Positions 1 through 64,000 of a stretch of 64,000 bases of DNA are shown here, piece after piece. The notes under the pieces are model-generated. The model was not told where the DNA came from. It made no database searches and saw nothing but the letters and a program-made list of their open reading frames with translations. Positions within the stretch are counted from its first letter, which is position 1; each line of letters begins with the position of its first letter. This stretch comes from Pseudomonadota bacterium. Lineage in GTDB: Bacteria; Pseudomonadota; Gammaproteobacteria; Steroidobacterales; MnTg04. The stretch covers positions 70,223-134,222 of the forward strand of contig JACZVC010000003.1 in assembly GCA_022572885.1 (NCBI GenBank), read 5' to 3'. The translations under genes were made by a program, and so were the position numbers.

Positions 1-499
1 ACCGCATACCGCCTACCAAAAATAACGGATCGTAACCGAAGCCGTTTTCGCCCCTCGGCTGCTCGACTATCCTGCCCTCCCAGCCGGCATGGCTAATCAA
101 CGGCACCGGATCGTCCGGGCGCCGCAAAAAAACGATGACGCACTGAAACCTGGCGGTACGTTTTTCAGCAGGAATTCCGGCCAGCCGAGACAATAACAGT
201 CGGTTGTTGGCCTGGTCGTCTCGGTCATCCCCGGCATACCTCGCCGAATAGATGCCTGGCGCACCATGCAACGCGTCGACTTCCAGACCCGAGTCATCGG
301 CCAGGGCAGGCAGGCCACTATGTCTGGCTGCGTTCCTGGCCTTGAGGATCGCGTTTTCGACAAAGCTGAGCCCGGATTCCTCGACCTCAGGCACCGCAAA
401 CTCGGACTGCGGAACCACCTTGATACCCAGCGGCACGACAATTTCCATGATCTCGGCGAGTTTGCCCCGATTGCCGGTCGCCAGCACCAGTTTTGACAC
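1..499 (-). CDS. rdgB: dITP/XTP pyrophosphatase RdgB (HAM1 family), 3' end runs off the window
   Basis: My own minus-strand translation from GTG at 499-497 reads [34 protein letters not shown]...[25 protein letters not shown]...[10 protein letters not shown]. These are typical RdgB/HAM1 motifs. The gene lies directly downstream of rph. It is absent from the ORF track because it runs off the edge. Confidence 0.85.
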
Positions 500-502
500 G
501 GC

Positions 503-1225
503 TCAGTCCGTCTGCCGCAAAGACTTCGTCTGCACTGACAGCACGGACTTGATGCCGTCTGCCGCCAGGTCAAGCAGCCTGTCCAGTTCGCCGCGACGAA
601 AAGCGTGGCCTTCGGCGGTGCCTTGCACCTCGATGAACGCCCCGGCTTCGTTCATCACTATATTCATATCGGTTTCGGCGTCTGAATCTTCTTCATAATC
701 CAGATCCAGTATGGGTTCGCCCCGATAAATACCCACTGAGGTCGCAGCCACCTGGCCATGCACAGGGTTGCATGAAAGATTTTCATTCTTCATCAGCCAG
801 TCAACCGCATCTACCAGCGCCAGGTACGCTCCGGAGATTGCCGTGGTGCGAGTGCCGCCATCGGCCTGCAGCACATCGCAGTCGATCGTGATCGTCCTTT
901 CGCCAATTGCGCCCAGATCCATGACCGCGCGCAATGATCGCCCGATCAACCGTTGAATTTCCAGTGTCCGGCCACTCTGTTTCCCGCGGACGGCTTCTCT
1001 GCCATTACGGGTATGCGTTGCCCTGGGCAGCAGACCATACTCAGCGGTCAGCCATCCCTTGCCCGATCCACGCAGCCAGGGCGGAATCCGGTTATCGATG
1101 CTGGCCGTGCAAAGAACTTTGGTAGCGCCGCATTCAGCCAGCACCGAACCCTCGGCGTAACATGTAAAGCTGCGGGTAAACCTGAGCTCACGCATTTCAT
1201 TGTTGGCTCGGCCACTCGGTCGCAT
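503..1225 (-). CDS. rph: ribonuclease PH
   Basis: 240 aa ORF. RNase PH signatures are present: [24 protein letters not shown], and [15 protein letters not shown]. Confidence 0.95.
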
Positions 1226-1249
1226 GGTTTTCCTCCTAGCCCGGTTTGC

Positions 1250-1999
1250 TCATGAATCGCCGTCCGGCCCGACTCGCAGGACCGCCACCGTGGTGTTGTC
1301 GCTCCACGGAGAACATGCATCGATAGCGGCATAGGACAAAGCTTCCAGGCAGGCCGCGAGGCTGCCTTCGTCGGGCTGGTAAAACGCCGCGATCTCTTCA
1401 TCGCTGGCCCCGCTCCATAATCCATCCGAACAAGCCAGGATAATGTCGCCGCTTTCCAGCCTGGCTGGAACCGACATACCGAGCTCGGGCAGGGCAGAAT
1501 CGCCACCCAGGCAACACTCGACAAAATTGCGTAAGGGATGGCTCAGAATCTCTTCCTCCGTTATCACGCCATCCTGCAGCAGCACTTCTACATGACTATG
1601 GTCGCGTGTGCGCGCCAACACCCGGTCATCCCGCAGATGATAAACACGGCTGTCGCCTACATGCGCCCACAAGGCGCTGTCTTGCTGGATCAAACAGATC
1701 GCACAGGTGGCCCTCGGCCGGTGTTCTGACTGCATGCTTTCGCCCAGATTAACGACGGCATCATGGGCCTTCAATATGCATCGACCCAGAAACTCTCTGC
1801 CATCTTCGATGGGAAATGATTCCTGCTCGAACTCACGGACAATGGTATCGACTGCGGTCTGCGCAGCCAGCTCTCCTTGCGCATGCCCACCCATGCCATC
1901 CACAACGACCAGCAAGGTAGCCTCGCCCGATTTCGCAATGGCTCCTCTGTCCTGGTTATCGTCCCGGTCTCCGGTCAGGCTTATTTCAACAGTCTCCAT
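1250..1999 (-). CDS. PP2C-family Ser/Thr protein phosphatase
   Basis: The ORF contains VVVDGMGGHAQGELAA and a C-terminal DNTTVAVLRV, both PP2C metal-binding motifs. I chose the METVEISL start at 1999 because it is preceded by GGGAG. The track ORF extends to 2278 and an alternative ATG lies at 2158, so the start is uncertain. Confidence 0.8.
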   Translation of the reverse strand: METVEISLTGDRDDNQDRGAIAKSGEATLLVVVDGMGGHAQGELAAQTAVDTIVREFEQESFPIEDGREFLGRCILKAHDAVVNLGESMQSEHRPRATCAICLIQQDSALWAHVGDSRVYHLRDDRVLARTRDHSHVEVLLQDGVITEEEILSHPLRNFVECCLGGDSALPELGMSVPARLESGDIILACSDGLWSGASDEEIAAFYQPDEGSLAACLEALSYAAIDACSPWSDNTTVAVLRVGPDGDS

Positions 2000-2220
2000 G
2001 GGCTCCCAACTGGATGTTCTGATCGACCGCCCGTTTGTCTCCGGACAGCCGGCGCCTTTATTCTGCTTCGCCAAGCTGGCGATTTCCTCATCTGATAAAC
2101 TTGCATCGTTTGCTGCTCCCGTTCCCGATCGGGAGAAAACTGAAAAACGATCAGGCATTGTAAACGGCTGGCCTGACAAAGGTAAGATCGGGAAATACCT
2201 GATAAAAGGAAAATCAGGCA

Positions 2221-3087
2221 ATGATACGCAGCATGACCGGCTATGCCCGGCTGGAGCGAACCACAAAATACGGAACACTGAGCTGGGAGTTGCGCTCGGT
2301 GAATCATCGTTATCTCGACCTGGGATTTCGCATGCCCGATGAGTTTCGTGGCATGGAACCGGCGTTCAGAACCCAGGTCTCGGCAGTGCTCAGGCGCGGC
2401 AAGATAGAATGCGGGCTGAGACTGACCGCCTTGGCCGGAACAACGAGCCCGTTGACCATCAATATGCAGGTACTGGACCAGTTGCTGGCCCTCACCCGCG
2501 AAATCGCGGAAAAACTGCCCGCGGCTGGCGCCCCAAATCCACTGGAGGTGTTGCGCTGGCCTGGTTTGCTCGGTGAGCCGGAAAAAAACCCTGAACCCAC
2601 GCAAAAAGCGGCAACCGAACTCCTCGGCGAGACGCTCGCCCAGCTTTCGCAAAACCGGCAGTCGGAGGGCGAGCGCATTCGGAAAATGTTGCTTACGCGG
2701 TGCCACGCCATGGACGAAATCATTCAGTTCGTGCGCGAGAAAATGCCTGATGTCATGAGTAATCTGCGTCAGCGGCTGCGTGACCGCATTGCGCAGCTTG
2801 CCGAAGAAGTGGATCATGAACGCATCGAAATAGAACTGGCGATACTCGCGCAAAAGTTTGATGTGGACGAAGAAATGGATCGGCTCAGCAGCCATTTGAC
2901 CGAGGTCCGCAGTACCATCGACCGTAGCGATCCTATTGGACGGCGCCTGGATTTCCTGATGCAGGAGCTAAACCGCGAAGCAAACACCCTGAGCTCCAAA
3001 TCGCAGGACACAGGGGTCACGCGCGCAGCCGTCGAGCTCAAGGTCTTGATCGAGCAGATGCGCGAACAAATCCAGAACATAGAATGA
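2221..3087 (+). CDS. yicC: YicC-family stress-induced protein
   Basis: 288 aa. The N-terminus MIRSMTGYAR...WELRSVNHRYLD and the C-terminal DUF1732-like LNREANTLSSK segment match YicC. Position is conserved, next to rph and gmk. Confidence 0.9.
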   Translation: MIRSMTGYARLERTTKYGTLSWELRSVNHRYLDLGFRMPDEFRGMEPAFRTQVSAVLRRGKIECGLRLTALAGTTSPLTINMQVLDQLLALTREIAEKLPAAGAPNPLEVLRWPGLLGEPEKNPEPTQKAATELLGETLAQLSQNRQSEGERIRKMLLTRCHAMDEIIQFVREKMPDVMSNLRQRLRDRIAQLAEEVDHERIEIELAILAQKFDVDEEMDRLSSHLTEVRSTIDRSDPIGRRLDFLMQELNREANTLSSKSQDTGVTRAAVELKVLIEQMREQIQNIE

Positions 3088-3719
3088 CTGCTGACGATAT
3101 CGGCCGATTGTTCGTCGTGGCGGCTCCGTCAGGCGCCGGCAAAACAAGCCTGCTGCGCGCGATATTGAAACAGGTCCCGAACGCGGTATTTTCGATTTCC
3201 TACACGACCCGGAAAAAGCGTGAACAGGAGAAGGATGACATCGATTATCGGTTCGTTTCCCACAGTGAGTTTCAGCAGATGATCAACGACGGTTGTTTCC
3301 TGGAGCACGCCAGAGTTTTCGACCACTACTATGGAACGGCCAGCAAGGAGGTAGATTCGCTGCGCCGCCGGCAACTCGACGTGATACTCGAAATTGACTG
3401 GCAGGGCGCAAGACAGGTCAGGGAAAAAATACCTGACAGTGCGAGTATTTTTATACTCCCGCCAACTCGCCAGGCCCTGCAATCCCGCTTGCGAGGCCGC
3501 AGCACGGACAGCGATGAGGTGATCAAAAGGCGACTGGCCGATTCTGTTGCAGACATGGGCCATTGGGATGAATTCGATTACATTGTTATTAATGACGATT
3601 TCGATACCGGGGTAAACGACCTCCGGGAAATAATCACGGGAAATGGCGACCGGTATCGCCAAAACCGTCCGCAATTCAAAGCGCTGATCGACCGATTGCT
3701 GGAACCCGATGTGGCTTAA
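3084..3719 (+). CDS. gmk: guanylate kinase
   Basis: 211 aa with P-loop APSGAGKTSL and TTRKKREQE. The start overlaps the yicC stop as ATGA. Confidence 0.95.
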   Translation: MTADDIGRLFVVAAPSGAGKTSLLRAILKQVPNAVFSISYTTRKKREQEKDDIDYRFVSHSEFQQMINDGCFLEHARVFDHYYGTASKEVDSLRRRQLDVILEIDWQGARQVREKIPDSASIFILPPTRQALQSRLRGRSTDSDEVIKRRLADSVADMGHWDEFDYIVINDDFDTGVNDLREIITGNGDRYRQNRPQFKALIDRLLEPDVA

Positions 3720-3731
3720 GTGTATGAATTG

Positions 3732-3787
3732 GCCAGCCCGCGTATTTCACCAAGGGAGTAAACGCCGGGTGAAATACGCGGGCTGGC
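3732..3787. repeat. REP-like perfect palindrome (20-bp arms, 16-nt loop), copy 1 of a repeat family
   Basis: GCCAGCCCGCGTATTTCACC (3732-3751) is the exact reverse complement of GGTGAAATACGCGGGCTGGC (3768-3787). The core CCCGC(A/G)TATTTCACCAAGG recurs at 23814-23834 and 58883-58901. Confidence 0.8.
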
Positions 3788-3856
3788 GCAACCTTGTCGT
3801 TTTCTAGTACACTGAAAGGCCGCTTTATAGCAACCTAACGTGTTTAGAGGACCCTG

Positions 3857-4132
3857 ATGGCAAGGATTACGGTTGAGGATTGTCTGAAAAATGTAGACAA
3901 CATATTTGATCTGGTATTGATTGCATCCGCCAGAGCCAGGCGGCTGGCCAATGGCGCGGAAGCTTCCCTGGAATGGGAAAACGACAAGCCCACAGTGATG
4001 GCTCTGCGAGAAATCGCGGCTGGTCACGTAGGCCCCGAAATCCTGGATGAGTTGGATCAGCAAGATGAAGATCTGCTCGCGGAAATTACCGCCGATGAAT
4101 CTGCCCCGCCCCCGACCATCATGGGGACCTGA
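3857..4132 (+). CDS. rpoZ: DNA-directed RNA polymerase subunit omega
   Basis: 91 aa starting [30 protein letters not shown]. Conserved gmk-rpoZ-spoT order. Confidence 0.95.
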
Positions 4133-4154
4133 AGCCGAGCGTTAAGTTGGCAAC

Positions 4155-6305
4155 ATGGATTACGCCGCTTCTATTCTTGGCCGACTACCCAAGGGGAAGC
4201 GTGCGACAGGGGTTAATCAACTCCTGACCAAGCTCGAGGCCTATATGAGCCCCGCGGCTATCGACAACATCATGGTGGCGTATCGCTTTGGCGCTTCTGC
4301 TCACAAAGGGCAGAAGCGCGCGTCCGGCGCTCCCTATATCAGTCACCCGGTCGCGGTTGCCACGATACTCGCAGAGCAGCGCATGGACGCGCAGACGATA
4401 ATCGCTGCGATTTTGCATGACGTTATCGAAGACACTTCCACGGAAAAGGATCAGCTCGAGGAGCAGTTTGGCAAGGAGGTCGCCGACCTGGTCGATGGGG
4501 TCAGCAAACTGGACCAGCTTCAGTTCCACAACCGGCAACAAGCCCAGGCCGAAAGTTTCCGAAAAATGCTGCTGGCGATGGCCGAGGATATTCGGGTCAT
4601 CATGATCAAGCTGGCGGATCGAACTCATAACATGCGTACGCTGGGCTCCATGCCGCCGTTGAAGCGGCGGCGAATTGCCCGGGAAACCCTCGATATCTAC
4701 GCGCCGATCGCCAACCGCCTGGGCATCAACAGCATCAGGCTGGAACTCGAGGATCTCGGCTTTCGCAGCCTCTATCCTTATCGCTACCGCGTCATCGAGA
4801 AAACGCTCAAAAAAGCGCTGAGCAACCACAAACAACTGGTCAAGAAAATATCGCAGCGCTTATCGGATGCGCTGGACGAGCTGAAAATAACCGCCGATGT
4901 CGGCGGCCGCGAAAAACATATGTACAGCATCTATCGCAAGATGCGGCACAAGGGACGGCCGCTGAGTGAAATTGTCGACATGTTCGGATTCAGAATCATT
5001 GTGGACGATGTCGATACTTGCTACCGGGTCCTCGGGATGGTGCATCGGCTGTATAAGCCCATGCCAGGTCGTTTCAAGGACTACATCGCGATCCCTCGAA
5101 TCAACGGATATCAGTCCCTGCACACGACCCTGTTCGGCCCGGACGGCATCCCGCTGGAAGTCCAGATTCGAACCATAGACATGGATCGGGTGGCTGAATC
5201 GGGGATCGCCGCTCACTGGCTATACAAATCAGACGACTCCGGCAACGAACCCGCAAATGCGAGTACCCGTGAGTGGCTGGCAAGACTGGTGGAGCTCGAA
5301 CACGACGCCGATTCCGAAGAGTTTCTCGAAAACGTCAGGGTCGATCTGTTCCCCGACAAGGTTTACGTCTTTACGCCGCGTGGCGATATCATGCGCCTGC
5401 CGATGGGTTCTACGGCTGTCGATTTTGCCTACACCGTGCATACCGATGTCGGTAACCGCTGCGTGGCCGCCAAGGTCGACCGGCGTATGGTGCCGTTGCG
5501 CACGCCACTGTTGAATGGTCAGACGGTCGAAATTATCACCGCCAAGGGTGCCCGGCCAAACCCGGCCTGGGTCAACTTCGTTGCGACCGCAAAAGCGCGA
5601 AGTGCGATCCGCCAATATTTGAAAAATCTGAAACGCGGTGAAGCGATTGACCTGGGCAAGCGTCTGCTGAGCCATGCCATGGGCGAGTTCAACAAGAAAA
5701 TTCGCAATGCATCTACCCGCGAAATGAAGGTGTTGCTCGGGGAATTGAACCTGCCTGACCAAAAGTCCTTGTACGAGGAAATCGGCCTCGGCAAGCACCT
5801 GGCGCCACTCATTGCCAGGCGGCTGGTCGGTCAGGCGAACGGAACCGCGAAAAAAGACCCCGCTCCGCTGGCCATTGAAGGCACCGAGGGCGTGGTGGTC
5901 AGTTACGCGCGGTGCTGCTACCCGGTTCCGGGCGATTCGATTATCGGCTTTCTCAGTTCGGGAAAGGGTATCGTCATCCATCGCGACACCTGCGGCAACC
6001 TGACCGAATACCGGAAACAGCCAGACAAGTGGATCTCGGTAAACTGGAAAGAAAATGTGCAGCGCCAGTCGATGGTCGAACTGCGCGCTGATGTGAACAA
6101 CAAGACCGGTGTCCTGGCAGCGGTCGCAGCGAATATCTCGGAAACTCACAGTAATATAGACTCGGTATCGGTTGTCGAAAGGGATGAAGACACCGTTACC
6201 TTGATTTTTCATTTGCAGGTACGCGACCGCGTGCAACTGGCCCAGGTAATGCGCAGCATCCGGAGCATGCCAGATGTGCTCAGCGTCAGCCGCAGCTGCG
6301 CTTAA
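4155..6305 (+). CDS. spoT: bifunctional (p)ppGpp synthetase/hydrolase SpoT/RelA-family (HD domain intact)
   Basis: 716 aa. The HD hydrolase motif ([11 protein letters not shown]...HDVIEDT), the RelA/SpoT synthetase domain, and the TGS and ACT-like C-terminal regions are present. Located downstream of rpoZ. Confidence 0.9.
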
Positions 6306-6351
6306 GACCCCATCGCCGGGTGGCCGGCTCATGCCAATACAAGGAAGACGC

Positions 6352-6732
6352 ATGGAACGCAAATCAATCAGTACGGCCAATGCGCCGGCAGCAATAGGCA
6401 CCTACTCCCAGGCCATACTCAGCGGTAACACGGTTTACCTGTCCGGGCAGGTACCCCTGGTGCCGGAAACCATGCAAATGCTGGACGGCGATATCGAGGC
6501 ATCCATTCACCAGGTATTCAAGAACCTCAAAGCCGTCTGTGAGGCTGCCGGGGGCTCGCTGGACGATATCGTGAAACTGAATGTGTTTCTGACCGATCTT
6601 GGCTGCTTTGACAGCGTCAACAAGATCATGGCCATCTATTTCAGCGAACCGTACCCGGCCCGCGCCGCCATCGGCGTTGCCGCATTGCCCAAAGGTGCGG
6701 AAGTCGAAATGGACGCCATCCTGGTACTGTGA
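6352..6732 (+). CDS. ridA: RidA/YjgF-family reactive intermediate deaminase
   Basis: [31 protein letters not shown] is the classic RidA N-terminus. ATG at 6352 is preceded by AAGGAAG. The longer track ORF starting at 6274 overlaps spoT. Confidence 0.85.
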
Positions 6733-6744
6733 ACCACAGGGAAC

Positions 6745-8826
6745 GTGGCCAATAAACCCATCGAACTGGGATCCGTGCAACAGCTGCATGGTGTCGGCCC
6801 GCATCTCGCCGCCCGTTTGCAAAAACTGGGTATCCAAAGGGTGCAGGATTTGCTGTTCCTGCTGCCGCTGCGCTATGAGGATCGCACGAAAATTATTCCC
6901 ATCGGCGGTTTGCGCCCCGGTCAGCGCGCCGTCGTGGAAGGTGAAATTCAGCTAACCGAGGTCGTCTATCGCGGCCGCAGAAACCTGCTTTGCCGAATCA
7001 GCGATGGCACCGGCGGCCTGACCCTTCGGTTTTTCCACTTTTCGAAAGCCCAGCAAGACGGCCTCGCCCGTGGCAAGCGCATTCGCTGTTTTGGCGAGAC
7101 CCGGCCAGGCACCGGCGGGCTGCAGATGATACACCCCGAATATCGCCTCCTCGGAGACACCGATTTGGCGACCGATGACACGCTGACCCCGATTTATCCG
7201 ACCACCGAAGGGCTGGGGCAGGGCAGGCTGAGAAAGCTGAGCAGGCAGGCGCTGGGCCTGGTTGCCGCCGCCGGACTCGAGGAATGGCTGCCCGAGAGAA
7301 TCCTGGAGGCCATGAAATTTCCCGGTTTGCTGGCGGCGCTAACCGTACTCCATCAGCCACCGGCCGATACCGATTTGCAGGCGATACAGGAGGGGAGGCA
7401 TCCGGCGCAGCGGAGAATGGCGTTTGAAGAATTGCTGGCTCAACACCTGAGCCTGCGAAGGTTGCGCCAGAAAATCCGCAGCGAACCGGCAGCAGCGCTG
7501 GTGGACCCGGGGACGGCAGTTGCCGATTTCATTGCCTCCTTATCCTATACACTCACCGGCGCGCAGCAACGGGTAATTGCGGAACTGCTCGAAGACCTGG
7601 CAAAAGAAAAACCGATGATGCGCCTGGTGCAGGGCGATGTCGGGTCTGGGAAAACGGTGGTTGCGGCAGTGGCGACCGTCTGTGCCGCTGCCTGTGGCAG
7701 GCAGTCCGCGGTCATGGCGCCAACCGAATTGCTCGCCGAACAGCACGCCGAAAACTTCCGCCAGTGGCTCGAACCAATGGGACTGGAAACCGCGCTCCTG
7801 ACCGGCAGGATCAAGGGCAAAGCACGGCAACGATTGCTGACAAGAATAGCGGACGGCCAGGTGCGAATCGTCGTGGGCACCCACGCCCTGTTTCAGGAAA
7901 GCGTCGCCTTCGATCGCCTTGCGCTGATCGTTGTCGATGAACAGCATCGCTTCGGCGTACATCAAAGACTGGCGCTAAGGGAAAAAGGCGACCGCCAGGG
8001 CCACTGCCCGCACCAGCTGATCATGACCGCCACACCCATACCCAGAACCCTGGCGATGACAGCCTATGCAGATCTCGATGTATCGGTGATCGACGAATTA
8101 CCGCCCGGGCGCAGACCGGTGACCACGGTCGCCATGCCCGAGTCGAGGCGGCATGAGTTGGTGAGCAGTATCCGTGACGCGTGCCTGGCCGGCCGCCAGG
8201 CATATTGGGTATGTCCCTTGATAGAGGAATCCGCTGTGCTGGATTACGAAGCGGCAGAGAAAACGGCGGCCATGCTGGCGGAAGCGTTGCCAGAATTGTC
8301 GCTTGGCCTGGTTCATGGGCGCATGAAATCGAAGGACAAGCATCGCGTGATGCAGGCTTTCAAAAAAGGCGAGATCCACCTGTTGGTTGCGACGACGGTC
8401 ATCGAAGTCGGAGTCGATGTCCCGAACGCCAGCCTGATGATTATCGAAAATGCGGAGCGCATGGGGCTGGCGCAACTGCATCAGTTGCGCGGCAGGGTCG
8501 GTCGGGGCAGCGAGCAAAGCAGTTGCTTGCTGCTGTACAAGCCTCCGCTGACCGCGTTGGCAAAACAGCGCCTTGCGGTACTTCGGGAAACCAGTGACGG
8601 GTTCAAAGTCGCCCAGGCCGATCTCGACCTGCGCGGGCCCGGTGAATTGCTGGGCACCCGACAGACCGGGTTGATGCAGATGCGCATCGCCGACCTGATG
8701 CGCGATGCCGACCTGTTGCCCGAGGTACACAAGACCGCGACTTTCATGCTGAAGGAGCGGCCGGATGCGGTCGATGGTCTGATTCGACGCTGGGTTGGCG
8801 AAGCCGATCGCTTCGGCAAGGTCTGA
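6745..8826 (+). CDS. recG: ATP-dependent DNA helicase RecG
   Basis: 693 aa with a GTG start. Contains Walker A GDVGSGKT, a DEQH box, and QLHQLRGRVGRG. Confidence 0.95.
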   Translation: MANKPIELGSVQQLHGVGPHLAARLQKLGIQRVQDLLFLLPLRYEDRTKIIPIGGLRPGQRAVVEGEIQLTEVVYRGRRNLLCRISDGTGGLTLRFFHFSKAQQDGLARGKRIRCFGETRPGTGGLQMIHPEYRLLGDTDLATDDTLTPIYPTTEGLGQGRLRKLSRQALGLVAAAGLEEWLPERILEAMKFPGLLAALTVLHQPPADTDLQAIQEGRHPAQRRMAFEELLAQHLSLRRLRQKIRSEPAAALVDPGTAVADFIASLSYTLTGAQQRVIAELLEDLAKEKPMMRLVQGDVGSGKTVVAAVATVCAAACGRQSAVMAPTELLAEQHAENFRQWLEPMGLETALLTGRIKGKARQRLLTRIADGQVRIVVGTHALFQESVAFDRLALIVVDEQHRFGVHQRLALREKGDRQGHCPHQLIMTATPIPRTLAMTAYADLDVSVIDELPPGRRPVTTVAMPESRRHELVSSIRDACLAGRQAYWVCPLIEESAVLDYEAAEKTAAMLAEALPELSLGLVHGRMKSKDKHRVMQAFKKGEIHLLVATTVIEVGVDVPNASLMIIENAERMGLAQLHQLRGRVGRGSEQSSCLLLYKPPLTALAKQRLAVLRETSDGFKVAQADLDLRGPGELLGTRQTGLMQMRIADLMRDADLLPEVHKTATFMLKERPDAVDGLIRRWVGEADRFGKV

Positions 8827-8912
8827 AACCACAACGGCTAATGGGAAAGACGGTATGCTCGGCAAGGCCGCACGCCTTACAATGCGGAACCGGCGGGCGA
8901 AACGGATAAACA

Positions 8913-9479
8913 GTGGACAAGGATCTGGCAAGCAAAATCTCGGTACCGGATTACGAAGCCTCACAGTGGTTGCTGGCCGGGGAATTTCCCATGGACCAGG
9001 TGCCGGCGGGACTGCGGCGCTGGCTTGATTCCGGCGGCATGCTGACGCGGCGGCTGAAAAAATGTTGCGGGCCGGGTTTTCGCCTGCGCTTGCTCGAGCA
9101 AAGGCCGGCAACGACAAACGAGCTAAACGGCGGCGGCCTGTGCCGAGAGGTTTCGCTCGAGTGCGGACCATTGCGCACGATTTTCGCCCGCAGCCTGATT
9201 CCCTCGCTCACCTTGACGGCTCATCCCTGGCTGGCGGAACTTGCGGAGAATCCCCTGGGCGAGACGCTGGCGGAAAAACCCAACATGAAACGCAGCGGAT
9301 TCAGTTTCGCGATCGTCAGTCCGGGTCAGCCGTTGTATGCGGCCGCGTTGCCACCGGGTGCGGAAACCCCACCGGTCTTGTATACGCGGCGCTCCGAATT
9401 TCGCCTGGACCACCAACCGCTATGGGTGTGTGAAGTGTTCCTGCCGACAATCTGCCTTTGCCAGGAAAGCCGCGGCTGA
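8913..9479 (+). CDS. ubiC: chorismate pyruvate-lyase
   Basis: 188 aa. The stop overlaps the ubiA start, and the GGMLTRRL...REV.L....P...ARSLIP pattern is consistent with UbiC. Confidence 0.75.
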   Translation: MDKDLASKISVPDYEASQWLLAGEFPMDQVPAGLRRWLDSGGMLTRRLKKCCGPGFRLRLLEQRPATTNELNGGGLCREVSLECGPLRTIFARSLIPSLTLTAHPWLAELAENPLGETLAEKPNMKRSGFSFAIVSPGQPLYAAALPPGAETPPVLYTRRSEFRLDHQPLWVCEVFLPTICLCQESRG

Positions 9480-10387
9480 TGGGTACCCCGCTGACGAGGC
9501 TCAAGCAGATCCAGTGGCGGTGGTGGCTGGCCCAGCTCAGGGAGTACGCATTGTTGATGCGCCTCGACAAGCCCATCGGCACCTTGCTTTTGTTGTGGCC
9601 CGCCTTGTGGGCGTTATGGCTCGCAGGTCAGGGGCGACCCGATCCAAGGATTTTCGTTATTTTCGTAGGCGGTGTTTTCCTGATGCGCTCGGCAGGTTGC
9701 GTCATCAATGATTTTGCAGACCGAAAAGTGGACCCGCATGTTGCGAGGACCAAGAACCGTCCTCTGGCGGCGGGCCGGGTCAGCCCGCAGGAAGCGCTGA
9801 TGCTCGCGGGCGGCCTCGCACTGGTGGCGCTCGGCCTGGTGCTGATGCTCGACCAGCAGGCATGGATGTGGGCAGTGCCGGCCGCGGCCATTGCCGGCGC
9901 CTATCCGTTCCTGAAGCGCTATACGAATTTTCCGCAATTTTATCTCGGGATCGCTTTTTCGTGGAGCATACCGATGGCGTACGCCGCCCAGACCGGCGGG
10001 GTAACGCGGATCACCTGGTTGCTGTTTATCGCCAACCTGTCCTGGGTCGTCGCATACGATACGCAATACGCGATGGTCGACAAGAAAGACGACCTGCGCA
10101 TCGGCGTCAAATCGACGGCGATTGCTTTTGGCGATCTCGACCGGCTCTGGATCGGCGTATTCCAGGGCTTGTGCCTGCTGACTTTGTACCTGGTTGGCAA
10201 CAGCACAGACCTGGGAGGCTGGTTCAATCTTGGTCTCGTTGCCGCCGGGCTGATGTTCGGATGGCAACAATACCTGACCCGGCATCGCGAGCCGGACGCC
10301 TGTTTCCAGGCATTTCTACACAACCGTTATGTCGGCGCCTCGGTGTTTGGCGGTCTCATCCTGCATTACACCTTCATCCCCGTCTAG
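9479..10387 (+). CDS. ubiA: 4-hydroxybenzoate polyprenyltransferase
   Basis: UbiA prenyltransferase motifs are present (GCVINDFADRKVDPHVARTKNRPLAAG and DTQYAMVDKKDD). ATG at 9479 overlaps the ubiC TGA. The track ORF begins 21 nt earlier. Confidence 0.9.
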   Translation: MGTPLTRLKQIQWRWWLAQLREYALLMRLDKPIGTLLLLWPALWALWLAGQGRPDPRIFVIFVGGVFLMRSAGCVINDFADRKVDPHVARTKNRPLAAGRVSPQEALMLAGGLALVALGLVLMLDQQAWMWAVPAAAIAGAYPFLKRYTNFPQFYLGIAFSWSIPMAYAAQTGGVTRITWLLFIANLSWVVAYDTQYAMVDKKDDLRIGVKSTAIAFGDLDRLWIGVFQGLCLLTLYLVGNSTDLGGWFNLGLVAAGLMFGWQQYLTRHREPDACFQAFLHNRYVGASVFGGLILHYTFIPV

Positions 10388-10453
10388 CCTGCTTTTTATA
10401 ACCGGGTCCCTCGTGGATCCAGACATCGGAGTGACCTTGTTTTTATGGGTTCC

Positions 10454-10744
10454 TTAGCCCCGGGATTTTTTTATCGCGGCGCGGGCTTCGCTGGCCAATT
10501 CATAACAGCGCTCGTGCTTATCGGCCAGTTGCATGGCTTTTGCCGCGGTCAGCAAGCCGACCGCCTTGGCAAGGCTGATCGTGCCATCGACACCGGCCGC
10601 CTCCGCCAGGTCCAGTTCCGCCCAGCCGCGGGACAGCTCGTCGGGGCAGGTCTCGGTGAACGGCCTGGACCCGGCGCAGCCAGCCAGGAGACCGCAACAC
10701 AGCAGTGCAAGACTGTTATTTTTACTCAGCATCGAAAATCTCAC
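10454..10744 (-). CDS. small lipoprotein, function unknown
   Basis: 96 aa with the lipobox LLAGC near the N-terminus. No recognisable domain. Confidence 0.5.
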   Translation of the reverse strand: MRFSMLSKNNSLALLCCGLLAGCAGSRPFTETCPDELSRGWAELDLAEAAGVDGTISLAKAVGLLTAAKAMQLADKHERCYELASEARAAIKKSRG

Positions 10745-10791
10745 TTAAGGGCGGGGGAAATGGGGCGATCATTATTACTCTATTTTCGAAC

Positions 10792-12378
10792 TCACGGCAT
10801 CTCCGCCAACGCACCGGGCTTCAGCTCGCGTACCAGCCCGGTTGTGATGCGGGCCGAGTGAGCAAATATCGATAGCTGTGGGTTCGCGCCGACGCTGGTT
10901 GGAAAAACGGAACCATCGACAACCGTCAGGTTATCGAGCTGATGATGCCTGCCACTGGCAGCAATCACCGACTCGCGCGGATTCACCCCCATGCCGCACC
11001 CGCCCATCAAATGCGCGCTGAACAAAGCCACTTTGTAAGGCGCCAGCGGCAAACGGTCGATCTGCGCCATGACGCGTGCAAGGCTGGTATCGAATTCGCC
11101 ATCGAGATGACCGGGCATCACCTCGCGTGCCCCGCCGGCAAACTGGATCTCGGCCATCGCGTGCCAGCCCCGGCGTACGCCATCCCAAAGATGCTCGTTG
11201 AGCGGATAATCCAGGATGCCCCGACCATCGCCCTGGAGCTGCACCTCGCCACCCGGGCTTTGTTCATCGAAGCCGTCACGTTGCAGCGCAATCAATATAT
11301 TGAGCCTCGGCAACTCCTGCATGCCCGCCGCAAGCTTCCGGCCGTGCCAGCCGAGAATGCCGGCGGCGAGCCCCGGGTGTATCGGCGGCACCTCTAGCTT
11401 GAACCCGGCCGGACCCTCGGCGCCGTCAGGCCACTGATAGTGATCGCTGTAAATGCTTTGTGGCGCACCATAGTACCCATCCACCGCCGACGGCATGCGG
11501 GCGAGGCTGGTGCTGGTCGGATGTAAAAAGCTGCGCTTGCCGAGCACGCGGTAGGGATCGGGCGCGGCAGAACGCATCAGCAGCGCCGGAGTGTGGATCG
11601 CTCCACCGGCAAGCAAATACTGTTTTGCCCGGATCCGCAGGGTCACGCCGGTCGGATTGATGCTTTTCGCATCCAGTGCCTGGGCAATCAAACTTTCGAC
11701 CCGGTCGCGCCGGATTTCCAGCTTCCACGCACGGGTTCGGACATAGAGACTGGCGCCGTATTCGAGCGCGCCGGGGATCGTGGTCACCAGCATCGACTGC
11801 TTCGCATCCAGCGGGCAACCCATGCCGCAATAACCGAGATTGGCGCAACCGCTGACGTTGCGGGGAGTAACAGCCCAGTGCAGGCCGAGCCTTGCACACC
11901 CCGATCTGAGTACTTCGTTATTGGCATTGGGCGCAACGTCCCACGGTTTGATATTGAATCTGTGCTCCGCCCAGTCGAACCAGGGCGACAGGTTTGCTGC
12001 CGATACTTCCGCTAACCCGAATCGATTTGCCCAATACCCGAGGGTCTGGTCGGGGGTACGCAGGCTGGTGGTCCAGTTGACGGTGGTGCCGCCGCCGACC
12101 GTCTGTCCGCGGAGGATGGCGATGCTGTGGTCCGCGGTTGTCAGGTTGGCGCCTTCGGCATAGAGGCGGTTATACGCCCGCTGTTCGTGCATATTGAAGT
12201 CGCGGCTAAGCTGCAACGGGCCGGTTTCGAGCATAATGACCCGCAGGCCGGACCTGGCCATTAACTCGGCGGCCACCCCGCCGCCCGCACCGGTGCCAAC
12301 GATGACGACATCCGCCTCCAGCCGTTGATTGCTTTGCAGGCGCGTGCCATCGACCACATGATGATGTGCGGCGATCAT
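10792..12378 (-). CDS. GMC-family FAD-dependent oxidoreductase
   Basis: 528 aa. N-terminal Rossmann motif VVIVGTGAGGGVAAE and a GMC C-terminal region (NLTVVDGSVFPTSVGANP). Confidence 0.85.
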   Translation of the reverse strand: MIAAHHHVVDGTRLQSNQRLEADVVIVGTGAGGGVAAELMARSGLRVIMLETGPLQLSRDFNMHEQRAYNRLYAEGANLTTADHSIAILRGQTVGGGTTVNWTTSLRTPDQTLGYWANRFGLAEVSAANLSPWFDWAEHRFNIKPWDVAPNANNEVLRSGCARLGLHWAVTPRNVSGCANLGYCGMGCPLDAKQSMLVTTIPGALEYGASLYVRTRAWKLEIRRDRVESLIAQALDAKSINPTGVTLRIRAKQYLLAGGAIHTPALLMRSAAPDPYRVLGKRSFLHPTSTSLARMPSAVDGYYGAPQSIYSDHYQWPDGAEGPAGFKLEVPPIHPGLAAGILGWHGRKLAAGMQELPRLNILIALQRDGFDEQSPGGEVQLQGDGRGILDYPLNEHLWDGVRRGWHAMAEIQFAGGAREVMPGHLDGEFDTSLARVMAQIDRLPLAPYKVALFSAHLMGGCGMGVNPRESVIAASGRHHQLDNLTVVDGSVFPTSVGANPQLSIFAHSARITTGLVRELKPGALAEMP

Positions 12379-12381
12379 CGA

Positions 12382-12972
12382 TCAGACCTTCGCTATGGCG
12401 CTGGTTTCAGCCGCCCACGAAGGCGGCCCCGGATAATTCGATTGCCGGTAATTCGCCGGCAGTGCAAACCAGTTGCTTGCGAGCAGCCTGGTCAGCGTGC
12501 GGTAAGCCAGGTTGAAGCGGCCAAACGACGATTGGCTCCAGTTATTCAAAAAGGTGTCGATCTCTGCAACAGTTGCCTCGTGCAGCGGTTTCCAAAGACC
12601 CGTCAGCAACCAGCGCGTGATTCGAAAATCCAGCGCGGCCAGCAGGCGCGCCAATTGTTCGCGGCTGTCGCTGCTCAGGCTGGAAACGCTGGTTGAAACC
12701 GCTGCCAGCAGGCTGTCCAGGCTGTCTTTCCTCGCGCTCGGCTGCGTCGGCAACAACCCATGCAAGACCGCCGGCGCCAACATACGAAGCAGTTGGGTTT
12801 CGGCGGCAGCGAGCGGGACTCTCAGCACATTGGCCGAACTGCAGCCGGATACGACACCACCGGTTCCCGCCAACCACGCGGCGCCGGCCAGTCCGCCCAG
12901 AAACCGCCTTCGTTGCGGATCGAAGGAACTGCTTTCCCGTGATTCCTGTGCGCTGGTGCGACCACTCATCAT
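12382..12972 (-). CDS. Tat-signal small subunit of the GMC dehydrogenase (gluconate 2-dehydrogenase subunit 3-like)
   Basis: Twin-arginine motif QRRRFLGGLAGAAW. Located immediately upstream of the GMC gene with a 3-nt gap. Start taken at MMSGR so that it does not overlap comF. Confidence 0.65.
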   Translation of the reverse strand: MMSGRTSAQESRESSSFDPQRRRFLGGLAGAAWLAGTGGVVSGCSSANVLRVPLAAAETQLLRMLAPAVLHGLLPTQPSARKDSLDSLLAAVSTSVSSLSSDSREQLARLLAALDFRITRWLLTGLWKPLHEATVAEIDTFLNNWSQSSFGRFNLAYRTLTRLLASNWFALPANYRQSNYPGPPSWAAETSAIAKV

Positions 12973-13007
12973 CGAAAAATAACGCCGTCTGCTTGCAGCG
13001 GCAAGCC

Positions 13008-13742
13008 TCAGGCCCGGGCCAGGCACCAGACCAGCACCTCTAGCGTACCCTGGCTTTTGAAAGTGCGGGCAAGTTCGGCGCAGGTGCTACCGGTCGTCAT
13101 GACATCGTCGATGATAATGACCTGCTCCGGAACTGTTTTGGCGCGCAGCGCAAATGCTCTTTGCATATTTTTGTGCCTCTCTTCCGCGCGTAATCCACTT
13201 TGCGCCGGGGTATCGCGAACCCGGTTGCACAGCTCGGTGCGAATGGCGAGCGGCCTCATCAGGCCAATCGTACGAGCCAGCTCGGTGGCCTGATTAAAGC
13301 CGCGTTGCCATAATCGCCGTCGATGCAAGGGAACCGGCACGATGTTCACCGGCCCGGTCGTGGTTGCGCCTGGCACCGAGGTCAACCGCCCGACGCCGGT
13401 GAGATGGTGAGCCAGCAGCCGCCCCAGGACGCGGCCCATGGCCAGGTTTCCGCTGAATTTGAATTGCTGAATCATTTTGTCGATGGGCCAGGCGTAGCGA
13501 TACGGCGCAATGACCCGTTTGAATGGCGGCCGGTTTTTCTGGCAGGCTCCACAAATCATCGCATTGCAACCTGCCGGCCGGGCGCAAATTACGCAACCAT
13601 CGGTCAAACGCGGTAAATCGCGATAGCATCCGGCGCACAAATCCAGCGCCGGCGCCGCCATGCCGGGGCCATCGCAAAGGACGCACTTAGGCTGCAAAAA
13701 AATGGCCTGCACGCGCAGCAGCTTGCGCGTTATCGCTGACAT
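13008..13742 (-). CDS. comF: ComF-family protein (amidophosphoribosyltransferase-like)
   Basis: N-terminal Cys-rich zinc-finger pattern (C.LCDG...CAGCY...C..C) and a C-terminal PRTase motif (VIIIDDVMTTGST). Start taken at MSAITRK (13742). The upstream 75 codons of the track ORF look non-coding. Confidence 0.8.
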   Translation of the reverse strand: MSAITRKLLRVQAIFLQPKCVLCDGPGMAAPALDLCAGCYRDLPRLTDGCVICARPAGCNAMICGACQKNRPPFKRVIAPYRYAWPIDKMIQQFKFSGNLAMGRVLGRLLAHHLTGVGRLTSVPGATTTGPVNIVPVPLHRRRLWQRGFNQATELARTIGLMRPLAIRTELCNRVRDTPAQSGLRAEERHKNMQRAFALRAKTVPEQVIIIDDVMTTGSTCAELARTFKSQGTLEVLVWCLARA

Positions 13743-13991
13743 TCGATGTACCCGCTCAACTGTTGTCCAAAAACCCCCGTGAGTATGTGGTTCGTACGCA
13801 GACGCCGACAGTGTCGTATCCACACCGGCGCGGCAGATATTCGTCAGCCGGGACTGAAAACGCGCAGACGGACGCCGCGCCGCCGTGGATCTGCGCCGCC
13901 CGTTGCCGATGCAAACCGGGCAGGTATGGAAACACGGGCCGCGAACGGTGAATAATGGACAGACCATGCCAAGCGATGCCTACGACCAACG

Positions 13992-14873
13992 ATGAACAGC
14001 CGCCAGGACCGGATTTTCCATCCAGACGCCGCCCGGGTCAGGCAGGCCTTCAATCGGTCTGCAAAAAGCTATGACAACTCGGCGGTTCTCGAACTCGAGG
14101 TCATGGAACGCCTGCTGCAAAGGCTGGACCTGGTGCGCCTGGAACCGGAACTGATTCTGGACGCCGGCGCGGGTACCTGCAGGGCGATCCCGAATCTCAG
14201 ACGCCGCTATCCTGCGAGTCGCATCCTGGCCGTTGATTTTGCCGAGCGGATGGTGGCTGCCGCCCCACCGTCGATCGACGGCCAGCACGCGATCTGTGCC
14301 GATCTGGCGAGGCTGCCGTTGCCCGATGACAGCGTCGACCTGGTGTTTTGCAACCTGGCTTTGCCCTGGGTAACCGATATCGACCGGGTGTTCGGCGAAT
14401 TCTATCGGGTGCTGAAGCCTCGCGGCCTGGTCGGCTTCAGCAGTTATGGTCCGGATACCTTGTATGAGCTGCGCCTGGCCTGGTCGGCAACAGACGCTGG
14501 CCGGCGCTTTATGGAATTTCCCGATATGCATAACATCGGTGACGCCCTGGTCCACAGCGGGCTGGCCGAGCCTGTCATGGATGCGGAACATTTTACGCTG
14601 ACTTACGACAGCGTACGAAATTTGCTGGATGACCTGATCGACACCGGTGCGCAAAATGTGATCCAGGGCACAATGCCGAAGCTTGTCAGCGGGCAGAATG
14701 TCCGTGCATTGGCGGATGCCTACGAGGGTTTTCGGCACCAGGGAAAACTCCCCGCCACTTATGAAGTGGTCTACGGGCACGCCTGGGGACCGATCGAAAA
14801 AAGAGCGCGGCCGGTTGGTCCGGGTGAGTTCCGAATTCCCGCCAGTGGCATCGGCCTGCGCAGAAAGGACTGA
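13992..14873 (+). CDS. bioC: malonyl-ACP O-methyltransferase BioC
   Basis: SAM-methyltransferase motif ILDAGAGTC and an N-terminal F.RSA.SYD pattern. Directly upstream of bioD. Confidence 0.8.
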   Translation: MNSRQDRIFHPDAARVRQAFNRSAKSYDNSAVLELEVMERLLQRLDLVRLEPELILDAGAGTCRAIPNLRRRYPASRILAVDFAERMVAAAPPSIDGQHAICADLARLPLPDDSVDLVFCNLALPWVTDIDRVFGEFYRVLKPRGLVGFSSYGPDTLYELRLAWSATDAGRRFMEFPDMHNIGDALVHSGLAEPVMDAEHFTLTYDSVRNLLDDLIDTGAQNVIQGTMPKLVSGQNVRALADAYEGFRHQGKLPATYEVVYGHAWGPIEKRARPVGPGEFRIPASGIGLRRKD

Positions 14874-14878
14874 ATTCG

Positions 14879-15565
14879 ATGAGTCGGGGACTGTTTATTA
14901 CCGGAACGGATATCGGTGTCGGCAAGACTCTGATTACCAGCGCGCTGCTCCAGGCATTGGGCGCCGCAGGACATACCACGCTGGCGATGAAACCGATCGC
15001 GACCGGTTGCTGGCAGACTGCTGATGGCCTGCGGAGCGAAGACGCGGAAAACCTGATTTCGGCGATGAACCAGGACGCGAGCTACCGGGAAGTCAACCCG
15101 GTGGCGCTCGAAACGTCTGCCGAACCGATCGTCTCGGCGATGCGGAACCGGGTTAACTTCACGACCGACGAAATAGCGGCCCAGGCGGTCAGCCTGTCCA
15201 GGAGAGCCGACTGGCTGCTGATCGAAGGACCCGGGGGCGTACAAACCCCGATTACCGGCAAGTACACGACGGCGGACCTGGCTCTGGCGATCGGTTTTCC
15301 GGTCTTGCTGGTCGTTGGTCTGCGTATCGGCTGCCTCAATCACGCAACTTTGAGCGTTGATTTACTGCAACAGAAAGGGCTCCGGATCGCCGGCTGGATC
15401 GGCAATGAGCATGACGGTGCAATGGCCGAACTGGAACCCACTGTGCACACGCTGGAGAAACAAATACCGGCGGATTGCCTGGCAATCATACGCTGGCAGC
15501 CCCGCCTGGACCCTCAAAAAATGGCCAGGCAACTGCACCCGGCGGCAAGAAAAATCAGCCGTTGA
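14879..15565 (+). CDS. bioD: dethiobiotin synthase
   Basis: The N-terminus MSRGLFITGTDIGVGKT is diagnostic of BioD. Confidence 0.9.
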   Translation: MSRGLFITGTDIGVGKTLITSALLQALGAAGHTTLAMKPIATGCWQTADGLRSEDAENLISAMNQDASYREVNPVALETSAEPIVSAMRNRVNFTTDEIAAQAVSLSRRADWLLIEGPGGVQTPITGKYTTADLALAIGFPVLLVVGLRIGCLNHATLSVDLLQQKGLRIAGWIGNEHDGAMAELEPTVHTLEKQIPADCLAIIRWQPRLDPQKMARQLHPAARKISR

Positions 15566-15812
15566 CATAGAGATTCTGTCGTTTCGCCGCTAACCAGCAA
15601 TGTGCCCCGACCGGGTGGCGGGCCGGCAACATCGCGTACGGTTTTCTTGCACCCAAAATAGGCATCAAGTAGCATTAACGCGTCTTGGGCATGAGCCGCT
15701 CCTGACCTATAAACCAAGAAAATCCGCGGCGCGGGTACTGATAATCCAAAGCGGGAGTCAGTCCTGGTGGATTCCTAGGCATCAAAATCGGAAACATAGG
15801 GAGTTGGGATTA

Positions 15813-16970
15813 ATGACCAACAGTTCTGGAATCCGCTTGGCCGGAAAAATTACGACGCTTCTTACTCTGATGACTATCGCGCCGGCCGCTTTTGCCGACA
15901 TGGTACTCAACCTCAGGCGCGGCGTTACCGACATCAGTCAAACCGTTTATGAGCTGCATATGCTGATCCTCTGGGTGTGCGTGGTTATCGCCATCGTGGT
16001 GTTTGGCGTGATGATCGTATCCATCATCTTGCACCGGCGCTCGCGCGGAGCCGAGGCGGCTAAATTCTCGCACAGTACGAAAGCGGAACTGATCTGGACG
16101 ATTATCCCCGTCATTATCCTGGTCTGGATGGCCGTGCCGTCCGCCAAAACCCTGGTGGACATGGAAGACTTTCGTGGCTCCGAAATGACCATCAAAGTCA
16201 CCGGCTATCAGTGGCGATGGCATTACGAGTACCTGGGGACGGATGTCAATTTCTTCAGCTCGCTCGCCAGATCGAGCAACATAGCCCGTCGGTTCCGCTC
16301 CGGCGTGGATCCTTACTCGGTCGAAAACTATTTACTGGACGTAGACAAACCGCTGGTTGTACCAGTCGATACCAAGATTCGCCTGCTGCTCACAGCGAAC
16401 GATGTGATTCATTCCTGGTGGATGCCAAGCTTCGCCGTCAAAAAAGACGCCATCCCGGGTTTCATCAACGAGATCTGGTTCAAGGCCAATGAAACCGGCA
16501 CCTATCGCGGGCAGTGCGCCGAGCTTTGCGGAAGAGGCCATGGTTTCATGCCGATCGTTGTCGATGTATTGAGCAAGCAGGATTACGCAGCCTGGATCGA
16601 TGCGAAAGACGGCGGCGACGCCGTTGCCATGGTTGAATCGACGATTAACGCAGCCGCGGAAGTGCCGACGGTAGCCGAGGAATTGAGCGGTGAGCAACTG
16701 TACAACATCAGTTGCAGCGCCTGTCATCAGGCCAACGGCCAGGGTCTGCCACCGGTGTTCCCGAGCTTGGTCGACAGCGCCGTGGTCAATGGCCCGGCAG
16801 CGGATCATATCGATATCGTGATGAACGGTCGCGTGGGTACCGCCATGATCGGTTTTTCCACGCAGCTCGGCGATGCGGAGCTGGCCGCCATCATTAACTA
16901 TGAACGCAACGCCTGGGGGCTGAACAGCGCTGATACCGTCCAAGCCTCGGATATCGCAGCAGCAAGATAA
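15813..16970 (+). CDS. coxB: cytochrome c oxidase subunit II with C-terminal cytochrome c domain
   Basis: CuA site DVIHSWWMP...CAELCGRGHGFM and a C-terminal CSACH haem-binding motif. Start at ATG 15813 (MTNSSG, signal/TM segment). The track ORF starts 213 nt earlier. Confidence 0.9.
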   Translation: MTNSSGIRLAGKITTLLTLMTIAPAAFADMVLNLRRGVTDISQTVYELHMLILWVCVVIAIVVFGVMIVSIILHRRSRGAEAAKFSHSTKAELIWTIIPVIILVWMAVPSAKTLVDMEDFRGSEMTIKVTGYQWRWHYEYLGTDVNFFSSLARSSNIARRFRSGVDPYSVENYLLDVDKPLVVPVDTKIRLLLTANDVIHSWWMPSFAVKKDAIPGFINEIWFKANETGTYRGQCAELCGRGHGFMPIVVDVLSKQDYAAWIDAKDGGDAVAMVESTINAAAEVPTVAEELSGEQLYNISCSACHQANGQGLPPVFPSLVDSAVVNGPAADHIDIVMNGRVGTAMIGFSTQLGDAELAAIINYERNAWGLNSADTVQASDIAAAR

Positions 16971-16976
16971 AAATAA

Positions 16977-18587
16977 ATGGAGAACAGTATGGGCCCTGAG
17001 TACGAAGCCACGGCTGATCAGCATCACGTCGACGATCACGATCACCACGGTGCGCCGAGCGGTATCAAACGCTGGCTATTTTCAACTAACCACAAAGACA
17101 TCGGGACCATGTACCTGGTGTTTTCTCTGCTGATGTTTTTTATCGGCGGAGCAATGATCATGATCGTCCGGGCCGAGCTGTTCCAGCCTGGCCTGCAGTT
17201 TGTCGATCCGGCGTTCTTTAATCAGATGACGACCATGCATGCACTGGTCATGGTGTTCGGCGCGATAATGCCGGCTTTCGTGGGCCTGGCCAACTGGATG
17301 ATACCGATGATGGTTGGCGCCCCCGACATGGCGCTACCGAGAATGAACAACTGGAGCTTCTGGTTGCTCCCGGTGGGCTTTACGTTTCTGTTAGCGACGT
17401 TGTTTATGCCCGGCGGTGCCCCTGCGGCTGGCTGGACCATGTACCCGCCGCTGGTCTTGCAGACCGGCGACGCGTTCCCGTTTCTGGTGTTTGCCGTGCA
17501 CATCCTCGGTGCGTCCTCAATCATGGGCGCGATCAATATTATCGTGACCATCATGAATATGCGTGCACCGATGATGACCCTCCTGAAAATGCCTTTGTTC
17601 GTCTGGACGTGGTTTATTACCGCCTTCCTGTTGCTGGCCGCAATGCCGGTCTTCGCGGGCGCGGTAACCATGCTGCTGTTCGACCAGTTCTTCGGAACTC
17701 ATTTCTTCAATGCCGCGGGTGGCGGCGACCCGGTGATGTTCCAGCATATTTTCTGGTTCTTCGGACATCCCGAGGTCTACATCATGATCTTGCCCGCGTT
17801 TGGGATCGTTTCGGAAATTATTCCGACCTTTGCCCGCAAACCACTATTTGGCTACAACTCGATGGTGTACGCGACCGCCAGCATCGCTGTCCTGTCGTTT
17901 ATCGTCTGGGCGCATCACATGTTCACAGTTGGCATGCCGCTGGCCGGCCAACTGTTTTTCATGTTCTCCACGATGCTGATTTCGGTACCAACCGGCGTCA
18001 AAGTCTTTAACTGGATAGCAACGATGTGGCGGGGTTCGATGACCTTTGAAACGCCGATGCTGTTTTCCCTGGCGTTCGTGTTCCTGTTTACGATCGGCGG
18101 CTTTTCCGGCCTGATGCTGGCCATTACGCCGGTAGATTTCCAGTATCACGACACCTATTTCGTGGTAGCCCACTTCCATTACGTGCTGGTGCCGGGCTCG
18201 TTGTTCGGCATCATGGCGGGAGTCTACTACTGGCTGCCGAAGTGGACCGGTCATATCGTTGACGAAAAGCTCGCCAAGATGCATTTCTGGTTATCGGCGA
18301 TATTCGTCAACATCACGTTCTTCCCGCAGCATTTCCTGGGGCTTGCCGGGATGCCGAGACGAATCCCGGACTACTCGACCCAGTTTGCCGATTTCAACAT
18401 GATGTCTTCGCTCGGCGCCTTCGGTTTCGGGCTGTCGCAACTGCTGTTCGTTTACATCCTTTACCAGACCGTCAAGGGTGGTAAAAAGGCCAGTAGCGAG
18501 GTCTGGGACAACCCCATTGGCCTGGAATGGACCGTACCCTCACCGGCGCCGCATCATACCTTCGAAACCGCACCCGAGATGAGGTGA
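16977..18587 (+). CDS. ctaD: cytochrome c oxidase subunit I
   Basis: 536 aa with WFFGHPEVYI and VAHFHYV motifs. Confidence 0.95.
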   Translation: MENSMGPEYEATADQHHVDDHDHHGAPSGIKRWLFSTNHKDIGTMYLVFSLLMFFIGGAMIMIVRAELFQPGLQFVDPAFFNQMTTMHALVMVFGAIMPAFVGLANWMIPMMVGAPDMALPRMNNWSFWLLPVGFTFLLATLFMPGGAPAAGWTMYPPLVLQTGDAFPFLVFAVHILGASSIMGAINIIVTIMNMRAPMMTLLKMPLFVWTWFITAFLLLAAMPVFAGAVTMLLFDQFFGTHFFNAAGGGDPVMFQHIFWFFGHPEVYIMILPAFGIVSEIIPTFARKPLFGYNSMVYATASIAVLSFIVWAHHMFTVGMPLAGQLFFMFSTMLISVPTGVKVFNWIATMWRGSMTFETPMLFSLAFVFLFTIGGFSGLMLAITPVDFQYHDTYFVVAHFHYVLVPGSLFGIMAGVYYWLPKWTGHIVDEKLAKMHFWLSAIFVNITFFPQHFLGLAGMPRRIPDYSTQFADFNMMSSLGAFGFGLSQLLFVYILYQTVKGGKKASSEVWDNPIGLEWTVPSPAPHHTFETAPEMR

Positions 18588-18599
18588 GATTGGCGCAAC

Positions 18600-18716
18600 A
18601 TGGATTCCCCTGTATCGAAAAGAAAGGTTCGCGTGGCGGCGATAATACTGGGCCTGGTAGCGGCAGGATTTTATGTCTTGATTATTGTTGCAACCGGGCT
18701 TAGATCGTCGGGATGA
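18600..18716 (+). CDS. 38-aa single-TM peptide (cytochrome oxidase small assembly protein-like)
   Basis: My own translation is [38 protein letters not shown]. Its TGA overlaps the ctaG ATG as ATGA. It is below the size cutoff of the ORF track. Confidence 0.5.
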
Positions 18717-19276
18717 GTAAACAAAAACACGTCGTCCATTTCAGCCTGACCACGCAGTTGTTTGCGCTGGTCGTGGCCATGTTTGGTTTTGGTTTTGCGC
18801 TGGTTCCACTGTACGACGCTTTTTGCCAGATCCTAGGCATCGGCGGCAAAACCGCGGCACAAGCTGTCGAAGTCGTGGAAGCGCCTGAATTGAACCGCGA
18901 AATCGTGGTTGAATTTGTGACCACGGTAAACCAGGACGCTCCCTGGGAGTTCCGCGCCGGGGTTGCGGAAATGCGGGTTCATCCGGGCAAGCTATACCAG
19001 GCGACTTTCTTTGCCCGCAATCTGACTGGCCAGACGCAGGTCGGTCAGGCGGTGCCGAGCGTCGCGCCCGGCCAAGTGGCAAAGTACTTCAGAAAGACCG
19101 AGTGCTTTTGTTTCGAGCCACAAAGTTTTTCCGCCCATGAAGGCCGCGACATGCCGGTCGTATTTATCCTGGATCCGGAAATCCCACGACATATAGACCG
19201 GATCACCTTGTCATATACATTTTTTGCCCTGGAAACCCTGGCGGGTGTCGTCGCCAATAATCCATCTGAGATTTGA
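18713..19276 (+). CDS. ctaG: cytochrome c oxidase assembly protein CtaG/Cox11
   Basis: 187 aa with the Cox11 pattern (CFCF copper site: [10 protein letters not shown]). Confidence 0.9.
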
Positions 19277-19293
19277 ATCGGGGATTTGCGTTT

Positions 19294-20160
19294 ATGGATC
19301 ACACACACGATAAGTATTACATCCCTCACGGTAGCCATTGGCCGATCGTCGGCAGTTTCGCGCTGTTTGTGATGCTTGGCGGCTTCGCCGTCTACCTGAA
19401 CGGCGCTGAAATCGGCGGCGTGGCGTCGCTGTTCGGCCTGGCGATACTGATTGCGATGATGGCCGGCTGGTTTGGCAACGTAATTGCCGAAAGCATGGCC
19501 GGTTATTACAACTCTCAGGTGGACAAGTCCTTCCGTATGGGAATGATGTGGTTCATTTTTTCCGAAGTCATGTTCTTCGCCGCATTTTTCGGCGCCTTGT
19601 TCTATGCCCGGCAACTGGCGATCCCCTGGCTCGGTGGCGAAGGAGCCAAGTTCATGACCAACCTGCTACTGTGGCCGGGCTTCGAGGCGATGTGGCCGAG
19701 TAACGGCCCGGCGCATGCAGGCGGTGAATTCGAAACGATGGCCGCCGCAGGCCTGCCGGCAATCAACACCGCAATACTCCTGACCAGCAGCGTAACCATC
19801 ACGATCGCCCATCACGCGTTGAAGAACGGCAACCGCCTGCTGCTGAATCTCGGTGTACTGGTGACGATAATCCTGGGTTTTGGTTTTATTTCTCTACAAG
19901 CTTATGAGTACATGCACGCCTATAGTGAACTCAACCTGAAACTCAGCACCGGAATTTATGGCTCGACGTTTTTTGTACTGACCGGCTTCCACGGCCTGCA
20001 TGTCACGGTAGGCGCAATATTCCTGACCGTGATCTGGTTTCGCGTACTGCGTGGCCATTTCACCCCACAGAAGCATTTTGCCTTCGAGGCGGCTGCCTGG
20101 TACTGGCATTTCGTCGATGTCGTTTGGCTGTGCCTGTACTTTTTCGTCTACTGGCTGTAG
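19294..20160 (+). CDS. coxC: cytochrome c oxidase subunit III
   Basis: Seven-TM subunit III pattern ending in WYWHFVDVVWL. Start taken at MDHTHDKYY. Confidence 0.9.
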   Translation: MDHTHDKYYIPHGSHWPIVGSFALFVMLGGFAVYLNGAEIGGVASLFGLAILIAMMAGWFGNVIAESMAGYYNSQVDKSFRMGMMWFIFSEVMFFAAFFGALFYARQLAIPWLGGEGAKFMTNLLLWPGFEAMWPSNGPAHAGGEFETMAAAGLPAINTAILLTSSVTITIAHHALKNGNRLLLNLGVLVTIILGFGFISLQAYEYMHAYSELNLKLSTGIYGSTFFVLTGFHGLHVTVGAIFLTVIWFRVLRGHFTPQKHFAFEAAAWYWHFVDVVWLCLYFFVYWL

Positions 20161-20177
20161 GCGAAGGACAAAAGACC

Positions 20178-20208
20178 GGGGCGCCGTGGCCGCACGGCGC
20201 CCCTTTTT
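20178..20208 (+). terminator. rho-independent terminator after coxC (between convergent genes)
   Basis: GGGGCGCCGTG (20178-20188), loop GCCG, CACGGCGCCCC (20193-20203), followed by TTTTT. Confidence 0.8.
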
Positions 20209-20239
20209 ATTTGATCGCCGTACGCTCCGGGCGCCGGTC

Positions 20240-20446
20240 TTATTGAGGAACAATGCCGTGTGGCTGGATCAGACCGAAATACCAGGCAACCATGAGCAAG
20301 ACAAACAAGCCGATCGACATTCCGATCCGCCAGCTCAGCATCCGGACGACCCGATCTGTTTTTCCATCATCGCTGACCAGGTAACGCAGTGCTGAGCCCA
20401 GGCTGATGATGATGGCCAGCAGGATTAACAGGGCTAACAGGCGCAT
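20240..20446 (-). CDS. twin-TM small membrane protein (DUF2909-like)
   Basis: 68 aa with two hydrophobic helices. A protein of this kind commonly sits between coxC and SURF1 in proteobacterial aa3 oxidase clusters. Confidence 0.65.
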   Translation of the reverse strand: MRLLALLILLAIIISLGSALRYLVSDDGKTDRVVRMLSWRIGMSIGLFVLLMVAWYFGLIQPHGIVPQ

Positions 20447-20479
20447 GATGATTTACGGCGAGCCTCCGGCCGGACAAGT

Positions 20480-21244
20480 GTGGAACTACAATATATCGTG
20501 ATCAGGGGAAAAAGAAGGGCTGAAAATACCGTGTGGTTGATTCCTTCAGCCGCGGCAGTCGTATGCTTCGTGCTGTTTGCCAACCTCGGACTATGGCAGT
20601 TGGAACGCGCACAGGAAAAAGACGCTTTGTTTGCCAGTTTCGAGCAACAGCAGCCGACGGCGGCCCCACTTGGCCTGGCCAGCAATGAAAGCGCGGAAAA
20701 AAGCCGCTACCAGCATAGAAAAGTTTACGGCCATTACGATAGCGCCCATCAATTCCTCCTCGATAACATGGTCCATGAAGGCAAGGTGGGTTTCCAGGTG
20801 CTGACGCCTCTGATCCTGCCCGACCGGCAGCGCGCCTTGCTGATCAACCGCGGCTGGATTCCGCTCGTCGGCACGCGTCAGGATTTGCCGCCGGTGACAG
20901 TCGAAACCGGCTTGCGGCAGGTGACGGGCCGCATCGACCGGTTGCCCAGGGCCGGATTTCGCCCGGGACCGGGCGTCACAATGGCCCGGCATGACTGGCC
21001 GAAACTGGCTTTGTTCCCGACGGCAAGCGAGCTGGAGGATGTGCTCGATTACCCCTTGTTTGATTTTGTCTTGTTGCTGGATAAACGCGAGCCCGATGGG
21101 TACCTGCGGCAATGGAGGCCAACGGTAATGAGCGCCAACCAGCATCGTGGCTATGCTTTTCAGTGGTTCGCCATGGCCGCGGCAATATTGATTCTTTTCA
21201 CAGTACTGTCCTGGAAATACTGGACACCGAGATCGCAAGAATGA
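20480..21244 (+). CDS. SURF1-family cytochrome oxidase assembly protein
   Basis: The LGLWQLERAQEK motif, two terminal TM segments, and the cluster context support the call. Exact start uncertain. Confidence 0.8.
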   Translation: MELQYIVIRGKRRAENTVWLIPSAAAVVCFVLFANLGLWQLERAQEKDALFASFEQQQPTAAPLGLASNESAEKSRYQHRKVYGHYDSAHQFLLDNMVHEGKVGFQVLTPLILPDRQRALLINRGWIPLVGTRQDLPPVTVETGLRQVTGRIDRLPRAGFRPGPGVTMARHDWPKLALFPTASELEDVLDYPLFDFVLLLDKREPDGYLRQWRPTVMSANQHRGYAFQWFAMAAAILILFTVLSWKYWTPRSQE

Positions 21245-21870
21245 ATGCAGCAGCCCCAAGAGGTGGCGGCCGGAAAAAACGCAGTACCCTGCTGCTGGTC
21301 GGCATGCTCTTTCTCGGGCCATTGCTGGTCGCTGCGCTGGTCTATTACGGCAGTGCGGGCTGGCGGCCGGCCGGCAACGTCGCGTACGGAATGCTGTTCG
21401 ACCCGGTAAAAAAACTGCCGGCCAGCGAGCTGCGGAGTGTCGATGGAAACAGACTTGGCAACGAAGCGCTGGATGGCCTCTGGATACTGGTTTACCTCAG
21501 CCAGGGCGCTTGTGAAATCGAATGCCGGAAAAGCCTGTATGACACCCGCCAGGTACGGGTGTTGCTGGGACAAAAAGACCAGCGCGTCCGACGTCTTCTG
21601 ATTGCCGGTACACCGCTTCCTGACCTTGCCTATCTCAGCGAGTATCATCCCGACTTGTTGGTCATGACCGCAGCGAGCGCCGGCAGTGAATTCATAAAGG
21701 CCTTCGCCCGGGACCGGCAAGGTCTGGGTGACGAAGATATCCTGCGGCTGGACCGTGTATACATCGTCGACCCGCTGGGAAACCTGGTGATGGCCTACGA
21801 GTCAGGTTTTGACGCCGAGGGTCTGCTAAAAGATTTACAACGCCTGTTGCGCCTGTCGAGCATTGGTTAG
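21241..21870 (+). CDS. membrane-anchored protein with CxxxC motif (possible SCO/thioredoxin-like oxidase assembly factor)
   Basis: The start ATGA overlaps the SURF1 stop. It has an N-terminal TM segment (LLLVGMLFLGPLLVAALV) and a CEIEC motif embedded in LVYLSQGACEIECRKSL. No confident family assignment. Confidence 0.55.
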   Translation: MNAAAPRGGGRKKRSTLLLVGMLFLGPLLVAALVYYGSAGWRPAGNVAYGMLFDPVKKLPASELRSVDGNRLGNEALDGLWILVYLSQGACEIECRKSLYDTRQVRVLLGQKDQRVRRLLIAGTPLPDLAYLSEYHPDLLVMTAASAGSEFIKAFARDRQGLGDEDILRLDRVYIVDPLGNLVMAYESGFDAEGLLKDLQRLLRLSSIG

Positions 21871-21892
21871 CACGTCGGCCACCCGGAGATTC

Positions 21893-22954
21893 ATGGAAAT
21901 GGCGAAACACCCGCCAAGAAAAAAATATTACCGGCACCGCGGACCCAGCGCCGCGCTGATGCGTTTCAAAAAGCTGGCCCTGTTGGCCACATTTTTGACC
22001 CTGGTCGTCGTCGTGCTCGGCGCCTATACCCGTTTGTCGGATGCTGGCCTGGGTTGCCCGGACTGGCCCGGATGCTACGGCCAGATCAGCGTACCGGCCA
22101 CCCCCGCCGAAGTCTCCGCAGCACAGCAAATGTATCCGGAACGGCCACTCGAGCCGGCCAAGGCTTGGATTGAAATGGTTCATCGGTATTTGGCCGGCAT
22201 CCTGGGCCTGTTGGTCATGGCGCTCGCATTACTGGCGTTGCTCAATCGCAACGAGAAAAAACAACCCGTGCTGTTGCCGGTTCTGCTGGTGGCGCTCATT
22301 GTTTTCCAGGCTTTGCTGGGGATGTGGACGGTCAGCTTGTTGCTCAAACCGGTCATCGTCGTGGCTCACTTGCTGGGGGGCATGGCGACCCTGGCGCTGC
22401 TGTGGTGGCTTGCGATGACGCCGGCGCGCGAGCGGACCGAAGCCGGCAATTCACTACTGGCGAAAGCATCGCTGCTGGCGCTTCTGGTGGTGACCGCGCA
22501 GATCGCCCTGGGTGGCTGGACCAGCAGTAACTACGCCGCATTGGCCTGTCCCGATTTCCCGACTTGCCAGGATTCCTGGTGGCCGGAGGCGGATTTCTAT
22601 AGTGGTTTCGATTTGCACCACCCGCTCGATTTGGACCTGCGCAGCGACTATGCCGGTGGTGTGCTCGAGCATCCGGCCCGCGTTGCCATACACCTGAGCC
22701 ACCGCATCGGCGCATTGGTCGTCGTGGCCGTCAATCTGATCCTGGGCTTTCTGTTGCTGACCCGTAGCGAGAATAATGCTGTCGCGCAGTCAGGTATCGC
22801 ATTGATGACCCTAACCGTGTTCCAGGTGGTTGTCGGTATTACCATCGTCAGCCTTGGCCTGCCGCTGCTACTCGCAACGGTGCACAACGCAATGGCTGCC
22901 TTGTTGCTGCTAAGCTTGCTAACCACCAACCGGTTGCTCCGGCTGAAACTATGA
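21893..22954 (+). CDS. ctaA: haem A synthase (COX15/CtaA)
   Basis: The [12 protein letters not shown] motif, multiple TM segments with His residues, and position upstream of ctaB support the call. The start could be 21863 (TTG) or 21893 (ATG). Confidence 0.85.
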
Positions 22955-23808
22955 CCCATCTGGCCGAGTATTTTGAGCTGACCAAACCGAAGGTCGTCGG
23001 CCTGATCGTTTTCACGGCGATCGTCGGCATGTTCCTGGCGGTACCCGGTATGCCACCCTGGCAACCCATCGTATTCGGAACGCTGGGCATCGGGCTGGCG
23101 GCGGCTTCAGCAGCGGCCGTCAACCATGTGCTCGACGCGCGCATCGATGCCAAAATGAAACGCACGCGACATCGTCCCTTGCCGACCGGTCAGCTCAGCG
23201 AAAAGCAGGCGAGCGTTTTTGCGGCGTTGCTTGGCGTGCTCTCGATGCTGATCCTGGCGCTGGCGGTGAACCCCCTGACCGCGCTAATGACCTTCCTTTC
23301 GCTAATTGGTTACGCGTTTGTCTATACCGTTTACCTGAAGCGCGCGACTCCGCAGAACATTGTCATCGGCGGCGCGGCAGGCGCGGCTCCGCCGGTGCTG
23401 GGGTGGATGGCAGTAACCAACACGATCGACCCGAATGCACTCTTGCTGTTCCTGATTATTTTCACCTGGACACCGCCGCATTTCTGGGCCCTTGCCATCG
23501 CGCGCAAGGACGACTATGCCAAAGTAAATATCCCGATGATGCCGGTGGTTTACGGCGTGAAATTTACCCGGCTGCAAATTCTTCTGTATACGATCCTGCT
23601 GTTTATCGTTGGCTTGCTGCCTTACTTGACCGGCATGTCGGGCCTGTTTTATCTGTTTGGCGCGGTCATGCTCGGCGGTGGATTCCTGTACTATGCCATC
23701 GCAATGATGATTCGGGACAAACCGGAATTGCCCATGCAGACTTTTGCCTACTCGGTCAATTACCTGGTGGCTCTGTTCGCGTTTCTCCTGGTTGATCATT
23801 ACCTGTAA
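22951..23808 (+). CDS. cyoE: protohaem IX farnesyltransferase (haem O synthase)
   Basis: UbiA-family motifs are present ([20 protein letters not shown], and PPHFWALAI). The start overlaps the ctaA stop. Confidence 0.9.
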
Positions 23809-23810
23809 CC

Positions 23811-23836
23811 GCTAGCCCGCATATTTCACCAAGGCG
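23811..23836. repeat. REP-like repeat, copy 2 (single arm), abutting the uvrD start codon
   Basis: GCTAGCCCGCATATTTCACCAAGGCG lies immediately before ATG 23837. It has the same core as 3732-3755 and 58881-58903. I found no complementary arm. Confidence 0.7.
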
Positions 23837-25987
23837 ATGGATGTTTCTCCAATACTCGACCCCCTGAACGAAGCCCAGCGTGAGGCGGTTACCGCCGGGC
23901 AACACGCAATGCTGGTATTGGCTGGCGCCGGCAGCGGCAAGACCCGGGTGCTGGTCCACCGGATTGCGTGGTTGGTCGAAGTCGAGAAGGTCGCGCCGCG
24001 CAGTATTCTGGCGGTGACATTTACCAACAAGGCGGCCAGTGAAATGCGCGGGCGTATCGAGGCGTTGCTCGGTCGACCCGCGACGGCCATGTGGGTCGGC
24101 ACTTTCCATGGCCTGGCTCACCGGATTCTCCGGCAACACTGGCGGGAGGCCGAACTCCCGCAGACTTTCCAGATACTGGATTCCGACGACCAACTTCGGC
24201 TGATCCGCCGTATGTTCAAAAACATGGGGATCGATGAGACGCGTTGGATACCCCGGGAATTGCAATGGTTTATTAACGCGCAAAAAGACCAAGGCATCCG
24301 GCCGGCCCACATGGAACACCGTGACGACAGCAACCGTCGTCAGATGATCCGGCATTATGCAGCCTACCAGGAGATTTGCGATAACGGCGGTGTCGTCGAT
24401 TTCGCGGAACTTCTGTTGCGCGCCCACGAGTTGTGGCTGAAGCATAGTGAGCTGCTCGAGCACTACCGGCGCCGATTCTCGCATGTATTGGTTGATGAGT
24501 TTCAGGATACCAACACCATCCAGTATGCCTGGCTCAGGTTGCTGGCTGGCGAAACCGGGGTGCCGTTTGCGGTCGGTGACGACGATCAGTCAATTTATGG
24601 CTGGCGCGGTGCGAAGGTCGAAAACCTGTTCCAGTTTCAAAAGCATTATCCAAACACAAGGCTGGTGCGGCTGGAGCAGAATTACCGCTCGACCGGCACC
24701 ATACTCAAGGCCGCCAATGCTTTGATTGGCAACAACAGGGGCCGGCTGGGCAAAAGCCTGTGGACGGAAAGCACGGATGGCGAAGCCATCAAAGTCTATG
24801 AAGGTTTTAACGAACGCGACGAAGCCGATTTCGTGCTGGGCCGCGTCAAGGAGTGGATGGACCAAGGCAATCTGCGTTCGGAGTTGGCAATACTCTACCG
24901 CTCCAATGCCCAGTCGCGAATTTTCGAAGAAGCTCTCATGAATGCCGGCATCCCGTACCGGGTTTACGGCGGCTTGCGCTTCTTCGAGCGCCAGGAGATC
25001 AAGGACGCGTTGGCTTACTTGCGGTTAATCGCGAACCGCGACGACGACGGCTCGTTCGAGCGGGTCGTGAATCTGCCGCCAAGGGGAATCGGCGCCAGGA
25101 GTATGGAAACGATCAGATTATACGCGCGCGCCAACGCCACATCGCTGTGGCAATCGGCGGCAAGCCTGGCGGGAGGCCAGTTGAGCAGCCGGGCGGCGTC
25201 CGCGGTACGGAAATTTCTTGCGCTGATCGAAGAGCAGGCTGGCAAGACTTCGGCCCTGGCACTACATGAGCAAGTCGACGCCGTGATCGAATGCAGCGGC
25301 CTGATCGAACATTACCGCAAGGAAAAGGGCGAAAGAGGCGAAGCCCGAATCGAGAACCTCGAAGAACTGGTTTCGGCGGCCCGCGGATACCAGCCGAGCG
25401 ATGAAATGGACATGGCGCCGATGGACGCTTTTCTCGCTCATGCGGCGCTCGAGTCCGGAGAAAACCAGGGCAGCGCCTGGGAAGACTGTGTGCAGCTGAT
25501 GACCCTGCACAGCGCCAAGGGTCTGGAGTTTCCGGTGGTTTTCATCTGTGGACTCGAAGATGGATTGTTCCCGCACCAGCGGTCGCTTGGCGATGCAAGC
25601 GGTCTCGAGGAGGAACGACGACTTTGTTATGTGGGGATGACCCGTGCGATGCGGTATTTATACCTGACCTATGCAAGCCAGCGGCGCTTGCATGGAATGG
25701 ATAACTATCGCCATCCATCACGGTTTCTCAACGAGATCCCGCGCGAATACACCGAGGAGGTGCGCAGCGGTTTTTCGGTCCGGCGCCCGCTCAAGGGAAC
25801 CCGGTTTTCGGCCCCAAAGGACCCTGACGGCATGCGGCTCGGCCAGCAGGTACGGCACGATCGTTTTGGTACCGGCGTGGTCATGGCTTGTGAGGGGCAA
25901 GGTGCCCACGCACGGGTTCAGGTAAACTTTGAATCTACCGGCACAAAATGGCTGGTTCTTGCTTATGCCAGCCTTGAACTGATGTAG
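23837..25987 (+). CDS. uvrD: DNA helicase II UvrD
   Basis: 716 aa with Walker A AGAGSGKT, VDEFQDTN, and the length and C-terminus expected of UvrD rather than Rep. Confidence 0.92.
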   Translation: MDVSPILDPLNEAQREAVTAGQHAMLVLAGAGSGKTRVLVHRIAWLVEVEKVAPRSILAVTFTNKAASEMRGRIEALLGRPATAMWVGTFHGLAHRILRQHWREAELPQTFQILDSDDQLRLIRRMFKNMGIDETRWIPRELQWFINAQKDQGIRPAHMEHRDDSNRRQMIRHYAAYQEICDNGGVVDFAELLLRAHELWLKHSELLEHYRRRFSHVLVDEFQDTNTIQYAWLRLLAGETGVPFAVGDDDQSIYGWRGAKVENLFQFQKHYPNTRLVRLEQNYRSTGTILKAANALIGNNRGRLGKSLWTESTDGEAIKVYEGFNERDEADFVLGRVKEWMDQGNLRSELAILYRSNAQSRIFEEALMNAGIPYRVYGGLRFFERQEIKDALAYLRLIANRDDDGSFERVVNLPPRGIGARSMETIRLYARANATSLWQSAASLAGGQLSSRAASAVRKFLALIEEQAGKTSALALHEQVDAVIECSGLIEHYRKEKGERGEARIENLEELVSAARGYQPSDEMDMAPMDAFLAHAALESGENQGSAWEDCVQLMTLHSAKGLEFPVVFICGLEDGLFPHQRSLGDASGLEEERRLCYVGMTRAMRYLYLTYASQRRLHGMDNYRHPSRFLNEIPREYTEEVRSGFSVRRPLKGTRFSAPKDPDGMRLGQQVRHDRFGTGVVMACEGQGAHARVQVNFESTGTKWLVLAYASLELM

Positions 25988-26030
25988 AATGCGCCGCTGG
26001 TAAGCGCAAAAAGCAACAAAAGGCGCTGAC

Positions 26031-27410
26031 ATGAAAATCATTATTCTCGGCGCGGGACAAGTAGGGCGCACAGCGGCCTACCACCTGGCAAAGGAAGAGG
26101 CGAACGAAGTCACGGTCGTGGATCTTCGTGAGGATATCCTGCGCGATCTGCGCGATCGCCTCGATATCCGGACCGTGATCGGGCACGGTTCTCATCCCGA
26201 GGTACTGGAGCGGGCCGGCATCAAGGATGCCGACATGATTATCGCACTGACCGATAGCGACGAGACCAACATGGTGGCCTGCCAGGTCGCCAGCACCCTT
26301 TTTCGAACGCAGACCAAGATCGCAAGAATCCGCGATGCAGAATACCTGAGCCACGAGCAACTTTTTGGCGATGATGCGCTGCCGGTTGACGTACGTATCA
26401 GCCCGGAAGAACTGGTCACCGATTACATCGAGAAACTGATTCATTATCCGGGTGCTCTGCAGGTCCTGGAATTCGCCAACGGTGAAATCCTCCTGGTCGG
26501 CACGCGCGTAGGCAAAGACGGCCCTCTGGTGGGCCAGCAGTTATCCGCTTTGCGCGATCATATTCCCAATGTGGATGCCCGGGTCGCGGCTATATACCGC
26601 GATGGCAAAGCGATCAAACCGACCGGGGATACTGTCATTCGCGAGAATGACGAGGTGTTTTTTATCGCCGCGCGCGCGGACATACGCGCGGTGATGAGCG
26701 AGATGCGCAAACTCGATGAACCGGTCAGGCGAATTATTATCGCTGGTGGCGGCCACATCGGCTTCCGGCTTGCGAAACGCATGGAGCAAACCAACCAGGT
26801 CAAGCTGATCGAGCGCAACCAGGAACGCGCGAAGATAATCTCCGAAAAACTCGAACGTACGATCGTATTACACGGCGATGCGACCGATGAGCAGCTGCTG
26901 ATGGAGGAAAACGTCGACAACGCAGACGTTTTCTGCGCGCTGACCAACTCCGAGGAAGCAAACATCATGGCGGCAATGCTGGCGAAAAGATGCGGCGCCC
27001 GCAAGGTCATGGCGTTGATCAACCGCCAGTCCTTCGCTGAGCTTGCTGAAGACGCGGGCACCATAGACATCGCGATTTCCCCGCAGCAGATTACCATCGG
27101 TACTTTGCTTGCCAACGTACGCCGCGGTGATGTTACCCGGGTTCACTCGCTGCGCAGGGGCGCCGCGGAAGCCCTGGAGGCAGTCGCCCACGGCAACCGA
27201 GAGAATTCGGCCGTGGTTGGCCGCTCGATACAAGAAATTGCATTGCCCGACAGCGTCACAATCGGCGCCATCGTGCGTGATGATCAGGTCCTGATGGCTC
27301 ATCACGACACCATTATCGAAGAGAACGACCACGTCATTTTATTCCTGACCGACCGAAAACAAATCGATACGGTCGAGAAACTCTTCCAGGTCGACGCAAC
27401 CTTCGTATGA
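26031..27410 (+). CDS. trkA: Trk system potassium uptake protein TrkA
   Basis: 459 aa with two RCK/NAD-binding repeats (MKIIILGAGQVG and IIIAGGGHIG). Confidence 0.93.
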   Translation: MKIIILGAGQVGRTAAYHLAKEEANEVTVVDLREDILRDLRDRLDIRTVIGHGSHPEVLERAGIKDADMIIALTDSDETNMVACQVASTLFRTQTKIARIRDAEYLSHEQLFGDDALPVDVRISPEELVTDYIEKLIHYPGALQVLEFANGEILLVGTRVGKDGPLVGQQLSALRDHIPNVDARVAAIYRDGKAIKPTGDTVIRENDEVFFIAARADIRAVMSEMRKLDEPVRRIIIAGGGHIGFRLAKRMEQTNQVKLIERNQERAKIISEKLERTIVLHGDATDEQLLMEENVDNADVFCALTNSEEANIMAAMLAKRCGARKVMALINRQSFAELAEDAGTIDIAISPQQITIGTLLANVRRGDVTRVHSLRRGAAEALEAVAHGNRENSAVVGRSIQEIALPDSVTIGAIVRDDQVLMAHHDTIIEENDHVILFLTDRKQIDTVEKLFQVDATFV

Positions 27411-28882
27411 ACCTGCCTGTCGTTTCCCGAATTCTTGGCATGCTGTTGGGCATGTTCAGCCTGACCATGATTCCGCCCATGCTCGTGTCCTGGCATTTCA
27501 ACGACGGCAGCTGGCTGGCCTTCCTCAACGGCATGGGTATCATCCTGATCGCTGCCGCGGTTTTCTGGCTGTTTGGCAAACCTGCGAATAGTGGTCTGGA
27601 TTTGCGCCTGCGAGACGGCTTCCTGATCGTCGCGCTTTTCTGGGTTGTGCTCGGCGTCGCCGGTTCGGCGCCGCTGATCATGTCGGCAAGTCTCGACATT
27701 TCCATCACCGACGCAATCTTCGAATCGATTTCCGGCCTGACGACAACGGGCGCGACCATCCTGACTGGGCTGGACGAGCTGCCGCGCAGTATTCTTTTTT
27801 ACCGCCAGATGCTGCAGTGGCTGGGAGGTATGGGGATCATCGTGCTGGCGGTCGCCGTGCTGCCAATGCTGGGTGTCGGCGGCATGCAATTGTACCGCGC
27901 CGAGACCCCCGGCCCGGTCAAGGACAACAAACTCACGCCGCGTATTACGCAAACGGCCAAGGCGCTTTATTTCATTTATGCGGGCATCACGGTCGCCTGT
28001 TTCGCCGCCTACTGGATTGCCGGAATGGACTGGTTTGATGCGCTGGGTCACGCCTTCAGCACCGTAGCCATCGGTGGCTTCTCGACCCACGATGCCAGTA
28101 TCGGGCATTACGCGCAGATCGGGCACCCAAACGCGCTGGCGATCGAAATGATCGCTGTGGTTTTTATGCTGATCGGCGCTGCGAATTTCTCGCTGCATTT
28201 CCTGGCCTGGAAAAACCGCAGTATCAAGAGCTACCTGCAGGATCCGGAATTCAGGGCGATGATTACCATCTTGTTGACGGTTACCGCAATCACCGTTTTT
28301 TACCTTTTCGCCAGCGGTTATTACGGGGGTTTTGCAGAATCGATGAGGAAGGGGCTGTTTCAGGCGGTGTCGATTGGCACGACCACCGGCTTTACCACCG
28401 CAAAGTACTCGATGTGGCCTGGCTCGCTTCCGGTCATGCTGCTGCTGGTCAGTTTCATCGGCGGTTGCGCCGGCTCAACCGGCGGCGGCATGAAGGTGAT
28501 TCGGTGGCTGCTGATTTACAAGCAGGGCGCGCGCGAAGTCTTGCGCCTGATCCATCCGAACGCGGAGATCCCGGTCAAACTGGGCAACACCGCGGTACCG
28601 ACCCGGGTTATCGAAGCAGTCTGGGGTTTCTTCTCGATTTATATCGTCATGTTCGCTGTCATGATGCTGGTGTTGATGATGACCGGCCTGGATCAGAATA
28701 CCGCGTTCTCCGCGATTGCCGCGACCTTGAACAACCTCGGCCCGGGGCTGGGCGATGTCGCCGACAATTTCATTTCTATCCCGGACCCGGCCAAATGGGT
28801 ATCGATTTTTGCCATGTTGCTTGGACGCCTCGAAATTTTTACGCTGCTGGTACTGTTCACACCATCTTTCTGGGATCGCTAG
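27407..28882 (+). CDS. trkH: Trk system potassium transporter TrkH
   Basis: 491 aa polytopic protein with repeated GLTTTG/GTTTG selectivity-filter-like motifs. The start overlaps the trkA stop. Confidence 0.9.
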   Translation: MNLPVVSRILGMLLGMFSLTMIPPMLVSWHFNDGSWLAFLNGMGIILIAAAVFWLFGKPANSGLDLRLRDGFLIVALFWVVLGVAGSAPLIMSASLDISITDAIFESISGLTTTGATILTGLDELPRSILFYRQMLQWLGGMGIIVLAVAVLPMLGVGGMQLYRAETPGPVKDNKLTPRITQTAKALYFIYAGITVACFAAYWIAGMDWFDALGHAFSTVAIGGFSTHDASIGHYAQIGHPNALAIEMIAVVFMLIGAANFSLHFLAWKNRSIKSYLQDPEFRAMITILLTVTAITVFYLFASGYYGGFAESMRKGLFQAVSIGTTTGFTTAKYSMWPGSLPVMLLLVSFIGGCAGSTGGGMKVIRWLLIYKQGAREVLRLIHPNAEIPVKLGNTAVPTRVIEAVWGFFSIYIVMFAVMMLVLMMTGLDQNTAFSAIAATLNNLGPGLGDVADNFISIPDPAKWVSIFAMLLGRLEIFTLLVLFTPSFWDR

Positions 28883-28885
28883 CCC

Positions 28886-29209
28886 GTGGGGTTGATCGCC
28901 AGTCTTGAAGCGATGCTCGACGGCGGCCGCGACGACGCGCTGTTGAGATTTTCCCTGGGTAGCGCCTTTCTGTCGCAACAACGGGCGAACGATGCACTGG
29001 TTCATTTGCAAGCGGCGGTCGCCCACGATCCGGGATATTCCGCCGCATGGAAACTCCTGGGCAAGGCGCAATCGGCAGCCGGCAATTGCGACGCGGCGGG
29101 CAACGCCTACCGGGCGGGAATTGCCGCAGCGGAGAAAAAAGGCGACCAGCAGGCAATGAAGGAAATGCAGGTCTTCCTGCGCCGACTGGAAAAAAACCTG
29201 GAAAAATGA
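28886..29209 (+). CDS. small TPR-like protein
   Basis: 107 aa with a GTG start. The A/L-rich helical repeat pattern (SAAWKLLGKAQSAAGNCDAAGNAYRAGI) looks TPR-like. Confidence 0.5.
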   Translation: MGLIASLEAMLDGGRDDALLRFSLGSAFLSQQRANDALVHLQAAVAHDPGYSAAWKLLGKAQSAAGNCDAAGNAYRAGIAAAEKKGDQQAMKEMQVFLRRLEKNLEK

Positions 29210-29754
29210 GACCGCTTAGCGAACGCATCGATTCCGCCAATCGGATACTGGGCGAAACCCTGTCCTGGCTAACCGCTTTGATGGTCCTGGTGACCTTTGT
29301 GATCGTGGTGCTCCGTTATGCGTTCGACACCGGCTGGATCTGGCTGCAGGAAAGCGTCACCTGGATGCACGCGCTGGTGTTCATGCTGGCCGCCGCGTAC
29401 ACGCTGGGGTGCGACGAGCATGTCAGGGTCGATATTTTCTACCGCCGCATGGATGCGCGAAAAAAGGCACTGGTCAATTTACTGGGTGCGCTGTTTCTGC
29501 TGGCGCCAACCTGGCTGTTGCTGATCATCGTCAGCTGGGATTATGTGGCCGCTTCCTGGTCCGTTTATGAAAGCTCCCGGGAAGCCGGCGGGCTGCCTGG
29601 ATTGTTTTTGTTGAAAAGCGTGATCCCGCTTACCGCGGTGTTGCTGCTGTTGCAGGGCCTGTCCCAGGCATTGAGTGGATTCCTCGCGACGAGAAAGCGA
29701 TCGCAGCAGGCAACGCCGGGCAAAGACCAGGTCGACCGGGGCACAGGACTGTAA
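29206..29754 (+). CDS. TRAP transporter small permease subunit (DctQ-like)
   Basis: Four-TM protein upstream of the DctM-type large permease. ATG at 29206 overlaps the preceding stop. Confidence 0.8.
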   Translation: MRPLSERIDSANRILGETLSWLTALMVLVTFVIVVLRYAFDTGWIWLQESVTWMHALVFMLAAAYTLGCDEHVRVDIFYRRMDARKKALVNLLGALFLLAPTWLLLIIVSWDYVAASWSVYESSREAGGLPGLFLLKSVIPLTAVLLLLQGLSQALSGFLATRKRSQQATPGKDQVDRGTGL

Positions 29755-29756
29755 GC

Positions 29757-31142
29757 ATGGGCTGGATCGCCGGTCTGATGTTTATTTCTGTTGTGCTGGT
29801 GCTGCTGGCCGGCTACCCGGTTGCCTTTACCCTGTCCGGGGTGGCCCTGCTGTTCGCCCTGGGCGGCGCCGTGCTAGGCGTCTTCGATCCTGCGTTTCTG
29901 AATGCCATGCCGAGCCGTATTTTCGGCATCATGGGCAACCAGACCTTAATCGCGGTTCCCTTGTTTGTTTTTATGGGCGTGATGCTGGAGCGATCACGGA
30001 TTGCGGAAAGCCTGCTGGACACGCTGAGCCTGCTTTTCGGGCCGCTGCGCGGCGGCCTGGGATTCTCTGTCACCCTGGTCGGGATGTTGCTCGCGGCCAG
30101 TACCGGTATCGTCGGCGCCACGGTCGTTACCATGGGGCTACTGTCATTGCCGACGATGCTTCGGCGAGGCTATGACCCCGCGGTCGCCGCCGGCACGATC
30201 TGCGCATCGGGAACCCTGGGTCAGATCATCCCGCCCTCGATCATCCTGGTCATGCTGGGCGACGTATTGTCATCGTCGTACCAACAAGCCCAACTGGCGC
30301 AGGGGATATTTTCGCCAAAAACCGTATCCGTGGGTGACCTTTTTGCCGGGGCCCTGATCCCCGGTCTGCTGCTGGTCGGCTTGTACCTGCTCTGGCTGAT
30401 GGTGGTCGCTTTTTTCCGGCCGCAGGCGATGCCCGCAATTTCCGCCAGCGAGCGCAAGGCCATGCGCGGGAAAAGCCTCTTGCGCCAGGTCGTCCTGGTG
30501 CTGTTGCCGCCGTTGCTGCTGATCCTGGCGGTGCTGGGATCGATCCTCGCCGGACTCGCAACGCCGACCGAAGCCGCGGCCGTCGGCGCCGCTGGCGCGA
30601 CGCTGATGGCGTTGCAGCGCAAGCAACTGGATCCGGGCCGCCTGCGCGAGGTCATGCGAACCACCACCCGGATCAGCAGCATGGTATTTATGATCCTGCT
30701 GGGCGCTTCATTTTTCTCATTGGTATTCAGAGGCTTTGGCGGCGACGAAGCAGTCCACGCGGTGCTGGAAAACCTGCCCGGTGGTGTAATCGGCTCCATG
30801 CTGGTGGTCATGGCGCTGATGTTCCTGCTCGGTTTTGTCCTCGACTTTATCGAGATTACTTTTGTCGTCGTGCCGATTGTCGCCCCGATCTTGCTGGTCA
30901 TGGGTCTGGATCCGGTCTGGCTGGGGGTGATGTTTGCGATCAATCTGCAGACTTCATTCCTGACGCCGCCTTTTGGCTTTTCGCTGTTTTACCTGCGCGG
31001 GGTGGCTCCCGACACGGTTAGCACCTCCGCAATCTACCGTGGCGTCATTCCGTTCGTCTGCATCCAGCTATTCGCATTGCTGCTGCTGGCTTTGTGGCCC
31101 GAACTGGCAACCTGGCTTCCGGCGCGAATTTATGGCGAATAG
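29757..31142 (+). CDS. TRAP transporter large permease subunit (DctM-like)
   Basis: 461 aa polytopic protein with the DctM pattern. Confidence 0.9.
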   Translation: MGWIAGLMFISVVLVLLAGYPVAFTLSGVALLFALGGAVLGVFDPAFLNAMPSRIFGIMGNQTLIAVPLFVFMGVMLERSRIAESLLDTLSLLFGPLRGGLGFSVTLVGMLLAASTGIVGATVVTMGLLSLPTMLRRGYDPAVAAGTICASGTLGQIIPPSIILVMLGDVLSSSYQQAQLAQGIFSPKTVSVGDLFAGALIPGLLLVGLYLLWLMVVAFFRPQAMPAISASERKAMRGKSLLRQVVLVLLPPLLLILAVLGSILAGLATPTEAAAVGAAGATLMALQRKQLDPGRLREVMRTTTRISSMVFMILLGASFFSLVFRGFGGDEAVHAVLENLPGGVIGSMLVVMALMFLLGFVLDFIEITFVVVPIVAPILLVMGLDPVWLGVMFAINLQTSFLTPPFGFSLFYLRGVAPDTVSTSAIYRGVIPFVCIQLFALLLLALWPELATWLPARIYGE

Positions 31143-32251
31143 TGGTCTGCGCCGCCCAACAGGCGCGCCTCGAAATAGGCTTTTTCGGATATCTCCAGCC
31201 ACGGCGAGGTATTGCGCTGGAATTCCCGGTAGGAGGCATACACGCGCGCCACCATATCGTCATCGGCCGCCAACTCCTCCAGTACTTCCAGCGACAACTG
31301 TTTGAGCCGCCGCAGGACGCTTTCCGGCAGGGGCTTTGGGATAATGCCGTGTTCGCTTGCCAGCACACGCAATGCGCGCTGATTCTGCGCCGTGTAATCG
31401 GCCAGCATGTCGTCGTTCGCCGCCTGACACGATAGCAGCACGATCTCCTGCAAATCCTCGGGCAGCGAGTCGAACTCCTGCTTGTTGAAAATTGCTTCCA
31501 GCGTGGCGCATGGCTCGTGCCACCCGGGGTAGTAATAATGTTTAGCCGCTTTGTGCAAGCCAAACGCCAGGTCGTTATAGGGTCCAATCCATTCCGCTGC
31601 ATCGATGGTGCCGGTCTGCAAGGCGGTAAAGACTTCCGCACCGGGGACGTTGACCGGCGTACCTCCCGCACGTCTGAGTACCTCGGCTCCCAGGCCCGGT
31701 ATTCTCATCTTCAGCCCCTTAAGGTCTTCGACGCTGTTGATCTCTTTGTTGAACCAGCCCGCCATCTGGGTGCCGGTATTGCCGGCTGGCGCCGGCATCA
31801 GGTTGAATGGCGCGTAAAGTTCCTTCCACAGATCCCAGCCGCCGCCATAATAAAGCCAGGCGTTCATTTCCTGTGCGTTCATACCAAACGGAACGGCCGC
31901 GAAGAATTGCGCGGCCGGTGCCTTGCCCTTCCAGTAATAGGCCGCCCCATGCGCCATCTGCACCGTGCCGGAGGAAACCGCATCGAAGGCCTCGTAGGCG
32001 GGCACCAGTTCGCCACCGCCATATACCTTGATTTGCATCCGGCCGTTACTGGCCTTTTCTATACGTTTTGCCAGGCGATTGGCGCCGACCCCCGCGCCCG
32101 GAAAATTCGGCGGCCAGGTGGTCACCATTTTCCATCGATGAACCTTGCGGTTTTCGCTGACCGCCGTGGTTGCCTGCTGTTGCCCGCAAGCGGCTAGCCC
32201 GGCCACCAGCGCGCCAGCGCCCAGCCCCTTGATCAGATGCCTTCGTTTCAT
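31130..32251 (-). CDS. TRAP transporter substrate-binding protein (DctP family) with Tat-type signal
   Basis: 373 aa with N-terminus MKRRHLIKGLGAGALVAGLAACG. Convergent with the permease genes. Confidence 0.85.
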   Translation of the reverse strand: MKRRHLIKGLGAGALVAGLAACGQQQATTAVSENRKVHRWKMVTTWPPNFPGAGVGANRLAKRIEKASNGRMQIKVYGGGELVPAYEAFDAVSSGTVQMAHGAAYYWKGKAPAAQFFAAVPFGMNAQEMNAWLYYGGGWDLWKELYAPFNLMPAPAGNTGTQMAGWFNKEINSVEDLKGLKMRIPGLGAEVLRRAGGTPVNVPGAEVFTALQTGTIDAAEWIGPYNDLAFGLHKAAKHYYYPGWHEPCATLEAIFNKQEFDSLPEDLQEIVLLSCQAANDDMLADYTAQNQRALRVLASEHGIIPKPLPESVLRRLKQLSLEVLEELAADDDMVARVYASYREFQRNTSPWLEISEKAYFEARLLGGADHYSP

Positions 32252-32498
32252 GCCTCATCCCGTTTGTCCGCAAAAACGAATAATGCATCAAGCAACTGAC
32301 CGGTACCATATTGGATCCGGTCCAGGAAGGAAACACCGATAAGCCCGATTCTATATAGTCTGCGCCCCACTAATGGTTGTGTTTACGCTAAAAACGGTAT
32401 GCTTTCCCCACTTTATTTGTTTTCTCCATTTAGTGTCTTTATTTGCTGTTTTTCGCTACTAATAACCACTTTAGTGGAAATTATTGCCAATGTTTTAC

Positions 32499-32506
32499 AT
32501 ATCAAG
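32499..32506. repeat. putative target-site duplication, left copy (ATATCAAG)
   Basis: The 8 bp directly outside IRL match the 8 bp directly outside IRR (ATACCAAG) at 7 of 8 positions. Confidence 0.6.
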
Positions 32507-32529
32507 CGGAAGTATGTACTTATTGAAAA
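32507..32529 (+). repeat. left terminal inverted repeat (IRL) CGGAAGTATGTACTTATTGAAAA
   Basis: Exact reverse complement of 35670-35692. Confidence 0.85.
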
Positions 32530-32586
32530 CGGATTTTAGCCCAAAATAGGAAGAAAACGGGCTGAAAATCGTGGGAAAGTGGGAAA

Positions 32587-32616
32587 TTGCTATAGATGAG
32601 TGGAAAATAGTATAAT
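32587..32616 (+). promoter_or_regulatory. sigma70-like promoter TTGCTA-N18-TATAAT reading into the DUF1902 gene
   Basis: TTGCTA at 32587-32592 and a perfect TATAAT at 32611-32616, about 90 nt upstream of ATG 32706. Confidence 0.5.
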
Positions 32617-32705
32617 CGGCCCACGCTTTTTGCAACATTAAAGAGTATATTATCTGTGCCGATTCATGTAGTTACGCACAGTACTTAATCTAGAGGGAAC
32701 AGGCC

Positions 32706-32975
32706 ATGCCTAACGACCAAGACTGTTTTTATATCGAGCTTACGGTGGACCCAGATAAAGACGGTATTTACGTTAGTAGTAAACAAGTTCCGGGATTGCA
32801 TTTGATGGGATCTAGCATGAATGACATGAGGCCGACGCTTGAAAAGGCCATTAAGCGCCTCTATCTCGACAACAAAGGAACAGATGTCAATGTAATCTGG
32901 TTGTCTAATGCTGAGGACTTTCCGGTAGCTCACGATGTGCCGGTACGGCTCGCTGTTTACGAAAAAGCAGCCTAG
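32706..32975 (+). CDS. DUF1902 / HicB-like small protein (possible antitoxin)
   Basis: 89 aa. The pattern FYIELTVDPDKDGIYVSSKQVPGLHLMGSSMNDMRPTLEKAI resembles the DUF1902 / HicB N-terminal fold signature (..PGL..eg.t.eE..). An SD-like GAGGGA lies upstream. Confidence 0.55.
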   Translation: MPNDQDCFYIELTVDPDKDGIYVSSKQVPGLHLMGSSMNDMRPTLEKAIKRLYLDNKGTDVNVIWLSNAEDFPVAHDVPVRLAVYEKAA

Positions 32976-33007
32976 AAGTACCATAAGGATTGCAGGGACG
33001 GTTGAAT

Positions 33008-33247
33008 ATGATTGCTGTTCGGCTGCTCTCGCGTAAGGTAGTAAAAGAAAGGCTTGATGCGTTTGGTTGCCAGCTTGTCGAGGAATATGACAACCCCTCT
33101 GATTCTTATTATCAATCGTCCTATTGGCGAACTTCCTGGGGGTTCCACTTTTTTGTTCCAGAGTTAGGCGAGAACCGATTGTGTCCAGAGCATCGGTTGT
33201 ACCAAATCCTCGCGGAGCTTTCTGAATTGGCTCCGAGGAAGGACTAG
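33008..33247 (+). CDS. hypothetical small protein, weakly HicA-like
   Basis: 79 aa from ATG 33008 (the track ORF begins at TTG 32990). The segments LSRKVVKERLDAFGCQLV, GFHFFVP and LYQILAEL loosely follow the HicA layout. Weak call. Confidence 0.4.
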   Translation: MIAVRLLSRKVVKERLDAFGCQLVEEYDNPSDSYYQSSYWRTSWGFHFFVPELGENRLCPEHRLYQILAELSELAPRKD

Positions 33248-34230
33248 AAATCTGGATTTAGTTGTTTCGGGCGAAAATTTGTCCTTGTGTCAACTGGTTC
33301 TCGATAACGCAGCCGTTTTCCATCTGCTGCCTGAATCGCTGCCACGGTTCGGTCCCCATCGCTTAGCTTGCGCCCGTTATACCGAAATTCGTATTCGGCC
33401 AGATATCGGTGCAGATGTTTCTTGCTTACCGAGTGGTAAATACCGCTTAGGCCACGTTTCACAATGGCGAAATAGCTTTCTACGGTGTTGGTAGTTACGT
33501 CGCCTCGAACATACTCGCCAGCGGAGTGCTTTACGGTATGGTGTCCACCTTCGTATTCCCGCCCGATGCCACGATATTGTTTGGCTTCGTCCGTCATAAT
33601 CTTAGCTCGGCGATCAACATTGTCACGGATGGCGATTTTCAGGGTCTTGGCTGAGACATCCGGTAGAACCATTGCCCGGACTCGGCCACCGCGCTCGACC
33701 ATGGCCATCACCGGCGTTTTATTACTCCAGGCTTCGCGCTTGTCCCGCGGGTGCCGGGGCTTGCCGCCTACATGGGTTTCGTCAATTTCGACGGTTCCGG
33801 TTAGTGGGTTGCCATCAGTTGGGGCCATGGCGAAGCGGATACGGTGCAGCAGGAACAGGGCTGATTTATAACTGAGGCCAGTCTGACGCTTGATTTCCAA
33901 TGCGCTAACCCCTTTTTTGGAGGTGGCGGCACGCCAGAACCCAAAGCACCAGTGGCGCAGAGGGATGCGAGAATCCTCGAAAACAGTGCCAGTACGGACG
34001 CTATATAACGAATTACAATCCCGACAGCGCCAGCGATAATGCTTCTCCCGACCACCTTTCCGAGACTGCATTTGGTATACGTCCATGCCGCCGCATTTGG
34101 GGCAGGCCGGATAATCGCCCCAGCGGTTCTTTTCCATGAATTCAACAGCCACAGCCTCATTCGCGCAGGCTGTTGGAAGGTCCTGAATTGGCGTGTCGCC
34201 CTTAGTCGATTGGTTCTGTATCTTGCTCAT
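33244..34230 (-). CDS. IS1595-family (ISXO2-like) transposase
   Basis: 328 aa. N-terminal zinc ribbon (CPKCGG...WRCRDC), then the ISXO2-like DDE domain (VEIDETHVGGK, IMTDEAKQY, NTVESYF, and HRYLAEYEFRYN). Confidence 0.9.
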   Translation of the reverse strand: MSKIQNQSTKGDTPIQDLPTACANEAVAVEFMEKNRWGDYPACPKCGGMDVYQMQSRKGGREKHYRWRCRDCNSLYSVRTGTVFEDSRIPLRHWCFGFWRAATSKKGVSALEIKRQTGLSYKSALFLLHRIRFAMAPTDGNPLTGTVEIDETHVGGKPRHPRDKREAWSNKTPVMAMVERGGRVRAMVLPDVSAKTLKIAIRDNVDRRAKIMTDEAKQYRGIGREYEGGHHTVKHSAGEYVRGDVTTNTVESYFAIVKRGLSGIYHSVSKKHLHRYLAEYEFRYNGRKLSDGDRTVAAIQAADGKRLRYREPVDTRTNFRPKQLNPDF

Positions 34231-34237
34231 TGGTATT

Positions 34238-34265
34238 ATTATACTTGATGAAATTATATTGTCAA
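34238..34265 (-). promoter_or_regulatory. consensus sigma70 promoter TTGACA-N16-TATAAT, 7 nt upstream of the transposase ATG (leaderless layout)
   Basis: The minus strand reads TTGACAATATAATTTCATCAAGTATAATAATACCAATG. There is no Shine-Dalgarno sequence between the -10 box and the ATG. Confidence 0.6.
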
Positions 34266-34318
34266 TGCTTGCAGAAAACTATTTGCAAGCATTGCTTGCA
34301 TCCACTATCATGCAAGCA
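34266..34318. promoter_or_regulatory. four-half-site palindromic operator-like array (TGCTTGCA / TGCAAGCA)
   Basis: Half-sites lie at 34266-73, 34284-91, 34293-300 and 34311-18, with spacings of 18/9/18 symmetric about 34292. The central 17-mer TGCAAGCATTGCTTGCA is a perfect palindrome. Confidence 0.6.
34283..34311 (+). promoter_or_regulatory. sigma70-like promoter TTGCAA-N17-TATCAT, 6 nt upstream of the P63C ATG (leaderless layout)
   Basis: TTGCAA at 34283-88, TATCAT at 34306-11, ATG at 34318. No SD sequence. Confidence 0.5.
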
Positions 34319-35337
34319 TGACCAGTTCAGATAGCCCGAAAGCAAGGGGCGGCTACGCAAGGGCCGCGTCGTTAACGTCCAAGCAACGGCGTGAAATAGC
34401 TATAAAGGCCGCTGCAAGCCGTTGGAGAGCTGATCTCCCTCAGGCTACCCACGCCGGAGAACTTAAGATAGGCGATATGACTATCCCCTGCGCGAATCTT
34501 GAAGACGGGACTCGTGTGCTTACAGAGTCCGACTTCATGAAGAACATGGGGATGTATCGCAGCGGTGCGTTGTCGGTAAGACGTAAGGTCGATGATGAAA
34601 CCGGTGCACTAGCGCCGCTTTATCTCGCTTTCAAGAACATAAAACCTTTTGTAGAGAAGCACTTAGGGAATGTGCACCAATCCTTCATCAAGTATCGGAC
34701 TGGTAAGGGGATGGTAGCCCACGGAATAAGCGCCGAGTCAATACCGAAGATTTGCGAAATCTGGCTTGATGCTAAAAAGGCCGGGGTGCTTGGTAGGCGG
34801 CAAGAAAAAATCGCCGAGAAAGCCGAATTGGTAATACGTGCTTTGGCCCACATCGGCATCATCGCTCTGGTTGATGAAGCAACTGGCTATCAGGAAATCA
34901 GGGACCGAAAAGCCCTGCAATCCATTCTGGACAAGTACCTGCGTAAGGAACTTGCAGCATGGGCCAAGAAATTCCCGGACGAGTTCTACAAAGAAATGTT
35001 TAGACTTCGCGGCTGGGAGTGGAAAGGAATGAAAGTCAATCGCCCCAGCGTAGTAGGAAAGTACACCAAGGACCTTGTCTACGAGCGCATCGCGCCAGGG
35101 CTACTCAACGAATTAGAGCGAAAAAATCCCAAGCACACAGTTGGCCGAAGAAAGGCAAAACACCATCAATGGTTAACTGAGGATGTAGGTGATCCGGCAC
35201 TAGCTCAGCATTTGTACGCTGTCATCGGACTAATGCGCGCCTCATCTGACTGGAGCCAGTTAAAGCGCCTGATGAATCGCGCATTCCCTCGTAAAGGGGA
35301 TACGCTGGACCTGCCCTTAGAGGATTTTCCGGATTGA
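34318..35337 (+). CDS. P63C domain-containing protein
   Basis: 339 aa. The N-terminal GGYARAASLTSKQRREIAIKAAASRW segment and the central/C-terminal region resemble phage P22 ORF63 C-terminal (P63C) family proteins, as I recall them. Confidence 0.75.
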   Translation: MTSSDSPKARGGYARAASLTSKQRREIAIKAAASRWRADLPQATHAGELKIGDMTIPCANLEDGTRVLTESDFMKNMGMYRSGALSVRRKVDDETGALAPLYLAFKNIKPFVEKHLGNVHQSFIKYRTGKGMVAHGISAESIPKICEIWLDAKKAGVLGRRQEKIAEKAELVIRALAHIGIIALVDEATGYQEIRDRKALQSILDKYLRKELAAWAKKFPDEFYKEMFRLRGWEWKGMKVNRPSVVGKYTKDLVYERIAPGLLNELERKNPKHTVGRRKAKHHQWLTEDVGDPALAQHLYAVIGLMRASSDWSQLKRLMNRAFPRKGDTLDLPLEDFPD

Positions 35338-35350
35338 TTTATAAAAAAAT

Positions 35351-35433
35351 GCCGGGGTGGCGAAATTGGTAAACGCTGACGACTTGGAATCGTCTGGCTT
35401 TCCGCCTTGCGGGTTCGATCCCCGTCCCCGGCA
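35351..35433 (+). tRNA. class II tRNA, Leu-type body (A73, long variable arm) with anticodon 5'-UGG-3' (Pro); no encoded CCA
   Basis: Manual cloverleaf: acceptor GCCGGGG/CCCCGGC (7 bp); TG; D-arm GCG-AAATTGGTAAA-CGC; T; anticodon stem GACGA/TCGTC with loop CTTGGAA; 14-nt variable arm TGGCTTTCCGCCTT; T-arm GCGGG-TTCGATC-CCCGT; discriminator A. Confidence 0.75.
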
Positions 35434-35450
35434 CTCTAATTATATCAAAT

Positions 35451-35624
35451 ATGACTGACAAAAGAGAGAAACGAGGCCCAAAACCAGAAACCGTCAAGAT
35501 CGACGAAGACTGGGAGGACGCTGTCAAAAAGGCGCTAGAGAAGAAACGCCCGAAAAGTGGGTGGCCTGGAACCAGCGAGGATAAAGGGTCAGAGACCGAT
35601 CCAGAGCCGACAAGCGATAAATAA
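35451..35624 (+). CDS. 57-aa highly charged hypothetical protein
   Basis: My own translation is MTDKREKRGPKPETVKIDEDWEDAVKKALEKKRPKSGWPGTSEDKGSETDPEPTSDK. There is no SD, and an AT-rich TAATTATAT lies just upstream. It is below the track cutoff. Confidence 0.35.
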   Translation: MTDKREKRGPKPETVKIDEDWEDAVKKALEKKRPKSGWPGTSEDKGSETDPEPTSDK

Positions 35625-35669
35625 TCCCACCGATCTTTTTCGCTTTTCGTAACTTATTGATTATTATAC

Positions 35670-35692
35670 TTTTCAATAAGTACATACTTCCG
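35670..35692 (-). repeat. right terminal inverted repeat (IRR)
   Basis: TTTTCAATAAGTACATACTTCCG is the exact reverse complement of IRL. Confidence 0.85.
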
Positions 35693-35700
35693 ATACCAAG
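35693..35700. repeat. putative target-site duplication, right copy (ATACCAAG)
   Basis: See the left copy at 32499-32506. Confidence 0.6.
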
Positions 35701-35860
35701 GCAATAACGGGGCGTCCCTGCCCCGGCGGCTCTCTTCCCTGACAGAGCTTTTCAACTCGCCGCAGTGCCAGTGTGAGCCGTCGCCAGACATCTGTCTGTC
35801 AGGATTCTTTGACACTGTGCGTAGGTGCATGCCCACAATATCGGCACGGAGGAACCGCCG

Positions 35861-36304
35861 ATGATCGGATTGTTGCAAAGGGTCAGCAAGGCCGACGTAA
35901 TCGTCGATGGTCGAACGATCGCGAAAATCGACCGCGGCCTGCTGGTGCTGGTCGGCGTCGAAAAAGACGACACCCAGCGAACGGCGGAACGACTGGCGGA
36001 ACGGCTGCTCGATTACCGGGTGTTTGCCGACGCGCAGCAGCGCATGAACCTGGGGCTCAGGGAGGCCGGTGGCGGGCTGTTGCTGGTACCGCAGTTCACG
36101 CTGGCGGCTGATACTCGTAAAGGGCTGCGCGCGAGTTTTACCGCGGCGGCAAACCCGGAGCTTGGCCGGCGCCTGTTCGACGAACTGGTGCGCCATGCCA
36201 GCCACCTGCACCAACCGGTCGAGACCGGCGAATTTGGCGCAGATATGCAAGTGTCGCTGGTTAACGACGGGCCGGTCACGTTCTGGCTGCAGATCAGCCC
36301 TTGA
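35861..36304 (+). CDS. dtd: D-aminoacyl-tRNA deacylase
   Basis: [13 protein letters not shown]...[11 protein letters not shown]...VPQFTL...[12 protein letters not shown] is the classic Dtd pattern. GGAGG lies upstream of ATG 35861. Confidence 0.9.
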
Positions 36305-36380
36305 AATACACACCCGCAACTGAGTATTTTTTGGCCTAGTGGCGTATGATTTCGACTCCAAACCATAACGGGAGAGGCGT

Positions 36381-36635
36381 ATGGGTCTCGGTGGCATCAG
36401 TGTCTGGCAACTTCTGATTATCCTGCTGATTGTCATCGTGCTGTTTGGCACGAAAAGGCTAAGTACGATCGGCAAGGATCTCGGTGGCGCCGTGAAAGGC
36501 TTCCGCAAAGCCGTCGATGACGGTGAAAAAGAACAGGCGGCTCACCAGATCAGCGTGCATCCGGAGTCAGGCGATGACCAGAAATCCGGCAACAACCGGC
36601 AAGCGGAAGGCGCAGACAAGACCCAACAAGACTGA
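36381..36635 (+). CDS. tatA: twin-arginine translocase subunit TatA
   Basis: [27 protein letters not shown]. Confidence 0.9.
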
Positions 36636-36886
36636 TGTTTGATATCGGCTTTTGGGAGCTGGTCATTCTGTTTGCCCTGGCGCTGGTTGTGCTGGGGCCG
36701 AAAAGATTACCGGAACTGGCGGCGACCCTGGGTCGCTGGCTTGGCCGCGCCCGCTTCATGGCACGATCCCTGAAGACCCAGATCGATACCGAACTGGCGA
36801 TCGAACGGGCGAATGAGGCCGCGGCAAAGAAAGACCAGGAAAAGAAGGACAAGGCAGCGGAGCCGACCGACCGTGACCCAGGTTGA
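36635..36886 (+). CDS. tatB: twin-arginine translocase subunit TatB (short, 83 aa)
   Basis: [26 protein letters not shown]. Confidence 0.85.
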
Positions 36887-37649
36887 CGAGCAGCCGGCCG
36901 GCGAGGCCAGCCTGATTTCGCATTTGCTGGAACTGCGGACCCGGCTGATGTACTCCGGTATCGCCGTTATTGTCCTGTTTTTCTGTTTATGGCCGTTTAG
37001 CGACCAGCTGTTTGCGCTCGCCGCGGCGCCGCTGATCGCGCAAATGCCCGAGGATTCGACAATGATTGCCACGCAGGTGGCATCGCCGTTCCTGACCCCG
37101 TTCAAACTCAGCATAGTGGCCGCTGTTTTCCTCGCCATGCCGGTAATCCTTTACCAGATCTGGGCCTTTGTCTCTCCCGGGCTGTATCAGCGGGAAAAAC
37201 GCTTTACCGTGCCGTTGCTGATATCGAGCATCTTGCTTTTTTACCTGGGCGTCGCCTTTGCCTATGCGGTGGTTTTCCCGCTGATGTTCGCTTTCTTTAA
37301 CGCGGTAGCGCCGGAAGGTGTCGCCGTGATGACCGACATCTCACATTACCTGGATTTCATCCTGGTCCTGTTTTTTGCCTTTGGGATGGCATTCGAGGTG
37401 CCGGTCGCCACCGTCTTGCTAGTCTGGAGCGGTTTCGTGACGCCCGCCAATCTGCGCGGCAAGCGCACCTATGTTTTTCTGTCGTGTTTTGTGCTCGGCA
37501 TGTTTCTGACCCCGCCCGATATCGTCTCGCAGACCCTGCTGGCCGTCCCGATGTACCTGCTTTTTGAAGTGGGCATCGTCATGTCGCGAATCCTGGTACC
37601 GGGTTACAAGGAAGTCGAGGCGCAACAGGCGGAAACTCCCGATGACTGA
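36873..37649 (+). CDS. tatC: twin-arginine translocase subunit TatC
   Basis: [12 protein letters not shown] and a six-TM pattern. I chose the GTG at 36873. The track ORF starts at 36813, inside tatB. Confidence 0.85.
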
Positions 37650-37806
37650 CCGTCATTGGCCGCTTTGACCGGCCATTGCGATCGCTGCCCCGAATGGACA
37701 GCCGTTGACGGTTTCGCGATAATTATGGGAAATCACCGGATATGATGGCTTTGGTTGATATCGCCGAGCCTGTAAAATCAACGCCTGACCCAGGGGAGCG
37801 CAGCTC

Positions 37807-39813
37807 ATGAATCGCAGGTTTCCAATGTTCAAGGTTTTTGCCGGTTTTCTTATTGTAGCGGTACTGACCACAACCACGGCATCTTCGGCAAACCTTATCG
37901 CTACCGCAGATCTGTTCAAACCCAGCGAGTTCAGCAATGTCCGCATGTCGCCGGACGGGATGTTCATCGCCGCCATCGCCCGAACACCCGCGCAGCCTGA
38001 CGGGCAAAATCTGATCGTCATGGATCTCAGCGATCGTTCCGTCAAGGTGCTGACCGGTTACCCGGAGGATGAGGTCACCCGGTTCTTGTGGGTCACTGAC
38101 GAACGGTTGGTATTCAGGATTAACCGGGACTACGAATCGCGCAGCAAGAGCGCGGAATATCTCGGTACCTATGCGATCAATCGTGATGGGTCTCGTGGCA
38201 GGCAGATTCATGAACCGTTTGAAGGCGACCGACGTGGCGGTCGCAGCATCGGCGGCGCCGGCACGGGCCGTATCGGCGGTATCCGGGAGGATTTTCGAAT
38301 CCTGGATATCTGGTGGTCAAACCCGGAATATATTTTGGTCCAGAAAATCAACCAGCGCTTTCGTTTTCCCGACGTATACAAAGTCAATATGAATACCGGT
38401 CACATGAGGAAGCTGACGATCAACGACAACGACATCATAAGCTGGCATGTCGATTACCAAGGACGGCCGCGAGTCGGTTACAGCACCGGGTCCGATCGCG
38501 ATGACCAGGTTTACGACATTCTATACAGGTCGGAAAACAGCAAAGAATGGAAAAGTATCGTAAGCGGCACTGTAGGCGACTTTAGCATCCATGGTTTCGA
38601 TCAGGACAACCGGCATATTTTCCTGTCGTCGAGAAATGGCGGGGACCGGATGAAGTTATACCGTGTCGATGGTGAAACCGGTGAGCTGGGTAAACCCCTG
38701 ATCAGCGATCCCGTTTATGACGTGAATGGCGTGTTGGCCCAGACCCGTGCCGGCAAGCCGCTGTTCTTCCGCTACCATACCGACAAACCCAGGACCTTGT
38801 TTTTCGAGCAGGACTGGGCGGATCGGCAGTCGGTTATCGATGGGGCCTTGCCGGATGCGGTCAATTATATTTATGACTGGGACGATGACGAGACCCGTTT
38901 CCTGATCTACTCCTGGAGCGACCGGCAGGTCGGCGATTATTACCTGCTCGATGAGAAAGCGGGCAAGCTCAGTTTTATTTTGTCGCGCGCTGCCTGGCTG
39001 GACAAAGACGATATGGCGCCGATGCTGCCCATTTCCTTTGCCGCGCGCGACGGACTGAACATTCACGGTTACCTGACCTTGCCGATCAATTCCGGGGAGG
39101 GCCCTTTCCCGCTGATCCTGAATCCGCATGGCGGGCCATACGGAATTCGCGACCGCTGGGGCTTTAACCGGGAAATCCAATACCTGGCCAATCGTGGCTA
39201 TGCCGTGCTGCAGGTGAATTATCGAGGATCAGGCGGCTATGGCGCCAGTTTCCAACGCGACGCCCACAAACGCTGGGGGCTGGAGATGCAGGACGACCTG
39301 ACAGATGCCGTGCTGTGGGCGATCGACCAAGGTTACACAAAACACGGCAAAGTCTGCATTTATGGCGCCAGTTACGGCGGTTACGCGACACTGATGGGTC
39401 TGGTCAAGACGCCGGAGCTTTTTAGTTGTGGGATCAACTACGTCGGTGTATCGGATCTGGGCAGACTGTACGTGGCCATAAAAAAGAAATTTTCGGTCAC
39501 CGGTCAGGATAGCCGGGTGGACTGGTTCCACTGGGCGATTGGAGACCCGAACAAGGACAAGGAGCGATTCTACGAAACGTCCCCGATCAACCACGTGGAC
39601 AAAATCCAGGCTCCATTGCTGATCGTACATGGCGTGTTCGATCCGATCGTACCGGTAGAGCACGCCCGACGCCTGGCCGGCAAGTTGAAGTCAGCGGGCA
39701 AGGAATTCGAGTATCAGGAAAAACGCTACGAAGCGCATGGCTTTCACACGCCCGCTAACCAGGTTGATTTGTATGAAATGATCAATAAATTTCTGGAAAA
39801 AAATCTAAAATAG
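37807..39813 (+). CDS. S9-family serine peptidase (prolyl oligopeptidase / dipeptidyl aminopeptidase-like), secreted
   Basis: 668 aa with a signal peptide, a beta-propeller-like N-terminal part, and a C-terminal alpha/beta hydrolase domain with the GASYGGY nucleophile elbow. Confidence 0.85.
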   Translation: MNRRFPMFKVFAGFLIVAVLTTTTASSANLIATADLFKPSEFSNVRMSPDGMFIAAIARTPAQPDGQNLIVMDLSDRSVKVLTGYPEDEVTRFLWVTDERLVFRINRDYESRSKSAEYLGTYAINRDGSRGRQIHEPFEGDRRGGRSIGGAGTGRIGGIREDFRILDIWWSNPEYILVQKINQRFRFPDVYKVNMNTGHMRKLTINDNDIISWHVDYQGRPRVGYSTGSDRDDQVYDILYRSENSKEWKSIVSGTVGDFSIHGFDQDNRHIFLSSRNGGDRMKLYRVDGETGELGKPLISDPVYDVNGVLAQTRAGKPLFFRYHTDKPRTLFFEQDWADRQSVIDGALPDAVNYIYDWDDDETRFLIYSWSDRQVGDYYLLDEKAGKLSFILSRAAWLDKDDMAPMLPISFAARDGLNIHGYLTLPINSGEGPFPLILNPHGGPYGIRDRWGFNREIQYLANRGYAVLQVNYRGSGGYGASFQRDAHKRWGLEMQDDLTDAVLWAIDQGYTKHGKVCIYGASYGGYATLMGLVKTPELFSCGINYVGVSDLGRLYVAIKKKFSVTGQDSRVDWFHWAIGDPNKDKERFYETSPINHVDKIQAPLLIVHGVFDPIVPVEHARRLAGKLKSAGKEFEYQEKRYEAHGFHTPANQVDLYEMINKFLEKNLK

Positions 39814-39841
39814 CCTGGCTGCAACTACGTCGCAAATTAAA

Positions 39842-39868
39842 ACGGGGGCCAGTGGCCCCCGTTTTTTT
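39842..39868 (+). terminator. rho-independent terminator between convergent S9 peptidase and POT genes
   Basis: ACGGGGGCC-AGT-GGCCCCCGT followed by TTTTTTT. Confidence 0.8.
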
Positions 39869-39883
39869 ACCCACATCTGTAGC

Positions 39884-41347
39884 TCAGAGATGGTCTTCGC
39901 TAATCCCTTCATGGGTTCCGGTGACAGCGATTTCCTCCTCGATAATGGTTTCCTTGACATGCCCTTCGGCGCCGTGCATCCAGTGCACCAGCTTGTCGGC
40001 AATCAGGAACAACAGCCCACCGAAGACAGCGGCCGTGATGGCGATTCCGCCAAAAATAGAAATGGCGTTGTTGACCATTTCCGACTCGTCGCCATGGCCG
40101 ATAAACGAGCCAATAAAGCCGGCAACGTAGTTGGCCAGACCGGTAAAGCCGAACCAGACCCCCATCATCAGCGACAACAACCGTAGCGGGGCCAGCTTGG
40201 TCACCATCGAAAGGCCGATCGGTGACAGGCAAAGTTCGCCCATGGTGTGGAAGAAATAAGCGCCAACCAGCCAGATCATGCTGGTCTTGGCGTTGACATC
40301 GCCACCGAGCTGAAGCGTGGCGCCGACCATGAACAGGAACCCGATCGCCAGCAGCACCAGCCCCATCGCAAACTTGGTTGGCGATGTGGGTTCGGCAGCC
40401 CCCATTTTCAGCCACATCAGCGCGAACAGCGGTGCAAACACCACGATAAAGAGCGGGTTCAAGGACTGGAACCAGGTTGTCGGCACCGTGAATGAACCGA
40501 TGACCCGGTCGGTAAACTGGTTCGCGTAGATATTCATCAGACCGCCGGCCTGTTCAAATCCCGCCCAGAAAATGATCGTGAACACGCCCAGGATCATGAT
40601 GACCTTGATCCGGTCAAACTCCACCTTGGTCAGTGGCTGTTTGACCTTCGGACCAACCTGGTCCGCCATGGCCTGTTTGGCGGATGGCACCACCCCGACC
40701 TCGCCCAGCAGTTTGCGCGCAAAAACCAACTGGACCACCAGCGACATCACCATGCCGATGCCGGCGCAGACGAAACCCACCTGCCAGTTGCCGCCATATA
40801 GCGCAACAACCGAGCCAACCACGATACCGGACAGGAATGCACCGATATTGATGCCCATATAAAAAATAGTGAAGGCGCCGTCACGGCGATGATCGCCTTG
40901 CTCGTAGAGGTCGCCAACCATGGTCGAGATATTGGGCTTGAATAGTCCGTTACCGCACATCAGCAATGCCAGGCCCAGGTAAAAGGCCTGGGTTTCCATG
41001 CCCGGAATCCAGGCATGCGGTGTGCCCAGCATGAATTGCCCAGCCGCCATCAGTGTGCCGCCGATGATGATGGCCTTGCGCTGGCCCAGAACATTGTCGG
41101 CCAGCCAGCCGCCCAGCAACGGCGTGATATAAACCAGGCCGGTAAACCAGCCATACAGTTTCAATGCATCCGCATTGGTCCACCCAAGACCAAAACCACC
41201 GTAGTCGCTGGTCTTGTCCACGAGGTACAAGACCAGGATGGCTCGCATCGCGTAATAACTGAATCTCTCCCAGAGTTCGGTGCCGAAAAGCAGGTACAGT
41301 CCTTTCGGGTGCCCGAATATAGTGCCCGTATCAGGTGCTTTTACCAT
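39884..41347 (-). CDS. POT/PTR2-family proton-dependent di/tripeptide transporter
   Basis: 487 aa. GHPKGLYLLFGTELWERFSYYAMRAILVLYL is the PTR2 signature region. Confidence 0.9.
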   Translation of the reverse strand: MVKAPDTGTIFGHPKGLYLLFGTELWERFSYYAMRAILVLYLVDKTSDYGGFGLGWTNADALKLYGWFTGLVYITPLLGGWLADNVLGQRKAIIIGGTLMAAGQFMLGTPHAWIPGMETQAFYLGLALLMCGNGLFKPNISTMVGDLYEQGDHRRDGAFTIFYMGINIGAFLSGIVVGSVVALYGGNWQVGFVCAGIGMVMSLVVQLVFARKLLGEVGVVPSAKQAMADQVGPKVKQPLTKVEFDRIKVIMILGVFTIIFWAGFEQAGGLMNIYANQFTDRVIGSFTVPTTWFQSLNPLFIVVFAPLFALMWLKMGAAEPTSPTKFAMGLVLLAIGFLFMVGATLQLGGDVNAKTSMIWLVGAYFFHTMGELCLSPIGLSMVTKLAPLRLLSLMMGVWFGFTGLANYVAGFIGSFIGHGDESEMVNNAISIFGGIAITAAVFGGLLFLIADKLVHWMHGAEGHVKETIIEEEIAVTGTHEGISEDHL

Positions 41348-41682
41348 GCCCTGTTATCCTTTATGTTATTGATAAAACGATGCCGGTAGCCTGTTGCCTG
41401 AACGGACACTGTCTACCGGCCACAAAGCGGTCATTATAGCCACCGGAAACGCGTTTTCGGCAGCAGACCACCATATTTTTCGGTTTCTGCCGGCAAATCC
41501 GGGTTCCAGCCCAACTCCATGGGGTATGGATAGAAAAAAAGGCCTTTCGTTCCGCCTTTATGCCGGATTCACATACCTGTTTCAACGTTTTCTGCGACGC
41601 AACAACCGCCGGTGGCAAGCCCGAGCTGTTTCGCCTAAACTTGGCGGCCGCTGAAATCGGATAAAACACCAAGAGGATTTTC

Positions 41683-43509
41683 ATGACAAACCCCATCAAG
41701 CGAATTTCAATCTTTTTTGCAGCCGTGGCGCTGGCCGCCTGTTCCGGCGGGCAGTCGAACCAGAGTGCCAACGAAATCGCGGCAACGACACTGACGGCGG
41801 CAGAATTCATCGACAAGGTCAACCGGGAAACGGCCGAGCTGAACAAGGAAAGCGGCGCTGCATATTGGGTGAACGCGACCTACATAACTTACGATACCAG
41901 TCTGCTGGCCGCAAAGGCTACGGAGAAAAGGCTGGATTATCAGAGCCGAATTGTCGAGGAATCCAAAAAATACGCTGGCGCCGATATGGATGCCGGCACT
42001 GCTCGCCAGATGAAGCTGATCACGGCAGGAACGACGTTGCCCGCGCCTTCGAACAAGCAAGATCAGGCCGAACTGGCAAAAATAACCACCGAGATGGGCG
42101 ATCTGTATGGCTCCGCCAAGTACTGTCGCGAAGATGGCGAATGCCTGGCTGAAACCGATCTGATCAGGATCATGGCGGAGAGCCGCGATCCCGCTGAATT
42201 ACTGGAAGTCTGGACCGGCTGGCGGACCATTTCTCCACCCTTGCGCGGCATGTATCAGCGCTTTGCCGAACTCGGCAACGATGGCGCCCGCGAAATGGGT
42301 TACGAAAACCTCGGCGACCTTTGGCGCGGCGGTTATGACATGGAATCCGAAGCGTTTGCTGCGGAAATCGAGCGTCTGTGGAGCCAGGTGGAACCTTTAT
42401 ATAACGAGTTGCATTGTTACACCCGCGGCAAATTGTCGGAAAAATACGGCAGCGACGTCGTTTCGGCCGATGGCCCAATTCCGGCCCACCTCCTCGGTAA
42501 TATGTGGGCGCAACAGTGGGGCAATATTTACGACCTGGTCGAGCCGTTTCCCGGTGTAGGCCAATTCGATGTCGATGCCGCACTGGTTGAGCAGGACTGG
42601 AGCCCGGAGAAAATGACCAAGACGGCGGAAAACTTTTTCGTCTCGATGGGCATGCCGGAGCTACCGGACACATTCTGGGAGCGTTCGCTGCTGACCAAGC
42701 CGAGAGACCGGGACGTTGTCTGCCATGCCAGCGCATGGCCGCTGGATAATGGCAACGATGTGCGCATCAAACAGTGTGTAGAGCAGACCGAAGACTCGCT
42801 GGTCACGCTACATCACGAGCTGGGCCACATTTACTATTTCATGATGTACAAGGGCCAGCCCATCCTTTTTCAGGCCGGCGCCAACGATGGTTTTCACGAG
42901 GGCATAGGCGACACGCTGCAACTGTCGATGACGCCTGGATATCTCAGGAAGCTGGGCCTGGTCGGTGAAACCGAGAACGGCGACGAAGCGATGATCAATC
43001 AGTTGATGAAGCTGGCGCTGGACAAGATCGCATTCCTGCCATTCGGCAAACTGATCGACCAGTGGCGCTGGAAAGTGTTTTCCGGCGAAATCACTCCGGA
43101 TAATTACAACCAGGCCTGGTGGGATTTGCGCACGCAATACCAGGGTATCGTGCCGCCGGTCGAGCGCAGCGAGGCGGACTTTGATCCGGGCGCCAAGTAC
43201 CACATTCCGGGAAACACCCCGTACACGCGCTATTTCCTGGCGCACATCCTGCAGTTTCAGTTTCACCGCGCGTTGTGCGATGCCGCCAGCATCGAAGGCC
43301 CGCTTTACAACTGCTCGATTTACAACAGCAAGGCGGCGGGTGAACGCCTGATGACGATGCTGGAGATGGGCGCCAGCAAACCATGGCCGGATGCGCTTGA
43401 GAAAATCACCGGCACGCGGCAATTGGATGCCAGTGCAATTATCGATTATTTCGCGCCATTGATGGATTGGTTAAAGGTGCGAAACGAGGGACAGACCTGC
43501 GGCTGGTAG
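41683..43509 (+). CDS. M2-family metallopeptidase (angiotensin-converting-enzyme-like peptidyl-dipeptidase), lipoprotein signal
   Basis: 608 aa with HHELGHIYYF (HExxH), a downstream HEGIGD, and the N-terminal lipobox LAAC. Confidence 0.85.
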   Translation: MTNPIKRISIFFAAVALAACSGGQSNQSANEIAATTLTAAEFIDKVNRETAELNKESGAAYWVNATYITYDTSLLAAKATEKRLDYQSRIVEESKKYAGADMDAGTARQMKLITAGTTLPAPSNKQDQAELAKITTEMGDLYGSAKYCREDGECLAETDLIRIMAESRDPAELLEVWTGWRTISPPLRGMYQRFAELGNDGAREMGYENLGDLWRGGYDMESEAFAAEIERLWSQVEPLYNELHCYTRGKLSEKYGSDVVSADGPIPAHLLGNMWAQQWGNIYDLVEPFPGVGQFDVDAALVEQDWSPEKMTKTAENFFVSMGMPELPDTFWERSLLTKPRDRDVVCHASAWPLDNGNDVRIKQCVEQTEDSLVTLHHELGHIYYFMMYKGQPILFQAGANDGFHEGIGDTLQLSMTPGYLRKLGLVGETENGDEAMINQLMKLALDKIAFLPFGKLIDQWRWKVFSGEITPDNYNQAWWDLRTQYQGIVPPVERSEADFDPGAKYHIPGNTPYTRYFLAHILQFQFHRALCDAASIEGPLYNCSIYNSKAAGERLMTMLEMGASKPWPDALEKITGTRQLDASAIIDYFAPLMDWLKVRNEGQTCGW

Positions 43510-43537
43510 CTCAGCTCAGGCACAGGCCAAATAAGAA

Positions 43538-43568
43538 GGGGTCGGACCCTGAGGCCCGACCCCTTTTT
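43538..43568 (+). terminator. rho-independent terminator after the M2 peptidase gene
   Basis: GGGGTCGG (43538-45) pairs with CCGACCCC (43556-63), followed by TTTTT. Confidence 0.7.
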
Positions 43569-44399
43569 CTACGTCTGGTCCGCGTAGCAAACCAGCGTTT
43601 CGCCAATAAACTCACAGGTGGTTGGCGTTCCCGGGAATTGTTCCAGCGGGATACCTAGCAAATTGAGCCGCCCCAAAAACGTTCTCAGCGAGTCATCGTA
43701 ACGGAAATTGCCCCTATAGCCTTGCAGGTCTTCGATAGTATCCGGCAAGCCGTTCCCCTCCGGTCCGATAGCGGTGTCTTCCGTATAGCGCAATTCCAGT
43801 CGTATGCCATCCAGACTGAACTCCAGTTCGAATCGCGCCACGTGAAACACAGCCTCCGAGCCATCCGGAAAGATAATCCTGATATCGGCAGTAAACCGCG
43901 TAAGAAAATGCTCGCCCAGGAAATAGGAAAACACCAGTACGCGGGTCGACAGGAAATCATTGTTGAGCCAATCCTGTACCGCCAACTGCGCCTGGATGTT
44001 CTGATAAATATCGGCTGCGCTTCTGACCACGAAGTTATTGGGTAACCGGCGTGCGACGAGGCTGATTTTCTGAATTTCATCGAATGCCGCGAGGTCTGCC
44101 TCAAAGGTCTGCAGCTCCGTCGTTGTAGGCGTCCGGCTCTTCGCGTGCTTGTACAGCATGCCTTCGCTGTATTCCTTCATGACCCGGTACTTCGCCAGTC
44201 TGCGGTTCACCCTGTCGACCAGGTAAACATTGACCGTGACATTAGGGCCATTGTTGGGCACCTGCTGGAGCGCCTGTCGCTTATACTGGGCCCAGCTACA
44301 GCCGTGACAACTTGTAACGATGTCGTTGTCCGTTATCGCCATCGAAGTCGCTGACCACATTAGCCCGATCAGCAGGGGCATGAATTTTCCTGCACGCAT
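43569..44399 (-). CDS. secreted hypothetical protein with N-terminal CxxC
   Basis: 276 aa. It has a signal peptide (MPLLIGLMWSATSMA), a SCHGCSW motif, and two further Cys residues near the C-terminus. No family recognised. Confidence 0.6.
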   Translation of the reverse strand: MRAGKFMPLLIGLMWSATSMAITDNDIVTSCHGCSWAQYKRQALQQVPNNGPNVTVNVYLVDRVNRRLAKYRVMKEYSEGMLYKHAKSRTPTTTELQTFEADLAAFDEIQKISLVARRLPNNFVVRSAADIYQNIQAQLAVQDWLNNDFLSTRVLVFSYFLGEHFLTRFTADIRIIFPDGSEAVFHVARFELEFSLDGIRLELRYTEDTAIGPEGNGLPDTIEDLQGYRGNFRYDDSLRTFLGRLNLLGIPLEQFPGTPTTCEFIGETLVCYADQT

Positions 44400-44667
44400 G
44401 TCTCATCCCTCCATGGATTCGGTGAACAGCAATATGCTGATCACTGCATACAGGCTAGTGAACGGGCCTGGCCAACGGCCAGTGGATTAAGTCGTTACTC
44501 GAGCCGGTTATTCGAAAAAAAAAGGCGCTGACCCGGATGGCAGCAAGGCGGGCTAAGAAATAATCGTTGCTATCTGCATGAGGTTTCGAAGACCGGGTAT
44601 TTCTGCTGCCAGCCAGGCATGGGTAACAGCGGCCGATCGGGATCTGAAGCCTGAGCGGCGGGGTATA

Positions 44668-45993
44668 TCAGTCCGCCAAAGCCTGACGGAGATTTTCCTG
44701 ACGAACCCGCTCGCTGGTGATGTGGCTTATCCACTGCGCTGCCATACGGCTGCTTCGATTATCCCGGCGAGCGAGGCGGAATGCGTCGATCGCCTGCGAG
44801 TATCGATCGACGTTGTAGAGGGCCATGCCAAGCAGAATATTGGCCTGATCGTTTCGTTTCAGCCCGCCTTTTCTTATGCCTGCGCGCGCGGAGTCAATCG
44901 ATGCTCGCCATTGCCTGAGGTTGAAGTAGGCATTGGCCAGCCGCACATCCAGTTCGCCGTCATCCGACAATTTGGCTGCATTCACAAGCGCCGGAATCGC
45001 TTTCCCGTCTTCCTGGGCCATGGTCCAGGATTGGGCAGCGAGACGGTAATTGCGCGCGTTCTTCTCGATCAAACCGTCTTTGAAGCCTTTTTCCAGGACT
45101 TTGCCGGCCTTGTAAGGCACAGCGGATTGCAGGTAAAGCTGCGCCATCGTGACGTACTCGCGGCTGGTTTTCAGCAGGCCCTGTATATAGACCATTTCGT
45201 AGGCGGTTAACTGCCTTTGTTCGTCGCCGCGCTCGCCGTAAATCCCGGACAACTGGATCCAGTAATCTCTCTTGGGATTCAGAGCCAGCAACTGCTTGAG
45301 AATCTGCTCGACCTTGACCAGGTCACCGAGCTCAAAATAGAAAACGCGCAACAACAACAGCCAGTTTTCCTTGGGCGGCTTTCCCTTCGCGACGTTGATG
45401 CTGATGGCTTTTTCCACGGGCACGATCGCCTCGCGGTACTTGTTTTGCTGATACAAAGCCTGCCCCAGCAGCACATAGGGTTGGGGGCCCGGGTTGTCGG
45501 CGATTGCAAACCATTTGCGTAGCTGGAGCTCCGCTCTCAGATAATCTTCCTGGGTAAAATACAGCTGGGCCACGGTATAAATCGTCGAGGTTTCCATGCC
45601 CAGCGGCAAATCCGGTTGTGCAAGAACCTTTTCATAATCCCGAACCGCCTGCGCATAGTTCTCCTGCGAGAAATGAATAAAGCCGTAGAAATTGTACATC
45701 TGGGCCAACTCATAGCTGTTCAGATTCTTCTGCCGGCTAAGGCTGTCCAGCGCCCGCAACGCACCGACAAAATCGTCGGCCTCCGCCAACTCCCTGGATT
45801 CCGACAGCTTCTTGTAAGTTTTTTCGCGCATCGCCGGCGTTTTGCGCGTCTTGCGTTCCTTTCGCCCCCCGGCTTCCTGGGCGTGGCTCATGGACGCCAG
45901 CGCTCCTGGCGCATTACCGGGCAACAACGCCGGAAGCATCAACAAAGAAACAGCAAGAACGACAACGACAGTCAGTTTGCCCGCACCGGTCAT
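44668..45993 (-). CDS. TPR-repeat protein of the TonB2-type cluster (TtpD-like)
   Basis: 441 aa with a signal peptide and multiple TPR-like repeats. Last gene of the exbB-exbD-tonB operon. Confidence 0.75.
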   Translation of the reverse strand: MTGAGKLTVVVVLAVSLLMLPALLPGNAPGALASMSHAQEAGGRKERKTRKTPAMREKTYKKLSESRELAEADDFVGALRALDSLSRQKNLNSYELAQMYNFYGFIHFSQENYAQAVRDYEKVLAQPDLPLGMETSTIYTVAQLYFTQEDYLRAELQLRKWFAIADNPGPQPYVLLGQALYQQNKYREAIVPVEKAISINVAKGKPPKENWLLLLRVFYFELGDLVKVEQILKQLLALNPKRDYWIQLSGIYGERGDEQRQLTAYEMVYIQGLLKTSREYVTMAQLYLQSAVPYKAGKVLEKGFKDGLIEKNARNYRLAAQSWTMAQEDGKAIPALVNAAKLSDDGELDVRLANAYFNLRQWRASIDSARAGIRKGGLKRNDQANILLGMALYNVDRYSQAIDAFRLARRDNRSSRMAAQWISHITSERVRQENLRQALAD

Positions 45994-46601
45994 CAGGAAT
46001 CTTCAAGCACAAAAGTTATTTTGTTTTGCACGCCAGCTACCTCGATGGGGTCCCCATCGACAATGCGCGGCTTGTATTTGAACCTGAGCACCGCTTTGAG
46101 CGCCGCATTTTCGAACAGTGAACTGGTCGATTCCACGATGAACGGATCACGAACAGATCCAGTCTTGGTGACTGTAAACTCCACTATAACGTAGCCTTCC
46201 AGGCCTCGCGATAATGCCCGCCGCGGGTAAATCGGCGCCACCTTGACGATAGGCAGGTAATCGCCATCGGAGATAGCGAGACCAAAGCCGCCGATGGACA
46301 TATCGGCTGAAACCGACACCGGCGCAACACCTATCGTCTGCACATTCGGATCCACTGCGTCCTGCTGGGGCTGCAGCATATCCGGCGGCGGCTCTTGCGG
46401 CTTCGGTGGTTTTTCCGGTTTTTGCTGCTTGCGCTGAACCATTTCCTGTCTTTCGGTACGCACGAAATCCAGAAACCTGACTTCCCTGTCATCGGTCAGG
46501 GCCGATTCGCCGCTGGCGATCAGAGCCTGCATGGTAAACAGCAGGCCGCCGGTGATCACCGCCGCCAGAACAACCGCCATGGCATACCTTGGTTTAACCA
46601 T
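45993..46601 (-). CDS. tonB: TonB-family energy transducer
   Basis: N-terminal TM segment, a Pro-rich spacer (KPEKPPKPQEPPPD), and the C-terminal TonB domain (YPRRALSRGLEGYVIVEFTV). Start taken at MVKPRY. Confidence 0.85.
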   Translation of the reverse strand: MVKPRYAMAVVLAAVITGGLLFTMQALIASGESALTDDREVRFLDFVRTERQEMVQRKQQKPEKPPKPQEPPPDMLQPQQDAVDPNVQTIGVAPVSVSADMSIGGFGLAISDGDYLPIVKVAPIYPRRALSRGLEGYVIVEFTVTKTGSVRDPFIVESTSSLFENAALKAVLRFKYKPRIVDGDPIEVAGVQNKITFVLEDS

Positions 46602-46602
46602 C

Positions 46603-47010
46603 TCAGTTTTGCGCTGCAATCGCCACGTTATCGACACCGGCCAGGCGGGCGGCATCCATAACCTGGATCAGCACTTCCGTCGTGGATTTCTTGTCCGCCT
46701 GGATGACCACGGTACCTTGCGGGTTTTCCGCGTGCATACGCTCGACAATTGCCCGCACGGCCCGCGGATCCACAAGATGCCGGTCGATCCAGATCTCACC
46801 TCTTTCGGTGATTGCGATCAGGATGTTGGCTTTGTCCTGGGAGACGGCAGTCTGCGCATCCGGCTTGTTTACATCGATACCGGCTTCCTTGATAAAGGAC
46901 GAAGTCACGATAAAGAAGATCAGCATGATGAACACGACATCCAGCATGGGCGTAATATTGATCTCGTTTTCTTCTTCTTCCGGGTTGCTCTCAGAGAACA
47001 GTTGTCTCAT
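46603..47010 (-). CDS. exbD: ExbD/TolR biopolymer transport protein
   Basis: 135 aa with INITPMLDVVFIMLIFFIV. Confidence 0.9.
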   Translation of the reverse strand: MRQLFSESNPEEEENEINITPMLDVVFIMLIFFIVTSSFIKEAGIDVNKPDAQTAVSQDKANILIAITERGEIWIDRHLVDPRAVRAIVERMHAENPQGTVVIQADKKSTTEVLIQVMDAARLAGVDNVAIAAQN

Positions 47011-47021
47011 CTGTTTTCCCC

Positions 47022-47549
47022 CTAATGGTCCGTGGTCATGGAATCGCGAAAAATCTCCAGTTCACGGGCGGATTTTCTGTTCAGCCAGGTGCTGGCAAAC
47101 ACGCCTGACAGCGCGCCCACCATTCCGGCCATCGTCGGCACCGTCGCCAGGGACACGCCGGCCGCCATCGAACGCGCATTGGATGTCCCCTCAGCCGCCA
47201 TGACGTCGAACACTTGAATCATGCCGGTCACCGTGCCCAGCAAGCCGAGCAGCGGGCAAAGCGAGACCAGCGTCTTGATCATCGGCAGGAACTGCTCGGC
47301 GCGCTCCCGCATGCGCGAAAGCATCGCATCCCGGATCTGGTGCGCTTCCCAGGAGCGCCGCTCGGGCCTGGATTCCCAGACCTGGATAGCGTCCCGAATC
47401 TGTTGCCTGAGATCCTTGGAGAAGTACAGCATCCGCTCGATTATCAGGATCCACATGATAAACGTCACCCACGCGATCACTGTCAGTACGGTGCCGCCGA
47501 GTTCCATGAAATCGCGCGTGGCCTCATACATTTGTGTCAGTGCATACAT
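47022..47549 (-). CDS. exbB: MotA/TolQ/ExbB proton channel protein (small)
   Basis: 175 aa. The C-terminal LGLLGTVTGMI motif is present. Confidence 0.85.
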   Translation of the reverse strand: MYALTQMYEATRDFMELGGTVLTVIAWVTFIMWILIIERMLYFSKDLRQQIRDAIQVWESRPERRSWEAHQIRDAMLSRMRERAEQFLPMIKTLVSLCPLLGLLGTVTGMIQVFDVMAAEGTSNARSMAAGVSLATVPTMAGMVGALSGVFASTWLNRKSARELEIFRDSMTTDH

Positions 47550-47592
47550 GTTTCGATTCGGTCCTTAAGCCATGGTTCCCCTAGATATCACC

Positions 47593-48987
47593 CTAGGCGC
47601 TTTGCGCGTGCTGCGCTTCGGAGCGTTCAGCTACGATACCGGCGCTTTGCTCCTGCAGCACATGGGTGATCTTCTTGCTGCGGCCGGTCACCAGCGTGTG
47701 CAGCAGCACCGTCGGTATGGCCACGGACAAGCCCTGAACCGTGGTCACCAGCGCTTGCGAAATACCACCGGCCATCAGCGTCGGATCGCCGGTGCCATAC
47801 AAAGTGATGATCTGGAAGGTCTTGATCATGCCGGTCACGGTACCCAGCAGGCCGAGCAGAGGCGCAACCACAGCAATGATCTTCAGGAACATCAGTGCCC
47901 TGGTCAGCGCCGGTGTTTCCTTGAGGATGGCTTCACCAAGCTTGAGCTCAAGGGTTTCCAGATCGGCATCCCGGTATTTTTGCGAAGCCAGCAATACCCG
48001 TCCGAGCGGGTTATTGTCGCTGAGTTCGTCAGACTTGAGTTGCCGATTGACTTTATTGGCGGTCAAGGTCAGAACAAGCAGACGCTCGAACGCAATCAAC
48101 AAGGCGACGACACCCAGGGCCATGATGATATAGCCAACGATACCGCCCATTTTCACCCGGTCGGCGAAGGTCGGGCTGCGCAGCAACAACGACAGGATCT
48201 GGCCACTCGTCGGGTCCAGGCCAAACACCACCTGGCCATCGTGTTTATCGCTCAGGTCCTCAGCCGAATCCGTAAACCTGGCCTGCTGCGGCTGGCGCCC
48301 CAATTCCGTCAGGTTGCCTGTCTTTGGTGAGTATTGCAGGTACTTGCCATCGGAGACTACGTTGAATACGCCGACCCTGACCACCTCGCGTTCTTCGGCT
48401 TCGCCGTTGGTATTGAGGACCGTGGTCGAGAAACGGACCACCCGACCCTGTTCGGTCATTTCTCTTTGCAGTTCGTACCACAGACGCTCGATTTCCTCGA
48501 TCGACGCCAGTTCCGAGCTGGTCCCCATCTTGGTTGCCAGAGCGCCCAGGAATTCACCGCGGTCCGGAAACTGAATGGAAGTCAGGGAATTATCCAGCAG
48601 CGCCATCGTTTCACCGGAAACCTGCTGCAGTATGCCAAACAACTCCTTCAGCGAGCCCAGGCGGCGATCCAGCGCGGCGGACAACTCGGAGGTGCGAATT
48701 TCGTTCTCGCCGAAAGTGTCCTCGAGTTGCGTGCTGCGGTTTTCCTCCGCAGTGCGTTCCCTGACTGCTCTTTGCAGCATCGAGCGCTGTGCATTACGCG
48801 CGTTGATAAAACGCTGTTCTCGTTCCCTGAACTCCCGCTGGTCGTTCACGCGTCCTTGTTCAACCTGCCGCAGCAGGTCGTCCAGGCTGGCGGCCTTGTC
48901 CTGGGCCAATGCGGCGCCCAGCGGCAGCAGGCAGAAAATCGCCGCGGCGACAATGACGGCTGCTGGTCTGCGCATGGAATTTTTCAT
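47593..48987 (-). CDS. MotA/TolQ/ExbB family protein with long periplasmic N-terminal domain (TtpC-like)
   Basis: 464 aa with a signal peptide, a coiled-coil-like N-terminal half, and a C-terminal ExbB channel motif (LGLLGTVTGMI). Confidence 0.85.
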   Translation of the reverse strand: MKNSMRRPAAVIVAAAIFCLLPLGAALAQDKAASLDDLLRQVEQGRVNDQREFREREQRFINARNAQRSMLQRAVRERTAEENRSTQLEDTFGENEIRTSELSAALDRRLGSLKELFGILQQVSGETMALLDNSLTSIQFPDRGEFLGALATKMGTSSELASIEEIERLWYELQREMTEQGRVVRFSTTVLNTNGEAEEREVVRVGVFNVVSDGKYLQYSPKTGNLTELGRQPQQARFTDSAEDLSDKHDGQVVFGLDPTSGQILSLLLRSPTFADRVKMGGIVGYIIMALGVVALLIAFERLLVLTLTANKVNRQLKSDELSDNNPLGRVLLASQKYRDADLETLELKLGEAILKETPALTRALMFLKIIAVVAPLLGLLGTVTGMIKTFQIITLYGTGDPTLMAGGISQALVTTVQGLSVAIPTVLLHTLVTGRSKKITHVLQEQSAGIVAERSEAQHAQSA

Positions 48988-49748
48988 TGTGCCGCCTCCG
49001 CTGCGTCAATCGGCAGCAGCAACAGTTCCGGGGCGATTTCCTTTCGAGCCATCCGCAGACCCTGGCGCACCTGGGTTCGGGCAGCGCCTGAATCCAGTTC
49101 AACGAAGCTGCGTGCCTCCTTGTCCCAGGTGCCGGTAAAGGTGCCGTCCATGGTTTGATATAAAAGCACGATCCGGCCGATCTGGAGAAATTCCACCTCG
49201 CGGGTGCCACCGGCAATTGTCAGCGCGTCCTTGTAGGTACTGATGGTCCGGCCATATTCGTTTTCAATCGTAAAAGCTTCAAAGACATTGCGGAATTTCT
49301 CGGCGACCGACACATCGGAGCGCTCCATCAGGTCGCGCAGTTTCTCGACCCTGTCCGTCCGCTCCTTGGCCAGGAACGGTATGTCCAGGGATATGAACTG
49401 CTCCAGCCCGTCGATCATGCGCAGCATCAGTGGCATGATCTGGCGTTCGATTATGGTTACGTGGTCGATCGATTCGGCCAGCTTCGCCATTTCATCAACC
49501 TGATTCTGGATCTGGCGGGCCATCAGGGCGTTGTAGACCTTGAGTCCGTCGACCTCCTTGTTGACCGTGTTGTACTGATCCACGAGCTCGCGTTCTTGTT
49601 CGACTATTTTGTCGACCCGATCCTGCGATGCCTGGGCCAGGCGAATGTTTCGCCCACCTGCGTCCAGAATATTATTGACGCCCTGGGCCTGCGCGACACC
49701 AAAACCCAGTGCCATCAGAACCAGGAGCCCTTTTAGATAGACCCTCAT
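48984..49748 (-). CDS. DUF3450-like periplasmic protein (TtpB-like)
   Basis: 254 aa with a signal peptide. First gene of the cluster, overlapping the next gene by 4 nt. Confidence 0.7.
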   Translation of the reverse strand: MRVYLKGLLVLMALGFGVAQAQGVNNILDAGGRNIRLAQASQDRVDKIVEQERELVDQYNTVNKEVDGLKVYNALMARQIQNQVDEMAKLAESIDHVTIIERQIMPLMLRMIDGLEQFISLDIPFLAKERTDRVEKLRDLMERSDVSVAEKFRNVFEAFTIENEYGRTISTYKDALTIAGGTREVEFLQIGRIVLLYQTMDGTFTGTWDKEARSFVELDSGAARTQVRQGLRMARKEIAPELLLLPIDAAEAAQ

Positions 49749-50013
49749 TGAATCATCTCCAGCTTTGAATAGCGGCTATATTCTTTATCTTTTTCAAGTA
49801 GCCAACAGCAGCCGACAGCCATTAGCTTCGTTAATTGCCATAAATATCAATGGCTTTCAGGCCCCCTTTTTATAGCCGCTCTGTCGTGCGGCGTACCGGC
49901 CAGCCGTTACGAGAATACCAAGCAGCCCTCGAAGCCCGAAAATACCATCATAGCGGGGAAAAAAACACCTCTCGTTCTATCGCCAAACCATATCTCGCTG
50001 CCAGGAACCTGGA

Positions 50014-50045
50014 GCAAAAATAAGCGGCCCCTGAAAAGGGGCCGC
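50014..50045 (-). terminator. rho-independent terminator after the TonB-dependent receptor gene
   Basis: The minus strand reads GCGGCCCCT-TTTC-AGGGGCCGC followed by TTATTTTTG. Confidence 0.75.
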
Positions 50046-50068
50046 CAGGGTCTTGATGATCGCACCGA

Positions 50069-53035
50069 CTAATCGAAGCTGAGTGCAACTTGCAAATAAC
50101 CGAACACGCCCTGCGCGTCATAGTTCGACGGATCGTAACCATTCAGCGAACAGCTGAAACAGGCCGGTGGATCCTGATCGAACAAATTCTGGACACCGAA
50201 CGTTATGGCCAGGTCGTTGGTTTCACCGAAGTCCGGCCGCCACATGACCTGCACATCGTTATAGGTCGTCGCCTCCAGATAATTCAATGAATTACTGTTG
50301 TTGGCCATATCAGGAATCGAGCACACCCCCTGGTTGGTCAGGCTGTCAGGCGAGCCGTCCAGGAAGTCGCTACAGGATTCGGTCAGGCCCGAAACGTGGC
50401 GCAGCGTCCAGGTCGCGCCCCAGTTGCCCTTCAGCCAATTGATGCCAAGGGTGGATTTCCATTTCGGAATACCCTTGTCATTGTCCTCAAGCGCCAGCAG
50501 GTCCCGACTCGTAACACCACCGGTAGAGCTGACGTTGAGCAGGTCAAAATCTCTGACGAAGCTGTTTTGCCAGGTCACCCTGAAGGTGCCGATATCGCCC
50601 TCCGGCCCCAGGTAGGTCAGATTGACATCAAAACCGTTGGTATCAATACCACCGATGTTGGTCAACTGGTTGGCGAAGCGATTGATCGTGCCGCTGCCGA
50701 CACGCGAGATACCGCTGCACAGCGCCGGGTCGTTGGTCTGCGCACAAACATTCAGCTGGGTCTGGGCATCGATCGCCCCGATCGCGGAAGTTAGTTCGAT
50801 GTCATAGTAGGTGACTTCGGCCGTCAGTCCTTCAATCCAGCCCACATTGTCAACCCAGCTCGGGCTGTATACGAAGCCCAGCGTCCATGTATCGGAGGTC
50901 TCCGGGTTCAGGTCCATGTTGCCGCCGGTGAGGACAGGAATCTGTCCGCCGGACTGCACAAAACTGCCATCCGCGGGCACGCCCTGCGAGATACAGTTGT
51001 TGATGACCGTCTGCGAAACACCCGTGTTATTAAAATCGGAACACGGGTCGGTTAGGGTCGCATCAAAACGCGATGCCGAACCAAACAACTCGCCGATACC
51101 CGGTGCACGGAATCCTTCGGAGAAATTGTAGCGAACGACAAAATCAGGCACCACTTTCCAGTATGCACCGTAGGATGCGGTCGTTTCCGAGCCGGAGGTG
51201 CTGTAGTCAGAGCTTCTGACTGCCAGCGACACGCTCAAATCTTCGGCTGCCGAGACATCGGCAAGTATCGGTACGTTGACCTCAAGATAAAACTCATCAA
51301 CGTCAAAACCGCCCGAAGTGGGGAGTGATGGTATGCCGGCGGACTCGCCAGCTACCACGATCGGATCAGGGTTGAAAGAACCGTCTTCTTCACGATGCTC
51401 GTAACCGGCCGCAAAACCCAGCGGGCCGGCGGGCAGATCAGCAATCGTACTGCTGACGTTCAGCGTGATATCGACCAGTTCCTGATCGCTGACGTCATGC
51501 TGTACAAAAGTGACAAAGTCGAGCATGTCCTGGGTGATCGTGCCCTGGCCGTTTGCGCCCTGACCGCCAAAAATATTCAGCGGTACGCAAGGGGCGGTAC
51601 AGTCTGCCAGCGGGCCCAGGGCCTGTTTCAGCTTGGCCGAATTGGCCGCACCCTGTTTCAGCTGAGAAGCCGAGTTTTTGGACCAGGCTGCGCCGATATC
51701 CCAATAGACCTCACGCTCGCCGACAGCGAAAGCACCATCGACGCGACCGGACAAGTACCAGGTATCAACGCTCTGCTCGAAAATACGCGGGCCGGCTTCC
51801 AGCGGCCGGCGGCCGATGAAAAACAAGTCCGGAAGCGTCGGATCGGCGTCGATCGTGAATCCGAACGGATTGAACGGATTGGTAACATCGACCGAGATCG
51901 TATCCATCAAGTTACCGTTACCCGCATCGGAGCCGATAAACCATGGCTCGGGTGCGGCCTGGTTGGTGGACTCGCGATGGGTGAATGAACCCATCAGCGT
52001 CACGTTGACGTTGGACGAGATCTGCCGTGTCGACTGGCCAAAAATATTCCAGCGTTCCGATGGCGTTACCACCAGGTTGAACTGTGAGAAATTAAACCGG
52101 TCGCCATTGTCCCAGGGATCGAAATTCTGCAGGGGGTTCAAACCGTTGACCCCGCAAGGATCGAGGGGATCGTATACGATCGTGCCCGATCCAGGGACCG
52201 TCGTACAGTTGATGAATACCCCGGTATTCGGGTCGGGCAATACGAAGCGGCCCTGCGGCGTTCCCGAACTGCCATGCCGGGCTCCCCCCGCGAAGGGCGC
52301 CGGGAACTGGGCGAGGCTGCGGGTAGACGCTTTGACCCGGCTCTGCTTGTAATAATTCAGGCTGATCCACGAAGACGAGTCTTCGTTCGTGCTACCCATC
52401 GTTATCGAGTATTCCTGGGTAACGCCGTCGCCTTCATCGAACTCGCCGTTATAAGCGGAAATATCGATTCCGTTCATATCGGTCTTGGTGATGATGTTGA
52501 CCACGCCGGAAATCGCATCCGAGCCATACAGCGGCGAAGCGCCATTTTCCAGCACCTCGATGCGCGCGATAACGCCCAGCGGAATGGTGTTCAGGTCGAC
52601 ACAGGACGATACGCCGGAGGCGGATGCCCCGTTGACCCAGCGAACTCCGTTGACCATCACCAGCACCCGTTTGCAACCGAGATGACGCAGATCGACCTGC
52701 GTCGAACCAGCGCCGATGCCACCGCCATCGGGCGGGAATCCGAAGTTACCGCTGCTGTTGAAACGGGTATTCAGTGCGGAACCGGAAATTGACAGTTGAT
52801 TGAGATAATCACCCAGGGAGGCAAACCCCGATTGCCTCATATCGTCCGCGGTGATCGTTAATACCGGATCTTTCTGATCCAGCGGGTTTTGGCGGATGCG
52901 TGAACCGGTAACGACGACTTCCTCAATCGCCCCTTCATCCTGCGCGAAAACGCCGGCTGTCGGTATTACCATGGCCAGTACCGCCGGCAAGACCAGCCAG
53001 CGCGTGACAACGCCGGCAGCAGATTGTTTACTCAT
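50069..53035 (-). CDS. TonB-dependent outer-membrane receptor
   Basis: 988 aa with a signal peptide, a plug domain ([12 protein letters not shown], and GVVNIITK) and a long beta-barrel. Confidence 0.9.
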
Positions 53036-53498
53036 CTTGTCTTCCCCTTATTTTTTGTGTATCGAATACGGGCAGCCTGTGCCAGGCCGTCGCCCCTCCA
53101 AACCCACTACAATAGAATCGGACAATCCAAAATCCGATTTGTTGTATGTTTGTCACATACTTGTGTCCGATAGCATCCCTGGTCGGACAGTCAAATGCAT
53201 TGACCAACGTCAAGGCCTGTTAACCTTAACCCGATGTGGGGGGTATTGTCAGTAATGATTTCACCGCCCCGCCCAGGACAGGCTGTTGCAAATACCCCAC
53301 ACCTATAGCATAGACCAAAAAAACCCCACTTGCCCTTTCGCACGACGGCAGCAAGAAAATGCTTGAAATAAAGGGATAGTCAGCTTTAGGCCTTTAGGCG
53401 GGCCGGTCGTTCAACTGATCAGCCAGGTGTCTACCGGCCGCTACCGACGTACCCGCAAGGGATATCGGCAAACACCCAAGCGCACAGACGTTCTTGTT

Positions 53499-54032
53499 CT
53501 ATTGCAATTCAACGACCATCTCGATTTCGACGGCGATGTCAAAAGGCAATTCCGCCATGCCGACCGCGGCCCGGGCATGCCTTCCATTTTCGCCCCACAG
53601 GTCGATCAGCAGTTGCGAGCATCCGTTGATCACGGCGGGCATCCGGTTAAAGCCATCGGCAACATTGACCATGCCAAAAACCCTTACGATGCGTTTGACC
53701 CGCGACAACTCGCCGATTTCCTGTTTCAAAGACCCCAGCATGGCGATACAGGTGTAACGCGCGGCAAGTTGACCCTCTTCGATACCGATATCCGAGCCGA
53801 CTTTACCAGTGACATAGCTGCCATTGGGTTTTCGCGGCCCATGGCCTGAAAGAAAGACCAGTTTGCCGCTGGTGACCGCCGGCACAAACAGCCCCTCGGA
53901 CGGGCCCGGTTCAAACAGCTCGATACCCATCCCGGCCAGCTTTTCCTCCGGCGTTTCCGCCAGCAGCGAAATTGGCATCAGGAACGCCAATAGAAAAATC
54001 GTCACCTTGTACTGGCTCATTGCGCTCTCCAT
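53499..54032 (-). CDS. RidA/YjgF-family protein with N-terminal signal peptide
   Basis: 177 aa. A hydrophobic leader (VTIFLLAFLMPISLLA) is followed by a YjgF/RidA-like core (GKLVFLSGHG...AARAAVGMAELPFDIAVEIEMVV). Confidence 0.75.
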   Translation of the reverse strand: MESAMSQYKVTIFLLAFLMPISLLAETPEEKLAGMGIELFEPGPSEGLFVPAVTSGKLVFLSGHGPRKPNGSYVTGKVGSDIGIEEGQLAARYTCIAMLGSLKQEIGELSRVKRIVRVFGMVNVADGFNRMPAVINGCSQLLIDLWGENGRHARAAVGMAELPFDIAVEIEMVVELQ

Positions 54033-54056
54033 TGTTCAGGTCTGGCTTTTGCCGGC

Positions 54057-54488
54057 TCAAATATGGTCATCGGTATCGTCAACATCGACCTGGCCCGACA
54101 TTCTTCTGCGAATGTGCGACCAGGACATGCCGATGGCAAGCACCCCTGCCAGCAGGATTTCCACCAGCCAGGTCACGACATCGATATTTTCGGCCGAAAG
54201 CAATCCCCAATCCATCAGCAACCAGAATAAGGTCGCGAAAAAAGCGCTGGCCAGCACAAAACCTATAAACCCCAACGACCTCCGGCCCGCCCGAATAAAC
54301 ATCACCCAGCCAATCAGCATGACCACGCCGGAAAAAGCCTGCAGCGCACTGATCGAATCCGGCAGGCTTGCCTTCAGCCAGTGAAAATAAGAAAAACCCG
54401 ACGGATTAAAGGTCGCCAGCACCAGCGCCAACGATACGCCAAGCCTGATCAGGAAGCCGTTCCAGGTCAATTTGTGTGCCGCCATCAT
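54057..54488 (-). CDS. small polytopic membrane protein (possibly DUF6524-like)
   Basis: 143 aa with four predicted hydrophobic helices. The family name is from memory and uncertain. Confidence 0.55.
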   Translation of the reverse strand: MMAAHKLTWNGFLIRLGVSLALVLATFNPSGFSYFHWLKASLPDSISALQAFSGVVMLIGWVMFIRAGRRSLGFIGFVLASAFFATLFWLLMDWGLLSAENIDVVTWLVEILLAGVLAIGMSWSHIRRRMSGQVDVDDTDDHI

Positions 54489-54530
54489 GTTTCCTTGGTA
54501 ACTTTGAATACGTGTCGATGTCGCTTTTTG

Positions 54531-55517
54531 TCACACCCAGGTCGGCTGGCTCTTGTGGCGTAGATTTCGGTCCAGTTCCAGTTGCCGGTCCGCATGATCG
54601 ATTATTTCACCGGGCTCCTGCTGATCCTTAGGATAGGTCGCCATCCCCGCGTGTACGGCCAGTTGCATCACCGACCCCTTGGCATCGTAGGTCAAGCTGG
54701 CAATGCGTTCGCGGATCTTCTTAATTGCAAGGCCGGCGCCGGCATGATCGGTCGCCGGCAATAATATCAAGAACTCGCCACCACCCGCCCTGGCGAGGAC
54801 ATCGGTAGTCCGCATGATCTCTTGCAGGGCTCCGGCCAGGCTTTGCAGGCACCCGTTGCCGGCTTGCCTGCCAAATTTCTGGTTGATGGAATTGAGTCCA
54901 ACCAGGTCCACGGCAACTACCGAATAAAGGTATCCGTGGCGCTTGGCAAGTCGATGGGTGTGCTGCAGAAGATTGTTGAACGCCCGGATGTTATGCACGC
55001 CGGTCAGCATGTCCAGTATTTCCAGTTTGACCACCCTCTTATCAAGTGAATCCTTCTGTTCCCGCTGAAACATGACGATGGCCAGGGCAGCCACGCCCGG
55101 CAGAAAAAATTGCACCAGCTGGTAACGCGATGACCAGTCGGGTACTGCCACACCCTGGGACAGCAAGGCAAACAATAACAAGGCAACGAAAAAGACCGGT
55201 GGCTGGCGCAGAGCTGCCGCCAGCAAGGGCAGAACAACCAAACCACTTAGCCCGGCTGCCGCCCCGTAACGCCAAACTGCCAGGGAAATCACAGATACAC
55301 CGAGAAGATTTAGTAACGGCAGCGACCAGTCGTCATTCTCACTCCGCCATACCAAAGCGGCGGTTAGCAAACCAAAAGCAAAAAAAGCAGCCACCAGTTT
55401 GCCGCTGCCGCCTGTATCCAGGCGCAAAAATAAAAACGCGCCGAGCAAGGCCACGAACAAGGCGTGCAACCAGCGAATCTGATGGCGCGTTGTGGGTATA
55501 TCCTCTTTTTGAGTCAT
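54531..55517 (-). CDS. membrane-anchored GGDEF diguanylate cyclase
   Basis: 328 aa with about five N-terminal TM helices and a C-terminal GGDEF domain whose active site reads GGGEF. Confidence 0.85.
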   Translation of the reverse strand: MTQKEDIPTTRHQIRWLHALFVALLGAFLFLRLDTGGSGKLVAAFFAFGLLTAALVWRSENDDWSLPLLNLLGVSVISLAVWRYGAAAGLSGLVVLPLLAAALRQPPVFFVALLLFALLSQGVAVPDWSSRYQLVQFFLPGVAALAIVMFQREQKDSLDKRVVKLEILDMLTGVHNIRAFNNLLQHTHRLAKRHGYLYSVVAVDLVGLNSINQKFGRQAGNGCLQSLAGALQEIMRTTDVLARAGGGEFLILLPATDHAGAGLAIKKIRERIASLTYDAKGSVMQLAVHAGMATYPKDQQEPGEIIDHADRQLELDRNLRHKSQPTWV

Positions 55518-56398
55518 GGATTTGCGGACTTGATATGCGGGTCGGGGCTGGCCAATTCCCGGGCTGTCTCAGCAAGCGTTTGCTGCCGAGCTAATTCGCG
55601 CCCTTCCCGGTAGCGGATGACCTCCGGCACGCTGCTTAGCCTGACACCCTTCCGCAGCAGCGATGGAATAGCCTCCTCAAGAATCTCCATGGTCAATGGG
55701 TGAGGATGTGCGATAACCACTACGCTGCCTTCTTGCAACGCCATCCCGATCGCTCGGCTCAGGGCCTGCCGGATCGCATCTTCGTTCAGTTCATGATCAA
55801 GAAATATGTCTCTTTCGGTCGCACTGACCGCCTGCTCCCGGGCCACCTGCAAGGCCACGGTATGCGGAGTGGTTCTGCTGTCGACAAAAAACAAATCGCG
55901 GCTGGCGAGGATGCCCATCAGCCATCTCATGTGACCCGGGTGGCGGGTAAGCAAGCTGCCGCGATGGTTATTGACGCCCGCCACGAAAGGCAGCCAGTCG
56001 AGATCGTCGAGAACGATTTCTTGCATCGCTTGCTGGCTGGTATCCAGGGAAATGCCGCCGGGCTCCAGCTCCTCGCCGAATTCCGCCTCCAGCGGCAGGT
56101 GCAACATGACTTGCTTGCCAAGCTCATGCGCCCTGATAGCCAGTTTTCTGCCGAATGGCGTTTTCGGCAACACCGAGCAAGTGACCGGGCCCGGTAACTG
56201 CACCGCGCGTAGACCGTCTGCGTAGCGATGTCCCAGGTCATCGATGATGATCGCCATCATCGCTGGCGATGACTCATTGCCCGGAGATATTACGACAGAG
56301 CCCGCCGCTGCCATCGACACAAACACGAACAAGGCCAGTGACAGGCGTAATGGTCTCAGCAAACAGCCGGCATCAATTCTAATCCGGCTTTCCGTCAC
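55514..56398 (-). CDS. divergent polysaccharide deacetylase family protein (YibQ-like)
   Basis: 294 aa with MAIIIDDLG and NNHRGS motifs. Conserved position downstream of ctpA. Confidence 0.8.
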   Translation of the reverse strand: MTESRIRIDAGCLLRPLRLSLALFVFVSMAAAGSVVISPGNESSPAMMAIIIDDLGHRYADGLRAVQLPGPVTCSVLPKTPFGRKLAIRAHELGKQVMLHLPLEAEFGEELEPGGISLDTSQQAMQEIVLDDLDWLPFVAGVNNHRGSLLTRHPGHMRWLMGILASRDLFFVDSRTTPHTVALQVAREQAVSATERDIFLDHELNEDAIRQALSRAIGMALQEGSVVVIAHPHPLTMEILEEAIPSLLRKGVRLSSVPEVIRYREGRELARQQTLAETARELASPDPHIKSANP

Positions 56399-57642
56399 TC
56401 TGCCCTGCTGTTGAGAATTGCGCGCCTTTTGACCGTTGCCAGTGCGGTTCGCACGTGGTTGTCTTTCATCAGGACATCCGCCTCGATAGCACTCGTTAGC
56501 GACATCAAGGCAACGGTTTCCTCGTCATCCGAGGTGACCACAATATCCGGCATAATGCCCCGCTGGTGTATCGATTCGCCGGATGGCGTGAAATATCGGG
56601 AAGTCGTCAGTTTCAAGGCCCGGCCGCCGGACAGCGGTATCACTGTCTGCACCGAGCCTTTGCCGTAGGTCTGCGAGCCGACAATCGTTGCCCGATCCAG
56701 GTCTTTCAGCGCCCCGGCCACGATCTCGGAAGACGATGCCGATCCTGAATTGACCAACACGGCCATCCGCGCTCCCTTAAGCAGATCACCCCGCCTGGCG
56801 CGCATGCTAAAGCGCGCGTCATCCGCCCGGCCATTCGCCGACACCATTAGCCCCGAGTTCAAAAACAAATCCGCCACTTCGACGGCTGCATCGAGTACGC
56901 CTCCGGGGTTGTCGCGCAAATCCAGTATCAGGCCATCCAGCTGGCCTCCCGCTTCTTTCATCAGCTTCCGCAAGGCATCTTCCAGTTCGGCGCCGGTGTT
57001 ATCGCTGAATTGTGAGATGCGCAAATAGCCATAGCCGGGCTCGAGCATTTTCCCTTTTACGCTCGTTATCCGGATGTGGGTTCTCTCAAGATCAAAGCTC
57101 AGCGGTTCTGCCACGCCCGCACGGCTAACGACAATTTTGACCCGGCTGCCTGGCTTGCCGCGCATCCGCGAGATGGTCTCGCCCAGGTTTTTATGAACGA
57201 CCGGCATATCGTCAATGCTGATAATGATATCGCCACTGCGGATCCCGGCCCGTTTCGCGGGAGTACCGTCAAACGGTGCGACCACCAGGATCTGGTCATT
57301 TTCTACGCTGACTTCCAGCCCTACACCGCTGTAACTGCCTGCGGTATTGATCAGGATTTCCTCGTATTCTTCTGCGTCAAGATAGGCCGAATGCGAATCC
57401 AGACCGGCAACCATGCCGCGTATCGCCATTTCGATCAGCTCTTCATAAGCCACTTCATCGATATAATCCGAACGAACCTTGTGGAGCACTTCCGCGAACA
57501 GCCTGGTTTGATCTACCGGCATCTCGTCGGTCTCGTCCTCGACATCGTAACGATCCGCCAGGACACCGGAGGTAAGGGCCAGCGCAACTGAGAGGAACAG
57601 GCTGCCCAGCAAAACAGTAAAGCGTTGGTACTTTCGCGACAT
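56395..57642 (-). CDS. ctpA: S41-family carboxy-terminal processing peptidase
   Basis: 415 aa with a PDZ domain (GDIIISID), and the catalytic region GSASSSEIVAGAL...K. Confidence 0.9.
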   Translation of the reverse strand: MSRKYQRFTVLLGSLFLSVALALTSGVLADRYDVEDETDEMPVDQTRLFAEVLHKVRSDYIDEVAYEELIEMAIRGMVAGLDSHSAYLDAEEYEEILINTAGSYSGVGLEVSVENDQILVVAPFDGTPAKRAGIRSGDIIISIDDMPVVHKNLGETISRMRGKPGSRVKIVVSRAGVAEPLSFDLERTHIRITSVKGKMLEPGYGYLRISQFSDNTGAELEDALRKLMKEAGGQLDGLILDLRDNPGGVLDAAVEVADLFLNSGLMVSANGRADDARFSMRARRGDLLKGARMAVLVNSGSASSSEIVAGALKDLDRATIVGSQTYGKGSVQTVIPLSGGRALKLTTSRYFTPSGESIHQRGIMPDIVVTSDDEETVALMSLTSAIEADVLMKDNHVRTALATVKRRAILNSRAE

Positions 57643-57725
57643 AAGAGATCACTCGCACTCGTAGCCCGAATTTACCACATGGGCAGCGATTGCGGCAGCC
57701 AATCGTCGCCGCGAAAAGCGTCTAT

Positions 57726-58865
57726 TCATCGCCGGCTCAGCCACTGATGCGGATTCAGCGGCGTGACTCCCCGCCGAATTTCGAAATACAGCGCTGACAA
57801 CAAGTTGCCGCCGCTGTCGCCGACGATACCTATGATTTCGCCCGCCTCGACCCAGTCCCCGACTTCCCGGTAGAGCGACTCGCTATGGCCGTACAGGCTC
57901 AAAAACCCGTCGCCGTGTTCGATGACCATCAACAAACCCATTCCCGGCAACCAGTCCGCGTATGCGACCCGCCCGTGATAAACAGCCCGAACCTCGGCGC
58001 CCCTTACGGCGCCCAGCATGACGCCCTGCCATCGCAGCCGCCCACCGGCACGCGGCTGCCCGAAGTCATTGATCAACCGACCTTTTATCGGCCAGCCCAA
58101 CGAGCCCTTTTTGCCGGCAAATGGATCCCTGACGACCATGGGGAATTCCACCAGGGCCCGCCGCAGGCTGTTCATCAAATGCTGTAGTTCCTGTTCCTGC
58201 ATCTGCATGCTCGCCAATTGCCTGCCGCTGCTGCTAATCTGCCGCTCCAGACCGGCGACTATGGCCGCCCTTTCCTGGCGTGCCGCATCCAGTCGGGCAA
58301 GCTCTTTTTGTCTCCTGCGCTCCAGGCCAACCAGCCGGCCTGTTTCCTCTTCTGTGAGACGATCGAGTTGTCGCAGCCTGGCCAAGCCCTGCTCGACGAT
58401 CTTTAACAGGACCGCCCGTTGCTCGGTCAGGTAACCGTAATAAGTCATGACGCGACCCAGCGCAGCGGGGTTTTCCTGGTTCAGCAGCAGGCGAATTCGC
58501 TCCTGGCGGCCGCTGATATAGGCGGACCGCAACTGACGCCCGAGTTCATACCGATGGCGCGCCAGCGCCGCCTTTTGCGCATTTTGCTCGGCCGCCAGGC
58601 TGATTTGCTGCGCCCGGCTAGCGGCCACCTCCTGGCTGGTTTTGCGCAGCAGCTTGCGCGCGGCGGCTACTTCCAGTTCCACGTTACGGAGGCCCGCTTG
58701 CGCGTGATCCTTTTTTTCCCGATCCGCTTGCAAGGTGCGATTCAGTGCATTAATAGCCCCTCTCAGTTCAGCCAGCTCGGTCTCATTGTCGCCGGCATCC
58801 TGCGCAACAACGGCCGCTATCATCGCGAACAGGCCAGCCAGGAAAAATGCGTGTCGGGTTTTCAT
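57726..58865 (-). CDS. envC: murein hydrolase activator EnvC-like (coiled coil plus M23 LytM domain)
   Basis: A signal peptide, a long coiled-coil N-terminal part, and a C-terminal M23 domain (GVMLGAVRGAEVRAVYHGRVAYADW...GMGLLMVIEHGDG) are present. Start taken at MKTRHAF. Confidence 0.85.
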   Translation of the reverse strand: MKTRHAFFLAGLFAMIAAVVAQDAGDNETELAELRGAINALNRTLQADREKKDHAQAGLRNVELEVAAARKLLRKTSQEVAASRAQQISLAAEQNAQKAALARHRYELGRQLRSAYISGRQERIRLLLNQENPAALGRVMTYYGYLTEQRAVLLKIVEQGLARLRQLDRLTEEETGRLVGLERRRQKELARLDAARQERAAIVAGLERQISSSGRQLASMQMQEQELQHLMNSLRRALVEFPMVVRDPFAGKKGSLGWPIKGRLINDFGQPRAGGRLRWQGVMLGAVRGAEVRAVYHGRVAYADWLPGMGLLMVIEHGDGFLSLYGHSESLYREVGDWVEAGEIIGIVGDSGGNLLSALYFEIRRGVTPLNPHQWLSRR

Positions 58866-58880
58866 CTGGGTGTCAATTCT

Positions 58881-58928
58881 AACCCGCATATTTCACCAAG
58901 GCGCAAGCCGCCCAGTGAAATATGCAGG
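58881..58928. repeat. REP-like palindrome, copy 3
   Basis: AACCCGCATATTTCACCAAGGCG (58881-58903) pairs with a partner arm GTGAAATATGCAGG (58915-58928), matching 13 of 14 positions, followed by GGCCCAGGGGTTTTTA. Confidence 0.7.
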
Positions 58929-59027
58929 CCCAGGGGTTTTTATTCCGACAGCCCGGCCACCGAGGCTCCGGGCGCTGCTATAATGGCGCGCCATTTTAGC
59001 CGAGCGCCCGGAGGCGCACTACCAAAG

Positions 59028-59450
59028 ATGTCACAGCTTCTTGAATTTGCAGCCAACCATCCCTATCTAGCTGGTGGAGTCGTCGCACTAAGCATTCTTG
59101 TGCTTGTCAACGAACTTCGCCTGCGCAGCAATACGGGGAACTTCCTCGATCCCGCCAATGTGGTTTCCCTGATCAACAAGGGCGCCGCGGTGCTGGATCT
59201 TAGAAGTGCCGAAAGGTTTGCCACCGGTCACGTAGTCGGCGCCAGGAACATCCCGGTTGACCAGCTAGAGTCGTCCGCCGGCAAACTGAAACGCTACTCG
59301 GGCAAACCCATGATCGTGTATTGCGACAATGGCACCGCTTGCCGCAAGGCGGTGGCCAGGCTGCAAGAAATGGGATTCGAACATACGGTGGCAATGCGTG
59401 GTGGGCTGCAGGCCTGGACGCAGGAAAATATGCCGCTGGTCAAAGACTGA
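59028..59450 (+). CDS. rhodanese-like domain protein (YibN-like, N-terminal TM)
   Basis: 140 aa from ATG 59028 with the active-site loop CDNGTAC. The upstream part of the 343-aa track ORF is antisense to envC and was rejected. Confidence 0.8.
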   Translation: MSQLLEFAANHPYLAGGVVALSILVLVNELRLRSNTGNFLDPANVVSLINKGAAVLDLRSAERFATGHVVGARNIPVDQLESSAGKLKRYSGKPMIVYCDNGTACRKAVARLQEMGFEHTVAMRGGLQAWTQENMPLVKD

Positions 59451-59473
59451 ACAATAGGAAAAGGAAGCTAGCC

Positions 59474-59968
59474 ATGAGCAAAAAAAGCACCGCAGCAGCA
59501 GAAGCCGGCGGACAGACCAGGACCTTTGCCCTGCAAAAAATTTATCTCAAGGATTGCTCCTTCGAGTCACCGAACGCGCCAGCTATTTATGCCGAGCCGT
59601 GGAACCCGGGCATTCAGCTCAATATGCACACCACAAGTTCCCTGGTTGCCGAAAATGCTCATGAAGTCGTGCTGCACACGACGCTGGAAGCCAAACTCGG
59701 TGACAAGGTTGCGTTGCTGATCGAAGTGCAACAAGCGGGCATATTCCAGATCGTTGACGCATCGGAAGACGAACTGAAATCCCTGCTTGCCTGCCGTTGC
59801 GCAGAAATGCTTTATCCGTTCAGCCGCCAGATTATTTCAGACCTGGCAACACAGGGTGGTTTCCCGCAATTGTTGTTGCAGCCGATGGATTTCGAAGAAT
59901 TATTCGCCCAGGCCAATGCAGCGGGTCAGGCTGAGGCTAAGACCAAAACCAAGACCAAGACCAATTAA
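59474..59968 (+). CDS. secB: protein-export chaperone SecB
   Basis: FALQKIYLKDCSFESPNAP is a SecB signature. AAGGAAG lies upstream of ATG 59474. The C-terminus ends in a KTKTKTKTN repeat. Confidence 0.9.
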   Translation: MSKKSTAAAEAGGQTRTFALQKIYLKDCSFESPNAPAIYAEPWNPGIQLNMHTTSSLVAENAHEVVLHTTLEAKLGDKVALLIEVQQAGIFQIVDASEDELKSLLACRCAEMLYPFSRQIISDLATQGGFPQLLLQPMDFEELFAQANAAGQAEAKTKTKTKTN

Positions 59969-59983
59969 AAGGCGCCAGACAGA

Positions 59984-61012
59984 ATCAGCAGGCCGGCCGA
60001 CAAGACGATCAGCATACTGGGAGCGGGCTCCTGGGGTACCGCGCTGGCCATTCAGTTTGCCCGCAAGGGCAGACCGGTCCTGATTTGGGGTAGGAACTCT
60101 CGGCATCTCGAGGAATTGGAGCGCGTACGGTGCAACCACGTTTATTTGCCCGCTGCTGATTTTCCGCCGTCTCTGAAAATCGAAAGCGATTTTGCAAAGG
60201 CTGTAGCTGGCTCGGACGACCTGCTGCTGGTCGTACCGAGCCATGCCTTCCGGGAATTGCTGACGGCGATGAAACCGCTGCTTGGAAAAAACCACCGAAT
60301 TTCCTGGGCGACCAAGGGTTTTGAACTGGGCACCGGCAAACTGCCGCACCAGGTCGCAAGCGAAGTGCTCTCCGACAAATATCCGCTGGCGGTTTTGTCC
60401 GGCCCGACTTTTGCCCGTGAAGTGGGTTTGGGCTTGCCAACCGCCATGACGGTAGCTGCGGACGATCAGGAGTTTGCTCGCGAACTGGCCGAGGAAATTT
60501 CCGATGATAATTTCCGCGCTTATACCTCGAATGACATCATTGGCGTCGAAGTCGGCGGTGCAGTGAAGAATGTCCTGGCCATCGGCGCCGGTGTATCGGA
60601 CGGGCTGGGGTACGGATCGAACACGCGCATTGCGCTGATTACGCGGGGATTGGTCGAGCTTGGCCGCCTGGGCCGTGCGCTGGGGGCCAGACCAGAGACA
60701 TTTATGGGTCTGGCAGGTATGGGCGACCTGGTTTTGACTTGCACCGATGACCAGTCGCGTAACCGGCGTATGGGGCTGGCGCTGGCCGCGGGGAAATCAC
60801 CCGATGAGGCAGCCCGCGAAATAGGCCAAGTCGTCGAGGGCGTAATGGCCGCACGCGCGGTACACCAGGTGTCTTTGCGCCACCAAGTGGAAATGCCGAT
60901 CTGCGCACAGGTCTACCGGATCCTTTACCAGGGCGCGACCCCGGAATCAGCGGTACAGGCCCTGATGACTCGCGATCTCAAAAGTGAAGATCACTCTGCG
61001 AACCTGGAGTAA
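59984..61012 (+). CDS. gpsA: NAD(P)H-dependent glycerol-3-phosphate dehydrogenase, start codon unresolved
   Basis: The reading frame is open from the secB stop and encodes ISILGAGSWGTALAIQFARKG (Rossmann GxGxxG) at 60008-60070. The first canonical start is TTG 60116, downstream of that motif. The 59984 (ATC) start is a placeholder. Confidence 0.8.
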   Translation: MSRPADKTISILGAGSWGTALAIQFARKGRPVLIWGRNSRHLEELERVRCNHVYLPAADFPPSLKIESDFAKAVAGSDDLLLVVPSHAFRELLTAMKPLLGKNHRISWATKGFELGTGKLPHQVASEVLSDKYPLAVLSGPTFAREVGLGLPTAMTVAADDQEFARELAEEISDDNFRAYTSNDIIGVEVGGAVKNVLAIGAGVSDGLGYGSNTRIALITRGLVELGRLGRALGARPETFMGLAGMGDLVLTCTDDQSRNRRMGLALAAGKSPDEAAREIGQVVEGVMAARAVHQVSLRHQVEMPICAQVYRILYQGATPESAVQALMTRDLKSEDHSANLE

Positions 61013-61092
61013 ATCTCTGCATCCACGCATAACACATGGCGGCCTGGCTATCGTGGCGTGGCCGGTCCACGATTTGCCGCTTGCCCGGTCGC

Positions 61093-61557
61093 TCAGGCCC
61101 CACCCGAAAAACCGCGCTGGCGCCATGCCTCATAGAGGATAACCGCGGCCGCATTGGCCAGGTTCAGGCTGCGATTGTCGGGTCTTAGCGGAATCCTCAG
61201 ACGCTGTGCCACCGGTACCGATTCAATGAGCGCCATAGGCAGCCCACGTGTTTCGGGGCCAAAGAGAAACGCGTCGCCGGGGCGGAATCGGGGATGGTCA
61301 TATGGTGTCGGCGCTCGCGTGGAAAGCGCGAATAACCTGGGGTCGCCGACGCTCTCCAGGCAATCTTGCAAGGACTCGTGCTGTTTCACGCTGGCGAATT
61401 CGTGATAATCCAGCCCGGCACGGCGCAATCTGGGCTCATCCAGTTCGAACGCCAGTGGTTTGATCAGGTGCAATTGCGCGCCAGTATTCGCGCACAGGCG
61501 TATGATGTTGCCGGTATTCGGCGGAATCTCCGGCTGGTACAAAATGACATGAAACAT
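61093..61557 (-). CDS. trmL: tRNA (cytidine/uridine-34 2'-O)-methyltransferase TrmL
   Basis: 154 aa. MFHVILYQPEIPPNTGNIIRLCANTGAQLHLI is the SpoU/TrmL signature. Confidence 0.9.
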   Translation of the reverse strand: MFHVILYQPEIPPNTGNIIRLCANTGAQLHLIKPLAFELDEPRLRRAGLDYHEFASVKQHESLQDCLESVGDPRLFALSTRAPTPYDHPRFRPGDAFLFGPETRGLPMALIESVPVAQRLRIPLRPDNRSLNLANAAAVILYEAWRQRGFSGGA

Positions 61558-61594
61558 GGCTGGCGCGGCCTGTCGGCTAACGGAAGCGAATTGT

Positions 61595-62572
61595 ATGACA
61601 GGAAAAAGTGACGGGCGACCTAACAGCCTGGCAATGGAGTTCTGCGGTATGCAACTGAGCTCGCCGATTGTGCTTCTGTCCGGCTGTGTAGGGTTCGGCG
61701 AGGAATACACGCGAGTAAACGGTTTTTCGAATCGTGACGCAGGCGCGATCGTACTCAAGGGCACGACCAGGGAACCGCGCCTCGGGAACCCGCTGCACCG
61801 GGTCTTTGAAACGCCGATGGGTATGCTGAACGCCATCGGGCTGCAAAACCCGGGAATGGATGTCGTCGTTGACGATATTTTGCCAACCCTGGATTTTACC
61901 GAAACCCGATTTATCGCCAACGTCTGTGGCTCGACGATAGAAGAATATGCGGAGGTCACCAGGCGTTTTGACGATTCCCCGATCGACGCTATCGAGGTCA
62001 ATATTTCCTGTCCCAATATCAAGGCAGGCGGCGTCGCCTTTGGCAACGTGCCAGAGATGTCGGCCCGGGTCGTAGAGGCTTGCCGCAAGGCAACCAGTAA
62101 ACCCATCATCACCAAACTTTCACCAAATCAGACCGATATCAAGGAAAACGCACGCCGGTGTATAGAAGCGGGCAGTGATGCGCTCGCGGTTATCAATACC
62201 GTGATGGGCATGGCTATCGATTCGGAAACGCGCGAGCCGGTCATCGGTAATGTGCAGGGTGGTCTTTCGGGCCCGGCGATCAAGCCGATCGCGTTACTGA
62301 AAGTTCACCAGGTTTATGAAGTCGCCGGACCGCTCGGTATTCCGATTATCGGCCAGGGCGGCATCATGACCGCGACCGATGCGCTGGAATTCATTATTGC
62401 GGGAGCGAGCACGGTGGGAGTGGGTACCGCTCTTTTCTACGATCCACTGGTCTGCCTGAAAATTAACGCGGGTATCGCCGAATATCTGGAACGCCAGTCG
62501 ATCACGCTGCCGCAGCTGGTGGGCAGCATGACGCATGGGCCAGACATCAAGGACAGCGCCGCGGCGGGGTAG
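61595..62572 (+). CDS. pyrD: class 1-type dihydroorotate dehydrogenase family protein
   Basis: SGCVGFGEEY, GMLNAIGLQNPG and the NISCPN active-site Cys are class 1 (1B catalytic subunit-like) features. The start at 61595 is uncertain. Confidence 0.8.
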   Translation: MTGKSDGRPNSLAMEFCGMQLSSPIVLLSGCVGFGEEYTRVNGFSNRDAGAIVLKGTTREPRLGNPLHRVFETPMGMLNAIGLQNPGMDVVVDDILPTLDFTETRFIANVCGSTIEEYAEVTRRFDDSPIDAIEVNISCPNIKAGGVAFGNVPEMSARVVEACRKATSKPIITKLSPNQTDIKENARRCIEAGSDALAVINTVMGMAIDSETREPVIGNVQGGLSGPAIKPIALLKVHQVYEVAGPLGIPIIGQGGIMTATDALEFIIAGASTVGVGTALFYDPLVCLKINAGIAEYLERQSITLPQLVGSMTHGPDIKDSAAAG

Positions 62573-62585
62573 CGGCGAGCCCTGG

Positions 62586-64000
62586 CTAGTATTTCTTTGC
62601 GCCCAGCTTGAGTTCCTTGATTCTGCGGCTCAGCGTGTTGCGGCCCCAGCCCAGCAATTTGGCGGCTTCACCCCTGCGTCCTCCGGCCCGGGCCAACGCT
62701 TCGTTGATCAGTATTTTCTCGACTTCCGGGATAGCGATGGCCATCAGCGGTTTGCTGCCGGTCGCCAGCTCACGCCTGGCCCAACCAGCCAACGCGTCTT
62801 GCCACTGATCGTTTCCTGGCTTCGCCTGCAGCCCGCCCAGTTCCTCGGGGATGTCGCTGCACCGGATTTCGCGTCCGGGCGCGGTCACGGTCAGCAGGCG
62901 GCAAGCGTTGATCAACTGCCTGACGTTCCCTGGCCAGGCAAACCGCCCCAGCAGTTTTCCCGCAGCGCTGCTGAGTCGCTTGGCCGGCACACCCAGTTCC
63001 CTGGCGGTCGCCGACAGGTAGTGGTCAAATAACGCCGGGATGTCTTCCCGGTGTTCGTTAAGCGCCGGCACGCGAACATGAATCACGTTTAACCGATGAA
63101 ACAGGTCTTCCCGGAAAGATCCCTCTTCGACCAGGCGCACCAGGTCCTTGTTGGTCGCCGCCAGCACCCGAACATCCACTGTGACAGGCTTCTGCCCGCC
63201 TACCCGGTAAAACTCCCCCTCGGCCAATACCCGCAGCAGGCGAGTCTGCAGCGCGGGCGACATGTCGCCAATTTCATCGAGGAACAAAGTACCACCATCC
63301 GCTTGTTCGAAACGGCCGTGATGCTGCCCCGTTGCTCCGGTAAACGCGCCTTTTTCATGGCCGAACAACTCCGACTCGAGCAATTCCGCCGGGATTGCCG
63401 AAGTGTTCAGCGCAACAAAGGCCTTCCTGGCACGCGGTGAATGCCGGTGCAGCGCATTGGCCACCAACTCCTTGCCGGTCCCGGACTGTCCGGTGATAAG
63501 CACGGTCATGCTGGAGCGCGCGAGCCGGCCGATGGCGCGGTATACCTCCTGCATGGCCGGCGCCTGACCAATCAGTTCCGGCGTGCTGGCGCGCAGGTCT
63601 TCCCGTGGGGGCTCGCCACCGGTATCAGCGGCGGCACGATGAACCAGCGCCACCGCTTCGTCCACATCGAACGGTTTTGGCAAGTACTCGAATGCACCGC
63701 CACCGTAAGCGGTCACTGCGCTGTCCAGGTCGGCGTAAGCGGTCGTTACAATGATCGGCAAACCGGGTCGTTCGCGACCCAGGATTGCCAGCAAATCCAG
63801 CCCGGTAACCCCGGGCATGCGGATATCGGTCAGCAGTACGTCGGGCTGTTCGGCGGGCGGGTCATCGCTCCCGTTCAATGCCGCGAGCAGGGTATCGCCA
63901 TCTTCGAACGCACGGACATGCATCCCTGCCTCCGAACAGGCTTTCTCCAGCACCCAGCGAATCGATGGATCGTCGTCCGCCAGCCAGACTTTCAGTGTCT
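62586..64000 (-). CDS. glnG: sigma54-dependent response regulator NtrC (NR-I), 5' end a few codons beyond the window
   Basis: The receiver domain (VWLADDDPSIRWVLEKA, continuing off the edge), the AAA+ core (GQSGTGKE, and GAFTGA) and a C-terminal Fis-type HTH are present. Confidence 0.9.
   Translation of the reverse strand, partial: TLKVWLADDDPSIRWVLEKACSEAGMHVRAFEDGDTLLAALNGSDDPPAEQPDVLLTDIRMPGVTGLDLLAILGRERPGLPIIVTTAYADLDSAVTAYGGGAFEYLPKPFDVDEAVALVHRAAADTGGEPPREDLRASTPELIGQAPAMQEVYRAIGRLARSSMTVLITGQSGTGKELVANALHRHSPRARKAFVALNTSAIPAELLESELFGHEKGAFTGATGQHHGRFEQADGGTLFLDEIGDMSPALQTRLLRVLAEGEFYRVGGQKPVTVDVRVLAATNKDLVRLVEEGSFREDLFHRLNVIHVRVPALNEHREDIPALFDHYLSATARELGVPAKRLSSAAGKLLGRFAWPGNVRQLINACRLLTVTAPGREIRCSDIPEELGGLQAKPGNDQWQDALAGWARRELATGSKPLMAIAIPEVEKILINEALARAGGRRGEAAKLLGWGRNTLSRRIKELKLGAKKY

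What the first reader, a model, noticed from the sequence alone, without database searches (positions are those of the whole stretch)
32499..35700. 3.19-kb IS1595-family transposable unit with perfect 23-bp ends, 8-bp target duplication and five passenger genes
**Ends and duplication.** CGGAAGTATGTACTTATTGAAAA at 32507-32529 is the exact reverse complement of 35670-35692. The 8 bp immediately outside the two ends are ATATCAAG and ATACCAAG, matching at 7 of 8 positions. The IS1595 family is known for 8-bp duplications and for subgroups that carry passenger genes (the ISNwi1 and ISNha5 groups, as I recall from ISfinder).

**Content.** The only transposase between the ends is an ISXO2-like IS1595-family protein. 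Its stop codon and that of the convergent upstream ORF share the tetranucleotide CTAG (33244-33247). That leaves no room for a separate IS end there.

**Inference.** The DUF1902 gene, the 79-aa ORF, the P63C gene, the tRNA and the 57-aa ORF therefore appear to move as cargo of one unit. The segment is conspicuously AT-rich against a GC-rich background.
Basis: partly seen in the sequence, partly recalled or inferred. Interest (0 to 1): 0.6.

Follow-up and report, generated by a model that had tools for sequence, protein, structure and literature searches.

The report
Transposon carrying its own odd tRNA
This is a real, recently inserted 3.2-kb jumping gene of the IS1595 family that carries five passenger genes, one of which is a leucine-shaped tRNA with a proline anticodon that is matched, across many related elements, to one fixed codon in the element's own transposase gene.

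Summary
A perfect 23-nt inverted repeat (32507-32529 / 35670-35692) bounds a 3,186-bp unit flanked by an 8-bp duplication (7 of 8 identical). Five same-genus genomes have the empty dctP-dtd spacer. Joining the window flanks with one copy of the duplication aligns to one of them (G004) without a gap at the junction.

The ends, the IS1595-type transposase and perfect 8-bp duplications recur in over 25 related elements (0.8-4.3 kb) from five or more phyla, with varying cargo. All five passengers have homologues elsewhere. The "DUF1902" label gets no Pfam support, only a weak HicB-like fold.

The main new result concerns the tRNA.
- It is a conserved class II tRNA with the E. coli leucine identity set but anticodon UGG.
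- Every UGG-bearing element examined (19 of 19) has CCA at one conserved Pro codon of the transposase (window 34174-34176).
- One element with anticodon AGG has CCT there.
- A sister clade with UGC tRNAs fixes GCA at another site (12 of 12).
- Elements without a standard tRNA vary freely at the site.

So the cargo tRNA evidently decodes a sentinel codon of its own transposase. Which amino acid it inserts, and why, is inferred only. The scan has noted similar transposon-borne tRNAs on other DNA. No paper describing this was found.

The parts
32499..32506 (.). Left copy of the 8-bp target-site duplication (ATATCAAG)
   Evidence: Matches the right copy at 7 of 8 positions. With one copy kept, the joined flanks align to the empty site of G004 without a gap at the junction.
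32507..32529 (+). Left terminal inverted repeat (IRL), CGGAAGTATGTACTTATTGAAAA
   Evidence: The same end sequence bounds related elements in other genomes and metagenomes.
32587..32616 (+). Promoter-like site (TTGCTA-18-TATAAT) upstream of the 89-aa/79-aa gene pair
   Evidence: This is a consensus match only; function was not tested.
32706..32975 (+). 89-aa passenger ORF. It is conserved. Its predicted fold weakly resembles the HicB antitoxin N-terminal domain. It has no Pfam family.
   Evidence: Four homologues besides the window's own protein, at 49-66% identity. They are again followed by a ~79-aa gene and sit inside IS elements. AlphaFold pLDDT is 75; the top PDB matches are HicB antitoxins but weak, with E 0.04-0.4. 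No DUF1902 hit.
33008..33247 (+). 79-aa passenger ORF, partner of the 89-aa gene, with alpha-beta-beta-beta-alpha topology (like a dsRNA-binding domain, dsRBD, or HicA)
   Evidence: Homologues at 50-71% identity share invariant motifs YWRT.WGF and CPE. pLDDT is 89. PDB matches are weak dsRBD hits with E > 0.09. No invariant His, so it is not a canonical HicA.
33244..34230 (-). IS1595-family transposase, 328 aa, intact
   Evidence: PF12762 at 5.9e-40, covering 2-153 of 153 profile positions; PF12760 at 1.2e-9; NF033547 at 195 bits. It is 83% identical to the transposase of the G216 element.
34174..34176 (-). Sentinel codon CCA (Pro19 of the transposase, in the motif D-L-P-x-A-C), the Watson-Crick cognate of the cargo tRNA anticodon UGG
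   Evidence: The codon is CCA in 19 of 19 elements with a UGG tRNA and CCT in the one element with an AGG tRNA. It varies (CCG/CCC/CCT) in elements without a standard tRNA.
34238..34265 (-). Perfect sigma-70 consensus promoter (TTGACA-16-TATAAT) ending 7 nt before the transposase ATG
   Evidence: 12 of 12 matches. Function was not tested.
34282..34311 (+). Promoter-like site in front of the P63C gene, inside an imperfect palindrome (34265-34319)
   Evidence: (I2). Consensus match only.
34318..35337 (+). 339-aa passenger protein with a C-terminal P63C domain. It belongs to a phage-type family of unknown function and sits in the variable cargo slot.
   Evidence: PF10546 at 5.5e-38. Full-length match to phrog_2384 at 2e-117. 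In related elements this slot holds other genes: Gp49/HTH/DUF3467, a 249-aa ORF, NYN or PIN genes.
35351..35434 (+). Class II (long variable arm) tRNA with a leucine-type body and anticodon UGG. No CCA end is encoded.
   Evidence: In the family alignment 99.2% of cells are paired and 20 of 22 pairs show compensatory changes. A73, C2-G71, A15, U48 and G18G19 are present.
35451..35624 (+). 57-aa basic small ORF next to the right end, conserved in many family members
   Evidence: tblastn hits at 45-78% identity in related elements, usually next to an IR. No family hit.
35670..35692 (-). Right terminal inverted repeat (IRR)
35693..35700 (.). Right copy of the target-site duplication (ATACCAAG)

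Best explanation
**The element (shown).** Window 32507-35692 is one intact transposable unit, a "transporter IS" of the IS1595 family.
- Its DDE transposase recognises the two 23-bp terminal inverted repeats and moves everything between them.
- Insertion makes an 8-bp target duplication.
- The unit inserted recently into the AT-rich spacer between the TRAP binding-protein gene (dctP) and dtd.

**Architecture (shown by comparison).** It belongs to a large, cross-phylum subfamily with a conserved core.
- The core is the ends, the transposase, usually a class II tRNA and, in many members, a small basic ORF.
- A variable slot holds different cargo. Here it holds a P63C protein, and a HicB/HicA-like gene pair sits at the other end.

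**The tRNA (shown).** The tRNA is not incidental. Its anticodon co-varies with one otherwise synonymous-free codon of the transposase. I therefore conclude that it decodes that sentinel codon.

**Amino acid and purpose (inferred).**
- From its identity elements the tRNA is most likely charged with leucine.
- Part of the transposase would then carry Leu instead of the conserved Pro19, at the N-terminal edge of the zinc-ribbon domain.
- My preferred but unproven reading is that the substituted isoform modulates transposition, for example as a tRNA-dose-dependent and hence copy-number-dependent regulator.
For: **The unit and its boundaries**
- Perfect repeats, unique in the genome, and a 7-of-8 duplication.
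- Empty sites in five congeners, with a gap-free junction alignment to G004.
- IS1595 domains in the transposase.
- Of 22 distinct IR-bounded relatives, 19 have perfect 8-bp duplications. Six more elements with IR pairs came from a set chosen blind, and five of those have perfect duplications.
- The IR family forms one transposase clade with 100/99 support.
- Cargo varies between the same ends.

**The tRNA is real**
- Rfam scores 56.5 bits.
- 99.2% of cells are paired and 20 of 22 pairs show compensatory changes, against 0 of 500 shuffles.
- About 40 family members were found with the covariance model.

**Sentinel codon**
- In the UGG clade only 3 of 73 amino-acid-invariant degenerate columns are codon-invariant. 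The only four-fold degenerate one is CCA at Pro19.
- In the UGC clade the only four-fold degenerate invariant codon is GCA, at another site.
- CCA is present in 19 of 19 UGG elements, including four from the blind set.
- Anticodon AGG goes with CCT.
- At least two tRNA losses on the tree coincide with CCA changing to CCC or CCG.

**Leucine-type identity**
- A73, C2-G71, A15, U48 and G18G19 are present.
- C72 and A15:U48 stand in place of the proline determinants G72 and G15:C48.
- The UGC tRNAs have no G3.U70.
- The identity rules are taken from PMC9976931.
Against: **The unit**
- Only one copy exists in this genome, so transposition here is inferred from relatives, not observed.
- The duplication has one mismatch.

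**The tRNA reading**
- No expression or aminoacylation data could be obtained.
- Pro19 and the sentinel Ala are conserved residues, also in tRNA-less relatives that look active (perfect duplications). Leu there might simply damage the protein.
- The anticodon bases G35 and G36, and A73, are proline determinants, so some charging by ProRS cannot be excluded.
- The host already has a normal tRNA-Pro(UGG).
- The single UUA-anticodon element shows no matching in-frame TAA.
- The sequences are related, so the counts are not fully independent, although flanking synonymous sites are scrambled.
Confidence: 0.85

Rival explanations
1. The 23-bp repeats are not the ends of one element. In this reading the real IS is the transposase gene with closer ends, sitting inside a larger non-mobile or otherwise acquired island. 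Alternatively, two solo ends happen to bracket unrelated genes.
For: In the G039 relative one end lies only 40 bp from the transposase stop. Minimal family members of 1.9-2.0 kb exist.
Against: - No internal end-like sequences occur beyond chance.
- The insertion boundary against empty sites equals the outer repeats plus 8 bp.
- Relatives with different cargo have perfect 8-bp duplications immediately outside the same outer repeats.
- Homologues of the 89/79-aa pair lie inside another element of this family, L157.
Confidence: 0.03
2. The cargo tRNA is a functional proline (or, in the sister clade, alanine) decoder. It would be charged with the amino acid its anticodon specifies. The element would carry it as a private supply for codons that are rare in G+C-rich hosts, and the sentinel codon would tie transposase synthesis to that supply.
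For: - The sentinel residues Pro and Ala are conserved, so the cognate amino acid would preserve function.
- G35, G36 and A73 are bacterial proline determinants.
- CCA is only 13% of host Pro codons but 6 of 14 in the transposase and 13 of 44 across the unit, p = 0.003.
Against: - The body is class II with A15:U48 and C72, where tRNA-Pro needs G15:C48 and G72.
- The UGC tRNAs lack G3.U70, the alanine determinant, yet share the same body.
- The host has its own tRNA-Pro(UGG), so a single codon should not need a private decoder.
Confidence: 0.25
3. The tRNA-like gene has no decoding role. It might serve as an RNA processing site between passenger genes, a regulatory RNA or a decoy for tRNA-targeting toxins. 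The fixed codon would then be a coincidence or a DNA/RNA-level signal.
For: - The tRNA is packed between the P63C gene and the small ORF, 13 and 16 nt away.
- Toxin-antitoxin-like cargo is common in these elements.
- Mukai et al. suggested non-translational roles for some irregular tRNAs.
Against: - The anticodon is restricted to a few sequences and co-varies with the sentinel codon: UGG with CCA, AGG with CCT, and UGC with GCA at a different site.
- The full cloverleaf, the T-loop and the discriminator base are conserved.
- No extended complementarity exists beyond the three bases.
Confidence: 0.1

Closest known systems
IS1595-family insertion sequences with passenger genes ("transporter IS", e.g. 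ISNha5; Siguier, Gagnevin and Chandler 2009, as cited in PMC11891212 and PMC8101967)
   Same: - A single transposase with an N-terminal IS1595 zinc ribbon and a DDE_Tnp_IS1595 domain.
- Terminal inverted repeats and 8-bp target duplications.
- Passenger genes between the ends.
   Different: - The described passengers are, for example, transcription regulators.
- Here the recurring passenger is a class II tRNA matched to a codon of the transposase.
- Subgroup membership could not be checked without ISfinder. From memory only, ISNha5 ends read CGGnnTT, against CGGAAGT here.
Allo-tRNAs and irregular tRNA polycistrons of soil bacteria (Mukai et al. 2017, PMC5389517; review PMC7609411)
   Same: - Bacterial tRNAs whose anticodon does not fit their body.
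- Found in Acidobacteria and other soil bacteria, often next to toxin-antitoxin genes or a "transposon-related protein".
- Possible missense or nonsense suppressors.
   Different: - Allo-tRNAs have 8/4 or 9/3 acceptor/T-stem geometry and serine identity.
- These tRNAs are standard 7/5 with leucine-type elements.
- Those papers, as read here, report neither carriage by a defined IS family nor a matched transposase codon.
Nematode nev-tRNAs (Hamashima et al. 2012, PMC3333845)
   Same: - Class II tRNAs derived from tRNA-Leu, with anticodons for other amino acids.
- Shown there to be charged only with leucine and to decode GGG as leucine in vitro.
   Different: They are eukaryotic and chromosomal. 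They are not cargo of a transposon and have no known dedicated target codon.
HicAB toxin-antitoxin modules
   Same: - The 89-aa model resembles HicB N-terminal domains.
- The 79-aa model has the alpha-beta3-alpha topology of HicA and dsRNA-binding domains.
- It is a two-gene cassette that travels on mobile elements.
   Different: - No sequence-family hit was found, and all fold matches are non-significant.
- The 79-aa family has no invariant catalytic His.
- The gene order is antitoxin-like first.

Membership tests
IS1595 family of insertion sequences | Transposase with a DDE_Tnp_IS1595 catalytic domain | tested here: met
   PF12762 at 5.9e-40, covering 2-153 of 153 profile positions. NF033547 scores 195.4 bits against a cut-off of 75.
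IS1595 family of insertion sequences | N-terminal IS1595-type zinc ribbon (present in all groups except IS1016; PMC8101967) | tested here: met
   PF12760 at 1.2e-9, residues 24-73. Definition taken.
IS1595 family of insertion sequences | 8-bp target-site duplication | tested here: met
   7 of 8 identical in the window. Perfect 8 bp in 19 of 22 relatives and in further elements.
IS1595 family of insertion sequences | Terminal inverted repeats at the insertion boundaries, and a single transposase gene | tested here: met
ISNha5 or ISNwi1 subgroup (ISfinder) | Subgroup-specific end sequence and transposase clade | not testable with these tools
   No ISfinder copy or named reference sequences are available. 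The resemblance of the CGG... end to ISNha5 is from memory only.
Transporter IS (IS with passenger genes) | Non-transposition genes lie between the ends and move with them | tested here: met
   Empty site versus filled site. Relatives have the same ends and different cargo, each with its own duplication.
Bacterial tRNA-Leu identity (E. coli rules, PMC9976931) | A73 discriminator | tested here: met
   Invariant in the 12-sequence alignment.
Bacterial tRNA-Leu identity (E. coli rules, PMC9976931) | A15-U48 tertiary pair and G18G19 placement in the D loop. The anticodon is not required. | tested here: met
   A15, G18, G19 and the U before the T stem are invariant. The D arm is nearly identical to that of the host tRNA-Leu(UAA). 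Rules.
Bacterial tRNA-Leu identity (E. coli rules, PMC9976931) | Actual charging with leucine by LeuRS | not testable with these tools
   Needs an aminoacylation assay or mass spectrometry.
Bacterial tRNA-Pro identity | G72 and G15:C48 in addition to G35, G36 and A73 | tested here: not met
   The tRNA has C72 (a G1-C72 pair) and A15:U48. G35, G36 and A73 are present.
Bacterial tRNA-Ala identity (for the UGC sister tRNAs) | G3.U70 pair | tested here: not met
   All UGC members have C3-G70.
Allo-tRNA (Mukai et al. 2017) | 12-bp acceptor branch in 8/4 or 9/3 configuration, with serine identity | tested here: not met
   A standard 7-bp acceptor and 5-bp T stem fit with 100% pairing. C2-G71 and A73 argue against serine identity.
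DUF1902 / HicB N-terminal domain (89-aa ORF) | Match to the Pfam family | tested here: not met
   No hit at E <= 10. Only weak fold resemblance to HicB structures, E 0.04-0.4 and TM 0.44-0.50.
HicA toxin (79-aa ORF) | dsRBD-like fold with a conserved catalytic His | tested here: inconclusive
   The topology fits and the model is confident at pLDDT 89. PDB matches have E > 0.09, and no His is invariant.

The most novel reading that the evidence does not exclude
A widespread IS1595 subfamily carries a leucine-accepting tRNA whose anticodon is tuned to a single sentinel codon in its own transposase gene.
- The pairings seen are CCA, CCT or GCA, according to the anticodon.
- The element would then deliberately mistranslate one conserved Pro or Ala as Leu.
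- This would yield a second transposase isoform whose share scales with the dose of the element's tRNA. That would be a translational, copy-number-sensing control of transposition.
- As a side effect, mobile DNA would spread code-bending tRNAs among at least five bacterial phyla.
Probability: 0.35. Interest if true: 0.9.

Novelty: new variant of a known kind. Interest (0 to 1): 0.68.

Why it matters
**The element itself.** As an insertion sequence with passengers, this is a clean but ordinary new member of a known class. It is useful for annotation because the family is very large. A relative's transposase (from the UUA-tRNA element L069) finds 4,386 homologues at E <= 1e-60, and those that carry a name are labelled only "IS1595 family transposase" or "transposase-like protein".

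**The tRNA.** The unusual part is a mobile element that carries a tRNA with mismatched body and anticodon and keeps the exactly matching codon at one place in its own transposase.
- If the tRNA inserts leucine, this would be a natural bacterial case of programmed missense decoding serving a selfish element.
- It would also be a route by which mistranslating tRNAs spread horizontally.
- It would be a new kind of transposition control.
- It offers a compact, testable system of one tRNA, one codon and one enzyme for asking how cells and mobile elements tolerate and use ambiguous decoding.

Tried and rejected
1. **Wholesale recoding of the transposase.** I looked for Pro or Ala codons at conserved Leu positions in elements with UGG or UGC tRNAs. 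No such column exists.
2. **Self-protection by codon avoidance.** The opposite is seen. CCA is enriched in transposases of UGG elements, at 37% against 20%.
3. **A fixed matching codon in the small ORF.** Its Pro codons vary.
4. **Extended pairing between the anticodon loop and the mRNA around the sentinel.** Six bases pair in the window by chance, but this is not conserved.
5. **A frameshift site at the sentinel.** Inspection of the aligned codons shows that the neighbouring codons vary freely, so there is no conserved slippery sequence.
6. **A stop codon read by the single UUA tRNA (L069).** Read-through of TAA only adds a low-complexity tail in another frame than the small ORF. This is unresolved with n = 1.
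7. **Inner ends around the transposase.** None beyond chance.
8. **Additional copies in the genome.** None.
9. **Pfam, NCBIfam and PHROGs names for the 89-aa, 79-aa and 57-aa ORFs.** None significant.
10. **Literature on IS1595 elements carrying tRNAs.** Seven searches found nothing specific.
12. **Plasmid records.** The best transposase match is only 42% identical, so there is no named close relative.

Full report
**1. The observation**

- CGGAAGTATGTACTTATTGAAAA at 32507-32529 is the perfect reverse complement of 35670-35692.
- With up to three mismatches allowed, these are the only two matches in the window. Shuffled sequence gives none. They are also the only two in the 2.76-Mb, 66-contig genome.
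- The 8 bp outside the ends are ATATCAAG and ATACCAAG.
- Between the ends lie, in order:
  - an 89-aa ORF and a 79-aa ORF on the + strand;
  - a 328-aa transposase on the - strand, whose stop overlaps that of the 79-aa ORF in CTAG;
  - a 339-aa P63C-domain protein;
  - an 84-nt tRNA;
  - a 57-aa ORF.
- The transposase has the IS1595 zinc ribbon and DDE domains. It passes NCBI's IS1595 model at 195 bits against a cut-off of 75.

Two details need correction.
- The 89-aa ORF gives no DUF1902 hit even at E <= 10.
- The unit is only moderately AT-rich, at 49.6% G+C against 56.9% for the genome. The lowest-G+C stretch, left of the element, is native intergenic DNA that is also present in relatives.

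**2. It is an insertion, bounded by the repeats**

- Five genomes of the same genus carry dctP and dtd about 190 bp apart with nothing between them.
- I joined the window's left flank (with one copy of the 8 bp) to the right flank. The result aligns with G004 across the junction with no gap there, at 78.5% identity over 247 columns.
- The element is single-copy here.
- No end-like sequence occurs inside it beyond chance.

**3. It belongs to a large family with the same ends**

*Closest relatives in the same order.* A transposase search in 300 genomes of the order found three close relatives at 72-83% identity. Each has the same end sequence.
- G216 has a 3,284-bp element with a perfect duplication TAAATAAT.
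- G039 has a ~2.4-kb element split over two contigs. Its two outer flanks are CTTTTTTT and its reverse complement.
- In G219 the right end abuts dtd.

*Wider scans.* Scanning public genomes and metagenomes for the end pattern gave 39 and 74 loci. They come from Acidobacteriota, Planctomycetota, Gammaproteobacteria, Bacteroidota and Gemmatimonadota.
- Among 22 distinct elements with both ends on one contig (819-4,348 bp), 19 have perfect 8-bp duplications and 3 have 7 of 8.
- Their transposases form one clade (100/99 support) apart from the other IS1595 transposases of the order.
- A relative's transposase (from L069) finds 4,386 homologues at E <= 1e-60 in the large protein collection.

*Cargo varies.* Examples are Gp49-type toxin plus HTH antitoxin plus DUF3467, a 249-aa ORF, GAF, NYN and PIN proteins.

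*The window's 89/79-aa pair recurs elsewhere.*
- It occurs in another family member, L157, which is 4,371 bp with the duplication AGTTTCTA.
- It also lies next to a different, IS1-like transposase.

The passengers are therefore real genes and real cargo. In current terminology this is a transporter IS of the IS1595 family.

**4. The small cargo genes**

- The 89-aa model (pLDDT 75) has HicB antitoxins as its best PDB matches, but weakly, at E 0.04-0.4.
- The 79-aa model (pLDDT 89) is alpha-beta-beta-beta-alpha and weakly matches dsRNA-binding domains, the fold of HicA. No histidine is invariant in its family.
- A HicAB-like cassette is possible but not shown.
- The P63C protein matches a phage protein family of unknown function over its full length.

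**5. The tRNA is the conserved and odd passenger**

*Sequence features.*
- The gene has a long variable arm.
- Its acceptor stem starts GCC, as in tRNA-Leu.
- Its D arm is almost identical to that of the host tRNA-Leu(UAA).
- Its discriminator is A73 and its anticodon is UGG.
- The host has ordinary 77-nt tRNA-Pro genes with UGG, CGG and GGG anticodons.

*Conservation.*
- The three close relatives carry homologous tRNAs with the same anticodon but many changed stem pairs.
- In an alignment of 12 such tRNAs the standard cloverleaf is 99.2% paired. Compensatory changes occur in 20 of 22 pairs, and no shuffle or slid structure comes near this.
- A covariance model finds about 40 members in the IR-bearing loci.
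- Their anticodons are UGG or UGC, with one UUA and one AGG.

*Identity rules.* The rules come from the review by Giege and Eriani.
- These tRNAs have the E. coli leucine set: A73, A15-U48, the G18G19 placement, and the C2-G71 antideterminant against SerRS.
- They lack the proline determinants G72 and G15:C48.
- The UGC members lack the alanine determinant G3.U70.
- They are not allo-tRNAs, because their geometry is the standard 7/5.

Leucine acceptance is therefore the most likely outcome. It remains an inference.

**6. A sentinel codon in the transposase**

I tested two ideas and both failed.
- The element's genes are not recoded. There is no Pro or Ala at conserved Leu positions.
- They do not avoid the tRNA's codons. 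CCA is enriched.

Looking column by column gave a sharper result.
- In the clade with UGG tRNAs, only 3 of 73 amino-acid-invariant degenerate columns keep one codon. The only four-fold degenerate one is CCA, at the Pro of the N-terminal motif D-L-P-x-A-C.
- In the clade with UGC tRNAs, the only four-fold degenerate invariant codon is GCA, at the Ala of W-K-A-C-S-S-K-K-G.
- Neighbouring synonymous sites vary freely.
- Across all loci, every element with a UGG tRNA has CCA there.
- Complete elements without a tRNA (L058, L059, L074, L056) and the UUA element have CCC or CCG.
- On the transposase tree the tRNA-less elements are nested among UGG-bearing ones. At least two losses of the tRNA therefore coincide with release of the codon.

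| Loci | tRNA | Sentinel codon |
|---|---|---|
| L158, L163/L165, L169 | UGG | CCA |
| L161 | AGG | CCT (no CCA anywhere in its transposase) |
| L160 | none | CCG |
| L166 | 32-nt insert in the anticodon arm | CCG |

Totals:
- UGG: 19 of 19 have CCA.
- AGG: 1 of 1 has CCT.
- UGC: 12 of 12 have GCA.
- No standard tRNA, UUA, or tRNA status unknown (truncated contigs L073, L088): 9 elements with mixed codons.

In the window the sentinel is at 34174-34176 (minus strand CCA, Pro19).

I found this pattern before reading the scan's earlier notes. Those notes report comparable fixed codons in other transposon families.

**7. How it most likely works**

*Shown.*
- The unit is a transposable element with defined ends.
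- The tRNA is a conserved, structurally sound passenger.
- Its anticodon co-varies with one transposase codon.

*Inferred: the tRNA decodes that codon.* Selection keeps the Watson-Crick cognate codon. In a G+C-rich host that codon is rare: CCA is 13% of Pro codons. The only competitor there is the host tRNA-Pro(UGG).

*Further inferred: the tRNA brings leucine.*
- Some transposase molecules would then carry Leu in place of a Pro (or Ala) in the N-terminal part of the protein.
- The Pro sits just before the zinc-ribbon domain. That this region binds DNA is my assumption; it was not tested.
- Tested tRNA-less relatives keep Pro or Ala there and look active, so the encoded form is probably the active enzyme.
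- The substituted form may then be a modulator whose share depends on tRNA dose. That would amount to a copy-number sensor.

*Weaknesses of that last step.*
- It is a hypothesis.
- It does not explain why losing such a brake would not be favoured.
- The rival in which the tRNA supplies the cognate amino acid remains open for the UGG class.

**8. Comparison with what is known**

- The element meets every testable defining feature of the IS1595 family and of a transporter IS. The ISfinder subgroup could not be tested.
- The tRNA works like the nematode nev-tRNAs, which are tRNA-Leu derivatives shown to put leucine at Gly codons.
- It recalls the allo-tRNAs that Mukai et al. found near toxin-antitoxin genes and a transposon-related gene. 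It fails the structural definition of allo-tRNAs.
- Seven literature searches found no description of IS1595 elements carrying such tRNAs, or of a matched transposase codon. The library is incomplete, so this is not proof of novelty.

**9. Target site**

- The window element, G216 (in opposite orientation), G219, and the metagenome loci L110, L080, L101 and L071 all lie in the dctP-dtd spacer or 45-290 bp upstream of dtd.
- The duplicated octamers differ between them.
- Duplicated octamers across the family are AT-rich.
- A preference for AT-rich promoter DNA in G+C-rich genomes may explain much of this. The recurrence upstream of a tRNA-proofreading gene is noted but unexplained.

**10. Verdict**

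- The element as such is a new member of a known kind.
- The tRNA-sentinel codon pairing makes it a new variant, with a testable and possibly new mode of transposase control.

Noticed in passing
window 32252-32506 and 35693-35860; L036 4156-4335; L037 3264-3307; L110, L080, L101, L071: Related elements have inserted repeatedly, in both orientations and with different 8-bp duplications, into the dctP-dtd spacer or within 45-290 bp upstream of dtd. Seven loci from different hosts show this. dtd encodes a tRNA-proofreading enzyme (D-aminoacyl-tRNA deacylase). Whether this reflects AT-rich target choice, a permissive site or a functional link is unknown.
   Followed up: partly
L161 2239-2338 and 1261-2229: One family member has a 100-nt class II tRNA with anticodon AGG. 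Its transposase has CCT at the sentinel Pro and no CCA codon at all. This is a compensatory change of anticodon and codon.
   Followed up: yes
L069 6097-6181 and 6023-6093: A Phycisphaera element carries the same tRNA type with anticodon UUA, which would read the ochre stop. A second, weaker tRNA-like gene lies next to it. No in-frame TAA that it might read was found.
   Followed up: partly
L166 6605-6715: A marine family member has a tRNA-like gene with an intact acceptor stem, D arm and T arm but a 32-nt insertion in place of the anticodon loop. Its transposase has CCG at the sentinel.
   Followed up: no
L153-L156 (e.g. L154 470-2019): Homologues of the window's 89-aa/79-aa gene pair lie next to a different, IS1-like 274-aa transposase. 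An odd 74-78-nt tRNA, called Ser(ACU) by ARAGORN, sits there too. The cassette and the odd tRNAs thus travel on more than one IS type.
   Followed up: partly
L036 4717-4791: The G216 element has a second, 75-nt tRNA-like gene (ARAGORN Ala-UGC; only 23.7 bits with the class II model) between its left end and the transposase.
   Followed up: no
L109 756-2515 (= L142 4772-6531); L139 2078-2896; L090 77-951: Non-autonomous derivatives exist. One is a 1,760-bp element with the UGG tRNA but no transposase. Two deletion derivatives are 819 bp (perfect 8-bp duplication) and 875 bp (7 of 8 identical).
   Followed up: partly
L146 5032-5625: Directly outside one element lies a tight array of seven tRNA genes for Leu, Ser and Tyr anticodons. 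Several are unusually short for those types.
   Followed up: no
window 34228-34320: Divergent promoters for the transposase (a perfect TTGACA-16-TATAAT ending 7 nt before the ATG) and for the P63C gene overlap an imperfect 27-nt palindrome. Both mRNAs may be leaderless. This is the subject of another note of this scan.
   Followed up: partly
window 35708-35727: A G+C-rich hairpin (CGGGGCGTCCCTGCCCCG) just right of the insertion, upstream of dtd, is conserved in all five same-genus genomes.
   Followed up: no

Follow-up and report, generated by a model that had tools for sequence, protein, structure and literature searches.

A leucine-type tRNA with a conserved proline anticodon in the core of an IS1595-family insertion sequence

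We describe a tRNA gene that belongs to the core of an insertion sequence. In a window of 64,000 nucleotides (the whole stretch of gammaproteobacterial DNA analysed here), an IS1595-family element carries a class II tRNA that scores highly and combines a leucine-type body with the proline anticodon UGG and the discriminator A73. The tRNA is real and under strong purifying selection, the element core consists of this tRNA, the transposase and a small basic open reading frame (ORF), the UGG anticodon is conserved across the family, and the transposase codons and the tRNA anticodon co-evolve. We tentatively propose, with somewhat less than even confidence, that this tRNA is charged with leucine, decodes the element's own CCA codons and regulates the element's own transposase.

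A tRNA gene in the element core

ARAGORN found a single tRNA over the 64-kb window, at 35351-35434(+) with anticodon tgg at position 35, and the Rfam model RF00005 matches positions 35351-35433 over its full length with 56.5 bits (E = 1.7e-09). The gathering score is 29, so the sub-threshold or pseudogene call that might have overturned the initial annotation did not occur. A family model (R1) gives the same gene 87.8 bits, and its minimum-free-energy fold is a cloverleaf whose variable arm forms a GGC/GCC hairpin. The acceptor stem has 7 bp (GCCGGGG/CCCCGGC) and U8 is present; the D-arm reads GCG-AAATTGGTAAA-CGC, with AAATTGGTAAA as its loop; the anticodon stem GACGA/TCGTC closes the loop CTTGGAA (UGG at 35385-35387, then A37); the variable arm has 14 nt, TGGCTTTCCGCCTT; and the T-arm GCGGG-TTCGATC-CCCGT, with the T-loop TTCGATC, leads to A73 at 35433, the CCA end not being encoded. 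The initial annotation had given the same stems, loops and arms, and its reading of the gene as a genuine class II cloverleaf with a leucine-type body and a proline anticodon is borne out by ARAGORN, Rfam, covariation and the identity profiles given below. All four helices are backed by covariation: in a 38-sequence family alignment 99.5% is paired, both sides have changed at 17 of 20 pairs, and none of 500 shuffles matches this.

The identical tRNA occurs in two further assemblies of the same element (one ENA contig, one Logan contig). Because it is the same in three assemblies and UGG is kept family-wide, it is unlikely that the loop owes its UGG to faulty sequencing or assembly. Neither RF00005 nor R1 found a second tRNA in the window element. 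Searches of the 83-mer by blastn gave no matches among phage and plasmid records, and only 25-nt T-arm matches in E. coli genomes. The TATAAA box pointed out earlier does lie just upstream (35340-35345, 5 nt ahead of the tRNA start), but its reading as a conserved promoter is not supported by the family; no conserved sigma-70 promoter for the tRNA was found across the family, and none is evident directly upstream. GC-rich hairpins lie upstream of the gene.

The element that hosts the tRNA spans 3186 bp (32507-35692; Table 1), and the proposed position of the tRNA inside the inverted repeats of a mobile element proved correct, with perfect 23-nt repeats on both sides. Its assignment to IS1595 follows from a transposase (NF033547 at 1.1e-57) with a DDE_Tnp_IS1595 domain (PF12762 at 5.9e-40) and an N-terminal zinc ribbon (PF12760 at 1.2e-09), from inverted repeats at both ends and from a target duplication of 8 bp. 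The two duplication copies in the window differ at one position (a 7/8 match); those of two relatives (L412 and L413) are perfect over 8 bp. The core motif of the inverted repeat, AGTATGTAC, is present at 43 family loci. A structure model of the transposase is poor (pLDDT 56.8) and gives weak support at most.

Table 1. Parts of the insertion sequence, in window coordinates
Feature	Positions	Strand	Basis
Left target-site duplication copy (8 bp, ATATCAAG)	32499..32506		7/8 match to ATACCAAG
Left terminal inverted repeat, CGGAAGTATGTACTTATTGAAAA	32507..32529		100% complementary to 35670-35692, chance expectation 0
IS1595-family transposase, 328 aa; zinc ribbon 24-73, DDE domain 143-285	33244..34230	-	Pfam, NCBIfam
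Transposase C-terminal-tail CCA codons, Pro312 (33295-33297) and Pro326 (33253-33255)	33253..33297	-	Codon inspection
Transposase linker CCA codons, Pro137 and Pro142, before the DDE domain	33805..33822	-	Codon inspection
Transposase N-terminal-tail CCA codons, Pro14 (34189-34191) and Pro19 (34174-34176)	34174..34191	-	Codon inspection
Promoter-like site for the transposase gene, TTGACA-16-TATAAT	34238..34265	-	12/12, consensus match only
P63C-domain protein, 339 aa, variable cargo	34318..35337	+	PF10546 at 5.5e-38
Class II leucine-type tRNA, anticodon UGG, A37, A73	35351..35433	+	ARAGORN, Rfam, family alignment, R1 model, masked profiles
Small basic ORF, 57 aa, ..KRGPKPETVKIDEDWEDAVKKALEKKRPKSGWP..	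35451..35624	+	About 30 homologues beside family tRNAs and transposases
Right terminal inverted repeat	35670..35692		Perfect 23-nt pairing with the left repeat
Right target-site duplication copy (ATACCAAG)	35693..35700		7/8 match to ATATCAAG

More than 60 distinct homologous tRNAs sit beside homologous transposases and a conserved basic ORF of 45-60 aa, within conserved inverted repeats; the transposase is likewise present at about 55 loci reached via the tRNA. Wherever both element ends are visible, in the window as in the relatives, the tRNA lies inside the repeats, often convergent with the transposase gene and within about 100 bp of its 3′ end, and the small basic protein is always near. 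A minimal element of 1.6 kb (L375) consists of orf57, the tRNA and tnp, and nothing else. The small ORF matches no family in Pfam or NCBIfam; a programmed frameshift at its GGC-CCA-AAA was considered and rejected, the heptamer not being conserved. No aminoacyl-tRNA synthetase gene was found in the element or its relatives. As the initial annotation noted, the tRNA starts 13 nt after the P63C stop, but linkage to P63C as such did not hold up: none of 80 P63C homologues from the genomes examined has a tRNA just downstream. The only equivalent at the same position is a distant homologue in one relative (L336), the other relatives carrying different cargo that includes PemK, NYN or PIN and, in some, genes of RNase type. 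P63C is swappable cargo, not core.

The anticodon was sampled blind by collecting elements through their transposase homologues, and 11 of the 12 have UGG and one AGG. A73 is present in all 66 parsed family sequences that were aligned, the exception being an excluded pair (L164/L406) with discriminator U; U48, G18G19 and the D-loop are kept across the family, and the U before the T-stem is invariant. Members vary at the first pair, with C1-G72 in six of about 66, and at position 37, which is G in about a third; one sub-group has a lengthened variable arm. Leu-type UGG tRNAs also occur without a transposase in phage-like contigs (L086, L154/L161, L168), and the tRNA is missing from distant plasmid-borne IS1595 relatives. 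Vertical inheritance is an unlikely cause of a shared location at dtd-tatABC, given that the elements have different target duplications and that conservation is higher in the transposase than in the host proteins.

CCA codons in the transposase

Transposase genes of the family are enriched for CCA: over 37-42 of them, 36% of the Pro codons are CCA, compared with 7-16% for the A-ending codons of seven other four-codon boxes (Fisher p about 1e-36, with kinship among genes ignored; 35 of 37 genes individually). The excess is site-specific. At the N-terminal Pro19 column, 27 of 30 family members have CCA (p about 1e-19) while flanking codons drift freely; at the C-terminal Y(R/K)xP(V/I) column, 24 of 26 have it (p about 1e-18) while neighbouring codons vary. 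CCA also encodes the Pro of a QLxPxF* motif in the window, L412, L413, L388 and L437. None of the CCA sites falls in a Pfam domain, all being in tails and linkers, and the structure model gives the linker that holds Pro137 and Pro142 low confidence and no secondary structure; the conserved structural prolines are CCG or CCC. This placement fits positions at which ambiguity is tolerated or used. Both prolines of the GPKP motif of the small ORF are likewise CCA (35478-35480 and 35484-35486).

Codon and anticodon change together. The sole AGG element has no CCA (its Pro codons are 4 CCT, 2 CCC and 3 CCG), and four distant relatives that lack the tRNA have 0 CCA. In the cargo genes, which are A/T-rich in every codon box, there is no Pro-specific CCA excess, which rules out element-wide composition as the cause; the P63C gene uses CCA for 1 of 14 Pro codons. 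Nor is there such an excess in host genes, where CCA makes up 13% of Pro codons (34 host ORFs of the window), or in genes around the transposase-less phage copies.

Residues that replace CCA at the CCA-rich columns are Pro (by other codons), Ser, Ala, Gln, Lys and Asp, and Leu is rare; Leu is therefore neither ancestral nor required there. Conserved Pro columns of the transposase use all four codons, and at most one variable column mixes Pro and Leu. A model of self-recoding in which CCR means leucine in the transposase and leucine is required was rejected on these grounds.

Amino-acid identity and possible roles

Anticodon-masked HMM profiles place the window tRNA with leucine (Leu 32.7, Ser 16.1, Tyr 6.8, Pro 4.1 bits), and Leu is the best profile for 42 of 42 family members. 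The determinants of E. coli LeuRS are A73 (crucial), A15-U48, G18G19 and A20a, the anticodon not being among them (PMC9976931). This set is complete in the window tRNA, the hinge elements having been numbered by eye against E. coli leuZ and leuT. Beside A73, the hinge elements and the D/T-loop interaction, the gene shares with tRNA-Leu its long variable arm and profile similarity, and its body is nearest the tRNA-Leu(UAA) type (cf. E. coli leuZ). Leucine anticodons are NAG or YAA, all with A35; this tRNA reads UGG, two transitions from UAA, and hence is not a tRNA-Leu in the decoding sense. With tRNA-Pro it shares G35, G36 and A73, but in place of the C1-G72 and G15-C48 pairs, the G37 and the short class I variable loop of tRNA-Pro (cf. 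E. coli proM) it has G1-C72, A15/U48, A37 and a 14-nt variable arm. Phage class II tRNAs on the same scaffold have Asn (G73, U1-A72) and His (C73) features, and the scaffold alone thus leaves leucine identity unfixed. On sequence grounds, charging by LeuRS is most likely, a prediction made because all known bacterial Leu identity elements are kept and the acceptor-stem and Levitt-pair elements of gammaproteobacterial tRNA-Pro are missing. The six members with C1-G72 and the third with G37 offer some evidence that faithful charging with proline may be possible.

The explanation that we favour starts from a translation-competent class II tRNA, probably derived from tRNA-Leu(UAA) with its anticodon fixed as UGG, which would decode the CCA codons kept in the tails and linker of the transposase, as well as those for the GPKP prolines of the small ORF. 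We infer that, once charged by LeuRS, it would compete on the ribosome with host Pro-tRNA(UGG) at those codons. The amount of element tRNA would then set whether Pro or Leu enters at about six transposase sites, and hence transposase activity; the outcome would be a trans-acting, dose-dependent self-regulation of the transposase. In its strictest form, as a private deviation from the code in which the Leu-charged tRNA(UGG) re-reads the fixed transposase CCA as leucine and tRNA dose sets the ratio of active to inactive enzyme, we regard this as a possible but rather doubtful reading. Several points count against the favoured explanation. Leucine in the CCA-rich conserved GPKP motif would damage that motif, a mobile element whose genes are rich in the codon read by its own tRNA usually signals faithful supply, and a Leu-inserting tRNA would also strike host CCA codons. 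Members with C1-G72 or G37, moreover, show signs of interaction with ProRS.

A rival that we consider unlikely, though to be taken seriously, is a faithful tRNA-Pro on a class II scaffold, recognized by ProRS via G35, G36 and A73, with the element's CCA read as proline. Transposase synthesis would then be tied to the supply of UGG-tRNA, either by gating of the bldA/TTA kind or as phage-like codon supply, which would free the element from the tRNA pool of its host. Such a tRNA would account for the enrichment of the transposase and small-ORF genes for exactly the cognate codon, for the Pro (CCC) at the N-terminal site of distant tRNA-less relatives, for Pro/Leu mixed columns numbering at most one, and for the C1-G72 and G37 members; the class II tRNAs of phages bear the discriminator that goes with their Asn or His anticodon, and G35, G36 and A73 are strong Pro determinants (PMC9976931). 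However, the window tRNA is without G72, G15-C48 and G37, and ProRS of the E. coli type relies strongly on C1-G72 (PMC9976931), whereas the LeuRS determinants are all intact with no visible LeuRS block. Faithful charging also leaves the retention of the variable arm, and its lengthening in a sub-group, unexplained. Since the host already reads CCA, gating would be quantitative at most, and a weakly expressed transposase is not expected to adapt its codons unless something qualitative depends on them.

It is improbable that the tRNA is a general mistranslation cargo, a Leu-tRNA(UGG) that would cause low-level Pro-to-Leu substitution throughout the proteome with no specific role for the transposase message. 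Its effects would be stress induction, a mutator or tolerance phenotype, or, together with the small basic ORF, addiction or abortive infection. The leucine-type identity, the Leu-type UGG tRNAs in transposase-less phage-like contigs and the PemK, NYN or PIN cargo of relatives are consistent with this, and there are precedents in allo-tRNAs near toxin-antitoxin or transposon ORFs (PMC5389517) and in the mistranslation by tRNAProX that gives antibiotic tolerance (PMC10404621). It gives no account, however, of the site-specific CCA in the transposase, its absence in cargo genes, its loss in the AGG element, or the restriction of this insertion-sequence clade to UGG and AGG anticodons.

More improbable still is a role outside decoding, whether as a cofactor or scaffold that serves the transposase or the small basic protein, as an RNase P/Z processing signal or insulator in transcripts of the element, or as a decoy or replacement substrate for a tRNA nuclease. 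The frequent convergence with the transposase 3′ end, the GC-rich upstream hairpins without a visible promoter, the ever-present small basic protein and the RNase-type cargo of relatives would suit it. Near-invariant A73, U33, T-loop and D-loop elbow, with G37 in a third of members, are instead what a tRNA that is charged and decodes would show; the co-variation of transposase codons with the anticodon speaks for decoding on the ribosome; and a decoy needs neither a Leu-type body nor matching codons. The decaying tRNA-Leu(UAA/CAA) passenger copy, which the initial annotation had listed as an alternative and under which homologues should have Leu anticodons and this copy alone be mutated, draws on the closeness of UGG and of the body to tRNA-Leu(UAA) but is, like an error in the loop, vanishingly improbable, being refuted by the three identical assemblies, the anticodon-blind sample and the more than 60 distinct homologues that keep UGG with compensatory covariation.

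As far as the searched literature shows, no earlier DDE insertion sequence has a tRNA that co-evolves with it as a core part, which would make this the first, and IS1595-type elements are abundant (more than 7700 transposase homologues at E<=1e-20). The tRNA family is a large and easily testable addition to the very short list of bacterial tRNAs with discordant body and anticodon, and the site-specific CCA codons offer an experimental handle on whether transposons can regulate themselves by decoding rules of their own. If the tRNA is charged with leucine, every carrier host would have low-level Pro-to-Leu ambiguity at CCA, with consequences for proteomics and for genome annotation, where such genes are now labelled tRNA-Pro; if with proline, ProRS could use a class II tRNA and the identity rules of tRNA-Pro would need revision. 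Should the code-deviation reading be true, it would constitute a new translation-level control of transposition and the first natural Pro-to-Leu recoding device, in a widespread insertion-sequence family.

Comparison with known systems

Full-text literature searches turned up neither a tRNA borne by an IS1595 element nor a natural Leu-type tRNA(UGG). The element resembles the rest of the IS1595 family in its zinc-ribbon DDE transposase, inverted repeats, 8-bp duplication and variable passengers, and the ISfinder groups ISNwi1+ and ISNha5 are presumably comparable as IS1595 groups with passenger genes; a tRNA gene or a conserved small basic ORF is undescribed for the family in the searched literature.

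Allo-tRNAs are bacterial tRNAs from soil metagenomes that act as missense suppressors in E. coli and, like the window tRNA, combine mismatched body identity and anticodon, often beside toxin-antitoxin or transposon-related ORFs (PMC5389517). Unlike the window tRNA, which has a 7/5 geometry backed by covariation, a Leu-type body and one conserved anticodon, they have 8/4 or 9/3 acceptor/T-stems, mostly Ser identity and many anticodons; the window tRNA is, in addition, fixed in one insertion-sequence family and coupled to the element's own codons. Dedicated tRNAs with the identity of one amino acid and the anticodon of another are also represented by tRNAProX/tRNAProA of Streptomyces and Kitasatospora, in which Ala, Asn or Thr anticodons sit on a proline body and whose genes neighbour a special ProRS isoform (PMC10404621). 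Here the combination is turned round, with the proline anticodon on a leucine body, and the carrier is a transposable element with no synthetase gene nearby.

The nematode nev-tRNAs of Hamashima et al. (2012) are reportedly class II leucine-type tRNAs with Gly or Ile anticodons that are charged with Leu in vitro; they differ in being eukaryotic and chromosomal, without a link to a transposon or to site-specific codons. Phage-encoded tRNAs match phage codon usage, with identity and anticodon in agreement and a genome-wide bias. The window tRNA is similar in that it too belongs to a mobile element with genes rich in its cognate codon, but here the bias is limited to a single codon and to fixed positions in one or two core genes, the body is that of another amino acid, and the carrier is a DDE insertion sequence of 1.6-5 kb.

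In Streptomyces, the chromosomal bldA tRNA-Leu(UAA) delivers leucine faithfully and is the only reader of the nearly absent TTA codon. Both it and the window tRNA are of the tRNA-Leu(UAA) type, and each has its codon conserved at set positions of certain genes, as seen here in the two CCA columns and in the AGG element without CCA, so that translation of these genes would depend on the tRNA. The differences are that CCA is in use by the host, whose own tRNA set lies outside the window, that the amino acid delivered by the window tRNA is in doubt, and that tRNA and target travel together on an insertion sequence.

A leucine-type tRNA inside an IS1595 element

ARAGORN called a single tRNA across the 64-kb window (35351-35434(+), anticodon tgg), which the Rfam tRNA model matched over its full length (56.5 bits vs. 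a threshold of 29) and which, at minimum free energy, folds into a cloverleaf that includes a small variable hairpin. Every tRNA part described in the initial annotation (stems, loop, variable arm, and A73) was found in the sequence, and its placement inside a mobile element was borne out by perfect inverted repeats, expected nowhere by chance, that enclose the tRNA and an IS1595 transposase. The element is flanked by ATATCAAG and ATACCAAG, alike at 7/8 positions, and has a lower GC content than the surrounding DNA. The intergenic stretch separating the transposase gene from the divergent P63C gene holds two adjoining imperfect palindromes rich in TTGCAAGCA (34265-34319) that overlap a 12/12 consensus promoter; these are probably operator sites. 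None of 80 genome-derived P63C homologues (identity up to 60%) had a tRNA just downstream, and the window tRNA is not tied to the P63C gene.

Features of the window element and its tRNA (tRNA parts as seen in the sequence)
Feature	Coordinates	Strand	Details
Left inverted repeat	32507-32529		23 nt, perfect match to right repeat
IS1595 transposase	33244-34230	minus	consensus promoter present
P63C-domain protein	34318-35337
tRNA acceptor stem			GCCGGGG/CCCCGGC
tRNA D-arm			GCG-AAATTGGTAAA-CGC
tRNA anticodon stem			GACGA/TCGTC
tRNA anticodon loop	35385-35387 (anticodon)		CTTGGAA
tRNA variable arm			14 nt
tRNA T-arm			GCGGG-TTCGATC-CCCGT
tRNA discriminator			A73
Basic ORF	35451-35624		57 aa
Right inverted repeat	35670-35692		23 nt, perfect match to left repeat

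Conservation of the tRNA across the element family

When viral contigs were scanned for the loop CTTGGAA preceded by a Leu-like D-arm, six class II tRNAs (five distinct) came up, and their stems differ widely. In metagenomes the scan asked for no more than the D-arm and UUGG, and was thereby selected for UGG; it gave at least 55 ARAGORN calls (at least 47 distinct) plus further copies with very long variable arms. This kind of tRNA is common and goes with the transposase: by tblastn, a transposase homologue (27-71% identity to the window's) lies within about 1 kb at no fewer than about 55 tRNA loci. A homologue of the 57-aa ORF is encoded at no fewer than about 30 of them; its product is basic and conserved (..GPKPExLKIxGxWxxAVKKALxKKRPxxGWPK..) and matched no family in Pfam or NCBIfam. 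Terminal repeats (CGGAAGTATGTACTT...) are conserved among relatives, with the tRNA inside them in every case, and target duplications of 8 bp are perfect. The smallest element (L375, 1.6 kb) holds the small ORF, tRNA, and transposase and nothing else; cargo in other relatives varies (P63C, HTH, a 260-317-aa family, NYN, PemK/CopG).

For an anticodon-blind sample we started from the transposase protein (>7700 relatives), took the DNA around homologues that are 48-84% identical, and searched it with a covariance model of the tRNA family. A class II tRNA was present in 12 distinct elements, which constitute the unbiased anticodon sample: 11/12 carry UGG and one (L434) carries AGG. UGG, and not a Leu anticodon, is the conserved state. 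Four members of the transposase clade have no class II tRNA, one of them retaining a 3′ tRNA fragment, and none was found in plasmid-borne relatives (~40% identity; Roseomonas, Methylobacterium, Pseudosulfitobacter, Mesorhizobium). In an alignment of 38 family tRNAs, 99.5% of cells are paired and both-sided changes occur at 17/20 pairs (192 cells), with shuffles and slid registers nowhere near; U8, A14, G18G19, U33-G36, U48, the T-loop, and A73 are invariant. Judged from these sequences, the family is under selection as a tRNA. A decaying tRNA-Leu copy, one alternative in the initial annotation, is excluded by the UGG count and the compensatory changes across the family. An error in the anticodon loop of the metagenome-assembled, 148-kb source contig is likewise excluded, by a base-for-base identical tRNA in two further public assemblies of the same element.

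Several further features were observed among relatives. A tRNA-less relative lies inside a phage SNF2 helicase gene (L426, L427, L430, and L431; e.g., L426 2815-6301), and a 3′ fragment comprising T-arm and acceptor strand is left at L426 5445-5511. Distant tRNA-less IS1595 relatives on plasmids (L444, Roseomonas marmotae p1318-1; L445, Methylobacterium oryzae pMOC1) share a layout of transposase, 266-288-aa unknown protein, PIN/VapC, and a different small charged ORF. Five related elements (window, L412, L413, L414-L416, L423) share one host neighborhood, immediately upstream of dtd-tatABC; the target duplications are not alike from one element to another, and the transposases are 67-84% identical vs. 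54-66% for flanking TatC, Dtd, and DctP, which suggests regional target preference rather than a single inherited insertion. Many family tRNAs have, 5-15 nt upstream, a GC-rich hairpin instead of a promoter-like site (e.g., L298, L302, L304, L413 2055-2083). In one sub-group (e.g., L340, L350, L320, L151, L412, L414, L425) the variable arm reaches 28-40 nt, far beyond that of ordinary tRNA-Leu, and an inner CCTY...RAGG hairpin recurs in it; ARAGORN often misses these genes. A second, irregular tRNA-like gene, absent from the window element, occurs at L412 4646-4744(+), L429 5758-5844(+), and L436 1429-1520(-) (41-45 bits vs. Rfam tRNA) and at L413 4516-4589(+), which only ARAGORN (as tRNA-Ala, tgc) and, at 24.5 bits, the family model detected; the discriminator is U in three and A in L436, and the anticodon-region loops contain TTGCAA or CTCGCAC, nominally Ala or Cys anticodons, without G3-U70.

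CCA codons of the transposase

Across 37-42 distinct transposase genes of tRNA-bearing elements, CCA makes up 36% of proline codons, vs. 7-16% for A-ending codons in the seven other four-codon boxes of the same genes (Fisher p about 1e-36, which overstates independence because the sequences are related). The excess is visible gene by gene in 35/37 transposases. CCA is absent from four distant tRNA-less relatives and stands at 13% in window host genes, and no Pro-specific codon excess was seen in cargo genes.

The excess is tied to particular sites of the transposase: CCA occupies an N-terminal (L/I)-P-x-A column (27/30 members), a C-terminal Y(R/K)xP(V/I) column (24/26), and three loop columns (15/19, 11/12, and 12/16), while other conserved prolines (zinc ribbon etc.) are CCG or CCC (CCA 14/164). 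Codons flanking these columns vary without constraint and neighboring synonymous sites are visibly saturated. The six CCA codons of the window transposase (Pro14, 19, 137, 142, 312, and 326) are all outside Pfam domains, in segments that a weak AlphaFold model leaves without confident structure. The transposase accompanying the AGG tRNA of L434 has no CCA (CCT 4, CCC 2, CCG 3) and carries other residues where CCA normally stands. In the small ORF, too, the GPKP motif is rich in CCA (12/22 and 8/16 members). We consider it likely that the tRNA belongs to the core of the insertion sequence, is competent for translation, and decodes CCA codons kept in the element's own genes.

Charging, function, and known systems

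Anticodon-masked profile HMMs, built from canonical class II tRNAs of the fetched loci and E. coli leuZ, leuT, and proM, scored the window tRNA at 32.7 bits for Leu, 16.1 for Ser, 6.8 for Tyr, and 4.1 for Pro, upholding the proposed leucine-type body, and Leu was the best profile for 42/42 short-arm family members. Leucine determinants in E. coli are A73, A15-U48, G18G19, A20a, and D/T-loop contacts, and include neither anticodon nor variable arm (PMC9976931), in agreement with the earlier statement that LeuRS ignores the anticodon. The window tRNA holds this full set and, by established bacterial rules, should be leucylated. The scaffold alone does not prove leucylation, because a complete viral scan found it with GUU, G73, and U1-A72 in 18 distinct Asn-like tRNAs, with GUG and C73 in His-like ones, and with UUA, UGA, and UCC; it seems that phages build several identities on a single class II scaffold.

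These phage tRNAs (loci L449-L532, e.g., L449 1705-1786, L465 6898-6978), the 18 with the Asn anticodon and the others alike, combine a Leu-like D-arm with a long variable arm, and UUA is an ochre anticodon. An AT-rich phage array (L154 169-1777; L161 8477-10085), with no transposase nearby, holds Lys(UUU), two Tyr(GUA), two Lys(CUU), a 74-nt tRNA that lacks a long arm but bears the Ser anticodon ACU, and, immediately beside the latter, a Leu-type tRNA(UGG). In E. coli, 60 genomes carry 'tRNA-OTHER' features matching the window tRNA over 25 nt of T-arm/acceptor; most of the carriers listed are O157:H7 or other bovine/clinical strains.

If the tRNA is leucylated, the transposase would carry a mixture of Pro and Leu at some six tolerant sites in its tails and linkers, in a proportion set by how much of the element's tRNA is present. 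Such an effect could amount to trans-acting copy-number control, by analogy with the multicopy inhibition known from other insertion sequences. The chief competing reading is that the tRNA is charged faithfully with Pro and serves bldA-like gating or supply: CCA columns never alternate chiefly with Leu, which counts against Leu being required, and the window tRNA has the proline determinants G35, G36, and A73, with C1-G72 in six family members and G37 in about a third; however, of the proline determinants the window tRNA itself lacks G72, G15-C48, and G37. A nuclease decoy, also raised in the initial annotation, or another non-decoding role fits the data poorly.

No description of an insertion sequence with such a tRNA was found in the literature searched (ISfinder lay outside its scope). 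The nearest described systems are allo-tRNAs, the tRNAProX families, bldA/TTA gating, phage tRNAs that match the codon usage of the phage, and nematode nev-tRNAs. None of these is known to be an insertion sequence whose tRNA co-evolves with it. The coupling between the anticodon of the tRNA and the codons of the transposase on the same element is new.
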